Shown one piece after another: positions 1 to 41,018 of a stretch of DNA of 41,018 nt. How positions within the stretch are numbered: position 1 is the first letter of the stretch; every line of letters starts with the position of its first letter. The stretch lies in the IMG/VR virus record IMGVR_UViG_3300012676_000002, positions 1-41,018 of that record; one strand, written 5' to 3'. The DNA is from a virus (lineage: Duplodnaviria > Caudoviricetes). Made by a program: the position numbers and the translations under genes. The notes beneath the pieces are model-generated. The model worked only from the letters and a program-made list of their open reading frames with translations. It was not told the origin of the DNA and ran no database searches.

Positions 1-123
1 TGCGACAATATCAATTTCCCATATGACGCGGTACAGTTTAGATTTTGGCATGGGTAGCCTTCCTTCCCTATTTGAATGTGTGTTGTTGGGCCTCTGTTAA
101 TCCCCGGTTTCCATGATACACAA
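1..123. repeat. Terminal direct repeat, identical to 40896-41018 (circular assembly overlap)
   Basis: Exact 123-bp match of the first and last bases; ORFs read through the junction. Confidence 0.95.
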
Positions 124-691
124 GCCCTATCAAGACTTCTCCGCGTTGTGCTGTTCCGTCGTTAATATTTCCGTCACAGTATCCCGAGTTGATCCTTGCT
201 TCATCCGTTGTAAAGATGCGAGCATGAGGCTTGCTGTAGTCAATGAAGCGGTCTAGTTTCCCGCCTTGTGATTGAATGCGCGTAAAGTTTGATGGTGCCA
301 AACTGAAGTCAAGGTGAAGGCTTTTTGTGTAGGCGTAAAATTGCTTCTGAGGGAATAGAAGCATTATTCTAAGCCATGTATCCAGATACGCTTGATCGAA
401 AAAATCCCCTGAATCATGGATACGGATTGACTCTTGCTTGATCAAATTTAGATCGTGGTACAACGCTTGCTCAAAGTATGGGCGTTGAAATTGCGCCACG
501 TTGAAATTAAACTGACGTGCCGCTTTTACATTCGGATAGACGTAAGCGCCTTGTGTGGAGTAACAAATCGCAGCACATGTTCCCGCTTGAGGGCAAGCCT
601 GAATCGCTGGAAGGCTAAAGGCTACAGTTCCAGTCTTCTTCAGTTTGCGGTTATTGTTAGACCATTTTAAGAGCAAGTGTTTGTTAAGCAT
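68..691 (-). CDS. GP88-like protein (Cys-cluster, radical-SAM-like)
   Basis: Motifs FSLPA..CPQAGTCAAICY, RIHDSGDF and YAYTK are typical of the phage GP88 family; start moved to ATG 691 because of a GGAGG RBS. Confidence 0.7.
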   Translation of the reverse strand: MLNKHLLLKWSNNNRKLKKTGTVAFSLPAIQACPQAGTCAAICYSTQGAYVYPNVKAARQFNFNVAQFQRPYFEQALYHDLNLIKQESIRIHDSGDFFDQAYLDTWLRIMLLFPQKQFYAYTKSLHLDFSLAPSNFTRIQSQGGKLDRFIDYSKPHARIFTTDEARINSGYCDGNINDGTAQRGEVLIGLVYHGNRGLTEAQQHTFK

Positions 692-851
692 TGGCCCTCC
701 TTGCGCGTTCGCGCCTTTGAATGTCATGTAATTGATCTAGTGTCCTTCGATCAGTTCCAGTACGGCGCTCGATTTCAGGGGCGAGCATTTCTACAATGTC
801 GCCGTATTGATCTTCTAAGTGATCATCGTTGAGGTTCTGTGTTTCGCTCAT
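684..851 (-). CDS. Hypothetical protein (55 aa)
   Basis: GGGAGG RBS before ATG 851; downstream of a promoter; overlaps the next gene start. Confidence 0.6.
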   Translation of the reverse strand: MSETQNLNDDHLEDQYGDIVEMLAPEIERRTGTDRRTLDQLHDIQRRERARRANA

Positions 852-873
852 AGCGTGGCCTCCCATACGGGCC

Positions 874-903
874 AGTTTAGAGACATGGCCCTAGGTCTGT
901 CAA
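874..903 (-). promoter_or_regulatory. Sigma70-type promoter
   Basis: TTGACA-18bp-TAAACT on the minus strand. Confidence 0.6.
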
Positions 904-915
904 GGTCTTTTTTGC

Positions 916-1884
916 TTAGACTGCCAATTCTAGCGCTTTAGTCCATGCCTTTTCTTTCAAAGTGGCACCACTACCGAACCATATGGCGTCATTGTGATCT
1001 GTACCTTCCCTCCGGGTGGTGTGGTGATCAACGTACTCTGTCACGGCGTTGTAAACACCCCACAGCGTACCGCGTACCCCGTCAAGGTCCGTTCCTAAGC
1101 CAGATTGTGCAAGGTCTTGCATCGCCGCTACACTGTTTTTCGTGCGGGTCGGAATTTCTTTGGACAGGTCCGACACGTTGTAGCCTAGGACGCTGTAGAG
1201 AAATGCCTCTATTTGCTCGTCATTGACATTTGTTAGGGCCATCCGTTGACACCCCGTGGTAAACTCTGCCTCTTTCTTCGCCAGGTCCACAAACAAATCC
1301 TTAGCTTTCTTGATCTTATTATGGACTTCTGACGTGTGTTTGGACTGGAAGAGATATTCCCCGTCCAACATCGCAAGGTGCAAGGTGTTCGAGCACACCA
1401 CACGGACGGGGGTTAACATGGCTCGAATTTGCTGCGAGCCATCATGCGCCGTACTGAAGAGCACATATTTCTCCACAATGTCTTTACCGATCACCTTGAT
1501 TGATCCTGGTAGTTTGCCCAGAACCCACACCTTGCGCCCACCCCTAATTGCGCCCGCTGTGTGATACTTCATCCCAGACACGCCTAGTTGATCCGCAAAC
1601 GAAAAGACTTGTCGGTTTTGGACTGGCGTATAGCGGGATTTGACAACCGTAAAGGTTTCCCGCGTATCGTCTCTTACCACGCTGAAATGGTCCGCAATCA
1701 CTCCGAATTCGTTTGACACTGGTTTAAGGTTTACCGTCCAATCCATCCCCGCAGCAATGATCGCATCTTCTGCGGTCAACGGCGCTGGTACTGCGTTTCC
1801 TAGCCCATGCCAAGGTTGGCCCTCAGATTGAACGTAGAACATTCGGGCTTGACCGTCCGTTGTAAAGTCTAATTCGTGTGCCAT
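916..1884 (-). CDS. DUF932 / TIGR03299-like phage/plasmid protein
   Basis: PWHGLG, YTPVQN, GGRKVW, HDGS, TPVRVVCSNTL and GTLWGVYNAVTEYVDH motifs; GGAGG RBS. Confidence 0.9.
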   Translation of the reverse strand: MAHELDFTTDGQARMFYVQSEGQPWHGLGNAVPAPLTAEDAIIAAGMDWTVNLKPVSNEFGVIADHFSVVRDDTRETFTVVKSRYTPVQNRQVFSFADQLGVSGMKYHTAGAIRGGRKVWVLGKLPGSIKVIGKDIVEKYVLFSTAHDGSQQIRAMLTPVRVVCSNTLHLAMLDGEYLFQSKHTSEVHNKIKKAKDLFVDLAKKEAEFTTGCQRMALTNVNDEQIEAFLYSVLGYNVSDLSKEIPTRTKNSVAAMQDLAQSGLGTDLDGVRGTLWGVYNAVTEYVDHHTTRREGTDHNDAIWFGSGATLKEKAWTKALELAV

Positions 1885-1887
1885 GTT

Positions 1888-1995
1888 TTAGCCCTCCATT
1901 TTAGGGTTGACTTCACCTGTCACGACATCTTCTATTTCTAATTCATTGTAACCTAAGCTGTGGATTGCGTCAAGCAATGGGCTCAGCCCCTCCAT
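1888..1995 (-). CDS. Small acidic hypothetical protein (35 aa, MEGLSPLLD...)
   Basis: Hand-translated; start overlaps the upstream stop (TAATG). Confidence 0.4.
   Translation of the reverse strand: MEGLSPLLDAIHSLGYNELEIEDVVTGEVNPKMEG
1945..1973 (-). promoter_or_regulatory. Sigma70-type promoter
   Basis: TTGACG-17bp-TACAAT. Confidence 0.65.
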
Positions 1996-2174
1996 TAGTT
2001 TTTAGCTTGTGAGAGTTTGCACGCCGTGAGAAACCGTTCCCTATCAAATCCCGGATTGTGCGATTGACAGAATGTTGCAAGGTCATTCGCAATAATGTCC
2101 ACGCTTAACGGCGCGTCCTGCGAACCCCACCAACGGACCAAAGTAGCTAGCGCTTGAAAGTGTTTAAGAGTCAT
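1995..2174 (-). CDS. Small phage protein (59 aa, MTLKHFQALA...NPGFDRERFLTAC)
   Basis: Hand-translated (below the ORF-track cutoff); GGGGAGG RBS; the NPxFDRxRF motif recurs in small phage early proteins. Confidence 0.8.
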   Translation of the reverse strand: MTLKHFQALATLVRWWGSQDAPLSVDIIANDLATFCQSHNPGFDRERFLTACKLSQAKN

Positions 2175-2177
2175 AGT

Positions 2178-2336
2178 TTAATCCTCCCCGTCGAAGACCT
2201 GAAGGTCGGTCTTCTGACCTTCGGTGTGAATGGCAACAGAGTTAAGGGGCGTGGCAGAAGAAAACACTGCCCCAACACAATAGTTGACCCCGTACACACA
2301 CCCTATTACTACTGCAAGCCATATCAACGCCTTCAT
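2178..2336 (-). CDS. Small protein with hydrophobic N-terminus (52 aa); contains repeat copy 1 in frame
   Basis: GGGAGGGA RBS, ATG 2336, directly after the promoter at 2375-2403. Confidence 0.55.
   Translation of the reverse strand: MKALIWLAVVIGCVYGVNYCVGAVFSSATPLNSVAIHTEGQKTDLQVFDGED
2192..2224 (+). repeat. 33-bp interleaved-palindrome element, copy 1
   Basis: CGAAGACCTGAAGGTCGGTCTTCTGACCTTCGG. Confidence 0.95.
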
Positions 2337-2374
2337 TGTCTGTCCCTCCCGTTTGTTTGTGTCTAACTATGCTC

Positions 2375-2403
2375 ATTCTAAACCCTAGACTGAGAAACGT
2401 CAA
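2375..2403 (-). promoter_or_regulatory. Sigma70-type promoter
   Basis: TTGACG-17bp-TAGAAT. Confidence 0.65.
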
Positions 2404-2417
2404 GGCTTATTCCGTGT

Positions 2418-2456
2418 CGAAGACCTGAAGTTATGGGCCTTCTGACCATACTTCGG
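2418..2456 (+). repeat. Interleaved-palindrome element, copy 2 (39 bp, expanded stem)
   Basis: CGAAGACCTGAAGTTATGGGCCTTCTGACCATACTTCGG. Confidence 0.9.
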
Positions 2457-2469
2457 TGCTAGTTTCGTG

Positions 2470-3110
2470 TTAATTTGGAGCACAACACACTACATTTATG
2501 TACTACACGGGGAATACAGAATTGTATTGTGTGTGTAGTAAATTACATACACTATATATTGTGGTGTCGGATTTCTTTACAGTTTGTAGTGTGTTTTGTG
2601 TAAAGAAACCTGACACCTTGAGTCGGTGGGGCTCAAGTATTGTCTCGTTTCTTCGGCACACACACACACACACACTCACTCCAACACACACAAACATATA
2701 CTCATAACATTGTGTTGTAGCATGTATGTGTAGCATGTTACAAGCGAAGCTCCGAAGGAAGAGCTTCTAGCCTTCGGCATAGCATGTTGTAGTGTGTTTG
2801 CTACAACACACACAACACAACACAATGCCGGATGTATATGTCTGTGTATTTGTTTGTGTTTTGTACTTGTGTAGGGGGGGATGTGCGTGGAAGGGTAGTC
2901 TCTTTTTTGTATTAACAGGAGGTACGCACTCACTAGACCCAAAAAACCTTGATTCCTGGCCCGGAACCCCCTTCGGGCGGGCCTATTAGTGTAATACAAT
3001 ACACACACAACACACACACAACATGGTGATATAGTCAGAAAGCCCTTAAAAGCCTCTAGGAGAAGACTTGAGGTTGTAGTGTGTGTGTTTGTGTTGTAGG
3101 GGAAGAGAAA
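2470..3110. repeat. CA/TG-rich low-complexity non-coding region with (CA)9 tract, TGTAG/CTACA repeats and hairpins
   Basis: (CA)9C at 2657-2675; about 11 TGTAG/CTACA motifs; inverted repeats at 2501-2540, 2563-2617 and 2711-2810. Confidence 0.85.
2745..2777 (+). repeat. Interleaved-palindrome element, divergent copy with compensatory changes
   Basis: CGAAGCTCCGAAGGAAGAGCTTCTAGCCTTCGG aligns without gaps to copy 1. Confidence 0.8.
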
Positions 3111-3204
3111 GGTTCCTAGGAGCTACCAGGGGTTTTTAGGGGATATGACACGGCTATGTCCGAAGGACAGGCCGGGGAAGGCTAGCAGCTTTAAGGGGGT
3201 TCCA

Positions 3205-3237
3205 CCGAAGGTCAGAAGACCGACCTTCAGGTCTTCG
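3205..3237 (-). repeat. Interleaved-palindrome element, inverted copy identical to copy 1
   Basis: Exact reverse complement of 2192-2224. Confidence 0.95.
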
Positions 3238-3304
3238 CCACAGGAGGCTCCCTAGAGACTGTGGTGGGTGAGTACATTTAGTCCCCCTCCGGGGGCCTAA
3301 AGAT

Positions 3305-3333
3305 ATTATAGCATACTTTTTAGGATTTGTCAA
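3305..3333 (-). promoter_or_regulatory. Major leftward promoter (perfect consensus)
   Basis: TTGACA-17bp-TATAAT with extended -10 TG and an upstream T tract. Confidence 0.85.
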
Positions 3334-3423
3334 GAAAAAAATGACAGATAATCCAAAAAATCTTTAAGTGTGGTAAAAAAGACACACACAAACAAAAAAA
3401 GTTCAGATCCGTGCATTTTTTAC

Positions 3424-3452
3424 TTGACTTTTGTTCAAAAGTGTGATATACT
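3424..3452 (+). promoter_or_regulatory. Rightward promoter for the morphogenesis arm
   Basis: TTGACT-17bp-TATACT with extended -10 TG. Confidence 0.8.
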
Positions 3453-3480
3453 ATAAACATACAATCGAGAACTGCCTCAA

Positions 3481-4287
3481 ATGGGTGACATTCCAAATAA
3501 ATCCCCATTGGGGAAAGCTCGTCACGATGTCCGGCACGGACTAGCTTCCGTAGCCCAAGTGGATCTCGTAGCCAAAAAGTGGAAATTCCCCAACAAATCC
3601 GAGGATAAATCCCCGGAAGCTTGGGCAAAGCTGCGTCAGAACATTCCAGCACGACTCTCCAAACGCTACCCCAACGGATATAAAAACGACATGGCCCAGC
3701 GGAAACGCACGGATTCCTTCAAAGAAATTGAAGCTGTGACCAATAAAATCGTAGAAGCCCTCGAAGCTGGGGCTCCGATTCCAACTGCAGCGGCGTATGC
3801 AGGTATCAAAGTCAAAGACCTCGAATATTGGTTAACCAGAGGACACGAACAACCTAGGAGTGTCTACGCGGTCTTTTTGAAGGTCATTCGAGAGGCTGTA
3901 GCCAAGTGTGATCTTGCCGATCTCAAAGCTCTTGGAAAGGACCCAGATTGGCGAGCCCACGAGGCCCGCCTAAAACTTCGCGGGTTCGGGAAAGCAGCCG
4001 AAGGGGAAGATTCTAAAAAAGGGTCGATCACCGTTAATATCCAGAATTTCATGGTTGAGGGCCATCTTCCGGCTCCCAAAGTAAAGGTTTTGAGCCAAGA
4101 GGAAATTGAAGATGCCTTTGAACAAATCCCGGACCAAACGAGCGTTACGGACCAACGTGCGAACGCTGATGAGCGAGGGGAAGCCGACGAAACAAGCTAT
4201 AGCGATAGCCTACTCGATTCAAAGGCGGTCGAAGAAACCCAAATCACTGAAGGGGAAATAAATGGAGAGTTACACACCACGCAATAA
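3481..4287 (+). CDS. Terminase small subunit-like HTH protein
   Basis: IVEALEAG..TAAAYAGI..YWL HTH and a DWRA helix typical of TerS-like proteins; first gene of the late arm; start uncertain. Confidence 0.6.
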   Translation: MGDIPNKSPLGKARHDVRHGLASVAQVDLVAKKWKFPNKSEDKSPEAWAKLRQNIPARLSKRYPNGYKNDMAQRKRTDSFKEIEAVTNKIVEALEAGAPIPTAAAYAGIKVKDLEYWLTRGHEQPRSVYAVFLKVIREAVAKCDLADLKALGKDPDWRAHEARLKLRGFGKAAEGEDSKKGSITVNIQNFMVEGHLPAPKVKVLSQEEIEDAFEQIPDQTSVTDQRANADERGEADETSYSDSLLDSKAVEETQITEGEINGELHTTQ

Positions 4288-4462
4288 CACACTTTTCGAC
4301 CTAGATGAAGAGGAAAAGGGCTCTGCTTGGGGTAAGGCATTGGCAGGATATCGCGCCAAGAAGTTACCTACTGCGGAAATTGACAAATATCGCCAAGCGT
4401 ACCAGAAGAAATTTGGCATGGGTATGGTGAAAACCTTGGCCTCGGGGAGTAAGAAAAAATAA
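4262..4462 (+). CDS. Hypothetical protein
   Basis: AGGGG RBS; coupled to neighbouring genes. Confidence 0.6.
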   Translation: MESYTPRNNTLFDLDEEEKGSAWGKALAGYRAKKLPTAEIDKYRQAYQKKFGMGMVKTLASGSKKK

Positions 4463-4617
4463 TGAAGCCTAAGATGAAAATGTCCGAAGACACCCGCCGC
4501 GAGATGGTGCGGGATATGGTTATCAAACAAAGGATAGCTGGCAAGGTGGACTCAAGATATAAAGGGATCAAAGGTCTTGGTTCAAAAAGCATGAAACCCA
4601 AAGAGAAGGGTCGCTAA
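4462..4617 (+). CDS. Small basic hypothetical protein (51 aa, MKPKMKMSED...)
   Basis: Hand-translated; TAATG overlaps at both ends. Confidence 0.65.
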   Translation: MKPKMKMSEDTRREMVRDMVIKQRIAGKVDSRYKGIKGLGSKSMKPKEKGR

Positions 4618-4910
4618 TGTTTTCTAGTGCAAAATTTGCTGTTGATGCCGACCCTGTTGTGCAATTATTTGCTACAAATCCTAAACGACAATATGTGGCT
4701 ATCACAAATGAAGGTACCAATGAAGTGGCATTGGGTGGTGAGGGAGTAACCTATACAACTGGTTTTATTTTGGCAGCCGGAGCACAGCCTTTTGTGATGG
4801 AATTGAGTCAGTTTAACCGGGCTGTAACTGGATCGCTGTATGCAGTTTGTAACGCGGCTGAAAGCGCAACCGTATCTGTATTGATTTTTACTCGTCCAGA
4901 TATGTCTTAA
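4617..4910 (+). CDS. Small beta-rich virion protein (paralog 1)
   Basis: N-x-x-R...N...V-x-x-GG-x-x-VT-x-x-TGF...SQF-x-R...G-x-LY pattern shared with the next gene. Confidence 0.75.
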   Translation: MFSSAKFAVDADPVVQLFATNPKRQYVAITNEGTNEVALGGEGVTYTTGFILAAGAQPFVMELSQFNRAVTGSLYAVCNAAESATVSVLIFTRPDMS

Positions 4911-4920
4911 AGGTCACACC

Positions 4921-5208
4921 GTGTTTCATGCAAAGGTCGTGACGGTGACAGACGCTAGAACACAAATTGTTGATGTGAATAGCCGTCGTCAAGCTCTTTT
5001 GGTGAAGAATCCCGATCTCACTGATAATGTAAAAGTTGGTGGAGATGCTGTAACATTTGCTACAGGATTTTCAGTGTTAGCCGGTGATACGCTGGTTTTA
5101 GGAACGAGTCAGTTTAGTCGAGAGGCGAAGGGTGCGTTGTACGGTATTGCTGATACCGGCCAATCAGTTCAAATAGAAGTGTTAGAGTTCAACGTGGAAG
5201 GACTCTAA
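4921..5208 (+). CDS. Small beta-rich virion protein (paralog 2)
   Basis: Full-length similarity to 4617-4910. Confidence 0.75.
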   Translation: MFHAKVVTVTDARTQIVDVNSRRQALLVKNPDLTDNVKVGGDAVTFATGFSVLAGDTLVLGTSQFSREAKGALYGIADTGQSVQIEVLEFNVEGL

Positions 5209-5243
5209 TCCCAACATTTCCACACACACTTTATGGAGAGCAG

Positions 5244-6170
5244 ATGTCACGATTAACGAGATTGAACACGAGTCTTTCAAATCCAGCGAACAAAATGGGT
5301 ACCTACTTGGCTGATACCCTGAGCAACGCATTGGCGGGAAATCCGTCTGGAGACTCTTGGTATGTGGACACGGCGAAGGCACAAAGCGGCGTTGGGAATA
5401 GCTGGGATTCGGCTTTTAAGACAGTTGCAGAAGCCGTGTTGGCAGCTTCCGCTAATGACGTAATTTTCGTAGCTCCAGGTGCGTATGCTGAGAACGTGGT
5501 CATCCCTGTTACCAAGCCCAATCTCACAGTCATCGGTGCTGGTGGTCGAGGGTCTACCTTTATCCAAGCTTTGACTAACGGTGTGGCGCTAACTGTCCAC
5601 TCAAAGGATGTCACTGCTGTTAACATCGGATGTGAAGGTGATGGGACAGGTGGTGGTGCCCACATTCTCGGCCGCCGATTCCGGGGGATTGACTGCAAGT
5701 TTGAAGGGGGCGCTGACGCGCTCAAAGTCGGCCCTGCCAGTGTGGCCGCTCAAAACGCCACCAACGACAACGATGCGTCGGACAATATCTACGTTCGGTG
5801 TGAGATCGCCTGGTCTACGGATGGAGTGGTCCTTATGGCGTCTGATTACGGCGCGGTGACTCAGCCTCGGTTCTATGACTGCTGGTCACACGATTTGACC
5901 AATCATATTACTGAAGAGTTGCAAGCAGGGGCAACGGCGAGCATCATGTTTCGTGACTTGGAAGTTCACGCGCATCGGTTCTTGCGGGCTGAAGATGGCT
6001 CGGCGGCAACGGCGTATGTTGAACTGAATGCCAGCAACACGAATACCGGCCTCTTCTCGGACAGTGTGATTGCCCACGCGACGATGGCTTCCGCTGTTCT
6101 TCAGATCGGGACCGGCGTGTTGTGGGTCGGGAACAAGACTGAAGCTGGTGTGGGTGGAAGACCTGCGTAA
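5244..6170 (+). CDS. Pectin-lyase-like beta-helix protein (spike/depolymerase-like)
   Basis: WYVD..G.G.SWDSAFKTVAEAV...DVIFVAPGAYAENV cap motif of right-handed beta-helices; GGAG RBS. Confidence 0.75.
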   Translation: MSRLTRLNTSLSNPANKMGTYLADTLSNALAGNPSGDSWYVDTAKAQSGVGNSWDSAFKTVAEAVLAASANDVIFVAPGAYAENVVIPVTKPNLTVIGAGGRGSTFIQALTNGVALTVHSKDVTAVNIGCEGDGTGGGAHILGRRFRGIDCKFEGGADALKVGPASVAAQNATNDNDASDNIYVRCEIAWSTDGVVLMASDYGAVTQPRFYDCWSHDLTNHITEELQAGATASIMFRDLEVHAHRFLRAEDGSAATAYVELNASNTNTGLFSDSVIAHATMASAVLQIGTGVLWVGNKTEAGVGGRPA

Positions 6171-6259
6171 GAACAAATTATTTCATGACGTGCAGAGCAA
6201 CACACTCAAAGATGCGATTGAGACTGGTATTCCGACCAACTAATTTGGAGAGCTAAACT

Positions 6260-7588
6260 TTGGACTATCGCCCAAGAACAACGGCGGAAGCCGGTGCTAT
6301 TAGTCATGACGATCTCACAGGTGTAACCCCGGATCAACACCACGACCAAGAGCACACACATGATGGAGTTGATGGTTCGGGGGTTGTTGACCACGATAAT
6401 CTTACTAATGTTACACCAGACCAGCATCACGATCAGAGCCACAGCACACCGGACCACACGGATTTTGAATTGACCGATGGCGGTGGTTTAACACTGAATT
6501 TCGCAGCCGGTGTCTATCATATTGATAACTTGATATCAGTATTGTCGGCGGGAACTCTTGTTCTCCCAGATAATACGTCAGCTATGCACGTCTATCTTGG
6601 ACAATCAGGCGTTGCACAACAATTAATCGAATTTCCAACTGAATCGATTCCCCTAGGACTTGTATATACAAGTGGAGGGGTCATTACTAGCATCCAAGAT
6701 CGCAGATCGTGGTTAAGTGGGACAATGCTTATTGCCCACAATCACAGTAACTCACATATTCAAGGTCGTGATTTACTGGTTAGTCACACTGATTTAGATG
6801 ATGTCACAGCGAACCAACATCACAACCAAGCCCACGGGGCCACAGATCACGACCGGACTGTTGTTGACCCCTACCTTATTCCTATTGAAGATCAGTTTAA
6901 TCTCACGACTGAATTTCTCTTCCGAGCAACAGCCATCCTTGATAACGGCTTTGCGAGTTTTCTTTCTAGTGGAACCGTCGGTGGAGGTTTTGGAAATGAT
7001 GACGGGTTGTTATCAATTAATTCTGGGGGCACTGCAACCAACTATGCAACACTCGCCATTGCCTCTCCGACGGGAACAGCAAGGTCCTTAGCGTTATCTA
7101 GCACGTCTATCCACTTCAAAATCTATTTTGATTCGATCAATGCCGTGATCCAAAATATTAAAATCGTAGGGTTAGGTAGTACGACTACTATGGGTACCGG
7201 CTATCAGACCGCAGGAGCCAGCACTGGATGCTTTTTCCGGATTGATGCGACGGCCTCTGCAGTGAATTGGTTTGCTGTGACGAAAGACGGAACGGGGAGT
7301 GGGAATGAAACAACTACTAATACAGGAATCCTTGATAGAGTAGCAACGAGTTTGGCTGCTGACGGGCTCACGATTGAAATTGTTGCTACCAGCACGTCAG
7401 TATCCTACTACATGTCGCTGGGTGTCAATGTGGCTTCTCCGACGTTGATCGCCACACACACAACAAACATCCCAACTGCCGCATTGATTGCTCTGTTGGG
7501 GACCTACCAGAAAGTTACAATCGCTGCGAATAAGTCGATGGAAGTTCGGTGGTTGAAATTCAAATCTGCTCGGACCAACGTGCTATGA
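6260..7588 (+). CDS. Virion fibre-like protein with His-rich repeats
   Basis: Three H-x-x-L-x-x-VT-x-x-QHH-x-Q-x-H repeats and a beta-rich C-terminal domain; TTG start with GGAG RBS. Confidence 0.7.
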   Translation: MDYRPRTTAEAGAISHDDLTGVTPDQHHDQEHTHDGVDGSGVVDHDNLTNVTPDQHHDQSHSTPDHTDFELTDGGGLTLNFAAGVYHIDNLISVLSAGTLVLPDNTSAMHVYLGQSGVAQQLIEFPTESIPLGLVYTSGGVITSIQDRRSWLSGTMLIAHNHSNSHIQGRDLLVSHTDLDDVTANQHHNQAHGATDHDRTVVDPYLIPIEDQFNLTTEFLFRATAILDNGFASFLSSGTVGGGFGNDDGLLSINSGGTATNYATLAIASPTGTARSLALSSTSIHFKIYFDSINAVIQNIKIVGLGSTTTMGTGYQTAGASTGCFFRIDATASAVNWFAVTKDGTGSGNETTTNTGILDRVATSLAADGLTIEIVATSTSVSYYMSLGVNVASPTLIATHTTNIPTAALIALLGTYQKVTIAANKSMEVRWLKFKSARTNVL

Positions 7589-7740
7589 TCGTTCATCTCT
7601 CGCTACTCCCCTTTCGGGGAGACGGTTTAGAGCGTGGCAATTACCAATACGTGGTGTATCTTGAAACTGGTCATTCGTACCTCGGAGAATACTCCACGCA
7701 GAGCCCGAGGGGGCACAAGAGTCGTCATTGGAAACAATAG
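7585..7740 (+). CDS. Hypothetical protein (51 aa)
   Basis: ATGA overlap with the upstream stop. Confidence 0.35.
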   Translation: MIVHLSLLPFRGDGLERGNYQYVVYLETGHSYLGEYSTQSPRGHKSRHWKQ

Positions 7741-7790
7741 TATAGCAGGGTATCCGATTTTTGCACTAGAATACCTAGGAGTGTGATAAA

Positions 7791-8057
7791 TTGTCATTTA
7801 ATTTTGATGAATATAGAATTGTAAAGCAAAACGGAGCTATACTCAGCGGCACGAAAACTAATCCAGAAATTAGTGTTAAAGAGTATGATTTTCGTTCCGG
7901 TGTGCAACTTCCAAATACTCTTAGTGCGATTGATCTGGCGGCATTGAGAGAGATTATATTACTCTATCAAAACAAATTGTCTAGTTTACAAGAACTTTTT
8001 ACAGATATACAAACGTTGCCAGATAACCTCCTGACAACGCGAGTGCCACTAGGATAA
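7791..8057 (+). CDS. Hypothetical protein
   Basis: AGGAG RBS before TTG; in operon orientation. Confidence 0.6.
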   Translation: MSFNFDEYRIVKQNGAILSGTKTNPEISVKEYDFRSGVQLPNTLSAIDLAALREIILLYQNKLSSLQELFTDIQTLPDNLLTTRVPLG

Positions 8058-8062
8058 AATTT

Positions 8063-9445
8063 ATGCGCGGATTCAAACAGGAATTGTTAGAGGATACTAA
8101 AATTGATATCCCTTACAAATACTCTCCGCGTATTTACCAAACTCCAATTTTTACTGCTTTAGACGAAGGCATTAAACGCATTGGAGCCGTGTGGCACCGC
8201 CGCGCAGGTAAAGATGTCACATGCTGGAATGCGCTGATTCGTGAAGCCGCAAAGAATGTGGGCACCTACTTTTACATATTTCCCCTGCTCAACCAAGCTC
8301 GAAAAGCTGTGTGGCAAGCGCGAGGGAAGAGTGGAATACGCTTCCTCGATCACATTCCCGAGCAGTTACGGAGAGGTGATCCTAAAGAAGTTGAAATGTT
8401 GGTGCCGTTATGGAATGGATCAATTATTCAGTTACTAGGATCAGATAATGCAGGAGCTTATCGTGGAACTAATCCCCTCGGAGTCGTCTTCTCAGAGTTT
8501 GCCTTCTCTGACCCTGCCGTGTGGGATACGTTTCGACCCATTCTTGCAGAGAATGGTGGTTTCGCCATTTTCAATTCCACTCCCTGCGGGAAAAATCACT
8601 ATTACGATCTCTACCACAAAACACAATTCAATCCCCGGTGGAGATGGAACATCCTGACAGTAAACGACACCTTCCGAGAAGATGGTGTAACGCCTGTAGT
8701 AACACAGGACATGATCGAAGAAGATCGACTGTCGGGGATGGACGAAGAGTTTCTACAACAGGAATACTACTGTAGTTTCACTGGAACTCGCGTAGGCAGC
8801 TATTATGGCAAATTGGTGGAGCAAGCCGAAGCCGAAGGCCGAATTGGAATTAACGTGTCTTACGATCCCAAGTTTCCAGTGTACACTGCGTGGGATATTG
8901 GGACACGAGATGCAACTACTGTTTGGTTTTATCAGAAACACGGTCGCGCAGTTCATTTTATCGACTATTACGAAGATTCGGGCGAAGGTGTAGAGCACTA
9001 TATCAAACATCTGTACAAACAGCCTTATGTCTATGGAAAGAATTACGCACCCCACGATATCAAGAAGAGAGACTTTTCATCTGGAAAGAATGCTTTTGAT
9101 GTGGCATCTTCGATTACGGGGAAGTTGAGTTTCTTTGAAGTGGTGCCTAAGATTTCTATCAATGATGGTATTCAGGCTGTTCGGTCAATCTTTCCGCGAT
9201 GCCATTTCAATTCAGTGAAGTGTAAGCGCGGTCTAGAAGCATTAAAAGATTATCACAAGAAGTGGGATCAAGACAAACGGATTTTTGCAGCGGTTCCGGC
9301 ACATACATGGTCATCTCATGGCGCAGATGGATTCCGAGTATTCGCGCAGAGTTATGAAGAGGTCCAAGTGTTGACAGAAGAACCTAAGATGCGAAGGCCA
9401 TATGGTTCCAGGGCTGAAAGTGACACAAGCTGGATGAGAGGTTAA
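8063..9445 (+). CDS. terL: Terminase large subunit
   Basis: YQ adenine-binding motif, HRRAGKD Walker A, VVFSE Walker B, STP motif, and AWDIG and SHGADG nuclease motifs. Confidence 0.95.
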   Translation: MRGFKQELLEDTKIDIPYKYSPRIYQTPIFTALDEGIKRIGAVWHRRAGKDVTCWNALIREAAKNVGTYFYIFPLLNQARKAVWQARGKSGIRFLDHIPEQLRRGDPKEVEMLVPLWNGSIIQLLGSDNAGAYRGTNPLGVVFSEFAFSDPAVWDTFRPILAENGGFAIFNSTPCGKNHYYDLYHKTQFNPRWRWNILTVNDTFREDGVTPVVTQDMIEEDRLSGMDEEFLQQEYYCSFTGTRVGSYYGKLVEQAEAEGRIGINVSYDPKFPVYTAWDIGTRDATTVWFYQKHGRAVHFIDYYEDSGEGVEHYIKHLYKQPYVYGKNYAPHDIKKRDFSSGKNAFDVASSITGKLSFFEVVPKISINDGIQAVRSIFPRCHFNSVKCKRGLEALKDYHKKWDQDKRIFAAVPAHTWSSHGADGFRVFAQSYEEVQVLTEEPKMRRPYGSRAESDTSWMRG

Positions 9446-9446
9446 A

Positions 9447-11462
9447 TTGACTACGATTGAAGAAGAAGCCTCTCCAGTCTCGGAGCAGACAGACTTCATA
9501 CGAGAAGCAATGTCGCGTATGCGCGTTGCGACAGAGTATGATCGGCACAATCGGCAAGCGTTCCAAGAAGACATGCGGTTTATGAACGGTGAGCAGTGGG
9601 ACACCGGGATTAAGCAGGATCGTGATCTCGATGGCCGCCCCTCATTGGTGTTGAATCAGCTTCCTCAGTTTGTTGACCAGATTATGGGCGATATTCGGTT
9701 GAATCGGCCCCGTATTAAAGTGCGACCCTCGACCAGCGCTGCATCTGTTGCTATTGCTAAAATCTTCGATGGCATTATCCGTAATATCGAGTATTATTCG
9801 ACGGCTGAGAGCGTCTATGATAGTGCAGCCGAGTCAATGGTAACGGGCGGTTACGGGGCATGGCGAATCATCACAAAGTATGAAGGTGACGATTCCTTCA
9901 ACCAAAAGATTTGTATTGAGTGGATTCCAAATCCGCTTAGTGTCTACTTCGATCCTCGTCCTTACGACTTGTCGAAGGAAGACGCAAACTGGTGTTTCGT
10001 GACTGAGTGGGTCACTCGTGACGAATTTAAGCGACGATACCCCAAGAAACAACCCGTCTCGATTCCCGAGTCAGGTACAGGCGATTCGTCTGGTTGGTTT
10101 GAAAAAGATAAAGTGAAGATTTCCGAATATTGGATTCGGGAAGCTATTGAAAAGAAAATTGTCCAACTTTCTGACGGTCGTGTCATGACCTCCGAAAAAG
10201 CTACGGAGGCTATTGAGCAAGCCAAGTTACAAGAGAACCTAGCTGCTCTGGAAAGTGGACAACCTATACAGTCCCAAGTCCCTACTATTGTCAAAGACCG
10301 AATGGTATCTTCACACACAGTGAAGCGATATGTCATCTATGGTTTGGGTGAGTTGGAGGGGCCTGAAGTGTTTCCTGGTACCATCATTCCGATTATCCCT
10401 GTATACGGAAAAATGGTGGTAGTGGATGGCAAACGATTCATCCGTGGGATGGTTCGTATGGCCAAAGACGCTCAGCGCATGTATAATTACTGGCGTTCTG
10501 CAGAAACAGAGTTCGTCGCGTTACAGCCGAAGTCTCCATGGATCGGCACAGCGAAGCAAGTCGAAGGCCACGAAACACAGTGGAAATTGGCGAATAAGCG
10601 TAATATTGCATATCTCAAATATAATGGAGACCCGGCTGCTCAAGGTCCACCCCAAAGACAACAGCCTCCCGCTGCGTCTCCTGGGATGTTTCAGGGTTCG
10701 ACTCAGGCTCTCGAAGACATTCGAGGGACGATGGGTCTCCACGAAGCCTCACTTGGAATGAATGGAAATGAGCGCACTGGGAAGGCCATTGAAGCGAAAG
10801 AGCGCACAGGTGATGTAGGCAACTTCGCGTATGTGGACAACCTATGCAAGGCAATGCGCCTGACTGGTCGAATTCTCGTAGACATCATTCCAGAGATTCA
10901 TGATACTGCTCAAGAACTGATGATTCGGCAACACACAGGAGAAGAGACGCCTGTGATGATCAATCAGCCTGGTGAAGAGCGAGGGCAGATGATCAATGAT
11001 TTGTCTGCTGGCAAATATGAAGCGATGGTGGACACAGGGCCATCTTATACAACTGCTCGACAGGAAGCTGCTGCTGGGATGTTAGGTTTTGCTTCAGTCT
11101 TTCCTGAAGCTGCGCCGTTGATTCAAGATTTGGTGGCGAAGTCCCAAGATTGGGAGTTTGCTCAGGAAATTTCTGAGAGACTCAAGAGAACGATTCCTCC
11201 GGCTATTTTGCTTGGTTCTGAAAATATTCCCCAACAGCCACCGTCGTCTGATGAACGTATTTCAGAGTCGAAGGCTCAGCAAGCAGAAGCAAAAGTTCAA
11301 AGAGAGTTGCTTAAAGTTGACGAGGAAAAGATCCAAGTCATGCGGGCGGCTCTTGAATTACAGAAAGATAAAGCTGGTAACGATGTCAAGAAAATGGTTC
11401 TTGACGTTCTCTCAGATTTGCTCAAGGGCTCCGAAGGGGCCAAGCAAAACACAGACACCTAA
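9447..11462 (+). CDS. Portal protein (P22 gp1-like)
   Basis: GEQW..R..DGRPSLVLN, IPIIPVYG, KDAQRMYNYW and GKY...DTGPSYTTARQEA motifs; follows TerL. Confidence 0.93.
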   Translation: MTTIEEEASPVSEQTDFIREAMSRMRVATEYDRHNRQAFQEDMRFMNGEQWDTGIKQDRDLDGRPSLVLNQLPQFVDQIMGDIRLNRPRIKVRPSTSAASVAIAKIFDGIIRNIEYYSTAESVYDSAAESMVTGGYGAWRIITKYEGDDSFNQKICIEWIPNPLSVYFDPRPYDLSKEDANWCFVTEWVTRDEFKRRYPKKQPVSIPESGTGDSSGWFEKDKVKISEYWIREAIEKKIVQLSDGRVMTSEKATEAIEQAKLQENLAALESGQPIQSQVPTIVKDRMVSSHTVKRYVIYGLGELEGPEVFPGTIIPIIPVYGKMVVVDGKRFIRGMVRMAKDAQRMYNYWRSAETEFVALQPKSPWIGTAKQVEGHETQWKLANKRNIAYLKYNGDPAAQGPPQRQQPPAASPGMFQGSTQALEDIRGTMGLHEASLGMNGNERTGKAIEAKERTGDVGNFAYVDNLCKAMRLTGRILVDIIPEIHDTAQELMIRQHTGEETPVMINQPGEERGQMINDLSAGKYEAMVDTGPSYTTARQEAAAGMLGFASVFPEAAPLIQDLVAKSQDWEFAQEISERLKRTIPPAILLGSENIPQQPPSSDERISESKAQQAEAKVQRELLKVDEEKIQVMRAALELQKDKAGNDVKKMVLDVLSDLLKGSEGAKQNTDT

Positions 11463-11480
11463 ACCAAGAAAGGATCATCT

Positions 11481-11642
11481 GTGAAAATTCATACCGACGA
11501 GGCTCAGCCGAAGCAAGCCGTGGTCAAAGAGTCCGAGGCGAAACCGAAAGGTTTTGGCGCAGATCGTCAACCGGAGCCGTCTCTCGATCCAGATCCGATG
11601 CACAAGGGTTCGTTTAGCCCTCACAAATCGAGTCCGAGATAA
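11481..11642 (+). CDS. Small hypothetical protein (53 aa)
   Basis: AAGGA RBS, GTG start; fills the gap between portal and scaffold. Confidence 0.5.
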   Translation: MKIHTDEAQPKQAVVKESEAKPKGFGADRQPEPSLDPDPMHKGSFSPHKSSPR

Positions 11643-11701
11643 GAGAAGGTTTCACCAAACAGGTACTCAAACCTTAATTTGAGGCAAAGGGGAGAACTAA
11701 C

Positions 11702-12550
11702 GTGGCTGACCTAGCTACCGATACCGTTGATACGGGCACTGAAGTTGTTGTTCTAGATACTACCTCACAAGAGGGCGCTGTCGTTAAACCAGAAGGGTCT
11801 AACACCGAGACGGGTGTTGACAAACCAGATGCAAACGAACCACCTGAGGATCAAACCCCGGAGTGGGCAGTAAAGCGTTTCGCAAAACTCACTGCACAGC
11901 GCGAAGAGGAAAAACGGCTACGCGAGTCTGCCGAAGTTGAACGGGAAGCCTACAAGAAACTGCTCTTTGAAAGAGGGCAGAAGCCTGAAGAAATCAAACC
12001 TGAGCCCAAGGCTGTTCAACTTGTTGCGCCGAAGGCCGACGACTTCGACAACTATGATGCTTATATTGATGCGTGCGTAGACTATAAAGTGCAAGTCACA
12101 CTTCAGAAACGAGATGCTACGGCATCAGTTCAAACTGAAGCACAAAACTTGCAAACGAAATTCGTGCAAAGTGTAGAGAAGTTCAAAGAGAAGACCCCAG
12201 ACTACGATGCTGCGGTATCAAATCCTGCATTTGTCCAGTCTCCGGCTCTTATTGAAGCAGTGCTTTACAGCGAGATGGGGCCACAAATCGCTTACTATTT
12301 GGCGAAGAACGTGGCGGAAACCAATCGCCTAAATCGTTTGAATCCGGTTGCCGTAGCACGGGAAATCGGACGGTTGGAAGAGCGTCTCACGCCTTCTCAA
12401 CCAAAGAAAGTCACAGATGCCCCTGCGCCAATTAAAGCTGTCGGTGGGAATGGCACAGATAAAGTGTCGAAAGACCCCAAAGACATGACTATGGACGAGT
12501 ATGCGGACTACCGCAAATCGACCACGGCGTGGAAAGGGCGGAAACGCTAA
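11702..12550 (+). CDS. Scaffolding protein
   Basis: Acidic N-terminus, coiled coil, GPQIAYYLAKN...REIGRLE and MTMDEY C-terminus; precedes the coat gene. Confidence 0.85.
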   Translation: MADLATDTVDTGTEVVVLDTTSQEGAVVKPEGSNTETGVDKPDANEPPEDQTPEWAVKRFAKLTAQREEEKRLRESAEVEREAYKKLLFERGQKPEEIKPEPKAVQLVAPKADDFDNYDAYIDACVDYKVQVTLQKRDATASVQTEAQNLQTKFVQSVEKFKEKTPDYDAAVSNPAFVQSPALIEAVLYSEMGPQIAYYLAKNVAETNRLNRLNPVAVAREIGRLEERLTPSQPKKVTDAPAPIKAVGGNGTDKVSKDPKDMTMDEYADYRKSTTAWKGRKR

Positions 12551-12561
12551 AAGGAAGGTAA

Positions 12562-13731
12562 ATGGCAAATACGCTACTCACTCCTGCAATTATCGCTAAG
12601 GAAGCGGCGTTGCAGTTGGTGAACAACCTCGTGTTCGCTCGCTTGGCGAACAAAGAGTACAAAGCGGACTTCGGGATGAAGGTTGGTGAATCAGTCACCT
12701 ACCGCAAGCCGGTGCGCTTTGTTGCTACTTCGGGTGCCCCTCTGAATCTGCAGAATGTTACTGAGCAGTCTGACACGATTCAGATCGGATTCCGATATCA
12801 TGTGGGATGGCCCTTCTCTTCGAGGGACCTGACGTTGACCGTTGACCAATATGTCGAACGGTACGTTAAACCGGCTTGTATCCAGTTGGCCAATCAGGTT
12901 GACATGGATGGTGCGAGCTTGTATAAGGATGTGTACAACACGACTGGTGTTGCGAGTGGGTCAGTTGATTTTGACGCCCTGCTTGATACGAAACAAAAGA
13001 TGACCGAGTTCGCTGTGCCTCAGAATGACCGCTTCGCGGCGCTGAAGCCTGCTTCTGCTCGGACCTTGCTGGGGTCATTGACTGCGAATGTGTTTCAGCC
13101 TTCGCTCGTTGAAGATATCACCAAGGAAGCGTCTGTGGGTCGGTTGAGTGGTTTTGATCTCTACGAAGGTCAGAATGTGCTCAGTCACACTGCTGGTACC
13201 GCTGCGACGATTACGCTCGCATCGAATCCTGCTGAAGGTGCAACTTCGGTGAGTTTGACTGCTGGTACTCCTGGTACCTTGGTCAAAGGGGATGTGATTA
13301 CGTTTGCGGTTTGTAACGCAATCAATCCGATCAATAAACAGGATCTTGATTACGCGGCTCAGTTCGTTGTGACGGCTACTACGTCTGTCACGACTGCTAC
13401 CTCTGTGCCGATCTCTCCTGCGATGTATGCCACTGGTCCTTACCAGAACGTGACGGCTCTGCCGACCACGGGCTCGGATGTTGTCACGCTCTTGGCTTCG
13501 CACAAAGCGAACCTGGCGTTTCAGCGGAATGCGTTCTCTCTGGTGACGGTGCCGTTGGATGTACCGGAGGGTGTGGTGTGGAGTGAGTCGGTTGAGTATC
13601 AGGGTATGGCGATTCGCTTGATCAAAGACTACGATATCACCAATGACTTTCAGATTGCTCGTTTGGATGTGATGTATGGGTGGAAAACCACCTATCCTGA
13701 TTTGGCGGTTCGTGTCCTTGGTAGTGCGTAA
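12562..13731 (+). CDS. Major capsid protein (P22 coat family)
   Basis: MANTLLT..IAKEA, LVKGDVITFA and RLDVMYGW motifs; AAGGAAGG RBS. Confidence 0.93.
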   Translation: MANTLLTPAIIAKEAALQLVNNLVFARLANKEYKADFGMKVGESVTYRKPVRFVATSGAPLNLQNVTEQSDTIQIGFRYHVGWPFSSRDLTLTVDQYVERYVKPACIQLANQVDMDGASLYKDVYNTTGVASGSVDFDALLDTKQKMTEFAVPQNDRFAALKPASARTLLGSLTANVFQPSLVEDITKEASVGRLSGFDLYEGQNVLSHTAGTAATITLASNPAEGATSVSLTAGTPGTLVKGDVITFAVCNAINPINKQDLDYAAQFVVTATTSVTTATSVPISPAMYATGPYQNVTALPTTGSDVVTLLASHKANLAFQRNAFSLVTVPLDVPEGVVWSESVEYQGMAIRLIKDYDITNDFQIARLDVMYGWKTTYPDLAVRVLGSA

Positions 13732-13744
13732 GGAGGAATGAGAG

Positions 13745-13963
13745 ATGGCGGATTCAACTACGACATCAATTAAACGGTTTGATAATCCAAAGAACCCTGA
13801 TGGAACGACTCTGGGGCAGACTTCTGCCGATCCAATTTCGTTCCACGGAGCAACTCCTGTTGCTCAGCAAACGGTTACTGGCTCGCGCGGTGGTAACGCT
13901 GCCCTGGCTAGTTTGCTGACTGCGCTGGATACTCTGGGAATCATTGTGGATTCTTCGAGCTAA
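13745..13963 (+). CDS. Small capsid-associated protein
   Basis: PDGTTLGQ..DPISFHGATPVAQ...L..LGII; AGGAGG RBS; directly after the coat gene. Confidence 0.75.
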   Translation: MADSTTTSIKRFDNPKNPDGTTLGQTSADPISFHGATPVAQQTVTGSRGGNAALASLLTALDTLGIIVDSSS

Positions 13964-14113
13964 GAAGCTATAAGTACGATGTAGGTTGGCATCTAGCCAA
14001 CTGAGTGGGGGTGGTGTAGGTTGATGTCCAACAGACCGTCTTTTATAAGACGGGAATCATTGGACGATACCGAGGGCATTTGTGGGCACGACTAATAAAG
14101 AGGATGGAATCGC

Positions 14114-14827
14114 GTGGTAATCACGACACAGGACATTATCAATAGCACATTCAAGAAACTAGGAATCTTAGGTCGAGGGGAAACTCTCTCTGCTGATGAT
14201 TCCCAGGATGCGAAACGAGCATTGAATTTAATGCTGGCTTCATGGTCAATTCGGAATGTTGCAACTCTTGTCACTGCCAAAGATGAATTAACGCTAATTC
14301 CAAACCAACGAATCTACACAATTGGAATAACGGTAGGAGCAGATTTTAATACTCCGAGACCAAAGATGGTGTTTTATGCATCTCTCGAAGATGAAAATCA
14401 ATTCTTTCGTCCTATTGATGTTATTTCGGATGAACAGTATAGTTTGTACGGAGACCGACTGATTACTATTGGTGTTCCGAATCGAATGGTCTACGAAGCG
14501 ACACTGCCGAATGGTACGATTACGTTGTACTTCATTCCAGACAAACCGTACATATTACACATCGACAGTCAGAAAGCGTTTGCCGAAATTACTGCACTTG
14601 ATGCAGAATTTGATTTGGATGAAGCGTATCTCGAAGCGATCATCTATAATTTGGCGGTACGTTTGGCACCCGATTACGGGATCGTTCCTGCTCCGTCGAT
14701 TGCCGAGGCAGCCAATAGCTTATTTGACACGTTGCTGGGGTTCACTGCTCCAGATATGTCGGTCTTTCTTGATGTATCTGTGCGACGACCGAGAACACAA
14801 ACCATTTACTCAGGATATGACCCGTAA
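14114..14827 (+). CDS. Head-to-tail adaptor (P22 gp4-like)
   Basis: DII...LGIL..GET....D...ALNLML.SW and AIIYNLAVRLAPDYG motifs. Confidence 0.8.
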   Translation: MVITTQDIINSTFKKLGILGRGETLSADDSQDAKRALNLMLASWSIRNVATLVTAKDELTLIPNQRIYTIGITVGADFNTPRPKMVFYASLEDENQFFRPIDVISDEQYSLYGDRLITIGVPNRMVYEATLPNGTITLYFIPDKPYILHIDSQKAFAEITALDAEFDLDEAYLEAIIYNLAVRLAPDYGIVPAPSIAEAANSLFDTLLGFTAPDMSVFLDVSVRRPRTQTIYSGYDP

Positions 14828-16014
14828 TGAACCTTCAAGATTTCGTTGGGGGGTCCTACCCCGCACAATCGAAGAACGCGAACAACCAGCGCACGATTAA
14901 TTGGGTCCCAACGATTTCAGGCACTCCTGGTGCCGAAGGCAAAACGCCGCTCATTCTTGTTGGAGCACCGGGAATGGAATTGTGGAAGACGCTCGGAGAT
15001 CAGCCGATTCGGGGTCTTCACACAGTCGGTAATGTATTATATGCTGTGACAGGACAAACCGTTTACAAAGTTCTCAATAACAAAATTGCAACGAATATTG
15101 GAACGCTGGAAACTACAGGCGGCAAGGTGTGGATCGAACACAATGCCAACAATGAAGTAGGATTTGTCGATGGCAAGCGTCTCTACATTTACAACTCATT
15201 GACAGATACTTTTTTCCAACCATCACCACAGCCTGTACTCCAACCCACGTCGTTGATGTTTATCAATCAACGGTTCGTTGTGAGCATGGAAAATTCCATG
15301 TTTTTTGCGATCAGTGATATTAACAATGGAGCCGGATGGGACCCAACACAGATTGCGGCTGCTGAATCCGACCCAGATCCTCTTCAAGTGGTGTGGAATC
15401 TTCATCGCCAGATTTATTTGCTAGGGACGCAAACAACTGAAATTTGGTATGATGCTGGTACATCTCCCTTTCCATTCCAACCGACATCTGGCGTGATTGA
15501 TTGGGGGATTGTAGCAGTGAATAGCGCAGCACAAGTGGCTGATACCTTAGCCTGGTTGGGCATTCATAAAGACGGTGGAATTAGTGTGGTGGCAGCGAGT
15601 GGCCTCCAAGCAACAGTGATTTCGACACCAGGTCTTGAGGCGCGGTGGAGCGCCTACCGGACAGTCTCGGATGCGTTTGCGTTTTCGTACCGCCTGGATG
15701 GCAACGATTGTTATGTGATTACTTTTGGGGCCGGAGGAGAAACATTTATTTACGACTTTACAACCGCATTGTGGCACGAGCGGACCAGCTATGACATTGG
15801 AGCTTGGGTCTCGAACGAGGGCGTTCGTTTTGTCAATAAACAACTTGTGGGAGACCGGACCCAAGGCAACATCTACCGGATGTCTGCTAATATTTATCAT
15901 GAAAATGGTTCCCCTATCGTGAAAACTCGTCGCAGTCCGCACATTTGGAATGAGCGGAAGCGATTCACAGTCGCCGCGTTAGAAGTGGAGTTTGAAACGG
16001 GAGTGCTTTCCTAA
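14827..16014 (+). CDS. Tail hub / DNA stabilization protein (P22 gp10-like), N-terminal fragment
   Basis: GDQPIRG, AESDPD, TTEIWY, WHER and LVGD..GNIY motifs; ends at LEVEFETGV and lacks the usual C-terminal ~70 aa. Confidence 0.85.
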   Translation: MNLQDFVGGSYPAQSKNANNQRTINWVPTISGTPGAEGKTPLILVGAPGMELWKTLGDQPIRGLHTVGNVLYAVTGQTVYKVLNNKIATNIGTLETTGGKVWIEHNANNEVGFVDGKRLYIYNSLTDTFFQPSPQPVLQPTSLMFINQRFVVSMENSMFFAISDINNGAGWDPTQIAAAESDPDPLQVVWNLHRQIYLLGTQTTEIWYDAGTSPFPFQPTSGVIDWGIVAVNSAAQVADTLAWLGIHKDGGISVVAASGLQATVISTPGLEARWSAYRTVSDAFAFSYRLDGNDCYVITFGAGGETFIYDFTTALWHERTSYDIGAWVSNEGVRFVNKQLVGDRTQGNIYRMSANIYHENGSPIVKTRRSPHIWNERKRFTVAALEVEFETGVLS

Positions 16015-17228
16015 TGCGGTATCTTCTAGCTGGCAACATCACAGGAACGAATGGGGCCGGGAGACTAGCGTATAGCGACGATGGCACAGCGTTTATACCT
16101 TGTACACTGAACGCCACCCCTGCTACGGCATTTCATGCTGTTGCTGCCTCTGACACACTCTGTATCGCTATTGAGTTAGATAGCTCTAATGGTGATAGTT
16201 ATGTGTGGACTTCGTTGGACGACGGAATTACGTTCGATTATGTAGCGGATCTCTTAGGTATTGAAGTGTCTTCAGTCGTCTATGAGAATGGATTCTTCTA
16301 CGCTGTGGGAGTGAATAGCGGGACCAGTGCAGGAGTGATTTATCGTTCAGCAAACGGCACCGCATGGTCACTCGTACACACAGCGACAGCGAATAGTGAG
16401 TACACAGAAATTATCTTTGCTGAAAATCGCCTCGTTGCAGTAGGTGGAAACTTAACCAACAGTACTGGACTAGTATCTTACAGTACGAACGGGACTGTAT
16501 GGACGACGATTACGCCTGGTAGCCAGCAATTTGAACAAATTGTTTTTTCTACGGTTCTTGGTAGTTATGTGGCTGCATCCGTAGATTTTGTCGATGGTGC
16601 AGTAACTTCTCTGACAGTGAGCGACACTGGGGCTTCCTGGTCTCCCACAGCACTTTCCCAACCGGAAATCAATGAAGCCCGATGTATGGGAGTTGAAGCT
16701 GGGCTAGTGTTGTTTAGTCGCAAACAAAGTGGGCAAACTCCAATTATTTCAGCCACTCTTAATGGGATTTCAGTTGCCGCTACATCTCTTAATGTGGTAT
16801 GGACTTCCGCCAACACCATAAACAGAGTGTATCAAGCTGGTGGAGTGTGGTTTATTCTTGGCAGACGCACAGGCCTCCAGCCATTTTATTCTGCGCCCTC
16901 TCCCGTCTTGAATCTTGGGGTATATGATCTGACCTTAACAGCCCTGACCGGCTTGACAGGGTGGACGAATACCAGAGATGTCGTGGGATTTGATACCGAA
17001 CCGGCTGTGGTAATCAGTAATGTTGTAATCTCGAACATCACGGAGACCGACGCGCTGATTACTTGGGATACCGACGTACCAGCTACGACACAGGTCCAAT
17101 ATGGGACGACAGACGAGTACGGCACAGAAACAGTGCTCGACACAGACCTTGTTGAGGAACACGAAGTTCAACTGTCTGGCCTTCTGCCAGGAACAGTTTA
17201 CCACTTTGAACCTCTTTCGGTGGCATAA
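16014..17228 (+). CDS. Beta-propeller (Asp-box/BNR-like) protein with C-terminal FN3-like domain
   Basis: Repeated S-x-D/N-G-x-x-W/F Asp-boxes; ITWDTD.PATTQVQYG...HEVQLSGLLPGTVYHF. Confidence 0.8.
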   Translation: MRYLLAGNITGTNGAGRLAYSDDGTAFIPCTLNATPATAFHAVAASDTLCIAIELDSSNGDSYVWTSLDDGITFDYVADLLGIEVSSVVYENGFFYAVGVNSGTSAGVIYRSANGTAWSLVHTATANSEYTEIIFAENRLVAVGGNLTNSTGLVSYSTNGTVWTTITPGSQQFEQIVFSTVLGSYVAASVDFVDGAVTSLTVSDTGASWSPTALSQPEINEARCMGVEAGLVLFSRKQSGQTPIISATLNGISVAATSLNVVWTSANTINRVYQAGGVWFILGRRTGLQPFYSAPSPVLNLGVYDLTLTALTGLTGWTNTRDVVGFDTEPAVVISNVVISNITETDALITWDTDVPATTQVQYGTTDEYGTETVLDTDLVEEHEVQLSGLLPGTVYHFEPLSVA

Positions 17229-17477
17229 ATGGCAGATTTTACATTTACTACGCTGAGTATTGAACCTTCCGCACAGCTTCGTTGGTCAAAAGACGGCGGA
17301 CATGTGTGGTCAAACTGGGTAACAGTTAAACTGGGGCGCACAGGTGACCGTTATCGCAGAGCGATATGGCGAAGAATTGGATTAGCGCGAGATATTATGT
17401 TTGAAGTGCAAACAGCCGATGCAGTGAAGTCAGTCATGATCGGAGCATCAATAGATATTATGCCGGGGGATTCCTAA
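17229..17477 (+). CDS. gp10-like tail hub, C-terminal fragment
   Basis: LRWSKDGGHVWSN...G..G.RYRRAIWRRIG.ARD..FEV...D.VK matches the conserved C-terminus of gp10-like proteins. Confidence 0.8.
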   Translation: MADFTFTTLSIEPSAQLRWSKDGGHVWSNWVTVKLGRTGDRYRRAIWRRIGLARDIMFEVQTADAVKSVMIGASIDIMPGDS

Positions 17478-17692
17478 TGATTGATCTCCCAAATTTTAAT
17501 GTGACAGCCGTTCTCCAAACCGCTTCTGCAGGTTTGATTCTGTGGGCACTGAAGGTTGTGAAAGATGTTCTAGAAAAAGTGACATCTCTTAGCACATGGG
17601 CCATTGATCACGAAAAAAAGGATGATGAACGGTTTACGTTGCTCGTCGGTCGTAAAGCAGTAAAACGAAAGCGTACCCGTTCTGAGCGCTAA
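17477..17692 (+). CDS. Small single-TM protein (holin-like?)
   Basis: Hydrophobic N-terminal helix, HEKKDDERF and a basic C-terminus. Confidence 0.55.
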
Positions 17693-18927
17693 TGGCGAAT
17701 TTACCTCCTGTTCCACACAACACAGACTTTCAAGATAAGAAATCTGGGCGGATTACTCAACCGTGGCTACAGTGGTTGGAACTGCTTCGTGGGATTTTGA
17801 ATAGTGCATCGTCTGGTCTCGGATCAATTCTCCACAATGATTTGTTAGGTGTCACACCCGACCAACATCATGATAGAGAACACGAGCATACCGAATCTGA
17901 TGGATCAGGACGAGTAAGCTATCTCTCTCTGCTTGATGTACCAATAGGTGTAGAGGTTCATAGCAATACCTCTCATGTGACGACAGGATTCCCTGGAGAA
18001 AGTGTTCCTGGAGATGGCCCCAACCAAGGATCGTCACTTTCTGTTGCACGGCTGGATCATCAACACCAACGGGAATCGTTTGGAGTTCCCGGCCCGAGTA
18101 ATTTTCGAGATGTGGTCGCTGAAGGAGAATCATTAAGTGTAGCCCGCGCTGACCATCGACATGGACGCGAGCAAGTGACCTTCCCACTCCCTACGGATGG
18201 CGAAGACGGAGACCCAGGACCTCCTGGTCCTACGGGAACAGCCGGTCCTGCTGGTGCTACAGGTCCAACAGGACCTCCAGGTGCGACAGGGCCTAGCATC
18301 GGCCCTATGGGGCCTCCAGGATGGGATGCTGACCCTCCTGAAGAGCCTTTGATGATGTTTGGGCCAACAGGACCGTCGGGTCCTATTGGGTTGCAAGGAC
18401 CAACAGGAGCCCAAGGCCCAGCGGGACTTGATGGAGACTCCGACGAAGAACCCCCGCTAGTTTTAACACCGTACACTCCGCGGCAGCAATATGTACGGAT
18501 TGGCACAGTTGACGAATTAATTTCTACGACTGTATGGACAACGGCGACAGCCGCGTTATTTTCTAGCGCGGCATTGCGAGAAGTCAAAGTCGGGGATATC
18601 GTCATGGTGTATTGGAAGGTGAACAATACACACGGGGCAACGTCTGGTTTCCAAGAACTTGCTTTTTATGTATCAGCGGGGACTGGGACCTTATTAAATT
18701 TTCATAGCGCGGCTGGTGCTATTGCGACGACATCTCCAGGAACAGCGATTAACCGTACCGGCGTGTCTGGGGTGAGTGGTATTTGGAGAGACTCTGGTGT
18801 ACACCCCTGCTATTGTTCCGTAGCAGGAACCGTGACATTGAGTTTTACTGGAACGACAAGTGGCAGCAACGCTGCGGCGTCAACAACGACAGTACGGATT
18901 GAGTGGTATCGACCACTTATAGTCTAA
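17692..18927 (+). CDS. Tail needle/fibre with His-motifs and collagen-like GXY repeats
   Basis: [10 protein letters not shown]-terminus, VTPDQHH motif, two SLSVAR.DH.H repeats and GXY tracts. Confidence 0.8.
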
Positions 18928-18942
18928 TAAGGAAGACACAAC

Positions 18943-19287
18943 ATGCCTAAGACACCAAAACGGTTAGCTGGACCAGCCTTAGTTGATTCGACAGTGGAAA
19001 CGGTGTATACCGTTCCGGCTGTCACAAAGACTATCGTTCGGCACATTCACGTTCAAAATCCGAGCGCAGGGTATATTACTTTGACGCTTTCTATTGGAAC
19101 TGACGGAGCAGCTACACGCATTTTAGACGCAGTACCCATTGCCCCGACTGCAACAGGCAGTATGGCGAATGTTGTCGACTTCTTCTGTTATTATGTGTTG
19201 GAAGCTGCAGAGATTATTCAGGCTGACTCTGATACCGACGACATTCTGACGCTTACCATTAACGGTGACGAGTTCACGCTGGGGTAA
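18943..19287 (+). CDS. Small beta-sandwich virion protein
   Basis: VYTVPA...IVRHIHVQN pattern; AAGGA RBS. Confidence 0.7.
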   Translation: MPKTPKRLAGPALVDSTVETVYTVPAVTKTIVRHIHVQNPSAGYITLTLSIGTDGAATRILDAVPIAPTATGSMANVVDFFCYYVLEAAEIIQADSDTDDILTLTINGDEFTLG

Positions 19288-19345
19288 ATCCCGACGACTA
19301 TGTGTCATCAGCATTTTTTCCACAATTGATTTAAGGGAGAAATTT

Positions 19346-20065
19346 ATGGCAGCGGGGGCATACGCGGCTGCAGCGGGGGCAGGACTTGGAGCTTTGGGTG
19401 GAGTCATAGGTGCTCGTTCTGCGAATCGAAATATTGGGCGGGCCGGAGACCTCATAGGGCAGTATGGTAATAGAGCCCTGAGTGAGTATACAAACGCTCT
19501 CTCTCAAATGACTTCGACGCTTAATCCCTATATGCAGCTAGGCGAGCGGAGCATGGGCGATACGGAGGCAGCTGCCCGAAGATTTGTGGACCCAACATTG
19601 ACTGGGTTCAACATGCAGAATTATTTTAATGACCCCGGCTATCAATTTCAACTTCAACAGGGTCAACAAGGAATCAACAACGCTGCTGCTGCGAGAGGGA
19701 ATTTCTTTTCTCCTGCAACGATGCAAGCTCTTGGAGAGCACCAGCAAGGTTTGGCTGCGACTGGATTCCAAGATGCTTTTCAACGCTATATGCAAGAACA
19801 ACAAGGGCGTTATGGGCAAGAGATGGGGAGTCAGCAACAGTATTTCAACCAGCTTTCTTCTATCCTAGGGCTTGGAGCGAATGCGACTGGACAACTTGCT
19901 CAAGGTCAGTATGGAACTGGACAAGCCAGGGGCGGTACCCAAATGCAAATTGGATCTGATTTGGCTAATCTCCAATTGGGACGACAGAATCCTTGGGCTG
20001 CTGGGATTCAGGGAGCGGTTTCTGGTGCTGGTGCAGGATTTGGAGCATACAAAGCATTTCAATAA
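19346..20065 (+). CDS. DNA ejection/pilot protein (P22 gp7-like)
   Basis: Gly/Ala N-terminus, PYMQLG and DPGYQFQLQQG...AAARG motifs; start at ATG 19346 with GGGAG RBS. Confidence 0.8.
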   Translation: MAAGAYAAAAGAGLGALGGVIGARSANRNIGRAGDLIGQYGNRALSEYTNALSQMTSTLNPYMQLGERSMGDTEAAARRFVDPTLTGFNMQNYFNDPGYQFQLQQGQQGINNAAAARGNFFSPATMQALGEHQQGLAATGFQDAFQRYMQEQQGRYGQEMGSQQQYFNQLSSILGLGANATGQLAQGQYGTGQARGGTQMQIGSDLANLQLGRQNPWAAGIQGAVSGAGAGFGAYKAFQ

Positions 20066-20073
20066 GGGCTCAC

Positions 20074-21540
20074 ATGCCGATTAATACTTCACTACTTAAA
20101 ACACAGCAAATTGATTTTCAGCCGTTACTTCAAGGTCTCGCTGCGGGCAATGAGATAGAAGGTCAACGTCTACAGAATCAGCTTGCCAAAATGAAGTTGA
20201 AACAGCAAGGCGATGCTGCCAAGTTCTTTGAGAACCTTATGGGTGGTCAAGGTCCAATGGTAGAGACTGCTGAGCCCGGTGTGATGGGTGAGGGAGCCCC
20301 TCCACAAGAGATTGATTGGTTCGAGCTATCTAAGAGCCCGATGGTTCAAATGAACCCAGAATTGGCAGAGCGCGTCAATACGATGGTCAATATGCAGACC
20401 AATGCGTCAAACGCCGATATGAATCGAATCAAGACCACTCAAGAATTTGAGAAATATCAGTCTGAACGTCAATTGTTTAAAGAGACCGAAACGGCCATTC
20501 GTAATTCTGGTCGTGAAGACGTATCTCAATTGTTGCGACTACAGAAGACTGCAACGCCCGAAGCTCAAGCATTGATTGCTGAAGCATTGGACAATCCTAT
20601 CATATCTCTAGCACAACTTCGGAAAAATATCAAAGCTGGAGGGACTGGTAGTACGAAAGAAAAAAATATTGCTGAGTTAATAGCCAGTGGCCAAGCCAAG
20701 ACCCGAATGGAAGCTGAAAAGATTTTGAAGGAACAAGATGTTCGTACTACCCATGACACAAAACTTAAAGCAATTGAAGAGTACATGGGACCGCGGGCTC
20801 TTGATTCCGCTGGATTTCAGTATATGGTTCGGGGCAACGCTCCTGGGGCTGGCTTTGGTGGGATTCTTCCGGTAATTCATAAGAATGCTGAGAAGTGGAT
20901 GACCAAGTTAGGATACATGGACGACGAGGGCCGCCTTTCTCCGAAACTGTTGGCTGCGAGAGCAGACACACAGGGCTTAGAAAGTTCGATTCAACTGCTC
21001 CGTAAGGGTGAGACTGCGATTCAAACATTTGAAGAAACAATCACTGCGTCGTTGCCTCGTTTGAAAGAACTTCATGGAAAGGTTCCAAATGAAGACTGGC
21101 CGCAACTGGCTCGTTTAATTCAGAACTATGCGTTGGACTGGCTGAGTACCGGACAAGCACCGGCTGTTCAGAAACAATTCTCAAATCCGATCACTGAAGA
21201 GTATATGCGTACCATGATGTCCTCAATTTCAGGTGCAATGGGGCGACCCGGAGATGCACAGACTCGACACGAGATTCAGTCGTTCTTGAGTCCAAATATG
21301 TCTGCGAAGGCATTCAAGAAGATTCTCGGGAATATTGACTTCGAGTTGAAGGCAAGAAAGAACGCCTATACTCGTGGCGTGAAAGATAAGTACGATAAAT
21401 TAGACCAAATCTGGGGGAAGGATTCGACTCGTTTATTTGAAGAGATTCCATTGCCGAAGGATGAAGAAATTAGTAACATCGGTCGTTCCAGCCTTGACCT
21501 GGAAGACGTGCTACGGAATAGTGTGACTGGAGTTCAGTAA
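20074..21540 (+). CDS. Putative ejection (internal virion) protein
   Basis: Helical protein following the gp7-like gene; start at MPINTS. Confidence 0.6.
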   Translation: MPINTSLLKTQQIDFQPLLQGLAAGNEIEGQRLQNQLAKMKLKQQGDAAKFFENLMGGQGPMVETAEPGVMGEGAPPQEIDWFELSKSPMVQMNPELAERVNTMVNMQTNASNADMNRIKTTQEFEKYQSERQLFKETETAIRNSGREDVSQLLRLQKTATPEAQALIAEALDNPIISLAQLRKNIKAGGTGSTKEKNIAELIASGQAKTRMEAEKILKEQDVRTTHDTKLKAIEEYMGPRALDSAGFQYMVRGNAPGAGFGGILPVIHKNAEKWMTKLGYMDDEGRLSPKLLAARADTQGLESSIQLLRKGETAIQTFEETITASLPRLKELHGKVPNEDWPQLARLIQNYALDWLSTGQAPAVQKQFSNPITEEYMRTMMSSISGAMGRPGDAQTRHEIQSFLSPNMSAKAFKKILGNIDFELKARKNAYTRGVKDKYDKLDQIWGKDSTRLFEEIPLPKDEEISNIGRSSLDLEDVLRNSVTGVQ

Positions 21541-23033
21541 TGGCCCTTGAACAAGAACTAGTAGATCAACTGTTAATTTCTGAGTGGAAAAAGACTCTTA
21601 CTCCTGAGCAAGAATCGGCGGTAAAAGTTCTGCGGAATCGGAGGGAATTTCCTGAGCCGTTGTCCAATAAGATCAAACACACTATGGGAGAGCAACTTAA
21701 ATACGCATTGAAAGAAACTGGAAAAGAAGCTGCTCGTATGGTTCTGCCTATCAACACAGCGGAACAGATGATGAAACAGGCTTCTCCCCAAGAGGGACCT
21801 CTTAGTAAAGGAATCAGATTTGGTAGCGCGGCTGTGAGTGATGTGTTATCTCTCGCTCCTGCTGCTCAAGCATTCAAACAGTTTCGTGGGGTGAAAGTCC
21901 CAGGAGGCAAGTTTGGTCGTGTTGAACCTCGTCGCGTTGCTGAAGCGGCTGAAGAAGCTGGATTCCTGGCCCACCAAGATCAAATGCGGAGATTGGCCCC
22001 CAGTCGATCAGCGAAGGAATCATACGACAAGGCGGTTAATGAGGCATCTCTTACAGGAGAAACATTTGAAGCCTCTGAGACTTTGGGAGAGATTGGAAAA
22101 TTCCTGGCTCGCTATAAGCCCACCGAAGTAACGAAAATCAAACAGGTGGCGACTACACCTGGACGGACTGAAGTGAAGACTGTTACGAAGTCTATTCCTG
22201 ATTATGAGGCCCCTCCAGTGACCACTAAAACCACGGTGGAAGGCACTGGTACCCGAGAAACGATTCAACAGCAAGACCGCTTCCTTCAAGGGATGGAGAA
22301 GGCGTACCAGGATCTTGAAGCTGTGCAGGCGCGGCTGTTGGAAGTTGGTGGTGCTGTCCCTGCGTCCGAGTGGAAGTCAATGCACTCTCGTCTTCAAGCC
22401 GCATATAACACTCTGAAGAAAGATCCTCGACGCGGAGACATGGTACCGATCTTGGAGGGAATGAAGAAAGACCTTGACAAATTGGCCTCTCCTGCTGCTA
22501 CCTATATGAAAGCTGGAGATATTGCTAATCGCCGCGAGTCTGCATTGGAAATTTTAGATACTGCGGCTGGTGCTGGTGCTACGTCGTCTATGACTGAAGG
22601 TGGTCGATTCTTCAAACGAGTCAACTCAAACAAAATCATCCAAGAACTTCATGCTCCAGCGAACAAATACACAATGGGTTCCTTCTCTGTGGCTGAACGC
22701 AAAGATATGGAAAAAGTGTGGGGAGCGATCTCTCGAATTGAAGAATTGTCCGGTGCTGCGAAGAATTCGGTGGAATCTGCACTCAATACGATCTCTCCTA
22801 TTCGTGGTGTGTATGTTAAAACAGGTGGACACTCCAAAGGGATTGACGTACCTAAACCTCATGGAGTGGAATTGATCAATATCGCCATGATGCTTCCAGG
22901 TGGACCGAAGTTGATCCGAAGTGTGACACAAAAAGGATTGTTATCCCAGACTGGGCAGTTAATGGTTGCTAACTTTGTGTTGGGACAATTTAGGAAGATG
23001 GCTGCTCCACAAACAGTGACAGAGGAAGAATAA
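21540..23033 (+). CDS. Putative ejection (internal virion) protein
   Basis: Position and helical composition; TAATG coupling. Confidence 0.55.
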   Translation: MALEQELVDQLLISEWKKTLTPEQESAVKVLRNRREFPEPLSNKIKHTMGEQLKYALKETGKEAARMVLPINTAEQMMKQASPQEGPLSKGIRFGSAAVSDVLSLAPAAQAFKQFRGVKVPGGKFGRVEPRRVAEAAEEAGFLAHQDQMRRLAPSRSAKESYDKAVNEASLTGETFEASETLGEIGKFLARYKPTEVTKIKQVATTPGRTEVKTVTKSIPDYEAPPVTTKTTVEGTGTRETIQQQDRFLQGMEKAYQDLEAVQARLLEVGGAVPASEWKSMHSRLQAAYNTLKKDPRRGDMVPILEGMKKDLDKLASPAATYMKAGDIANRRESALEILDTAAGAGATSSMTEGGRFFKRVNSNKIIQELHAPANKYTMGSFSVAERKDMEKVWGAISRIEELSGAAKNSVESALNTISPIRGVYVKTGGHSKGIDVPKPHGVELINIAMMLPGGPKLIRSVTQKGLLSQTGQLMVANFVLGQFRKMAAPQTVTEEE

Positions 23034-24262
23034 TGTTTGCCCTTGTGTACCCGAAGTTTCGAGCCTTTACTCCCATCACAAATCTTCCCCTGGTTGGCGG
23101 GAAGCTATTCAGCTATGAAGTCGATACGACGGTCCCAAAAACATTGTATGCCGATCCAGAACTCACGGAACCGTTGACCAATCCTGTGATCCTCGATAGT
23201 AACGGCGAAGCCACAATTTACGGTGAAGGGTCTTATGATTTAGAACTGAAGACGGCCTTAGATGTGGTATTGTGGACTGCCGAATTCATCTCGTTTGACG
23301 ACGATGGTGGGGGCGGTGTGATCAACACGTCCTTGGAATGGATCGAAGAACAGGCGGTTGTCACATTCCTCGATGTTGATTCCTTTTCGGTGCCTGGGGA
23401 TCAACTTGATCTCTTTCACGTCAACAGACGTGTGAAAGTGGATCTCTCTGCATCGTCCCTCTACGGGACAGTGACCTCTGCTACGTTCGCGGCGGGAGAA
23501 ACTACTGTAGTGTTGGATATGGACTCCGGTTCGATTGTCGATGACATCGTAGCCGTGTCTATTGGAATTCTTGACTCACTGAATGATTCCATTCCTCGCA
23601 TTGTGGGATTCTTGGCGTTAACCAATGTGTGGACGAGTCCTAATACATTTGAAGATGCTGTGGTGATCGACAGTACTTTAAATGTAACTGGGGCTGTTGA
23701 TTTCGATAGTAACTTAAATGTTGACGGAAGTGCCGTTATTGATCTGACGCTTTCAGTCGGAACAGACTTAACTGTTGGTGATGATCTGATAGTCACAGAC
23801 GACACAACTATCGGCGGGGATCTCGTTGTTGGATTAACCCTTGATGCTGGGAGTACGACAGTTGATGCTCTCGGTGTCGATATAGTGGCTCCTGCAACTG
23901 GTGGAATCGCTACAAGTGGAGATATTGAAGCTGGGGGGTTGGTCTTTGCCACTGACGGGTTTAAGATGCCCGGTACGGGCGGAGAAACACTCAAAATTAC
24001 CCGTGGGGTAGTTGATTCTGCAGGAGCGGTCACTGAAGGCAGTGGTTTTACCGCTGTGAGAAACTCGACTGGAGATTTTACGATTACGTTCTCAACAGCG
24101 TTCTCAGATGTTCCGTCGTTTCAAGCGACTCCAGTAGGTACCAATCGTTCTATTACGATTGTTGCAGCTTCTACCACACAGGTCAACTATCAAATCCGTG
24201 CGAATAACGACAATGCATTAGCGAACAACGACCACCACATTTTGGCGGTTGGTCCTAAATAA
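23033..24262 (+). CDS. Tail fibre/spike with head-binding N-terminal domain
   Basis: PLVGGKLFSY..DT..PK.LYAD...TNPVILDSNGEA N-terminus; 6-residue beta repeats; TITFSTAFSDVP C-terminal domain. Confidence 0.8.
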   Translation: MFALVYPKFRAFTPITNLPLVGGKLFSYEVDTTVPKTLYADPELTEPLTNPVILDSNGEATIYGEGSYDLELKTALDVVLWTAEFISFDDDGGGGVINTSLEWIEEQAVVTFLDVDSFSVPGDQLDLFHVNRRVKVDLSASSLYGTVTSATFAAGETTVVLDMDSGSIVDDIVAVSIGILDSLNDSIPRIVGFLALTNVWTSPNTFEDAVVIDSTLNVTGAVDFDSNLNVDGSAVIDLTLSVGTDLTVGDDLIVTDDTTIGGDLVVGLTLDAGSTTVDALGVDIVAPATGGIATSGDIEAGGLVFATDGFKMPGTGGETLKITRGVVDSAGAVTEGSGFTAVRNSTGDFTITFSTAFSDVPSFQATPVGTNRSITIVAASTTQVNYQIRANNDNALANNDHHILAVGPK

Positions 24263-24309
24263 AAAAATTCCCCCACCGAAAGACCAGGGACGGTCTTCAG
24301 TGAGGGAAT
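24261..24309 (-). terminator. Intrinsic terminator for leftward transcription
   Basis: Minus strand ATTCCCTCACTGAAGACC...GGTCTTTCGGTGGGGGAAT hairpin followed by a T tract. Confidence 0.7.
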
Positions 24310-24310
24310 A

Positions 24311-24340
24311 GGTCGGAGGGCTACCCCGACTTTAGCCTTT
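24311..24340 (+). terminator. Probable intrinsic terminator of the late arm
   Basis: GTCGG(A)GG-GCTA-CCCCGAC hairpin followed by TTTAGCCTTT. Confidence 0.5.
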
Positions 24341-24478
24341 GACTTTCTTTCTCTGGCCAGCCATATATCCTTGTTTGTATGACACAGACAGATATCCAGA
24401 CAGCTTTGCGTAGTAATATACAATCCCTTCTAGGAACCTCGTACAAGCCCCCTGGAAGGCCCTAGGAAAGGACTTGAT

Positions 24479-24682
24479 ATGCTCAAACACAGTTTGTACC
24501 CCCTTCTAATCCTTGTAATGTGTGGGTGTGTGTCTAACCCTATGATTAAAGAGCAGAAACGGCTTAATGACAAAATAGATGCTATCGCTGCTCAAATGAT
24601 GCAAAATGACCTTGTGTTTGATGCTCAGCATCAGGCGTTAGCCGATCATACGGCTGCTGTGTGTAAGCCTCGGGCTTTTTGA
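24479..24682 (+). CDS. Putative lipoprotein
   Basis: Signal peptide with lipobox-like VMCGC; AGGAAAGGA RBS. Confidence 0.55.
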   Translation: MLKHSLYPLLILVMCGCVSNPMIKEQKRLNDKIDAIAAQMMQNDLVFDAQHQALADHTAAVCKPRAF

Positions 24683-24834
24683 AAGTCTGCATATTGGCTG
24701 TGGTCAGGGTACTTCGGACAGAACCATTCCCGAATGGCTTCCGAGAAGACCCAACCAAAGTCCGCTGCGGTTTCTGTGCCAGCCAAGTGTACCCGTGAGG
24801 GGCAAATAGCACATTCAATTGTGTGTGTGATCAT
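24646..24834 (-). CDS. Small Cys-containing hypothetical protein
   Basis: CAIC...GW...WFCP; ATGA coupling. Confidence 0.6.
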   Translation of the reverse strand: MITHTIECAICPSRVHLAGTETAADFGWVFSEAIREWFCPKYPDHSQYADFQKARGLHTAAV

Positions 24835-25202
24835 GAGATAACCGGCATGTCTAAAACGGGCTCACGTCGTTCCACGTTCTCCGGGCTTGCCGCGTTCCCC
24901 ACCCCAACCAACTCAGGCCCACTAGGATCAGGGCTGTTGGCACATACAGTCCCAGCACTAGGGTCCTCCGGGCCACCAGGTACCACGGAGCCCAATCGTT
25001 CAGTCCCTTCTTGTAAGGCCAATTCCAATTGATCGACATTCACAGTTTCCTCCTGTTTAGTAGTAACCTCAGCTTCAGCCGCCGCAGCGTTACCAGCTTG
25101 AATTAGTCCCACTACAAAGCCCTCTAACTGCCGAAGGCGCGTTTCGTGGTTCTTTAAGGCAGCAATCATATCCACCCGGTAGGGTGCTCGAATCTTTCTC
25201 AC
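24831..25202 (-). CDS. Hypothetical protein
   Basis: GGAG RBS, GTG start. Confidence 0.6.
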   Translation of the reverse strand: MRKIRAPYRVDMIAALKNHETRLRQLEGFVVGLIQAGNAAAAEAEVTTKQEETVNVDQLELALQEGTERLGSVVPGGPEDPSAGTVCANSPDPSGPELVGVGNAASPENVERREPVLDMPVIS

Positions 25203-25312
25203 GGCAATCTCTCCATCACTTTAGCCCACTCATTAAACAACCACAACCAAGCATCCAAGTACAAAAAGTACACAGCAATTACGACCACAGCAACCCAGAA
25301 GATAATATTCAC
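25199..25312 (-). CDS. Small membrane peptide (37 aa)
   Basis: Hand-translated; hydrophobic; overlaps both neighbours. Confidence 0.4.
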   Translation of the reverse strand: MNIIFWVAVVVIAVYFLYLDAWLWLFNEWAKVMERLP

Positions 25313-25521
25313 TAATCTGTCCATTTTATCGGAGCCCAAGTTTTGTAAATTCGTACTTTATGTGATCCTTCAGGAATGCCGCCTACCTTTGATTGTGCTC
25401 TAGCAGCCTGTTGAGTTCTCTCTACAGAGGCCCAGCTACAATCAAGGCAGTACACAATGTAGATATTCATAATATCTTCTTTTGCCCAAGGTTCATTAGA
25501 TTTATGATCATTTAGACTCAC
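25312..25521 (-). CDS. Hypothetical protein (CxxC)
   Basis: ORF coupled to neighbouring genes. Confidence 0.5.
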   Translation of the reverse strand: MSLNDHKSNEPWAKEDIMNIYIVYCLDCSWASVERTQQAARAQSKVGGIPEGSHKVRIYKTWAPIKWTD

Positions 25522-25769
25522 AACGATGCTCTGTGTCCTTTGATTTCCGTAAGCTGAACAATAGCTTTATTGGGAATAGTCATATCTCCCCCAACCTGTC
25601 CAGTTTTACAAATGTGAGCTACTACAGTGGTTGTCGCTTTGGTTCTTTTTAACAACCAACCTACAGATTCACATATCATAGCTTCTTCCCCAGTCAAGAT
25701 ATCTGAAGGGCTATTCCACACCCCACGACTGGAGTTTGAGTCAAGCCATCGAATATAGACAAGCTTCAT
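25518..25769 (-). CDS. Conserved small phage protein
   Basis: LVYIRWLDS...CESVGWL...TIP pattern common in phages. Confidence 0.75.
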   Translation of the reverse strand: MKLVYIRWLDSNSSRGVWNSPSDILTGEEAMICESVGWLLKRTKATTTVVAHICKTGQVGGDMTIPNKAIVQLTEIKGHRASL

Positions 25770-26080
25770 TTCTTCTTCTTCTTCGCCTTCAGACTGATTG
25801 TGTTAATCTTAAGTGTATCTTGTGGAGGTTGAGGAATCACCAACTGTCCATTGGTCGTGTTTCCCTCTTGCCACTGTGCGCCACTTTGAGTCATTAAAAA
25901 CTGTACTGCATCTTTAAGAGGGATTTGTTTTGTGTTAGTATAATAAACGTTCAAATCTCCCCACAAATAATTTGAAATAAATGATGCGCCAGTTTTTTTC
26001 ATTAGAACTGTTACAGCCTCTTCTACAGGTTCTTTTATGGAAAGATATTGTTTTAACCACAGCTTAATTCGTTTGTTCAT
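25766..26080 (-). CDS. Hypothetical protein
   Basis: AGGAG RBS before ATG 26080. Confidence 0.6.
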   Translation of the reverse strand: MNKRIKLWLKQYLSIKEPVEEAVTVLMKKTGASFISNYLWGDLNVYYTNTKQIPLKDAVQFLMTQSGAQWQEGNTTNGQLVIPQPPQDTLKINTISLKAKKKKK

Positions 26081-26352
26081 TTTCTCTCCTTGTTCACTTC
26101 TTCTACTGTGATTGTACACTTCCTCAATTCCACTTCGGTCTCAACCACATACTTCATAAGGGTTTGAGCATCGTCAAACCGAAGACACACAATCTCACCA
26201 TTCCCCTCGACACAGTTAAAGAACCCCTGGTTCAAGATAGGGCGTGTATAGTTATGAGGCACAGGCAACAGTACAGGCTTCATACTGGCACAGCCAGCCC
26301 CAAACACCAGAGCGAAGATCAACCCTTGGAAGAAGAACTTGGCGCAGATCAT
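26077..26352 (-). CDS. Outer-membrane spanin-like lipoprotein (Rz1-like)
   Basis: Signal peptide with lipobox FGAGC, Pro-rich segment; follows the i-spanin candidate. Confidence 0.6.
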   Translation of the reverse strand: MICAKFFFQGLIFALVFGAGCASMKPVLLPVPHNYTRPILNQGFFNCVEGNGEIVCLRFDDAQTLMKYVVETEVELRKCTITVEEVNKERK

Positions 26353-26621
26353 TTTTTCCCCCACAGTTTGTTTAGGTCATCTGCACTCTTTGCCTTAGAT
26401 ACCGCTTCCAGATTCACTTTGGCTTTGTTGTCCTCGGTTGAATGCTTCTCTAAGATTCGCTCCTTGGTCTCGTGTTGCTTGACCGACTCTTTCAGCTTTG
26501 CGTTCTGACTCTTCAGATACACTAAACGCAGCGATGTAGCGAGCAGAACGAACAAGGCCATTAATTGTTTCCAGTAGCGCAATATATTGCTTGTTGCGAA
26601 GGTTGTAAGCCATGCGAGCAT
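26349..26621 (-). CDS. Inner-membrane spanin-like protein (Rz-like)
   Basis: N-terminal TM helix followed by a charged coiled coil; GGAG RBS. Confidence 0.6.
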   Translation of the reverse strand: MLAWLTTFATSNILRYWKQLMALFVLLATSLRLVYLKSQNAKLKESVKQHETKERILEKHSTEDNKAKVNLEAVSKAKSADDLNKLWGKK

Positions 26622-26717
26622 TTTTTAACTCTCCACTTAAATAGAGGTTAGTTTGTTTGAGACTACTAATTTCATCCTCTTTACTATTACTAGATTCCAG
26701 CATAATATCACTAAAAC

Positions 26718-26951
26718 TCACAGGTTGCCCTCCCCCTCTTTTCCCTTCCCACATTTCCACGCATAAATCAATTCTTGAGCAGCACGGGGTGCAATCAGCA
26801 TTCCTGCCAACGTGACGTATTGCCAATCGAATGTTTGGTCATTCACCTTGTAAATATAAGTGATGAAAAGGAACAACAACAGCTTGACGCTCGTGATCCC
26901 TTCATAGAGATTATATAGCCGACCCGTCCAATTTGTGTTGTGATGATTCAT
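26718..26951 (-). CDS. Holin candidate (2 TM)
   Basis: Two hydrophobic segments and a charged C-terminus; upstream of the spanins. Confidence 0.5.
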   Translation of the reverse strand: MNHHNTNWTGRLYNLYEGITSVKLLLFLFITYIYKVNDQTFDWQYVTLAGMLIAPRAAQELIYAWKCGKGKEGEGNL

Positions 26952-27449
26952 TTAATTTTTCCTTCGATCAGAGAGCCCAAACCGACTACCAACAGGACAA
27001 CCTCGTGCTTTAGCGCCGGGCGCGGCGTGCCAGCTCATCCGGCGCGTCTTGACTCCGCTACGGCGGTTGTCAGCGTTGTTAGTCTCCGATAGCTGTGCGA
27101 GCATGGTGGGTGTTGGACCAGCTTTTGGTCGATTGTCCACCACAAACCCACCAAAAATCGCATCAGCGAGAATCGAAGCCCCCGCGATGATATGGCCCAA
27201 GTGGTGAACATTCGAGTCGGTAGCGTTATCTTCTCCATCTCGAAGAGCAAGTATGTGCCGTTCCATAGCATCTAAATAGATGGTGTACTGAATCTTTTGT
27301 TCTCGCCAGTTATACGGTTGATACTTCTTTGCTCCATCAGCCATAGCGAGTGAACCAAGAATGATACCTGCTCCGGGGAGCAGTCCAACAGGTATTTTCT
27401 TTGTACCAATCACATCTTTTGGATTCAAACCTTCTGATTGTTCACTCAT
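26952..27449 (-). CDS. dATP/dGTP diphosphohydrolase domain protein (DUF5664)
   Basis: NPKD.IG.KK.P..LLP, GAKKY..YNWR, YLDAMERH and DS..HHLGH motifs. Confidence 0.85.
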   Translation of the reverse strand: MSEQSEGLNPKDVIGTKKIPVGLLPGAGIILGSLAMADGAKKYQPYNWREQKIQYTIYLDAMERHILALRDGEDNATDSNVHHLGHIIAGASILADAIFGGFVVDNRPKAGPTPTMLAQLSETNNADNRRSGVKTRRMSWHAAPGAKARGCPVGSRFGLSDRRKN

Positions 27450-27717
27450 GACTAGCTCCTGTGTGACGCTTCTTTCGTGCCTCGACAATACTATTATAGT
27501 CCACCTGGAAATTCACCACCTTCGCTACATCTTGACTCGTCCACCCAATTTGATAGAGCAAATTGAACGCTGTCGTGAACAAATCAATCATGGGACGATC
27601 GAGGGTGATTGCAATGTTCCCTGAATCCTCACCATTTTCTGAGACGATCAATTCAAACTGTGCTCGGTCTTCGTTGGCAAACACTTTGATCTCAAGATCC
27701 CGTTTCGGTTCATCCAT
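27442..27717 (-). CDS. Hypothetical protein
   Basis: ORF in operon. Confidence 0.6.
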   Translation of the reverse strand: MDEPKRDLEIKVFANEDRAQFELIVSENGEDSGNIAITLDRPMIDLFTTAFNLLYQIGWTSQDVAKVVNFQVDYNSIVEARKKRHTGASHE

Positions 27718-27719
27718 CT

Positions 27720-28121
27720 TTACACCCAAAAGCTATTGATATAAGTACAAGCGTCTTCAATTTTAAAAAAAACTTTCACACAATAATTCTGTATCCAGGG
27801 ATGATTTCTGACCCGATGATCACTAGACACTAACACAATTGGACGGCTATTTGCATGGGCGTATTCGCATTCCATCCATGTGCCAATTGAAAGATGTTCA
27901 CCTACAGGATTTCCCCACACCAGCATTAAATCTGCTTTTTGGATGTCTAATTTATCTCGTGTCACAATCTCTTCTGTGGTAAATACTGCTGGATCATAGA
28001 GAGCCCTTCCCCGACATGGATCAATCGTGCGAGTATGTAACAAAGTTCTCGCTTGATCACGCCATTCGTCTGTGGCTTCTTTGTTGTCTTTGTATATTCC
28101 TCCGCTCAAGTAGACTACCAT
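27720..28121 (-). CDS. Nucleoside 2-deoxyribosyltransferase-like protein
   Basis: VYLSGGI, RDKLDI..AD, SIGTWME..YA and HPW motifs; GGAGG RBS. Confidence 0.85.
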   Translation of the reverse strand: MVVYLSGGIYKDNKEATDEWRDQARTLLHTRTIDPCRGRALYDPAVFTTEEIVTRDKLDIQKADLMLVWGNPVGEHLSIGTWMECEYAHANSRPIVLVSSDHRVRNHPWIQNYCVKVFFKIEDACTYINSFWV

Positions 28122-28288
28122 CACTTTCCTCCCATCCCGGCCCACAACAGGACAACATTTGTCAGTCCGTAAAGAAACCACAGGGCTGCCTTCTTAGGCT
28201 CCCCCACACACACCAACACAATTGATACCCCCCAATACAGCACAACCGTCAACAGCAGGACGTTTCTAATGATTGTGTATGTGTTCAT
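28121..28288 (-). CDS. Small two-TM protein (55 aa)
   Basis: Hand-translated MNTYTIIRNVLLLTVVLYWG...LWFLYGLTNVVLLW; coupled at both ends. Confidence 0.55.
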   Translation of the reverse strand: MNTYTIIRNVLLLTVVLYWGVSIVLVCVGEPKKAALWFLYGLTNVVLLWAGMGGK

Positions 28289-28557
28289 TCTGGTATCACT
28301 TCTTCAGAAAGACGACTCCGGCAATCTTTGCACATTTGAATCCCCAGCGAATCCTTGTCTCCTGGTTCCACAGGAACCCGGCAATAGACACAGATCCATG
28401 GTTCACACTTCTGGTGTGGATTGAAGTTGTAATCTTCCTTCCAGAGTCGCTTGAAACATCGGGTACACATTTGTCCGTGTCGTTCGTAGGTTGGTCTCTC
28501 ACGAATGGGTGGTTCACCATTACCACATAATTTGCATGTTTCGATCATTTTGTCCAC
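28285..28557 (-). CDS. Zinc-finger protein (4 CxxC)
   Basis: CKLC, CTRC, CVYC and CKDC. Confidence 0.7.
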   Translation of the reverse strand: MDKMIETCKLCGNGEPPIRERPTYERHGQMCTRCFKRLWKEDYNFNPHQKCEPWICVYCRVPVEPGDKDSLGIQMCKDCRSRLSEEVIPE

Positions 28558-28871
28558 TGGGCTTTCTGAAACACAACAGAGAACACATACTGCTTATCCT
28601 TAAACGTGAGATGGCTCTTAATCTTCTTTGTTGCCACCCGAATAGCTGCCTCAGACCACTCAGGTTCCAACTTATGAAGAACTTCGTGAAGCACTGTATC
28701 AAGGAATCCAAAAATACCCCTACCCCGACCGGGGTGGAGAACAATTACATCTTCATACTCAACTCCATCTGGAAGGGGACCTCCAAAGTCTTTGTATGGT
28801 TCTAGCTTTTTCTTTGATATGTAAATCCGTAGCTGCTGCCCCTCAAAAAAATCGAGTAGTCTTTTTTTCAT
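28545..28871 (-). CDS. HEXXH-motif (metallopeptidase-like) protein
   Basis: LDTVLHEVLH...PEWSE. Confidence 0.65.
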   Translation of the reverse strand: MKKRLLDFFEGQQLRIYISKKKLEPYKDFGGPLPDGVEYEDVIVLHPGRGRGIFGFLDTVLHEVLHKLEPEWSEAAIRVATKKIKSHLTFKDKQYVFSVVFQKAQWTK

Positions 28872-28968
28872 ACGGGTAATCTACTGGCTCAACGGCCAAG
28901 ATACCAAAGAATGAGACCAATGGCGAGAGCAGCAAACATAAAGTCACTACCCATGTTACCTCCACACC

Positions 28969-29412
28969 TTACCTCCACAAATATTGTTTAATTACTTCAA
29001 GTAATTTTCCATTAGATTCAACTTTCCCAACAAATAAATTACAAGTACAACACAGTAACCCTCTTACAATATTAGTTTCGTGGTTATGATCTACATATAA
29101 TTTCTTTTTTTGACCACAAATTAAACATGCTCCACTTTGCTGCTGGCTTCTTTGTTCATATTCTTGTAAAGTCATATTATATTTGCGAAGTAGGTGCCCC
29201 TTGCGCCGCACCGCCTTCCCATGTTGGGTGTTGAAATATCGACGGGAATATTCTTTAATTATAGTCTGTCCCACAACAGTTTTACGCCACTGTTTTTGTT
29301 GATCTAAGTGACAACTTTTACACGAAGCGTGATGCTTATACTTACCCTCAGAATGCTTATAATACTCACTTAAATCTTTTACACAGTTACACTTTGTGCA
29401 AGTTTTTTGCAT
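28969..29412 (-). CDS. Endonuclease VII-family (likely homing) endonuclease
   Basis: LLRKY.MT..EY, CLICG, VDHNH...VRGLLC..CN; visibly AT-rich. Confidence 0.9.
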   Translation of the reverse strand: MQKTCTKCNCVKDLSEYYKHSEGKYKHHASCKSCHLDQQKQWRKTVVGQTIIKEYSRRYFNTQHGKAVRRKGHLLRKYNMTLQEYEQRSQQQSGACLICGQKKKLYVDHNHETNIVRGLLCCTCNLFVGKVESNGKLLEVIKQYLWR

Positions 29413-29421
29413 AAAAATATA

Positions 29422-29880
29422 TTACCTTCGAGAAAAAACCATCGTTGCCATACTCAACCTCGAACGAAGAATGCTATCAGCTTCAGAATTGTCGGCAAAT
29501 ACATTCAACAATCGAATAAACTCAGCGTGATGAAAGTTTCCCTTTTGGCGATTACACTTTTTATGAACAATGTGGAGATTGTGCAATGCGTTCATGTGCT
29601 CAGGCAATCCGTGTCGTTCCTTCGCCACCTTATGGTCTATTGAAATTTCTTCAAGCGTCAACGGTTCCAAGCAATACGGGCACTGCTTGGTCTCCAATGC
29701 TTTGTTTACGAGGTCTTCCACGTCTTTTCTTGATGGGACCGGCTGCTTGGTCCGTCGAAGGGACCCCAGCAAGTTCTGGATCTTGTATGGCAGAGGGTTG
29801 TTCTTGCGCCACGTCCGTTTGTGCTCCCTGTTTCTTGTCACTGATTTGGAACTTCGGTATCTCACTAGTCCACCCTTCAA
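29422..29880 (-). CDS. HNH endonuclease
   Basis: CPYC...SIDHKV...NL...HKKCNRQKG; start may be GTG near 29865. Confidence 0.85.
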   Translation of the reverse strand: MKGGLVRYRSSKSVTRNREHKRTWRKNNPLPYKIQNLLGSLRRTKQPVPSRKDVEDLVNKALETKQCPYCLEPLTLEEISIDHKVAKERHGLPEHMNALHNLHIVHKKCNRQKGNFHHAEFIRLLNVFADNSEADSILRSRLSMATMVFSRR

Positions 29881-30646
29881 GTTGAATTAGATTGTCTTCA
29901 ACCGCAGCCGGATCACTAAAGCACCAGTGCTTGCTGAAGGTACATGACTTACACCATGACTTCCCCTCCGGGGAAGCCGGATCAAGAACTGCAGGAAGTT
30001 CAGAACGACTGTAGTAGCCTCGAACATCATCCCACCAAGCACGAACCTCTGCAAGTAATTCGGGCGTCACGTCCACCGTAAATGCTCGAATGGCTGCGTC
30101 TTCTTTTGAGAAGTACACCACCTTCAATTTTTGAAGGTTGTATTTCGTATTCATGTCATAGTAGGTGACAGCTTGGTACACATTGTGCTTTGCTGGCTTT
30201 TTGTCTTTAAGCACCATCTTCCAGAAGATACCAGTACCCTTAGTCTTAAACTCATACAGGACTAGATTACTGTCATCATCTCGAAGGATGTCATCAAACG
30301 CTCCAGACCGATCCCCAGACCCGTAAGGGGCTAGAAACTCTTCTGCAGCAACCAATCGTCCAGATTTCTTCAGAAGGTCTTGAATGGCTTGGTGGATTAC
30401 ATTGCCAATCCAGAATATCCGCTTCATCTTGACGTCGTGATCTTCTTCTTTCGCGTTTAACCGATTGAGAATTGCGGCTCTCTTACAAAAACCAGCATTA
30501 CTGACAGCAAACCACTCCCGTCGTTTCCGTCGTGATTTCCTGGCTTGATAGGTTTTGTCGATTTCTTCGTCAATCAGCCGTTCAGCCAGATCCCAGTATT
30601 TAACCTCTGGTGGGGTTGCAGTTTCTCCTGTGATTTCCTCGCTCAT
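29651..30646 (-). CDS. Cas4-like PD-(D/E)xK exonuclease
   Basis: N-terminal C, G..IH, G..D, EFKT, QAVTY and C-x2-C-x6-C motifs. Confidence 0.85.
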   Translation of the reverse strand: MSEEITGETATPPEVKYWDLAERLIDEEIDKTYQARKSRRKRREWFAVSNAGFCKRAAILNRLNAKEEDHDVKMKRIFWIGNVIHQAIQDLLKKSGRLVAAEEFLAPYGSGDRSGAFDDILRDDDSNLVLYEFKTKGTGIFWKMVLKDKKPAKHNVYQAVTYYDMNTKYNLQKLKVVYFSKEDAAIRAFTVDVTPELLAEVRAWWDDVRGYYSRSELPAVLDPASPEGKSWCKSCTFSKHWCFSDPAAVEDNLIQLEGWTSEIPKFQISDKKQGAQTDVAQEQPSAIQDPELAGVPSTDQAAGPIKKRRGRPRKQSIGDQAVPVLLGTVDA

Positions 30647-30822
30647 ACACTCGGCTCAGCTTCCTCTTCCTCGACATACTCTTCGAGATGTAGGGTGAGA
30701 AGTTTCTCTTGTGGATCGTAGACCGCCGCAACAGACGTAAACACAAACTCCTGCTGTCCCACACGGACCAGCACTTCCCCTCCAAGACTTCGGAAGAATG
30801 CGGCTAATTCTATTGGATTCAT
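30643..30822 (-). CDS. Small acidic hypothetical protein (59 aa)
   Basis: Hand-translated MNPIELAAFF...; ATGA overlaps at both ends. Confidence 0.65.
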   Translation of the reverse strand: MNPIELAAFFRSLGGEVLVRVGQQEFVFTSVAAVYDPQEKLLTLHLEEYVEEEEAEPSV

Positions 30823-30971
30823 GCGCGTAGAACCAGATAACCTGTACGCTCTTCTACAAAATGCTGAACATCAATAGTAGAAGCATCTTCTTCAGTATTA
30901 AAATCTCCAAACTGCACAACATAATCGTCTGGTACTTTTTCAATAATCGCATGTAACTGTTTAACAGTCAT
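30819..30971 (-). CDS. Small hypothetical protein (MTVKQL...)
   Basis: GGAG RBS; MTVKQL....P.D..V motif. Confidence 0.65.
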   Translation of the reverse strand: MTVKQLHAIIEKVPDDYVVQFGDFNTEEDASTIDVQHFVEERTGYLVLRA

Positions 30972-31239
30972 ACACATCTCCATTCTCTTGAATTTTCTGG
31001 TCTTCATAAACCGAAATAGCCCTTCGGTACAATTCAAATTTACAACACTCCAATGCTCCAATGAGTGTATTATACTCTTCATACCGGCCAGGGCGGGTCG
31101 AAAGCAATATTTTTGTGAGCAAATAATTCACATCTCCCCCAGAAATATGACTATGATGTTTTGTTTCTGTGAGAAGTGTACAGAGTGCATCTAACTCTTT
31201 GGACCAAAATTCTTTGTCTGATCGTTTCAAATACGGCAT
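30961..31239 (-). CDS. Conserved phage protein (DUF6899-like)
   Basis: MPY...G.VNY...IGALECCK.ELYRR...YED.KI.ENGDVY. Confidence 0.75.
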   Translation of the reverse strand: MPYLKRSDKEFWSKELDALCTLLTETKHHSHISGGDVNYLLTKILLSTRPGRYEEYNTLIGALECCKFELYRRAISVYEDQKIQENGDVYDC

Positions 31240-31808
31240 TAGGCAGCCGTAGGAGCAACAGGAGCCTCAACCAAGGCTTCAGCCAACTTCTTCACACCTT
31301 CCTCGTTGACAGGATCGATGGTTCCGCGCAACACATAATTGGTCAGGTGATCCGCAAGGATCACAACACGATTCACACGCTTCAAGTCATCCAACTTCTT
31401 TTTAGCATCTGGGTTCGAGTAGACCGAGTTCACAATGTCTGCAGCCACTTTCACAGCCGTCTGCCGGACAATCTGTAATTGAACCTCAGTCCGCTGTCCA
31501 CCCTGGACCGGAACATCAGCCCCTCCCGCAGTCTGTGCAACAGTCTGCGGTCGAGGAATCGGAAGGTTGTCGCACTTCTCAATACTCTCAACCTTCCAAT
31601 ACCCCTTGGTGTCTTTGATGCAATTAACCTTCACCCCTTGGCCAATTGGAAGCTCGGACACCAGCTTCTTATCGAAGCCAAGACCTAACTTCTGACCACC
31701 CACCAACATATTGTGAATGGTCCAATTGCCCTGTTTATTCAACTGGGCTGCGGTCTTCGACTCAACACCCTCATATTTCCCGTAACGAACTTCAGTTTCA
31801 CCGGCCAC
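31239..31808 (-). CDS. Putative single-stranded DNA-binding protein
   Basis: OB-like N-terminus, flexible linker and IVRQ helix; GGAGG RBS before GTG 31808; downstream of a strong promoter. Confidence 0.5.
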   Translation of the reverse strand: MAGETEVRYGKYEGVESKTAAQLNKQGNWTIHNMLVGGQKLGLGFDKKLVSELPIGQGVKVNCIKDTKGYWKVESIEKCDNLPIPRPQTVAQTAGGADVPVQGGQRTEVQLQIVRQTAVKVAADIVNSVYSNPDAKKKLDDLKRVNRVVILADHLTNYVLRGTIDPVNEEGVKKLAEALVEAPVAPTAA

Positions 31809-32145
31809 TGTAGCGTTCCTCCAGTTTGTGTTTGTTTGCTTCCATAATCTCACTCAGTGTGAGCCCTAATTCCGTCGCTATCTGCGTGAAGTACCACAGT
31901 ACGTCACCCAATTCCAACTTCACCTTATTTTTTTCCTCCTGGGTGAGGGTAATATCACTTCTTCGTGCAAACTTCTTGAAAATCTCAGTCACTTCTCCAC
32001 ATTCCCCATTCAAACCAAGAAGTAAGTAGAACGGGAATGTTTGTACTGCCCTCTGGCGTAAATATACAGGATCAAACATATCTATATAACTCTGCGGATA
32101 CTTCGCTGTACTTTTACTCCATACTTGATACTCTTCGTTGGTCAT
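31798..32145 (-). CDS. MazG-like nucleotide pyrophosphohydrolase
   Basis: LGLNGECGEV....KK, ELGDVLWY and N..KL..RY motifs. Confidence 0.9.
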   Translation of the reverse strand: MTNEEYQVWSKSTAKYPQSYIDMFDPVYLRQRAVQTFPFYLLLGLNGECGEVTEIFKKFARRSDITLTQEEKNKVKLELGDVLWYFTQIATELGLTLSEIMEANKHKLEERYSGR

Positions 32146-32336
32146 TTTACAGGTTCCGCAGCCAAACGGAATTTCAACTCAAGTCCTTTCGTATAAACAC
32201 TACATTTTCCATCGACGGAAAATTCCGCAACTTCTAATTCCGTTGTCGCCACACAAAAAATAGGCACTCCGTCATCATAATCTGTAATGTACACAAACAC
32301 TTCACTAGGAAAAGATATTTTACTTTTTTTAGCCAT
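32142..32336 (-). CDS. Hypothetical protein
   Basis: GGGAG RBS; first gene after the promoter. Confidence 0.65.
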   Translation of the reverse strand: MAKKSKISFPSEVFVYITDYDDGVPIFCVATTELEVAEFSVDGKCSVYTKGLELKFRLAAEPVK

Positions 32337-32359
32337 TAGATAATCTCCCATTGTGTGAT

Positions 32360-32388
32360 ATTATACCACGATTTCCAACCGCTGTCAA
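32360..32388 (-). promoter_or_regulatory. Perfect-consensus sigma70 promoter
   Basis: TTGACA-17bp-TATAAT with extended TG. Confidence 0.85.
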
Positions 32389-32570
32389 GGAAAATTTACT
32401 CCCACAGCCCCATACCAACATCCAAATTGCCAATTAAATGTAAATCCGGGAGAAAAAACAGAATAACTGGTTTCTGCGTACCATTCAAATGAGAATCCAA
32501 ACTCCCAAATACCCACAGTTGTTCCTTTGTAAGCAAAGAAGTGCATATTATTCCACTTTCTTTTGTTCAA
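32385..32570 (-). CDS. Small aromatic-rich hypothetical protein
   Basis: ORF following the polymerase gene. Confidence 0.45.
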   Translation of the reverse strand: MNKRKWNNMHFFAYKGTTVGIWEFGFSFEWYAETSYSVFSPGFTFNWQFGCWYGAVGVNFP

Positions 32571-34215
32571 ATAGATTAGGCCCAGACTTCATATCCGCCT
32601 TGAACGGATACACCAAATTCTTCCCAAAATACTCTTTGAAATATTCTGCAATGCGACTGTATTCTTGTTTTAAGAGTGTCTTGACCTCCCTTCCCTCTTC
32701 AGGAGGGGCGTCAAACGTGATATCATCATGTGCGTCTAGCATCGGCCTGGTTCTAAATCCTGCACTCTCTAGGGCTCTCCACGTCTTGATCATCATGATT
32801 TTGTTGAACACTGTTCCCATGTGTTGGATTTTGTCGTTGTACGCCTCGGTGAAGGACGAGGTAAATCGCCGTTTCCCGGTATATGGACACACAACCACTC
32901 CGTTTCGGATGATCTCTCGCTCGCACGAATCAAAGTATCCACCCATTTCGGGGTACCGTATATCGAGTAGATCATGACGAATCTCAACGGCTTGTTTAGG
33001 TGACAGTCCGTACTCGTGTGTGAGTGTGTACCCCTTTCCCCCAAAAAAGACACTGAAGTTCACGTTTTTGGCTCGGGTCCTGTTCGGGATCACAGGAAAT
33101 CGCTTTAATGTCTCGCTGTGAAGGTCTTTTCCTGTCAGAAGATCATCGAGCAGGAATCTCTTGCCTGTAACATAGAACGCCATTTCAGCATTCAGAGCAA
33201 TTTCCAATTGCATCCAGTCGCAGGAAATCAGTTCCCCTCCCGGATACTTCGAGACAATGCACTTTTTGAACTCCGATGTGCCTCCCCGTGGCATAATCTG
33301 AATAAACTTCTCAGACATACGCCCTGTTGCAGGAGCTTTACTTTCCCCATCTGAAGAACCAGCCAGCTTATAATCTGGATAATAGACTCCATCTATCAAA
33401 ACTGCCAAAAATCCGGCACCATATGTTTGGCTTTGCTTCGCAGCGGAGCGGTAATCCAACAACACTTTGGCGCTAGGATGCTCTATTTTTAATAGGGCCT
33501 TCTTATCAACCTGGCCTCTTTCCGTGCCTGTACGGGCAAGCTGGATGCCTTGTTGGGTATAAAACTCGCCAACCTGGAGGTTACTTTGCCAGTCTATCTC
33601 AGCAAAAGCCAGTAATTCCTTCTTTTTAGCCTCTAGGATCTCATCGTGACCATTCAAAAAGGCAGCGTGGGCCTCCAGGTCCACCTTCATACCCTCCCGT
33701 TCCATCTCAGTCATGACTCCGATGAAGTCAGACATTAGATTTTGAAGAGGAAGTAGCCCCAACTTCACAATCCACGGTTGGACTCGATCTGCGATCCACT
33801 CCGTGGAACAGAGGTCGTGGCGATTGTACCACTTTAACGTATCAAGGTCTTCCCAATACTCTTCATCGAAGTTTACTAAATACTTCCAGTTGGGAAATGG
33901 GTAGCCCCACATCCTTGCCAAATCGACCAAGTGGTAGCTTGGCAAATCTGATCTGATTAAGTGGCAATCAACTTCAACGTCTCGGAATCGGGTCTTGGGA
34001 CCAAAGCGGTAGCCAGCTTGTCTACACGCCTTCGTGTCATATTTGGTGTTGGCCCCTACCACCACACAATCATCAATAACCCGCGAGTGATTGTCTTGTG
34101 TAACGTTAGGACCCGACTTCCACCCCACAAACAGCACTTGGAAGTCCGGGTGTCTCGCTTGCAACTGAAACGGCTGTGTTCCCTTCGTCTCGCAGTCCAA
34201 GATTATCTGTCTCAC
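32548..34215 (-). CDS. polA: Family A DNA polymerase with 3'-5' exonuclease
   Basis: Exo motifs DCET, N.KYD and YNRHD; TGRMS; motif A DWMQLE, motif B R..AK..NF and motif C HDD; start GTG 34215 or TTG 34233. Confidence 0.92.
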   Translation of the reverse strand: MRQIILDCETKGTQPFQLQARHPDFQVLFVGWKSGPNVTQDNHSRVIDDCVVVGANTKYDTKACRQAGYRFGPKTRFRDVEVDCHLIRSDLPSYHLVDLARMWGYPFPNWKYLVNFDEEYWEDLDTLKWYNRHDLCSTEWIADRVQPWIVKLGLLPLQNLMSDFIGVMTEMEREGMKVDLEAHAAFLNGHDEILEAKKKELLAFAEIDWQSNLQVGEFYTQQGIQLARTGTERGQVDKKALLKIEHPSAKVLLDYRSAAKQSQTYGAGFLAVLIDGVYYPDYKLAGSSDGESKAPATGRMSEKFIQIMPRGGTSEFKKCIVSKYPGGELISCDWMQLEIALNAEMAFYVTGKRFLLDDLLTGKDLHSETLKRFPVIPNRTRAKNVNFSVFFGGKGYTLTHEYGLSPKQAVEIRHDLLDIRYPEMGGYFDSCEREIIRNGVVVCPYTGKRRFTSSFTEAYNDKIQHMGTVFNKIMMIKTWRALESAGFRTRPMLDAHDDITFDAPPEEGREVKTLLKQEYSRIAEYFKEYFGKNLVYPFKADMKSGPNLFEQKKVE

Positions 34216-35107
34216 TCTTCGGCCCCAATCCAATTTCTTGTTTGTAACGTTGGAAGATCTTATAGCTCAGCAACTTCTTCGCATTGGGCCAGTACTTCTG
34301 GTAAAGAAATTCTTTGATTGTATCCAGCGACTCAGAGGCAACATCATTCTGTACAACCTTAATCAGGTTCCCGATATCTGTGACTGTTCCTGTGTATGTT
34401 TCATTCTCTTTCAAACGCTGTACACCCTTGCGGAATCGGGCTTCAGGAAACACAATCTGACACAGTGCCTCTTCCAAGGAATCCCCAATAGCATACGTCT
34501 TCTTAAAATCTTCTTTGAAATCCGCATTCACGATCTTGACAAAGAGCGGTTGACCGTAGGAACTGAGGCGGTCATAGTTCTTAATCACCACACCTTCAAC
34601 AGGACCACCCAACATTGATCCGGCTGTATTCAACGCTGTCAAGTGGTCATTCACATCCACGAGGGTCTCAAAATATGTACAAGAGACACTCTGAATAAAT
34701 GATAGGTTGCGGTCTTCCAAAATAGAATTTCTCACGGTAGGAACTATAAATACATACTCTCCGTCTTGACGTTTATAGGAAAAATCAAATAACACAAACG
34801 GTTCTTTACGACCATAAACCAACACATTGTGGTTGTTACAGAACTCTCCCCACAACGTTTCTCCGGGTTGGAGCCCCCACAGTAAGGCTTGTTTGTGTTC
34901 CTCGAACCACAGAAGGAAGAATCCAAACTGCTTTGAATTCTGGTCCAACCATCGCATCCGAGAAGCCAAGCGAAGCCCGTCTTCTGTTCGGTGAATCGAC
35001 ACGTTGCTGCCGTCCAGTTTTTCAGACACGAAGACACCTGAGTCTTTTAGGTCTTCAGTCCCTTTGTAACCTAACGCATGAATCTTTGGATAGGGAATAA
35101 ATTCCAT
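34106..35107 (-). CDS. ATP-dependent RNA ligase (Rnl2-like)
   Basis: YPKI, EKLDGSN, WGEF, FVLFD, EGVVIK and VKIV nucleotidyltransferase motifs; AGGAG RBS. Confidence 0.85.
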   Translation of the reverse strand: MEFIPYPKIHALGYKGTEDLKDSGVFVSEKLDGSNVSIHRTEDGLRLASRMRWLDQNSKQFGFFLLWFEEHKQALLWGLQPGETLWGEFCNNHNVLVYGRKEPFVLFDFSYKRQDGEYVFIVPTVRNSILEDRNLSFIQSVSCTYFETLVDVNDHLTALNTAGSMLGGPVEGVVIKNYDRLSSYGQPLFVKIVNADFKEDFKKTYAIGDSLEEALCQIVFPEARFRKGVQRLKENETYTGTVTDIGNLIKVVQNDVASESLDTIKEFLYQKYWPNAKKLLSYKIFQRYKQEIGLGPKSETDNLGLRDEGNTAVSVASETPGLPSAVCGVEVGS

Positions 35108-35142
35108 CTCACATCTCCTGTTAAAAATGGTCGGGGTGCGTC

Positions 35143-35577
35143 CTACTGTTTAGATTCTACTACTTCCCAAATACATGCTTTCGCTTGCTTTCCTGTCCAA
35201 CAACCACCTGATTTAACGTGTTCCTGTGTTCGACAGTGGTAGCAGTATTCAAATCTCCGACCTTGGTAGGAGGGAGGAAGAGACTTGACCACCACACAGA
35301 GCACGACATCTGAGTTGTGTGCGATTTGTAGATTCCGATATTTGAAACCTCCAGGCCCATCCCATTGATTGGTACTCGCTGGGAAGATAAGTGTAGGAAT
35401 GGATAGCTCGTGAGCAATCTCTTCAGCCCAAATATCGACTCCCCCAAGAGGGGATCGACCAGAAACTACCAACTGAGCAGAATAAGCCTTAATATTGGCT
35501 CGAATCCGTGCCTTTGCAAGTAATGCTGTCTCGGGCGTAAATTTGTCGGCTCCGTGCCCCACAATTCCAAGTTTCAT
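35143..35577 (-). CDS. SLOG-superfamily (YspA/DprA-like) protein
   Basis: GIVG, VVSG...GGVDIWAE, RN.QIA..SD and SGG..T motifs. Confidence 0.7.
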   Translation of the reverse strand: MKLGIVGHGADKFTPETALLAKARIRANIKAYSAQLVVSGRSPLGGVDIWAEEIAHELSIPTLIFPASTNQWDGPGGFKYRNLQIAHNSDVVLCVVVKSLPPSYQGRRFEYCYHCRTQEHVKSGGCWTGKQAKACIWEVVESKQ

Positions 35578-35603
35578 TCGTGAACCTCAAATTTGTAGAA
35601 AGT

Positions 35604-37202
35604 TTAGAATTCTTTGAACACACACTTCCCCCAATCGACCTGAAATGTTTGGTACATTTGGCTATATTCTCTTTTGAATTTCATCCCTGTAAGATAGAGC
35701 TTTGTCCCATCATATTGATCTCTAGCCAAACCAAGCATCGTATCAACAAGTGCCATTTTATACATTTTAGCTTCCGCAACCATATAGTCCCAAATTCTAT
35801 AAGGATTCGCGCTTTGCTTGGTTTGCAAAATAGTAATGTGGTCCGTCACGAGCATAGCACAGTCATGTGCTACAGCAATATCTTTGAGCAACTCTGTCAC
35901 ATCTTTTGCTTGAAATCGAGACTCTGAACCTTTATTTGTACTCAACACTGGAATGCGAGAAAAATAATCTATAACCACAAACGAGGGTCGAACCTTGCTA
36001 ATAGCGTTTTGAATTTCAACGAGTCCGGTTTTACGCTCTCTCGCGTTCAAGAAATATACATCTGACAAACCGGGTTCTGTAAAGAGCGTGGTATACCGCT
36101 TTTTTAACGCTCTGAAACTATCCTCGTAGTGGACGACAAGTACATTATATCCTTGCTTCACAGCATGAGCAGCAAGCGCACAAGAAAGCGACGTTTTCCC
36201 TGACTCTTGTTTAGCTACCAAAAAAGCCAACTCACCCAAACCAAACCCTCCGAAGAGATATTTATTTAGGAAGTTTAGGGGGGTAGGGACCACTTCGATA
36301 TCTGGGATTTCCACTTGCTGCAAATCCGAAAAAGAAAATAACGCAGGAAGTAACGGTCTGCTAGGATTCGTAAGAATCAATTGCCCGTCCCCCGGTGAGT
36401 CTTCCCCTACCCCTCCGGGGTTCATTCCGGCCTCGACAGTAGGGCTCTCCACCTGTGCGCCAGGTTCTACACTGACTTCCTGCGTTATTACTGGATTCTC
36501 AGGTTCATATCTCATGATCGACTTCGTGATCCTTTGTAAATCCTCGTCAGACTTTGGAGGATCACACCGTTGATTTTCGATTTGCAATGCAGCATAAATT
36601 GCTGCTTCACTCATTCCTCTGCGCCTCATACTTCCAGCAATAGACGTGAGAAACGTATCCCGCTGCCCTTTGGGAATTAACTCACCTTCATTATACACCA
36701 CAGTAGGTACTTTTGTCAAGCGTTCATATAAACTATTTGGGAAACTCGGCAACTGGTCATCGTAGTGTTCCCAAACATATTCTTTCCCTGTATCCGGGTG
36801 AATAGATGATGGCCCGACCACTTGTCCACCGTCTGCTCGAATGTCCAACCCAGGGCCAAGTTTGCCCGCTGAGTTTCGGAGTGGGCCTTGTGTCGGATAC
36901 CTGAAGTAGTAGTGGAACCCCCCGGAACCTGTACGAACGCACGGAATCACACTCAATGGCAACCCAAGGGTCGCAAGAGATTCTAAACCTCCACTCTTGA
37001 TATCCACATCCAGCACAGCCAAATCTGAGATACGACCCGTGCGAATCCCAAAGTTCCCGCGTTCGGCAATTTTCACTGCCTCTTCTTTGGTGGTTTTGGG
37101 GTGGTTCGTCCAATCCTTTTCAATGGGAATCTTCCCATTTAAGGCGACAATGGACCAGCCACGACGGATGCATAACTCGGCTTGCGTTGGATTTGCCACC
37201 AT
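35604..37202 (-). CDS. Bifunctional primase-polymerase with PriCT and SF4-like helicase
   Basis: NFGIRTG, VLDVD, TGSGGFHYYF, DIRADGG; G.RD..L...AG PriCT; SGKT Walker A and VVIDY Walker B. Confidence 0.9.
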   Translation of the reverse strand: MVANPTQAELCIRRGWSIVALNGKIPIEKDWTNHPKTTKEEAVKIAERGNFGIRTGRISDLAVLDVDIKSGGLESLATLGLPLSVIPCVRTGSGGFHYYFRYPTQGPLRNSAGKLGPGLDIRADGGQVVGPSSIHPDTGKEYVWEHYDDQLPSFPNSLYERLTKVPTVVYNEGELIPKGQRDTFLTSIAGSMRRRGMSEAAIYAALQIENQRCDPPKSDEDLQRITKSIMRYEPENPVITQEVSVEPGAQVESPTVEAGMNPGGVGEDSPGDGQLILTNPSRPLLPALFSFSDLQQVEIPDIEVVPTPLNFLNKYLFGGFGLGELAFLVAKQESGKTSLSCALAAHAVKQGYNVLVVHYEDSFRALKKRYTTLFTEPGLSDVYFLNARERKTGLVEIQNAISKVRPSFVVIDYFSRIPVLSTNKGSESRFQAKDVTELLKDIAVAHDCAMLVTDHITILQTKQSANPYRIWDYMVAEAKMYKMALVDTMLGLARDQYDGTKLYLTGMKFKREYSQMYQTFQVDWGKCVFKEF

Positions 37203-37312
37203 TTATCCTCTCTTATTTCTTACCGTTGTGGTGCTACTGGTTTGGGACGAGTCTTGAACATCTTATCCACCTTGGCCCCAGATATTTTCTTTGTTTTAAT
37301 CATTATTTTCAT

Positions 37313-37759
37313 TTAAGGCTTGTATTGCGCGATCTTCAGTTTGAACCATGCTACATCTTTCATCTTAGTCATAAATCGCTCACACGCCAACGTACTGCCT
37401 GTCACAGACCATTTCGGTACAGTCCCGCGTTTTGATTGAACCCATCCCAGACCAAGCCCTAAACCAACACACCCTTCGATATCATCCTCATTATTTGCCA
37501 CATGGCCAAAAAGTACGGCTGTTCTATTAGGAACATTTAATACTTCAAAGGCAACCCCATGTTTTGGGTAAGTTCCTTTTCGACAGATATATTCATTTTC
37601 GGGGATACAAGACTTAAACGGCTCATTGTCTCTCCACTGATCTTCGATTGTGTAAAACCATCCTCCACCAAACACTTGTGGAAGATAAACACGCCCAAAG
37701 CGGCCCATTGGAGTGTAGCCAAAAATTTCAAGTGTTAGCGTTTCCATTGTAGGACTCAT
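37313..37759 (-). CDS. DUF5675-family protein (candidate endolysin)
   Basis: YTIE..W..N....SCIP..EY, NVPNRT and H..N...D..GC..LG motifs. Confidence 0.75.
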   Translation of the reverse strand: MSPTMETLTLEIFGYTPMGRFGRVYLPQVFGGGWFYTIEDQWRDNEPFKSCIPENEYICRKGTYPKHGVAFEVLNVPNRTAVLFGHVANNEDDIEGCVGLGLGLGWVQSKRGTVPKWSVTGSTLACERFMTKMKDVAWFKLKIAQYKP

Positions 37760-37771
37760 TATCTCACACTC

Positions 37772-37963
37772 CTACTCGTTTGTCAAGTAAAATAATGCAG
37801 TAATGAAACTTCCGCAAAGACCAGCAAAGATCAATGCTGAAACTCCAGCCCCGATAACTAAAATTGGGTGAGGCTCTATCTCGTCTAACAAAAAGGCTGC
37901 TACTACCAAACACACAATCGATAACAATGGTGTTACTGCAATCCCTAACCCTAACCACATCAT
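37772..37963 (-). CDS. Small two-TM membrane protein
   Basis: GGGGAGG RBS before ATG 37963; two hydrophobic segments; adjacent to the DUF5675 gene. Confidence 0.65.
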   Translation of the reverse strand: MMWLGLGIAVTPLLSIVCLVVAAFLLDEIEPHPILVIGAGVSALIFAGLCGSFITALFYLTNE

Positions 37964-38035
37964 AATCAACCTCCCCATACTCTGTGAGCAATAAACCCGA
38001 CGATAGCCCCTATGATACCCCAAATAAGATTTTTC

Positions 38036-38064
38036 TTGACAAACGCCCCGATTCGTGCTATAAT
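38036..38064 (+). promoter_or_regulatory. Perfect-consensus promoter, antisense to the surrounding genes
   Basis: TTGACA-17bp-TATAAT with extended TG. Confidence 0.75.
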
Positions 38065-38117
38065 AACATTAGCTTCCCGGAGGGAAGATAATCTACTCAA
38101 TCCTGCTAAGGAGTCTT

Positions 38118-38408
38118 TCATAGCTCTCTCTCTTGTGGTCCGGTTCTATCCCCAGGCTCAAACTCATATTTGGACAAATCTATCTTGAACCGCTTCCTAT
38201 ACACCACTTGGGGTTTCGGAGCCCTACGGACATCCGGGCTACATCTCGGAAACACCCGTGGGACTGACTCTGTGGGAATGGCGAGAATTGAATCATTTGC
38301 CCTCCAACCACAGTTGAGACAGTGCATTGTATATACTCGTCCCTGTGTGGTATTTTCATATTGCGGGCCTTCGACTGCCCCTTCACAGCCCTTCCGAGGG
38401 CATATCAT
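38118..38408 (-). CDS. Zinc-ribbon protein
   Basis: CPRKGC...CLNCG; GGAG RBS. Confidence 0.65.
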   Translation of the reverse strand: MICPRKGCEGAVEGPQYENTTQGRVYTMHCLNCGWRANDSILAIPTESVPRVFPRCSPDVRRAPKPQVVYRKRFKIDLSKYEFEPGDRTGPQEREL

Positions 38409-38734
38409 TGTTCTTGTTCTCCTAGTTCCCGAGCGGCCATCGACCACAGGTCGGGGAACGTCAGTTGTGTGTACTTCGGAATCAACTCTTCTACTTTGTT
38501 TAGCTTGCGCCTATTCCATTCTAACCGCTTCAGATTATAAGCTACCACACTACCAGGCTCTCCACTAATTAAGGGCTCCTGAGCCGGTTTCCGTTCGATT
38601 TGAGGGAGATCTATTTCTTGTTTGAGATTTCCATGTTTACCACATAGCTGCTTGCTTCGAGCTACATTCTTCCCAGCACGAAAGACTGGCTTTTTACACA
38701 CACCACACCAAAACAACGCTGTCTGTTTTCTCAT
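38405..38734 (-). CDS. Hypothetical zinc-binding protein
   Basis: CGVC...CGKH; GAGG RBS. Confidence 0.65.
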   Translation of the reverse strand: MRKQTALFWCGVCKKPVFRAGKNVARSKQLCGKHGNLKQEIDLPQIERKPAQEPLISGEPGSVVAYNLKRLEWNRRKLNKVEELIPKYTQLTFPDLWSMAARELGEQEQ

Positions 38735-38785
38735 AATTCCTCTCTTTCTAAAGTGTATACTTATCTCTTGGTTTCAGTGCCATGT

Positions 38786-39007
38786 TCAATCCTTTCTGGG
38801 TTTCTTTTCAAGCCCTGTTAAAATTGTGGGAGGATCTTCCGGCCCTCGAAATTGTAGCCTCTGACCTCCCCACGCATCCCCGTACACACCCGTATCAACT
38901 ACCCATCGTGTCATACCAGGACTAGGCGGGTAAATCCTATTCCCGTGGCGGTCGTGCATAACTGTGTGGTCAGCCCGAATAACTCTTTTGACCTTACGGA
39001 GGGCCAT
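38786..39007 (-). CDS. Hypothetical protein
   Basis: AAGGA RBS; in operon. Confidence 0.6.
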   Translation of the reverse strand: MALRKVKRVIRADHTVMHDRHGNRIYPPSPGMTRWVVDTGVYGDAWGGQRLQFRGPEDPPTILTGLEKKPRKD

Positions 39008-39010
39008 AAT

Positions 39011-39523
39011 TTAATCATCCTTTCTGCGGCCATCATTTTTACGTCTAGCACCCTTTTCCGATGGACCCTTTGTGCCGCGTCGATTATCCCACCCTTTACG
39101 CCGTTCTACTCGTTTGACTGCCTTAAACCCATTGGCCGCGAATTGTTCAAAGGTTCGACTCACTCGATAATCTAAAACCTTTGGCAGCACTTGAACGGTT
39201 AGGCTGTTTCGTAATTGTTTTTCTAAATTTCGCTCTTCCATTCGCACAACTTTTTGATTTGGAACATCGACCACAATGACCCCGTGTTCGTTATCAAGAA
39301 GAAATGTTGAGATTCCAAAGCCGTATTCTGTATCCAGCGCACCCGCGTATTTCAACATCTCTGAAAAGATAATACGGGTGAGGTACGCAGGATCATCCCA
39401 CCGTTGTTTACGGGCTAATGCTTTTTTGACAATATCTTTCAAATCTGAACCAAAGGAATGAGTATACAACCAGATATCATCCCCATATTTCCCTCTTATG
39501 ACTACATTCGCACGATCTCCCAT
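39011..39523 (-). CDS. Conserved phage hypothetical protein
   Basis: MGDRA..LYTH..G...RWDDPAYLTRIIF...GFGI; AAGGA RBS. Confidence 0.75.
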   Translation of the reverse strand: MGDRANVVIRGKYGDDIWLYTHSFGSDLKDIVKKALARKQRWDDPAYLTRIIFSEMLKYAGALDTEYGFGISTFLLDNEHGVIVVDVPNQKVVRMEERNLEKQLRNSLTVQVLPKVLDYRVSRTFEQFAANGFKAVKRVERRKGWDNRRGTKGPSEKGARRKNDGRRKDD

Positions 39524-39622
39524 GTTATTTTCCTTTCTGTTTAAGGACCGCCACCAATTTGGGGTCCGCGTTAGGGGTGACAATCACCACTTTACCATCG
39601 GGTAATACGATGTACACATTTT

Positions 39623-39964
39623 TCATACAATCCTCCAAGGTTTCAGGCCAAAGTGTTTTACAAACAACGCCTCGCAGTAGTTTTTGCTATCCCGCAAATC
39701 TCTACTGGTCACACTCCGATAGTATTTAATGGCTGCAATTAGATTCGGACGCAATATTCCACTATCGTTATAGGCATTTACAATTCCCTCTTGGATAATG
39801 TCTTTATCCCAAATTGGCGCAGGACAAGCTTCAGTAATCTCCCCCGAATTGATCCTTGCTAGAAAATGTTTATAAACTTCCGATTCAATTTGTCGTGCTT
39901 CTATTTCTTCCCTACATGTTTTCAATTTCAGTTCTAACACTGTTACCATATTCATAGTTATCAC
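39623..39964 (-). CDS. Protein with ribosomal L7/L12 C-terminal-like domain
   Basis: LIAAIKYYRSVTSRDLRDSKNYCE resembles KI.AIK.VR..TG.GL.EAK..VE; AGGAGG RBS. Confidence 0.6.
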   Translation of the reverse strand: MITMNMVTVLELKLKTCREEIEARQIESEVYKHFLARINSGEITEACPAPIWDKDIIQEGIVNAYNDSGILRPNLIAAIKYYRSVTSRDLRDSKNYCEALFVKHFGLKPWRIV

Positions 39965-40005
39965 CTCCTAACTTGTTAGACTTCTGTGGAATCTGATTTA
40001 TTCCC

Positions 40006-40209
40006 CTATACCTTCCAGTGTGTGATCTCAAAAATCGGATCGTTTGTAGACTTCACCCAGCGTGAATACCCATCTGCCCAGCCGAAAAGATACCACATGC
40101 CAGGACCTATAGGCAAGTTTTCAGCCTCACGGATCACCCGCGTAGGTGGGCCGTGCTGCCTTAAAATCTGACTACCTTTAGCGGTCTTTGCTGTTAGCTT
40201 GATTTTCAT
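40006..40209 (-). CDS. Hypothetical protein
   Basis: MKIKLTAKT.KG..ILRQHG...RWV...D..F. Confidence 0.6.
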   Translation of the reverse strand: MKIKLTAKTAKGSQILRQHGPPTRVIREAENLPIGPGMWYLFGWADGYSRWVKSTNDPIFEITHWKV

Positions 40210-40381
40210 ATTTTTTCCCATGTTGTTTACAGTACAGTCCTTCCACCCCGTGTCCGCGCTTACGGCTACATTGTAAAATGTGCCATCCTTTCCAGTTATG
40301 AACATCTTTTATACATCGCTCAGGATCTTCTGGAATACCTTTAGGGTTTATACTTGACTGATCGTAGATTCTAGTTTTCAT
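40178..40381 (-). CDS. Small zinc-finger-like phage protein
   Basis: D..RC...QCSRKRGHG..GLYCKQH; GAGG RBS. Confidence 0.7.
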   Translation of the reverse strand: MKTRIYDQSSINPKGIPEDPERCIKDVHNWKGWHILQCSRKRGHGVEGLYCKQHGKKYENQANSKDR

Positions 40382-40574
40382 GATCTATCGGACCTCCTCT
40401 ACAGTCTTCACAGTTTTTTAGATAGTTGTTATATGCGGAGATGCGTGGTCTATCGTAGTAGGTCCAATCTTCCCCGACATAAATAGGACCATGACAACTA
40501 AAACACTTCCCTAAGTATTCCCCTCCGACTTGTGGCCTACTATCCGCAAACGAATCACTTGTGGATTCTAGCAT
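40371..40574 (-). CDS. Small zinc-finger protein
   Basis: CFSC..PIYVGE...CEDC; GGAGG RBS before ATG 40574. Confidence 0.65.
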   Translation of the reverse strand: MLESTSDSFADSRPQVGGEYLGKCFSCHGPIYVGEDWTYYDRPRISAYNNYLKNCEDCRGGPIDHEN

Positions 40575-40623
40575 GGTCCCCTCCAATTTGATTGACACCG
40601 TAAGCAAACATCATCCCACACTA

Positions 40624-40785
40624 TCAACCTACCGCACAAGCAAGTATGAGGCTGTGGCTTTCGTCGAAGACCTGAAGGTCGATCTTCTGACCTTCGGTTA
40701 GGACTTTGTAACGGTCTTGGAACCGTCCATTGTTCCCGCGAGTCACACTTAGATCATCCTCTATGAGTCGGTGTCTTATGTCCAT
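40624..40785 (-). CDS. Small hypothetical protein (53 aa); contains repeat copy in frame
   Basis: Hand-translated MDIRHRLIEDD...TEGQKIDLQVFD...; GGAG RBS. Confidence 0.45.
   Translation of the reverse strand: MDIRHRLIEDDLSVTRGNNGRFQDRYKVLTEGQKIDLQVFDESHSLILACAVG
40665..40697 (+). repeat. Interleaved-palindrome element, copy with one substitution
   Basis: CGAAGACCTGAAGGTCGATCTTCTGACCTTCGG (32/33 identical to copy 1). Confidence 0.95.
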
Positions 40786-40946
40786 AGATCAAACTCCATT
40801 TCACACATTTTTTCTGCCACACGAAAGACTAGAGCACTTGAATTGACATCACGTTGAATGTCAAGTGCTGCCTTTGCTGCGCGTTCTGGTGACGTTGCGA
40901 CAATATCAATTTCCCATATGACGCGGTACAGTTTAGATTTTGGCAT
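40776..40946 (-). CDS. Conserved small phage protein (56 aa)
   Basis: Hand-translated YRVIWEIDIVATSPERAAKAALDIQRD..S.A.VF; AAGGAAGG RBS; start lies within the terminal repeat. Confidence 0.75.
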   Translation of the reverse strand: MPKSKLYRVIWEIDIVATSPERAAKAALDIQRDVNSSALVFRVAEKMCEMEFDLWT

Positions 40947-41018
40947 GGGTAGCCTTCCTTCCCTATTTGAATGTGTGTTGTTGGGCCTCTGTTAATCCCC
41001 GGTTTCCATGATACACAA
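40896..41018. repeat. Terminal direct repeat, identical to 1-123
   Basis: Exact match. Confidence 0.95.

Follow-up and report, generated by a model that had tools for sequence, protein, structure and literature searches.

A 36-bp unit with two interleaved stems, carried in several copies by a phage genome (the window, the whole stretch of 41,018 nts analysed here), is interpreted with moderate confidence as a non-autonomous mobile micro-element, made of nested inverted double mini-hairpin cores and moved as folded ssDNA by a host enzyme. This interpretation draws on an insertion into a gene, fixed boundaries, the occurrence of both orientations, the lack of target duplication, a nested architecture and a core matching an insert found in the cyanobacterial HIP1 octamer. 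The unit is likely among the smallest mobile elements and is likely related to tiny cyanobacterial repeats.

The record is complete, its 123-base end overlap giving a genome of 40,895 bp. P22-like head and connector genes occupy the + strand from 3481, while the - strand encodes PolA-family polymerase, Prim-Pol/helicase, RNA-ligase-like, Cas4-like and endonuclease VII-like proteins. The capsid proteins reach 34% identity to their nearest counterparts in GenBank. Divergent sigma-70-type promoter-like sites at 3305-3333 (-, 12/12) and 3424-3452 (+, 10/12) separate the early and late arms, and further leftward promoter-like sites (2403, 1973, 903) precede small gene cassettes. Genes at 26952-28181 and 34106-35107 encode dATP/dGTP diphosphohydrolase-domain, nucleoside 2-deoxyribosyltransferase-like and RNA-ligase-like proteins, the first two of which could indicate nucleotide metabolism for modified bases or anti-defence. 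Three runs, all labelled freshwater sediment, contained at least half of the window's sampled words, and the best of these may be the source sample; no RNA datasets were listed among the runs holding window words.

A preliminary description had placed five copies of a 33-bp element in the window, the one at 3205 being inverted. The five locations and the inversion were confirmed, but the copies, compared with one another, define a unit of 36 bp (GTCGAAGACCTGAAGGTCGGTCTTCTGACCTTCGGT at 2190-2225; Table 1). The pattern of boxes matched the window four times and none of 100 shuffles, the longer 2418 copy requiring a wider spacing to match. A sixth copy, of 38 bp, lies on contig L015, from the closest relative (terminase 83% identical). 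Two of the five window copies are inside predicted genes, which had been missed previously. In the control region, the 2190 copy is directly upstream of the Shine-Dalgarno (SD)-like GGGGAGG of ORF 1995-2174, the 2416 copy is 12 nts upstream of the -35 box of a leftward promoter-like site (2403-2375), and the 3204 copy is about 65 nts downstream of a leftward promoter-like site with a 12/12 consensus (3333-3305). Both orientations are present relative to leftward promoters.

Table 1. Copies of the unit, genes that carry them and related features (positions refer to the window unless a contig is named)
Feature	Position	Strand	Remarks
Open reading frame of 52 codons	2178..2336	-	GGAGG SD; carries the 2190 copy
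Reference 36-bp copy	2190..2225	+	Inside the 3′ end of the 52-codon ORF 2178-2336 (-)
42-bp copy	2416..2457	+	Both arms of stem X expanded; stem Y with a single A-C mismatch
Diverged 36-bp copy	2743..2778	+	12/36 changes
Inverted copy	3204..3239	-	Complementary to the 2190 copy at 35/35
36-bp in-frame copy	40663..40698	+	12 codons, TEGQKIDLQVFD on the - strand, in small Cys-rich gene
Gene carrying the 40663 insertion	40568..40785	-	72-aa CxC..CxxC protein
TGTG..ATTTAT..CACA repeats	L211 3757-3812; L010 838-893; L057 282-318; L212 1111-1152; L015 48-123
HIP1-inserted double mini-hairpin elements	L215 301-332; L217-L221; L222 145-176		Acaryochloris, Calothrix and Nostoc plasmids and a provirus

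The flanks of the six copies are unrelated, with neither target duplication nor target consensus. In the right flank, one G is common to four of the six and is the sole common motif, while microhomology at the junctions amounts to at most 1 base. The ends of the unit are not complementary to each other. Within the unit, the GAAG/CTTC boxes are nearly invariant in all six copies, as expected of a double-stranded operator in which four GAAG boxes would be bound by a phage or host protein. However, the symmetry is crossed rather than dyad, the box spacing is not constant (the 2416 copy departs by 2 and 4 bases, L015 by 2), and one copy lies in the middle of a gene; an operator is therefore regarded as very improbable.

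The copy at 40663 provides the direct case for insertion. At 40656-40657, contigs of two runs and another assembly contain one base (G) that the window lacks, and the gene looks frameshifted as a result; the missing base is either an assembly error or a rare variant, and the intact 72-residue protein (P0009) is encoded in another assembly. A self-removing micro-intron, ribosomal bypass and frameshifting, which the RNA-ligase-like gene and the apparent frameshift had prompted, were dropped, since P0009 reads through the insert in frame. Seven contigs of the clade came from a scan that used a separate conserved site as its anchor; one of them, L211, encodes a 54-residue Cys-rich protein that matches the window to the left and right of the 40663 copy, with a different frame on each side. 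Aligned with the proteins of L211 and L212 and with P0003-P0006 (the long Cys-repeat proteins P0007 and P0008 being left out), P0009 carries a 12-residue insertion relative to all six homologues, in each of which the spacing between GxF and the first Cys is 14 residues. L211 and P0003 are 91% identical, and therefore about five of the six homologues are independent. The 12 extra codons correspond exactly to the 36-bp unit, a length found independently by the comparison of copies. By this alignment, the 40663 copy is an insertion. The empty site is demonstrated at one of the five window copies, which tempers the case for mobility. In ORF 2178-2336, the 2190 copy has the same orientation and codon phase as the copy in the Cys-rich gene. 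No homologue of this ORF was found, and neither element-bearing ORF as read from the window had a homologue by word search.

The 2190 copy varies among strains. Protein P0010, from another assembly, differs at two codons within the unit, with one change of the 40663 type and one other, and minor contigs of run X1 differ at the same copy (including 2194 A>G). Judging from these variants, gene conversion between copies is suggested. Contigs of 8 runs contained no joints or inversions, contig data being no evidence of absence. The window copies are clustered within 3.5 kb, with P=2.6e-4 genome-wide, or P=0.035 if about 12 kb is tolerant, a figure that we assumed. Such clustering could reflect tolerance within dispensable genes or hopping to nearby sites; it would also suit a local function, and to this extent it weighs against mobility.

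The two interleaved stems, arranged as Y-X-Y′-X′, were largely as first described: stem Y changes from ACC/GGT to CTC/GAG in the 2743 copy (2745 in the preliminary description), A-C mismatches occur in stem Y at 2418 and 40665, and stem X is expanded on both sides at 2418. Stem Y is held in all six copies. Stem X retains 5 of 7 pairs in the 2743 copy, the two broken pairs being absent from the earlier account. As for covariation, compensatory changes do exist, but all two-sided pair changes stem from this single copy and the combined Y+X score was reached by 34 of 500 shuffles. The terminal 3-bp triloop mini-hairpins, previously overlooked, also covary (3 pairs, 7 of 500 shuffles), with the qualification that copies are not independent and that terminal stems partly follow from the symmetry of the unit. 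Each strand opens with a 3-bp C(GAA)G mini-hairpin at its 5′ end, and a 3-bp triloop stem, never longer, is found at 10 of the 12 unit ends. Counted over the four pairings, 18 of 20 pairs survive in the 2743 copy despite its 12 changes; P is 2.6e-4 when the changes fall on 12 random non-box sites, but only 0.046 when their sites are kept as they are. Stem Y and both terminal mini-hairpins are preserved in this copy by two-sided changes. The 2416 copy keeps both long stems and loses most mini-hairpins, which counts against recognition and movement of the unit. Control regions of the clade also contain solitary C(GAA)G triloop hairpins with stems of at most 5 bp (window 3157-3169 and 2968-2976; L014 5412-5424 and 5473-5485).

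Selection on a single-stranded fold had been proposed previously, together with a bistable switch, antitermination or RNA processing. The importance of the fold is probably real, while the functional RNA part of the proposal finds no support. The same architecture exists on both strands and, as RNA, an extended 3′ hairpin is favoured on each (-17.3 versus -10.6 and -13.3 versus -10.8 kcal/mol). Its margin over the 5′ hairpin is 6.7 and 2.5 kcal/mol, so that equilibrium bistability is weak. The unit is an insertion missing from homologous genes and occurs in both orientations.

Another form of RNA control, beneficial to the phage, would have the 3204 copy, transcribed from the strong promoter-like site at 3333-3305, act as an antisense to the four others and pair with early mRNAs, leading to shut-off or RNase III cleavage, or would use the 5′ and 3′ hairpins as a switch. 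The predicted duplexes of the 3204 copy with the others are stable (-71.0, -68.4, -51.4 and -44.7 kcal/mol), although any inverted repeat copies produce such duplexes. A terminator-like site at 2968-2951 (z=-3.1) could end a leader RNA of about 360 nts and one copy abuts an SD, but no U-tract follows any copy on the leftward strand. The A-C mismatches had been read as G-U wobbles on the leftward strand; this is true of the single mismatches at 2416, 40663 and L015 (3/3), but a fourth variant (2194 A>G; P0010) wobbles on the other strand, reducing the count to 3/4. Furthermore, the element is missing in relatives with the same control region, and an in-frame insertion in the middle of a gene fits tolerance rather than need. 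RNA control of this kind is thus considered unlikely.

The linkers had also been judged too short for a pseudoknot, which is correct for a 7+7 fold, not feasible here, but not for a 4+7 fold resembling CPK-1, which is geometrically possible. The geometry predicted from the sequence (4-bp S1, 1-nt loop, 7-bp S2, no inter-stem loop, 4-nt loop) fits the CPK-1 definition (S2 of 6-7 bp, L1 of 1-2 nts, no L3; PMC3835772). Such an H-type pseudoknot, on either strand, could protect or regulate RNA. Nevertheless, the 2-base insertion of L015 pairs with both linker bases, leaving zero-length loops, and the inner X pairs are broken in the 2743 copy; this model is considered very unlikely. A ToxI mimic, boxB and a hammerhead were dropped for want of tandem arrays or core motifs.

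The identical architecture of both strands also suits a structural ssDNA signal near an origin or packaging start, in which nuclease-resistant mini-hairpins or a resolvase or primase landmark would have reached new sites through recombination or templated insertion, with no transposase involved. The 3.5-kb arc that holds all copies surrounds a non-coding element conserved in the clade (2873-2925), relatives carry simple hairpins where the 2743 and L015 copies sit, and the phage encodes endonuclease VII-like, Cas4-like and Prim-Pol proteins. However, template switching alone would hardly give identical ends at sites that are unrelated and show no more than 1 base of junction microhomology, and relatives do without the unit. 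We therefore hold a structural signal to be improbable.

The 2873-2925 element itself is present in 7 viral contigs besides the window and consists of a G run, TGTGYGTG, a pyrimidine tract and AGGAGGTAY, with no start codon after the last motif and a weak consensus fold. In 4 runs, contig depth is higher right of about 2690 than just left of it, but a repeat cuts contigs there. The element is possibly a packaging start or genome end. Left of the equivalent site, relatives carry 18-bp TGTG..ATTTAT..CACA repeats, mostly with a 19-bp spacing and degenerate in the window, which look iteron- or operator-like. At 40834-40869, the window contains two overlapping inverted repeats, one with TTGACA on both strands, which are operator- or slipped-hairpin-like.

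The interleaved layout can be accounted for by the way in which the unit arose. In the L015 copy, the left 8 and right 8 nts taken together have a reverse complement that agrees with the middle 16 at 15 of 16 positions without gaps, and 108,043 bases of relatives held a single further signature of this kind. A 3-1-4-2 template switch creates two inverted repeats in one event (PMC5453318), and multi-base compensatory changes can arise through template switching (PMC8794818). We infer that the Y-X-Y′-X′ layout is the product of one inter-strand 3-1-4-2 template switch or of hairpin self-insertion. Because template switching yields both, selection for an RNA switch is not required to explain the layout or part of the covariation. 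Relatives carry a hairpin at position 2743 from which the copy there may have come, a point against its arrival as a mobile unit. In the relative G001, an unrelated single-copy interleaved inverted repeat lies beside a promoter-like site (L204 1298-1330).

A weak plasmid BLAST match (E=8) led to an insert of 24 nts that separates the third from the fourth base of HIP1 (GCGATCGC) in an Acaryochloris plasmid. The family comprises 8 plasmid records, all cyanobacterial, and the same insert is also found in a provirus. Among the six members read, five occupy an intact HIP1 and the sixth a degenerate site; two of the six lie entirely within annotated genes. The 22-base core of the insert forms two adjacent 4-bp triloop hairpins, mostly with GNA loops, and its variants keep the local mini-hairpins while crossed pairs are lost. 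The phage unit matches this core at 22/22 positions in forward orientation with two 1-base gaps, and at 20/20 in reverse around a 16-nt gap. Hence the element, which had not been recognized as a known motif, is indeed absent from Rfam, but its core matches a cyanobacterial HIP1-inserted repeat. Common descent of the two cores is rather likely. Convergence is the lesser possibility, though a real one, because a symmetric 22-mer is information-poor. The origin of the link in a match of E=8 and the lack of any HIP1 octamer or monomer core in the phage and its relatives both weaken the case for mobility. By placement, not by sequence comparison, the plasmid insert is of SDR5 type, since placement within HIP1 defines SDR5 (PMC4390886, PMC5861425). 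SDR5 is reported solely in Nostocaceae (PMC5861425), and therefore the Acaryochloris inserts may extend its range.

Further copies of the full unit were rare. In IMG/VR, a strict pattern scan gave 2 matches, neither interleaved, and a relaxed scan gave 32, among which the contig of L015 alone was real. Among 55 metagenome matches, 3 were the window's own record and 1 was the contig of L015; the remaining 51 lacked both stems together and homology to window proteins. GTDB yielded 20 single matches, none with both stems or the full unit and none arrayed as a CRISPR repeat of a host would be (the host is possibly unrepresented there), and GenBank phages gave 73 weak matches, none covering 80%. 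A covariance model (R1) had been suggested as a check on related contigs: built from the window copies, it matches all five by construction, and it found 1 match in 7 clade loci, none in 81 terminase-linked loci (best E 0.27) and 1 across 5 whole records. No Rfam family matched the window at gathering score, and the 13 sub-threshold matches in 2100-3350 were mostly to eukaryotic miRNA and snoRNA models. Neither the relative G001 (40,000 of 40,143 bases) nor the record G006 contained a copy. A literature search on such elements in phages, with most subscription journals outside its coverage, returned nothing relevant.

In the favoured interpretation of a mobile micro-element, the unit would be built of two nested inverted copies of the double mini-hairpin core, the interleaved stems arising from one inter-strand template switch or self-insertion. 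Recognition would be of the folded ssDNA, through the mini-hairpins at its ends; the C(GNA)G mini-hairpins at the 5′ end of each strand would mark the cut points, and a host enzyme would paste the unit without duplication. An RNA route could also be envisaged. The exceptional stability of C(GNA)G triloops is a property of DNA, not of RNA. Copies would survive just in the dispensable early region, aided by a length divisible by three. Searches of the phage turned up neither a Y1 transposase nor a tyrosine integrase or reverse transcriptase; together with the absence of a full unit from the 20 GTDB matches, this speaks against mobility. Atlas searches of two unknown phage proteins named no mobiliser, and searches of the TerS and DUF932 loci found no relatives. 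A HUH transposase (IS200/IS605- or RAYT-like), supplied in trans, is the leading, if tentative, candidate. RAYT-type HUH enzymes cleave single-stranded REP hairpins (PMC3733652).

A more far-reaching and rather doubtful proposal is that double C(GNA)G mini-hairpins constitute a cross-lineage class of ssDNA micro-transposons of 22-36 bases, the smallest mobile DNA, served by one common host enzyme, and that nesting allowed the phage unit to escape the HIP1 target and to add 12-residue peptides. If true, one common host enzyme would act in cyanobacteria and in an unrelated phage. To our knowledge, no dedicated transposase is known for SDRs. The unit bears on how elements of less than 40 bases move, since its exact ends, empty site, natural variants and core common to a cyanobacterial family make it ready for cleavage and hop assays. 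The unit also calls for caution, since interleaved stems with apparent covariation may be the footprint of a template switch and mobility rather than an RNA switch.

Among known systems, the closest likeness is with the cyanobacterial small dispersed repeats of the SDR5 type, reportedly described by Elhai et al. in 2008. SDR5 repeats measure about 21-27 nts, and some SDRs nest within copies of themselves. Like them, the phage unit is tiny, non-coding, structured, located between and inside genes and divisible by three in length, and its core of two adjacent short stem-loops aligns in both orientations. In the broader SDR sense, presence and absence at orthologous sites is observed at the one testable site of five. 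In contrast to the 24-nt monomer, the phage unit is a nested dimer of 36 bp (also 38 and 42 bp), outside the SDR5 length. SDR5 placement is likewise lacking, as there is no HIP1 in the window and the six flanks are unrelated; the unit has neither HIP1 target nor AT duplication, and the phage neither integrase nor HIP1 octamers.

REP and REPIN elements share with the unit a size of 20-40 bp, palindromic structure, dispersal and occasional intragenic location (PMC3733652, PMC3116915). Two of the six copies begin with CGTC and one with TGTC, and CGTC REPs are also described as lacking a dedicated transposase (PMC3733652). However, a REP has one stem of 8-9 bp and a loop of 4-5 nts, whereas the unit has two interleaved 7-bp stems with 8-nt loops (PMC3733652, PMC3116915). 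The unit has no CCA tail and the phage no RAYT; moreover, the tag-like start is limited to three of six copies, and its first C is not part of the 36-bp insert at the one place where an empty allele is known. Elements of the REPIN/RAYT or IS200/IS605 type insert next to a fixed tetra- or pentanucleotide without duplication; the six flanks of the unit are free of duplication but, apart from the one G, have no common target motif.

In-frame insertion into protein-coding genes is shared with Rickettsia palindromic elements and MITEs, but the former are about 150 bp and the latter, of 50-500 bp, have terminal inverted repeats and target duplications, neither of which the 36-bp unit has (PMC10969869); its ends are not complementary and nothing is duplicated. 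The PeSL cassettes of T4-like phages are also repeated structured elements of a plastic early region (PMC2839356, PMC4122927), but the unit has no internal promoter, occurs in both orientations and is found once in mid-gene. Compared with the CPK-1 pseudoknot of the T2/T4 gene 32 mRNA, a partial fold is similar (S2 of 7 bp, L1 of 1 nt, no inter-stem loop; PMC3835772), but the geometry is lost in two of six copies (L015 and 2743) and only one of the five window copies abuts a ribosome-binding site. The phage unit is thus a real and new 36-bp micro-element outside the SDR5, REP and MITE families, which would work like an SDR or a REP and is likely of SDR5-type core ancestry.

Follow-up and report, generated by a model that had tools for sequence, protein, structure and literature searches.

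The closest described systems are podophages whose tail hub is divided between genes. In the parts of the A1002 cryo-EM report drawn on here, gp42 is completed by strand complementation from gp39, the C-terminal hub chain, and fibres gp40 and gp41 dock on the gp39 N-terminal extension by augmented beta-sheets (PMC13730344). For phage phiRIO-1, the sections of the report used here describe tube B halves, gp44 and gp40, that SDS-PAGE and mass spectrometry resolve as separate polypeptides; the genes for two virion proteins lie between theirs (PMC4819975). Split hubs, and beta-augmentation docking on a split hub, are already published. Donor-strand complementation is likewise familiar from chaperone-usher pili and TasA. 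We found no paper on a phage tail in which the gene that follows supplies the strand completing an FN3 domain, in a search of main texts, few of them from subscription journals; the HFTV1 paper makes no mention of FN3 or of donor-strand complementation or augmentation.

The window, the whole 41,018-nucleotide stretch analyzed here, is a complete virus record of 41 kb, bounded by direct terminal repeats, and carries gp10C only once. It encodes a P22-like podophage with portal, scaffold, coat, gp4 adaptor and ejection genes, and the runs that contain it are labelled as sediment or freshwater sediment metagenomes. The two gp10 halves lie 1.2 kb apart in different frames (Table 1). Only the downstream junction was part of the original prediction; a second cut lies at 16012-16016, so that the hub spans three genes. 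Elsewhere in the genome, a collagen-repeat tail fibre gene lies two ORFs downstream of gp10C (17692-18927), and two long ORFs sit between the small and large terminase genes (5244-7588), the first with a weak pectinesterase-like N-terminal match and the second with no family. A minus-strand replication block (28969-37202) encodes DNA polymerase A, a prim-pol helicase, an RNA ligase, a Cas4-like nuclease and two endonuclease VII/HNH genes.

Table 1. Features of the divided hub locus, in positions of the window.
Feature	Positions	Strand	Match
P22 gp4-like head-tail adaptor (context)	14114..14827	+	Pfam P22_Tail-4 E 2.7e-6; PHROG 637 Ad3
gp10N, N-terminal 395 aa of P22 gp10-type hub, ending at the variable loop (...FETGVLS)	14827..16014	+	PHROG 578 Hc3 profile 7-398, E 1.5e-86
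Junction 1, overlapping stop-start TAATG, -1 frame change	16012..16016	+	
Insert part 1, BNR/YCF48-like beta-propeller, residues 1 to ~325, predicted fold	16014..16990	+	
Insert part 2, FN3 (Pur_ac_phosph_N/fn3 type), strands A-F only	16995..17225	+	
GGTGG, Shine-Dalgarno-like site for gp10C	17219..17223	+	
Junction 2, in-frame TAA (17226-17228) directly followed by ATG (17229)	17226..17231	+	
MADFTFTT, C-terminal half of FN3 strand G, gp10C N-terminus; candidate donor strand	17229..17252	+	
gp10C core, C-terminal 74 aa of hub (LSIEP...)	17253..17477	+	PHROG 578 profile 404-472, E 5.8e-11

The 82-residue product of 17229-17477 had been called a C-terminal fragment of gp10, and profile matching bears this out. 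The PHROG 578 / PF11134 hub profile is complete over two ORFs, with positions 7-398 in gp10N and 404-472 in gp10C. A profile of 40 relatives matches P22 gp10 and Sf6 gp8 (E<1e-27), and the hub genes follow the gp4 adaptor and precede the ejection genes, as in the P22-like module. In this phage, the P22 gp10-type hub is not a single polypeptide. Each of the seven closest gp10 relatives, one of them a 272-aa fragment, is a single short-loop chain, and gp10N is 58-75% identical to intact hubs of 469-478 aa. The gp10C core is 65% identical to P0009 and matches residues 367-424 of the Pam1 hub (7eeq). Between V and LEP, P0004 and P0009 carry four residues. The window has one LS ahead of the insert and another following the peptide; every hub residue is therefore kept. 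The eight extra residues of gp10C, MADFTFTT, are absent from intact gp10 relatives. Loose ends at 17277-17320 in runs X2 and X3 translate to the P0009 short-loop sequence, which suggests that these sediment samples also contain a relative with an intact hub (75% identical in gp10N).

The insert ORF (16014-17228, 404 aa) ends in TVYHFEPLSVA. Pfam fn3 covers its residues 335-399, equivalent to positions 4-65 of 84 in the profile; therefore, the last strand is absent from the insert ORF. This strand had been proposed to be the MADFTFTT of gp10C. Ten bacterial loci with a related FN3 gave 19 domains, 16 scored and 3 unscorable. In all 16 scored domains, strand F is followed by a turn and then by a final F-x-T strand, which in several is SGDFTFTT or SGDYTFTT, and the presence of the motif after strand F in 16/16 supports the proposal. 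That MADFTFTT makes up the whole final strand held only for its C-terminal half. The distance from the conserved Tyr to the Phe is 15 in the window (stop counted) versus 20-22 in 16/16 homologs, leaving the junction 5-7 codons shorter than in intact homologs. Four residues after the Tyr stands Pro400, where 16/16 homologs have Ala, Val, Ile, Leu or Met; this replacement of an aliphatic core residue may be decay. The shortened distance and Pro400 together identify MADFTFTT as the C-terminal half of strand G, while the F-G turn and the first half of the strand are in neither ORF. The cut falls in the F-G loop, and both strand-G Phe residues stay on gp10C. The invariant FN3 residues G37, L63, Y69 and F84 are retained, and Met occurs at the gp10C start position in 0/15 FN3 homologs. 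Motif [DE][FYL][TV]F[TAQS]T is found once in the 82,032 six-frame positions of the window. A looser strand motif, run over 18 structural ORFs, matches at this place only; judged by motif, no other peptide among them could supply the strand.

Structure prediction agrees with the expectation that the peptide would complete the domain. In an alignment-based model read through the stop, the FN3 is complete at pLDDT 92.5, with the gp10C peptide (pLDDT 95) as its last strand, E82-85. This model aligns end to end with a solved FN3 (Z 11.3, rmsd 2.0 over 82 residues). The seven-strand sandwich with its Trp, Tyr, Leu and Tyr-corner residues is present only once the peptide is added. Both an acceptor sandwich without one strand and a separate ORF starting with that strand are found here. 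Because the model was built in cis with a homolog alignment, it shows fit, not inter-chain binding. A single-sequence model of FN3 plus gp10C through the stop reached pLDDT 31, and a predicted complex between gp10C and the FN3 lacking its last strand scored 0.01 against a mark of 0.32 in a run whose controls did not fold.

The TAA is followed directly by ATG with no change of frame, as had been read from the sequence: translation of 16014-17477 gives ...LSGLLPGTVYHFEPLSVA*MADFTFTTLSIEPSAQLRWSKDGG..., the asterisk marking the stop. GGTGG, 5 nt before this ATG, had been taken as a ribosome-binding site favoring independent initiation. Its duplex energy supports this: with a generic anti-SD, it scores -6.8 kcal/mol, and 17 other structural-operon starts score -0.7 to -12.1. 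At both junctions the start lies on or adjoins a stop, as it does at 14827, 17477 and 17692, and the SD-like sites are of ordinary strength. Hairpins over the two start sites were not above shuffles (z -1.04 and -0.05), and the last 90 nt of gp10N contain no canonical slippery heptamer. At 17221-17234, TAAA lies between two copies of TGGCA, a 5-nt direct repeat that may have arisen when a small duplication produced the junction, or by chance.

The original prediction would have fallen if the TAA were a sequencing error or a private mutation. Contigs of runs X2, X3, X5 and X6 bridge the TAA with 0 differences, so it is not an assembly error; among the contigs and loci searched, the arrangement was seen in one near-clonal population. 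An X7 contig also agrees at the TAA, with only ~30 letters on one side, and contigs of X2, X5 and X8 bridge the upstream junction without differences. Junctions are identical in runs from 2017, 2018 and 2025. Because every bridging contig is near-identical to the window, these data indicate that the allele is fixed within a single phage population (2017-2025) and do not speak to conservation between diverged phages. The sole variant listed inside the insert is 16269 T>G (Ser to Ala), in one low-depth X4 contig. Intron-like excision was considered, as removing 16012-17252 would restore the frame; it was rejected because the DNA contigs of 8 runs contain no such joint and the insert encodes folded domains. 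An alternative genetic code was ruled out, TAA being the common stop.

The inserted ORF is intact over 404 codons, with no internal stop or frameshift and a GC3 of 0.43, versus 0.38-0.57 in its neighbors. Its propeller model (Atlas) has a pTM of 0.71 and a TM of 0.56-0.62 to propeller clusters, and a Pfam DUF6242 match in this part falls below the cut-off. The protein is probably an adhesin that binds the host. No relatives of the insert were found in viral contigs, GenBank phages or fetched proteins. One 16-residue match in viral contigs was set aside because it looked like chance on translation.

We also examined the loop across the family. Within the 150 best gp10C matches, 13 of 56 full-length hubs carry 100-543 aa in the loop; by Pfam, loop appendages include LamG, CBM and GDSL. 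More in-loop inserts came from a search of longer proteins (for example, P0082 and P0086), and the intact 756-aa hub at L004:1016-3286 is also enlarged, in frame, by a long insertion at this loop. Lacking any gp10N are 31 of the 150 best gp10C representatives, query included, many of which may be contig-edge fragments. Six gp10N-less clusters lie on 22-41 kb contigs, four of them with several same-length members. Appendage-gp10C fusions occur in nature in P0136 and P0153; in P0136, which has no gp10N, gp10C directly follows an FN3. A split at the loop was confirmed in DNA in Xylella phage Xfas53, between gp36 and gp37, in two records (GQ421471 and MT084350). Xfas53 gp37 (L169:1558-3701, L171:1558-3701), carries no annotation beyond conserved or hypothetical protein but corresponds to the C-terminal part of the phage's gp10 hub.

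Splits are nevertheless rare among IMG/VR gp10 loci: searches found one at the loop in 0/120, 0/21 and 0/81 loci; 40 of the 120 had at most 300 nt upstream. The 21 came from a scan for the strand-G motif before the gp10C core, in its GAC-codon form only (25 loci, 21 gp10, none split). The 81 came from a TAATG-enriched scan of 42/64 parts (116 loci, 81 gp10C), in which 78 were intact and 3 open to the locus edge. Among 289 loci, an FN3 profile matched none other than the 10 from which it was built. These pattern-based, partial searches turned up no second genome with a G-less FN3 beside a G-strand-gp10C. Pattern searches also gave no DNA context for the free gp10C candidates of the P0181 and P0152 groups, so these split forms are known from protein records. 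P0181 and P0241-P0243 are four 87-aa gp10C proteins with one common start; their N-terminus has an alternating strand-like pattern (ADIEVTT in P0181 and P0242), which makes them a candidate second donor-strand lineage. Eight proteins of 540-640 aa (P0127, P0134, P0148, P0151, P0158, P0174, P0200 and P0229) join a non-hub N-terminal part to the last ~110 gp10 residues, a second recurring cut site ~40 residues earlier, and some are on 30-34 kb contigs. In L032, the gp10 gene has a frame break near profile position 258, which marks either a further site of splitting or an error.

A tree of 48 chosen gp10C parts over 69 columns, with most forks unresolved and long branches, places the window among six intact relatives (95/80 branch). 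A single clade of eight split forms is rejected (p-AU 0.004). From these two results, the cut looks recurrent and, here, recent.

We give a probability of roughly one in two to the reading that three separately made proteins assemble here, with gp10C completing the hub and its first strand tethering the FN3 in trans. The tail-hub gene would have been cut into gp10N and gp10C around the propeller-FN3 gene, and the three products would be translated separately, coupled at the stop-start junctions. By analogy with A1002 and phiRIO-1, gp10C would complete the apical/platform beta-sandwich of gp10N. In Sf6, according to the part of the report used here, the apical sandwich is built from N- and C-terminal extensions (PMC9728967). 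That gp10C complements gp10N in the hub is, by this analogy, very probable. The first eight residues of gp10C would extend out of what was once the loop and occupy the FN3 groove left vacant by the missing last strand. Propellers would face outward on the hub, up to six per tail, with a virion location and a presumptive role in host binding. We hold more tentatively that this is a split-FN3 tag, in which an 82-aa gp10C would complete two folds and mount an exchangeable propeller adhesin non-covalently on a P22-type tail. Judging from Xfas53 gp36 and gp37, a free gp10C is tolerated, and the appendages of other hubs mark the loop as a place where domains are added. Because the donor is only half a strand G, affinity could be low. 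The absence of a second genome with this arrangement from the loci searched and the intact, short-loop hubs of 7/7 close relatives also count against the tether.

The junction may instead be a leftover of gene fission. An ancestral fusion of the insert to gp10C would have broken, and the restart would have fallen inside strand G by chance. The hub would work as gp10N plus gp10C, with the propeller protein detached, decaying or attached elsewhere. As gp10C would be essential, only breaks with a restart upstream of it would have survived. The junction that is 5-7 codons short, the Pro at a core position and the confinement to one near-clonal population all fit this history, as do the lack of the insert in close relatives and the bare gp10C of Xfas53. 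However, the 404 codons have stayed free of stops and frameshifts with genome-like codon use, the invariant FN3 core is retained, and DFTFTT is a perfect consensus match. The clean stop-start at 16012-16016 argues for selection on insert expression. On balance we consider a fission leftover the main rival but less likely than the tether, and even then the locus would document recurrent, independent gp10 fission at one loop.

Readthrough of the TAA, raised in the original prediction as the other way to join the two parts, would put a minor propeller-FN3-gp10C fusion on some of six subunits, with free gp10C in the rest. We keep it as a rival because a short-loop fusion models well (pLDDT 92.5); the frames are continuous across the TAA, and natural appendage-gp10C fusions exist (P0136 and P0153). 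There is also a precedent in recoding, which by frameshift adds Ig/FN3 domains to other phage structural proteins, according to the portion of that paper used here (PMC9022992). Yet no positive sign of readthrough emerged: TAA is the usual stop, ending 17/18 structural ORFs scored, and its TAA-A context is common to 6/18. The window has 0 tRNA genes and no stable structure 3' of the stop (z +0.73), and the SD-like site ahead of the ATG points to initiation. UAA is, moreover, generally the least leaky stop codon. These data make readthrough improbable. Least probable by far is a broken hub gene in a defective phage, or a stop that is an assembly error. Such damage would suit an arrangement seen in one population only, but the junctions are identical in the 2017, 2018 and 2025 runs, which largely refutes error; the genome is complete, with direct terminal repeats and no other gp10C, starts lie exactly at both stops, and all gp10 residues are kept.

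With the tether in trans as the preferred reading, we compared the locus with known systems. P22 gp10, Sf6 gp8 and Pam1 gp8 (PDB 8tvr, 7sg7 and 7eeq) share its profile and gene position; there, however, the hub is a single chain with a short loop. Xfas53 has a PHROG 578-type hub cut at the same loop, with an overlapping stop-start and a 72-aa free gp10C. It differs in that its appendage (an He_PIG Ig and one more domain) is fused to gp10N and its gp10C has no extra strand, and it is known from annotation. The hub-equivalent of Pseudoalteromonas phage phiRIO-1 is also split by an inserted module. It belongs to another homology group with another cut site (35 + 44 kDa), and the parts of its report used here propose no attachment mechanism.

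As described in the part of its report used here, Pseudomonas podophage A1002 is alike in having a two-chain hub, with an N chain of 398 aa versus 395 here, and proteins numbered between the halves that dock on the C chain, gene adjacency being taken from those numbers. Two hub genes with a gene between them are thus found in both. The long rope with many fibre-dimer sites is not found here: gp39 is 620 aa, contributes propeller blades and forms a 300-A rope on which dimers can dock at 11 sites, whereas the C chain of the window is 82 aa and its 8-residue extension is the docking protein's own missing FN3 strand. A1002 is absent from the matches of the 40-relative hub profile. As in chaperone-usher pili and TasA, the N-terminal strand of one protein would complete a sandwich that has no last strand. 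In contrast to those systems, it would do so as a one-to-one tag and not as a polymer, with no known chaperone and a half-length strand. If the tether is real, podophages could swap or titrate surface domains while leaving the essential hub untouched, and the two partners would make a compact natural tag-catcher pair. The locus would then represent the split-hub design known from the A1002 structure at its smallest, and would bring pilus-like strand donation to a phage tail with a 77-residue domain and an 8-residue peptide.
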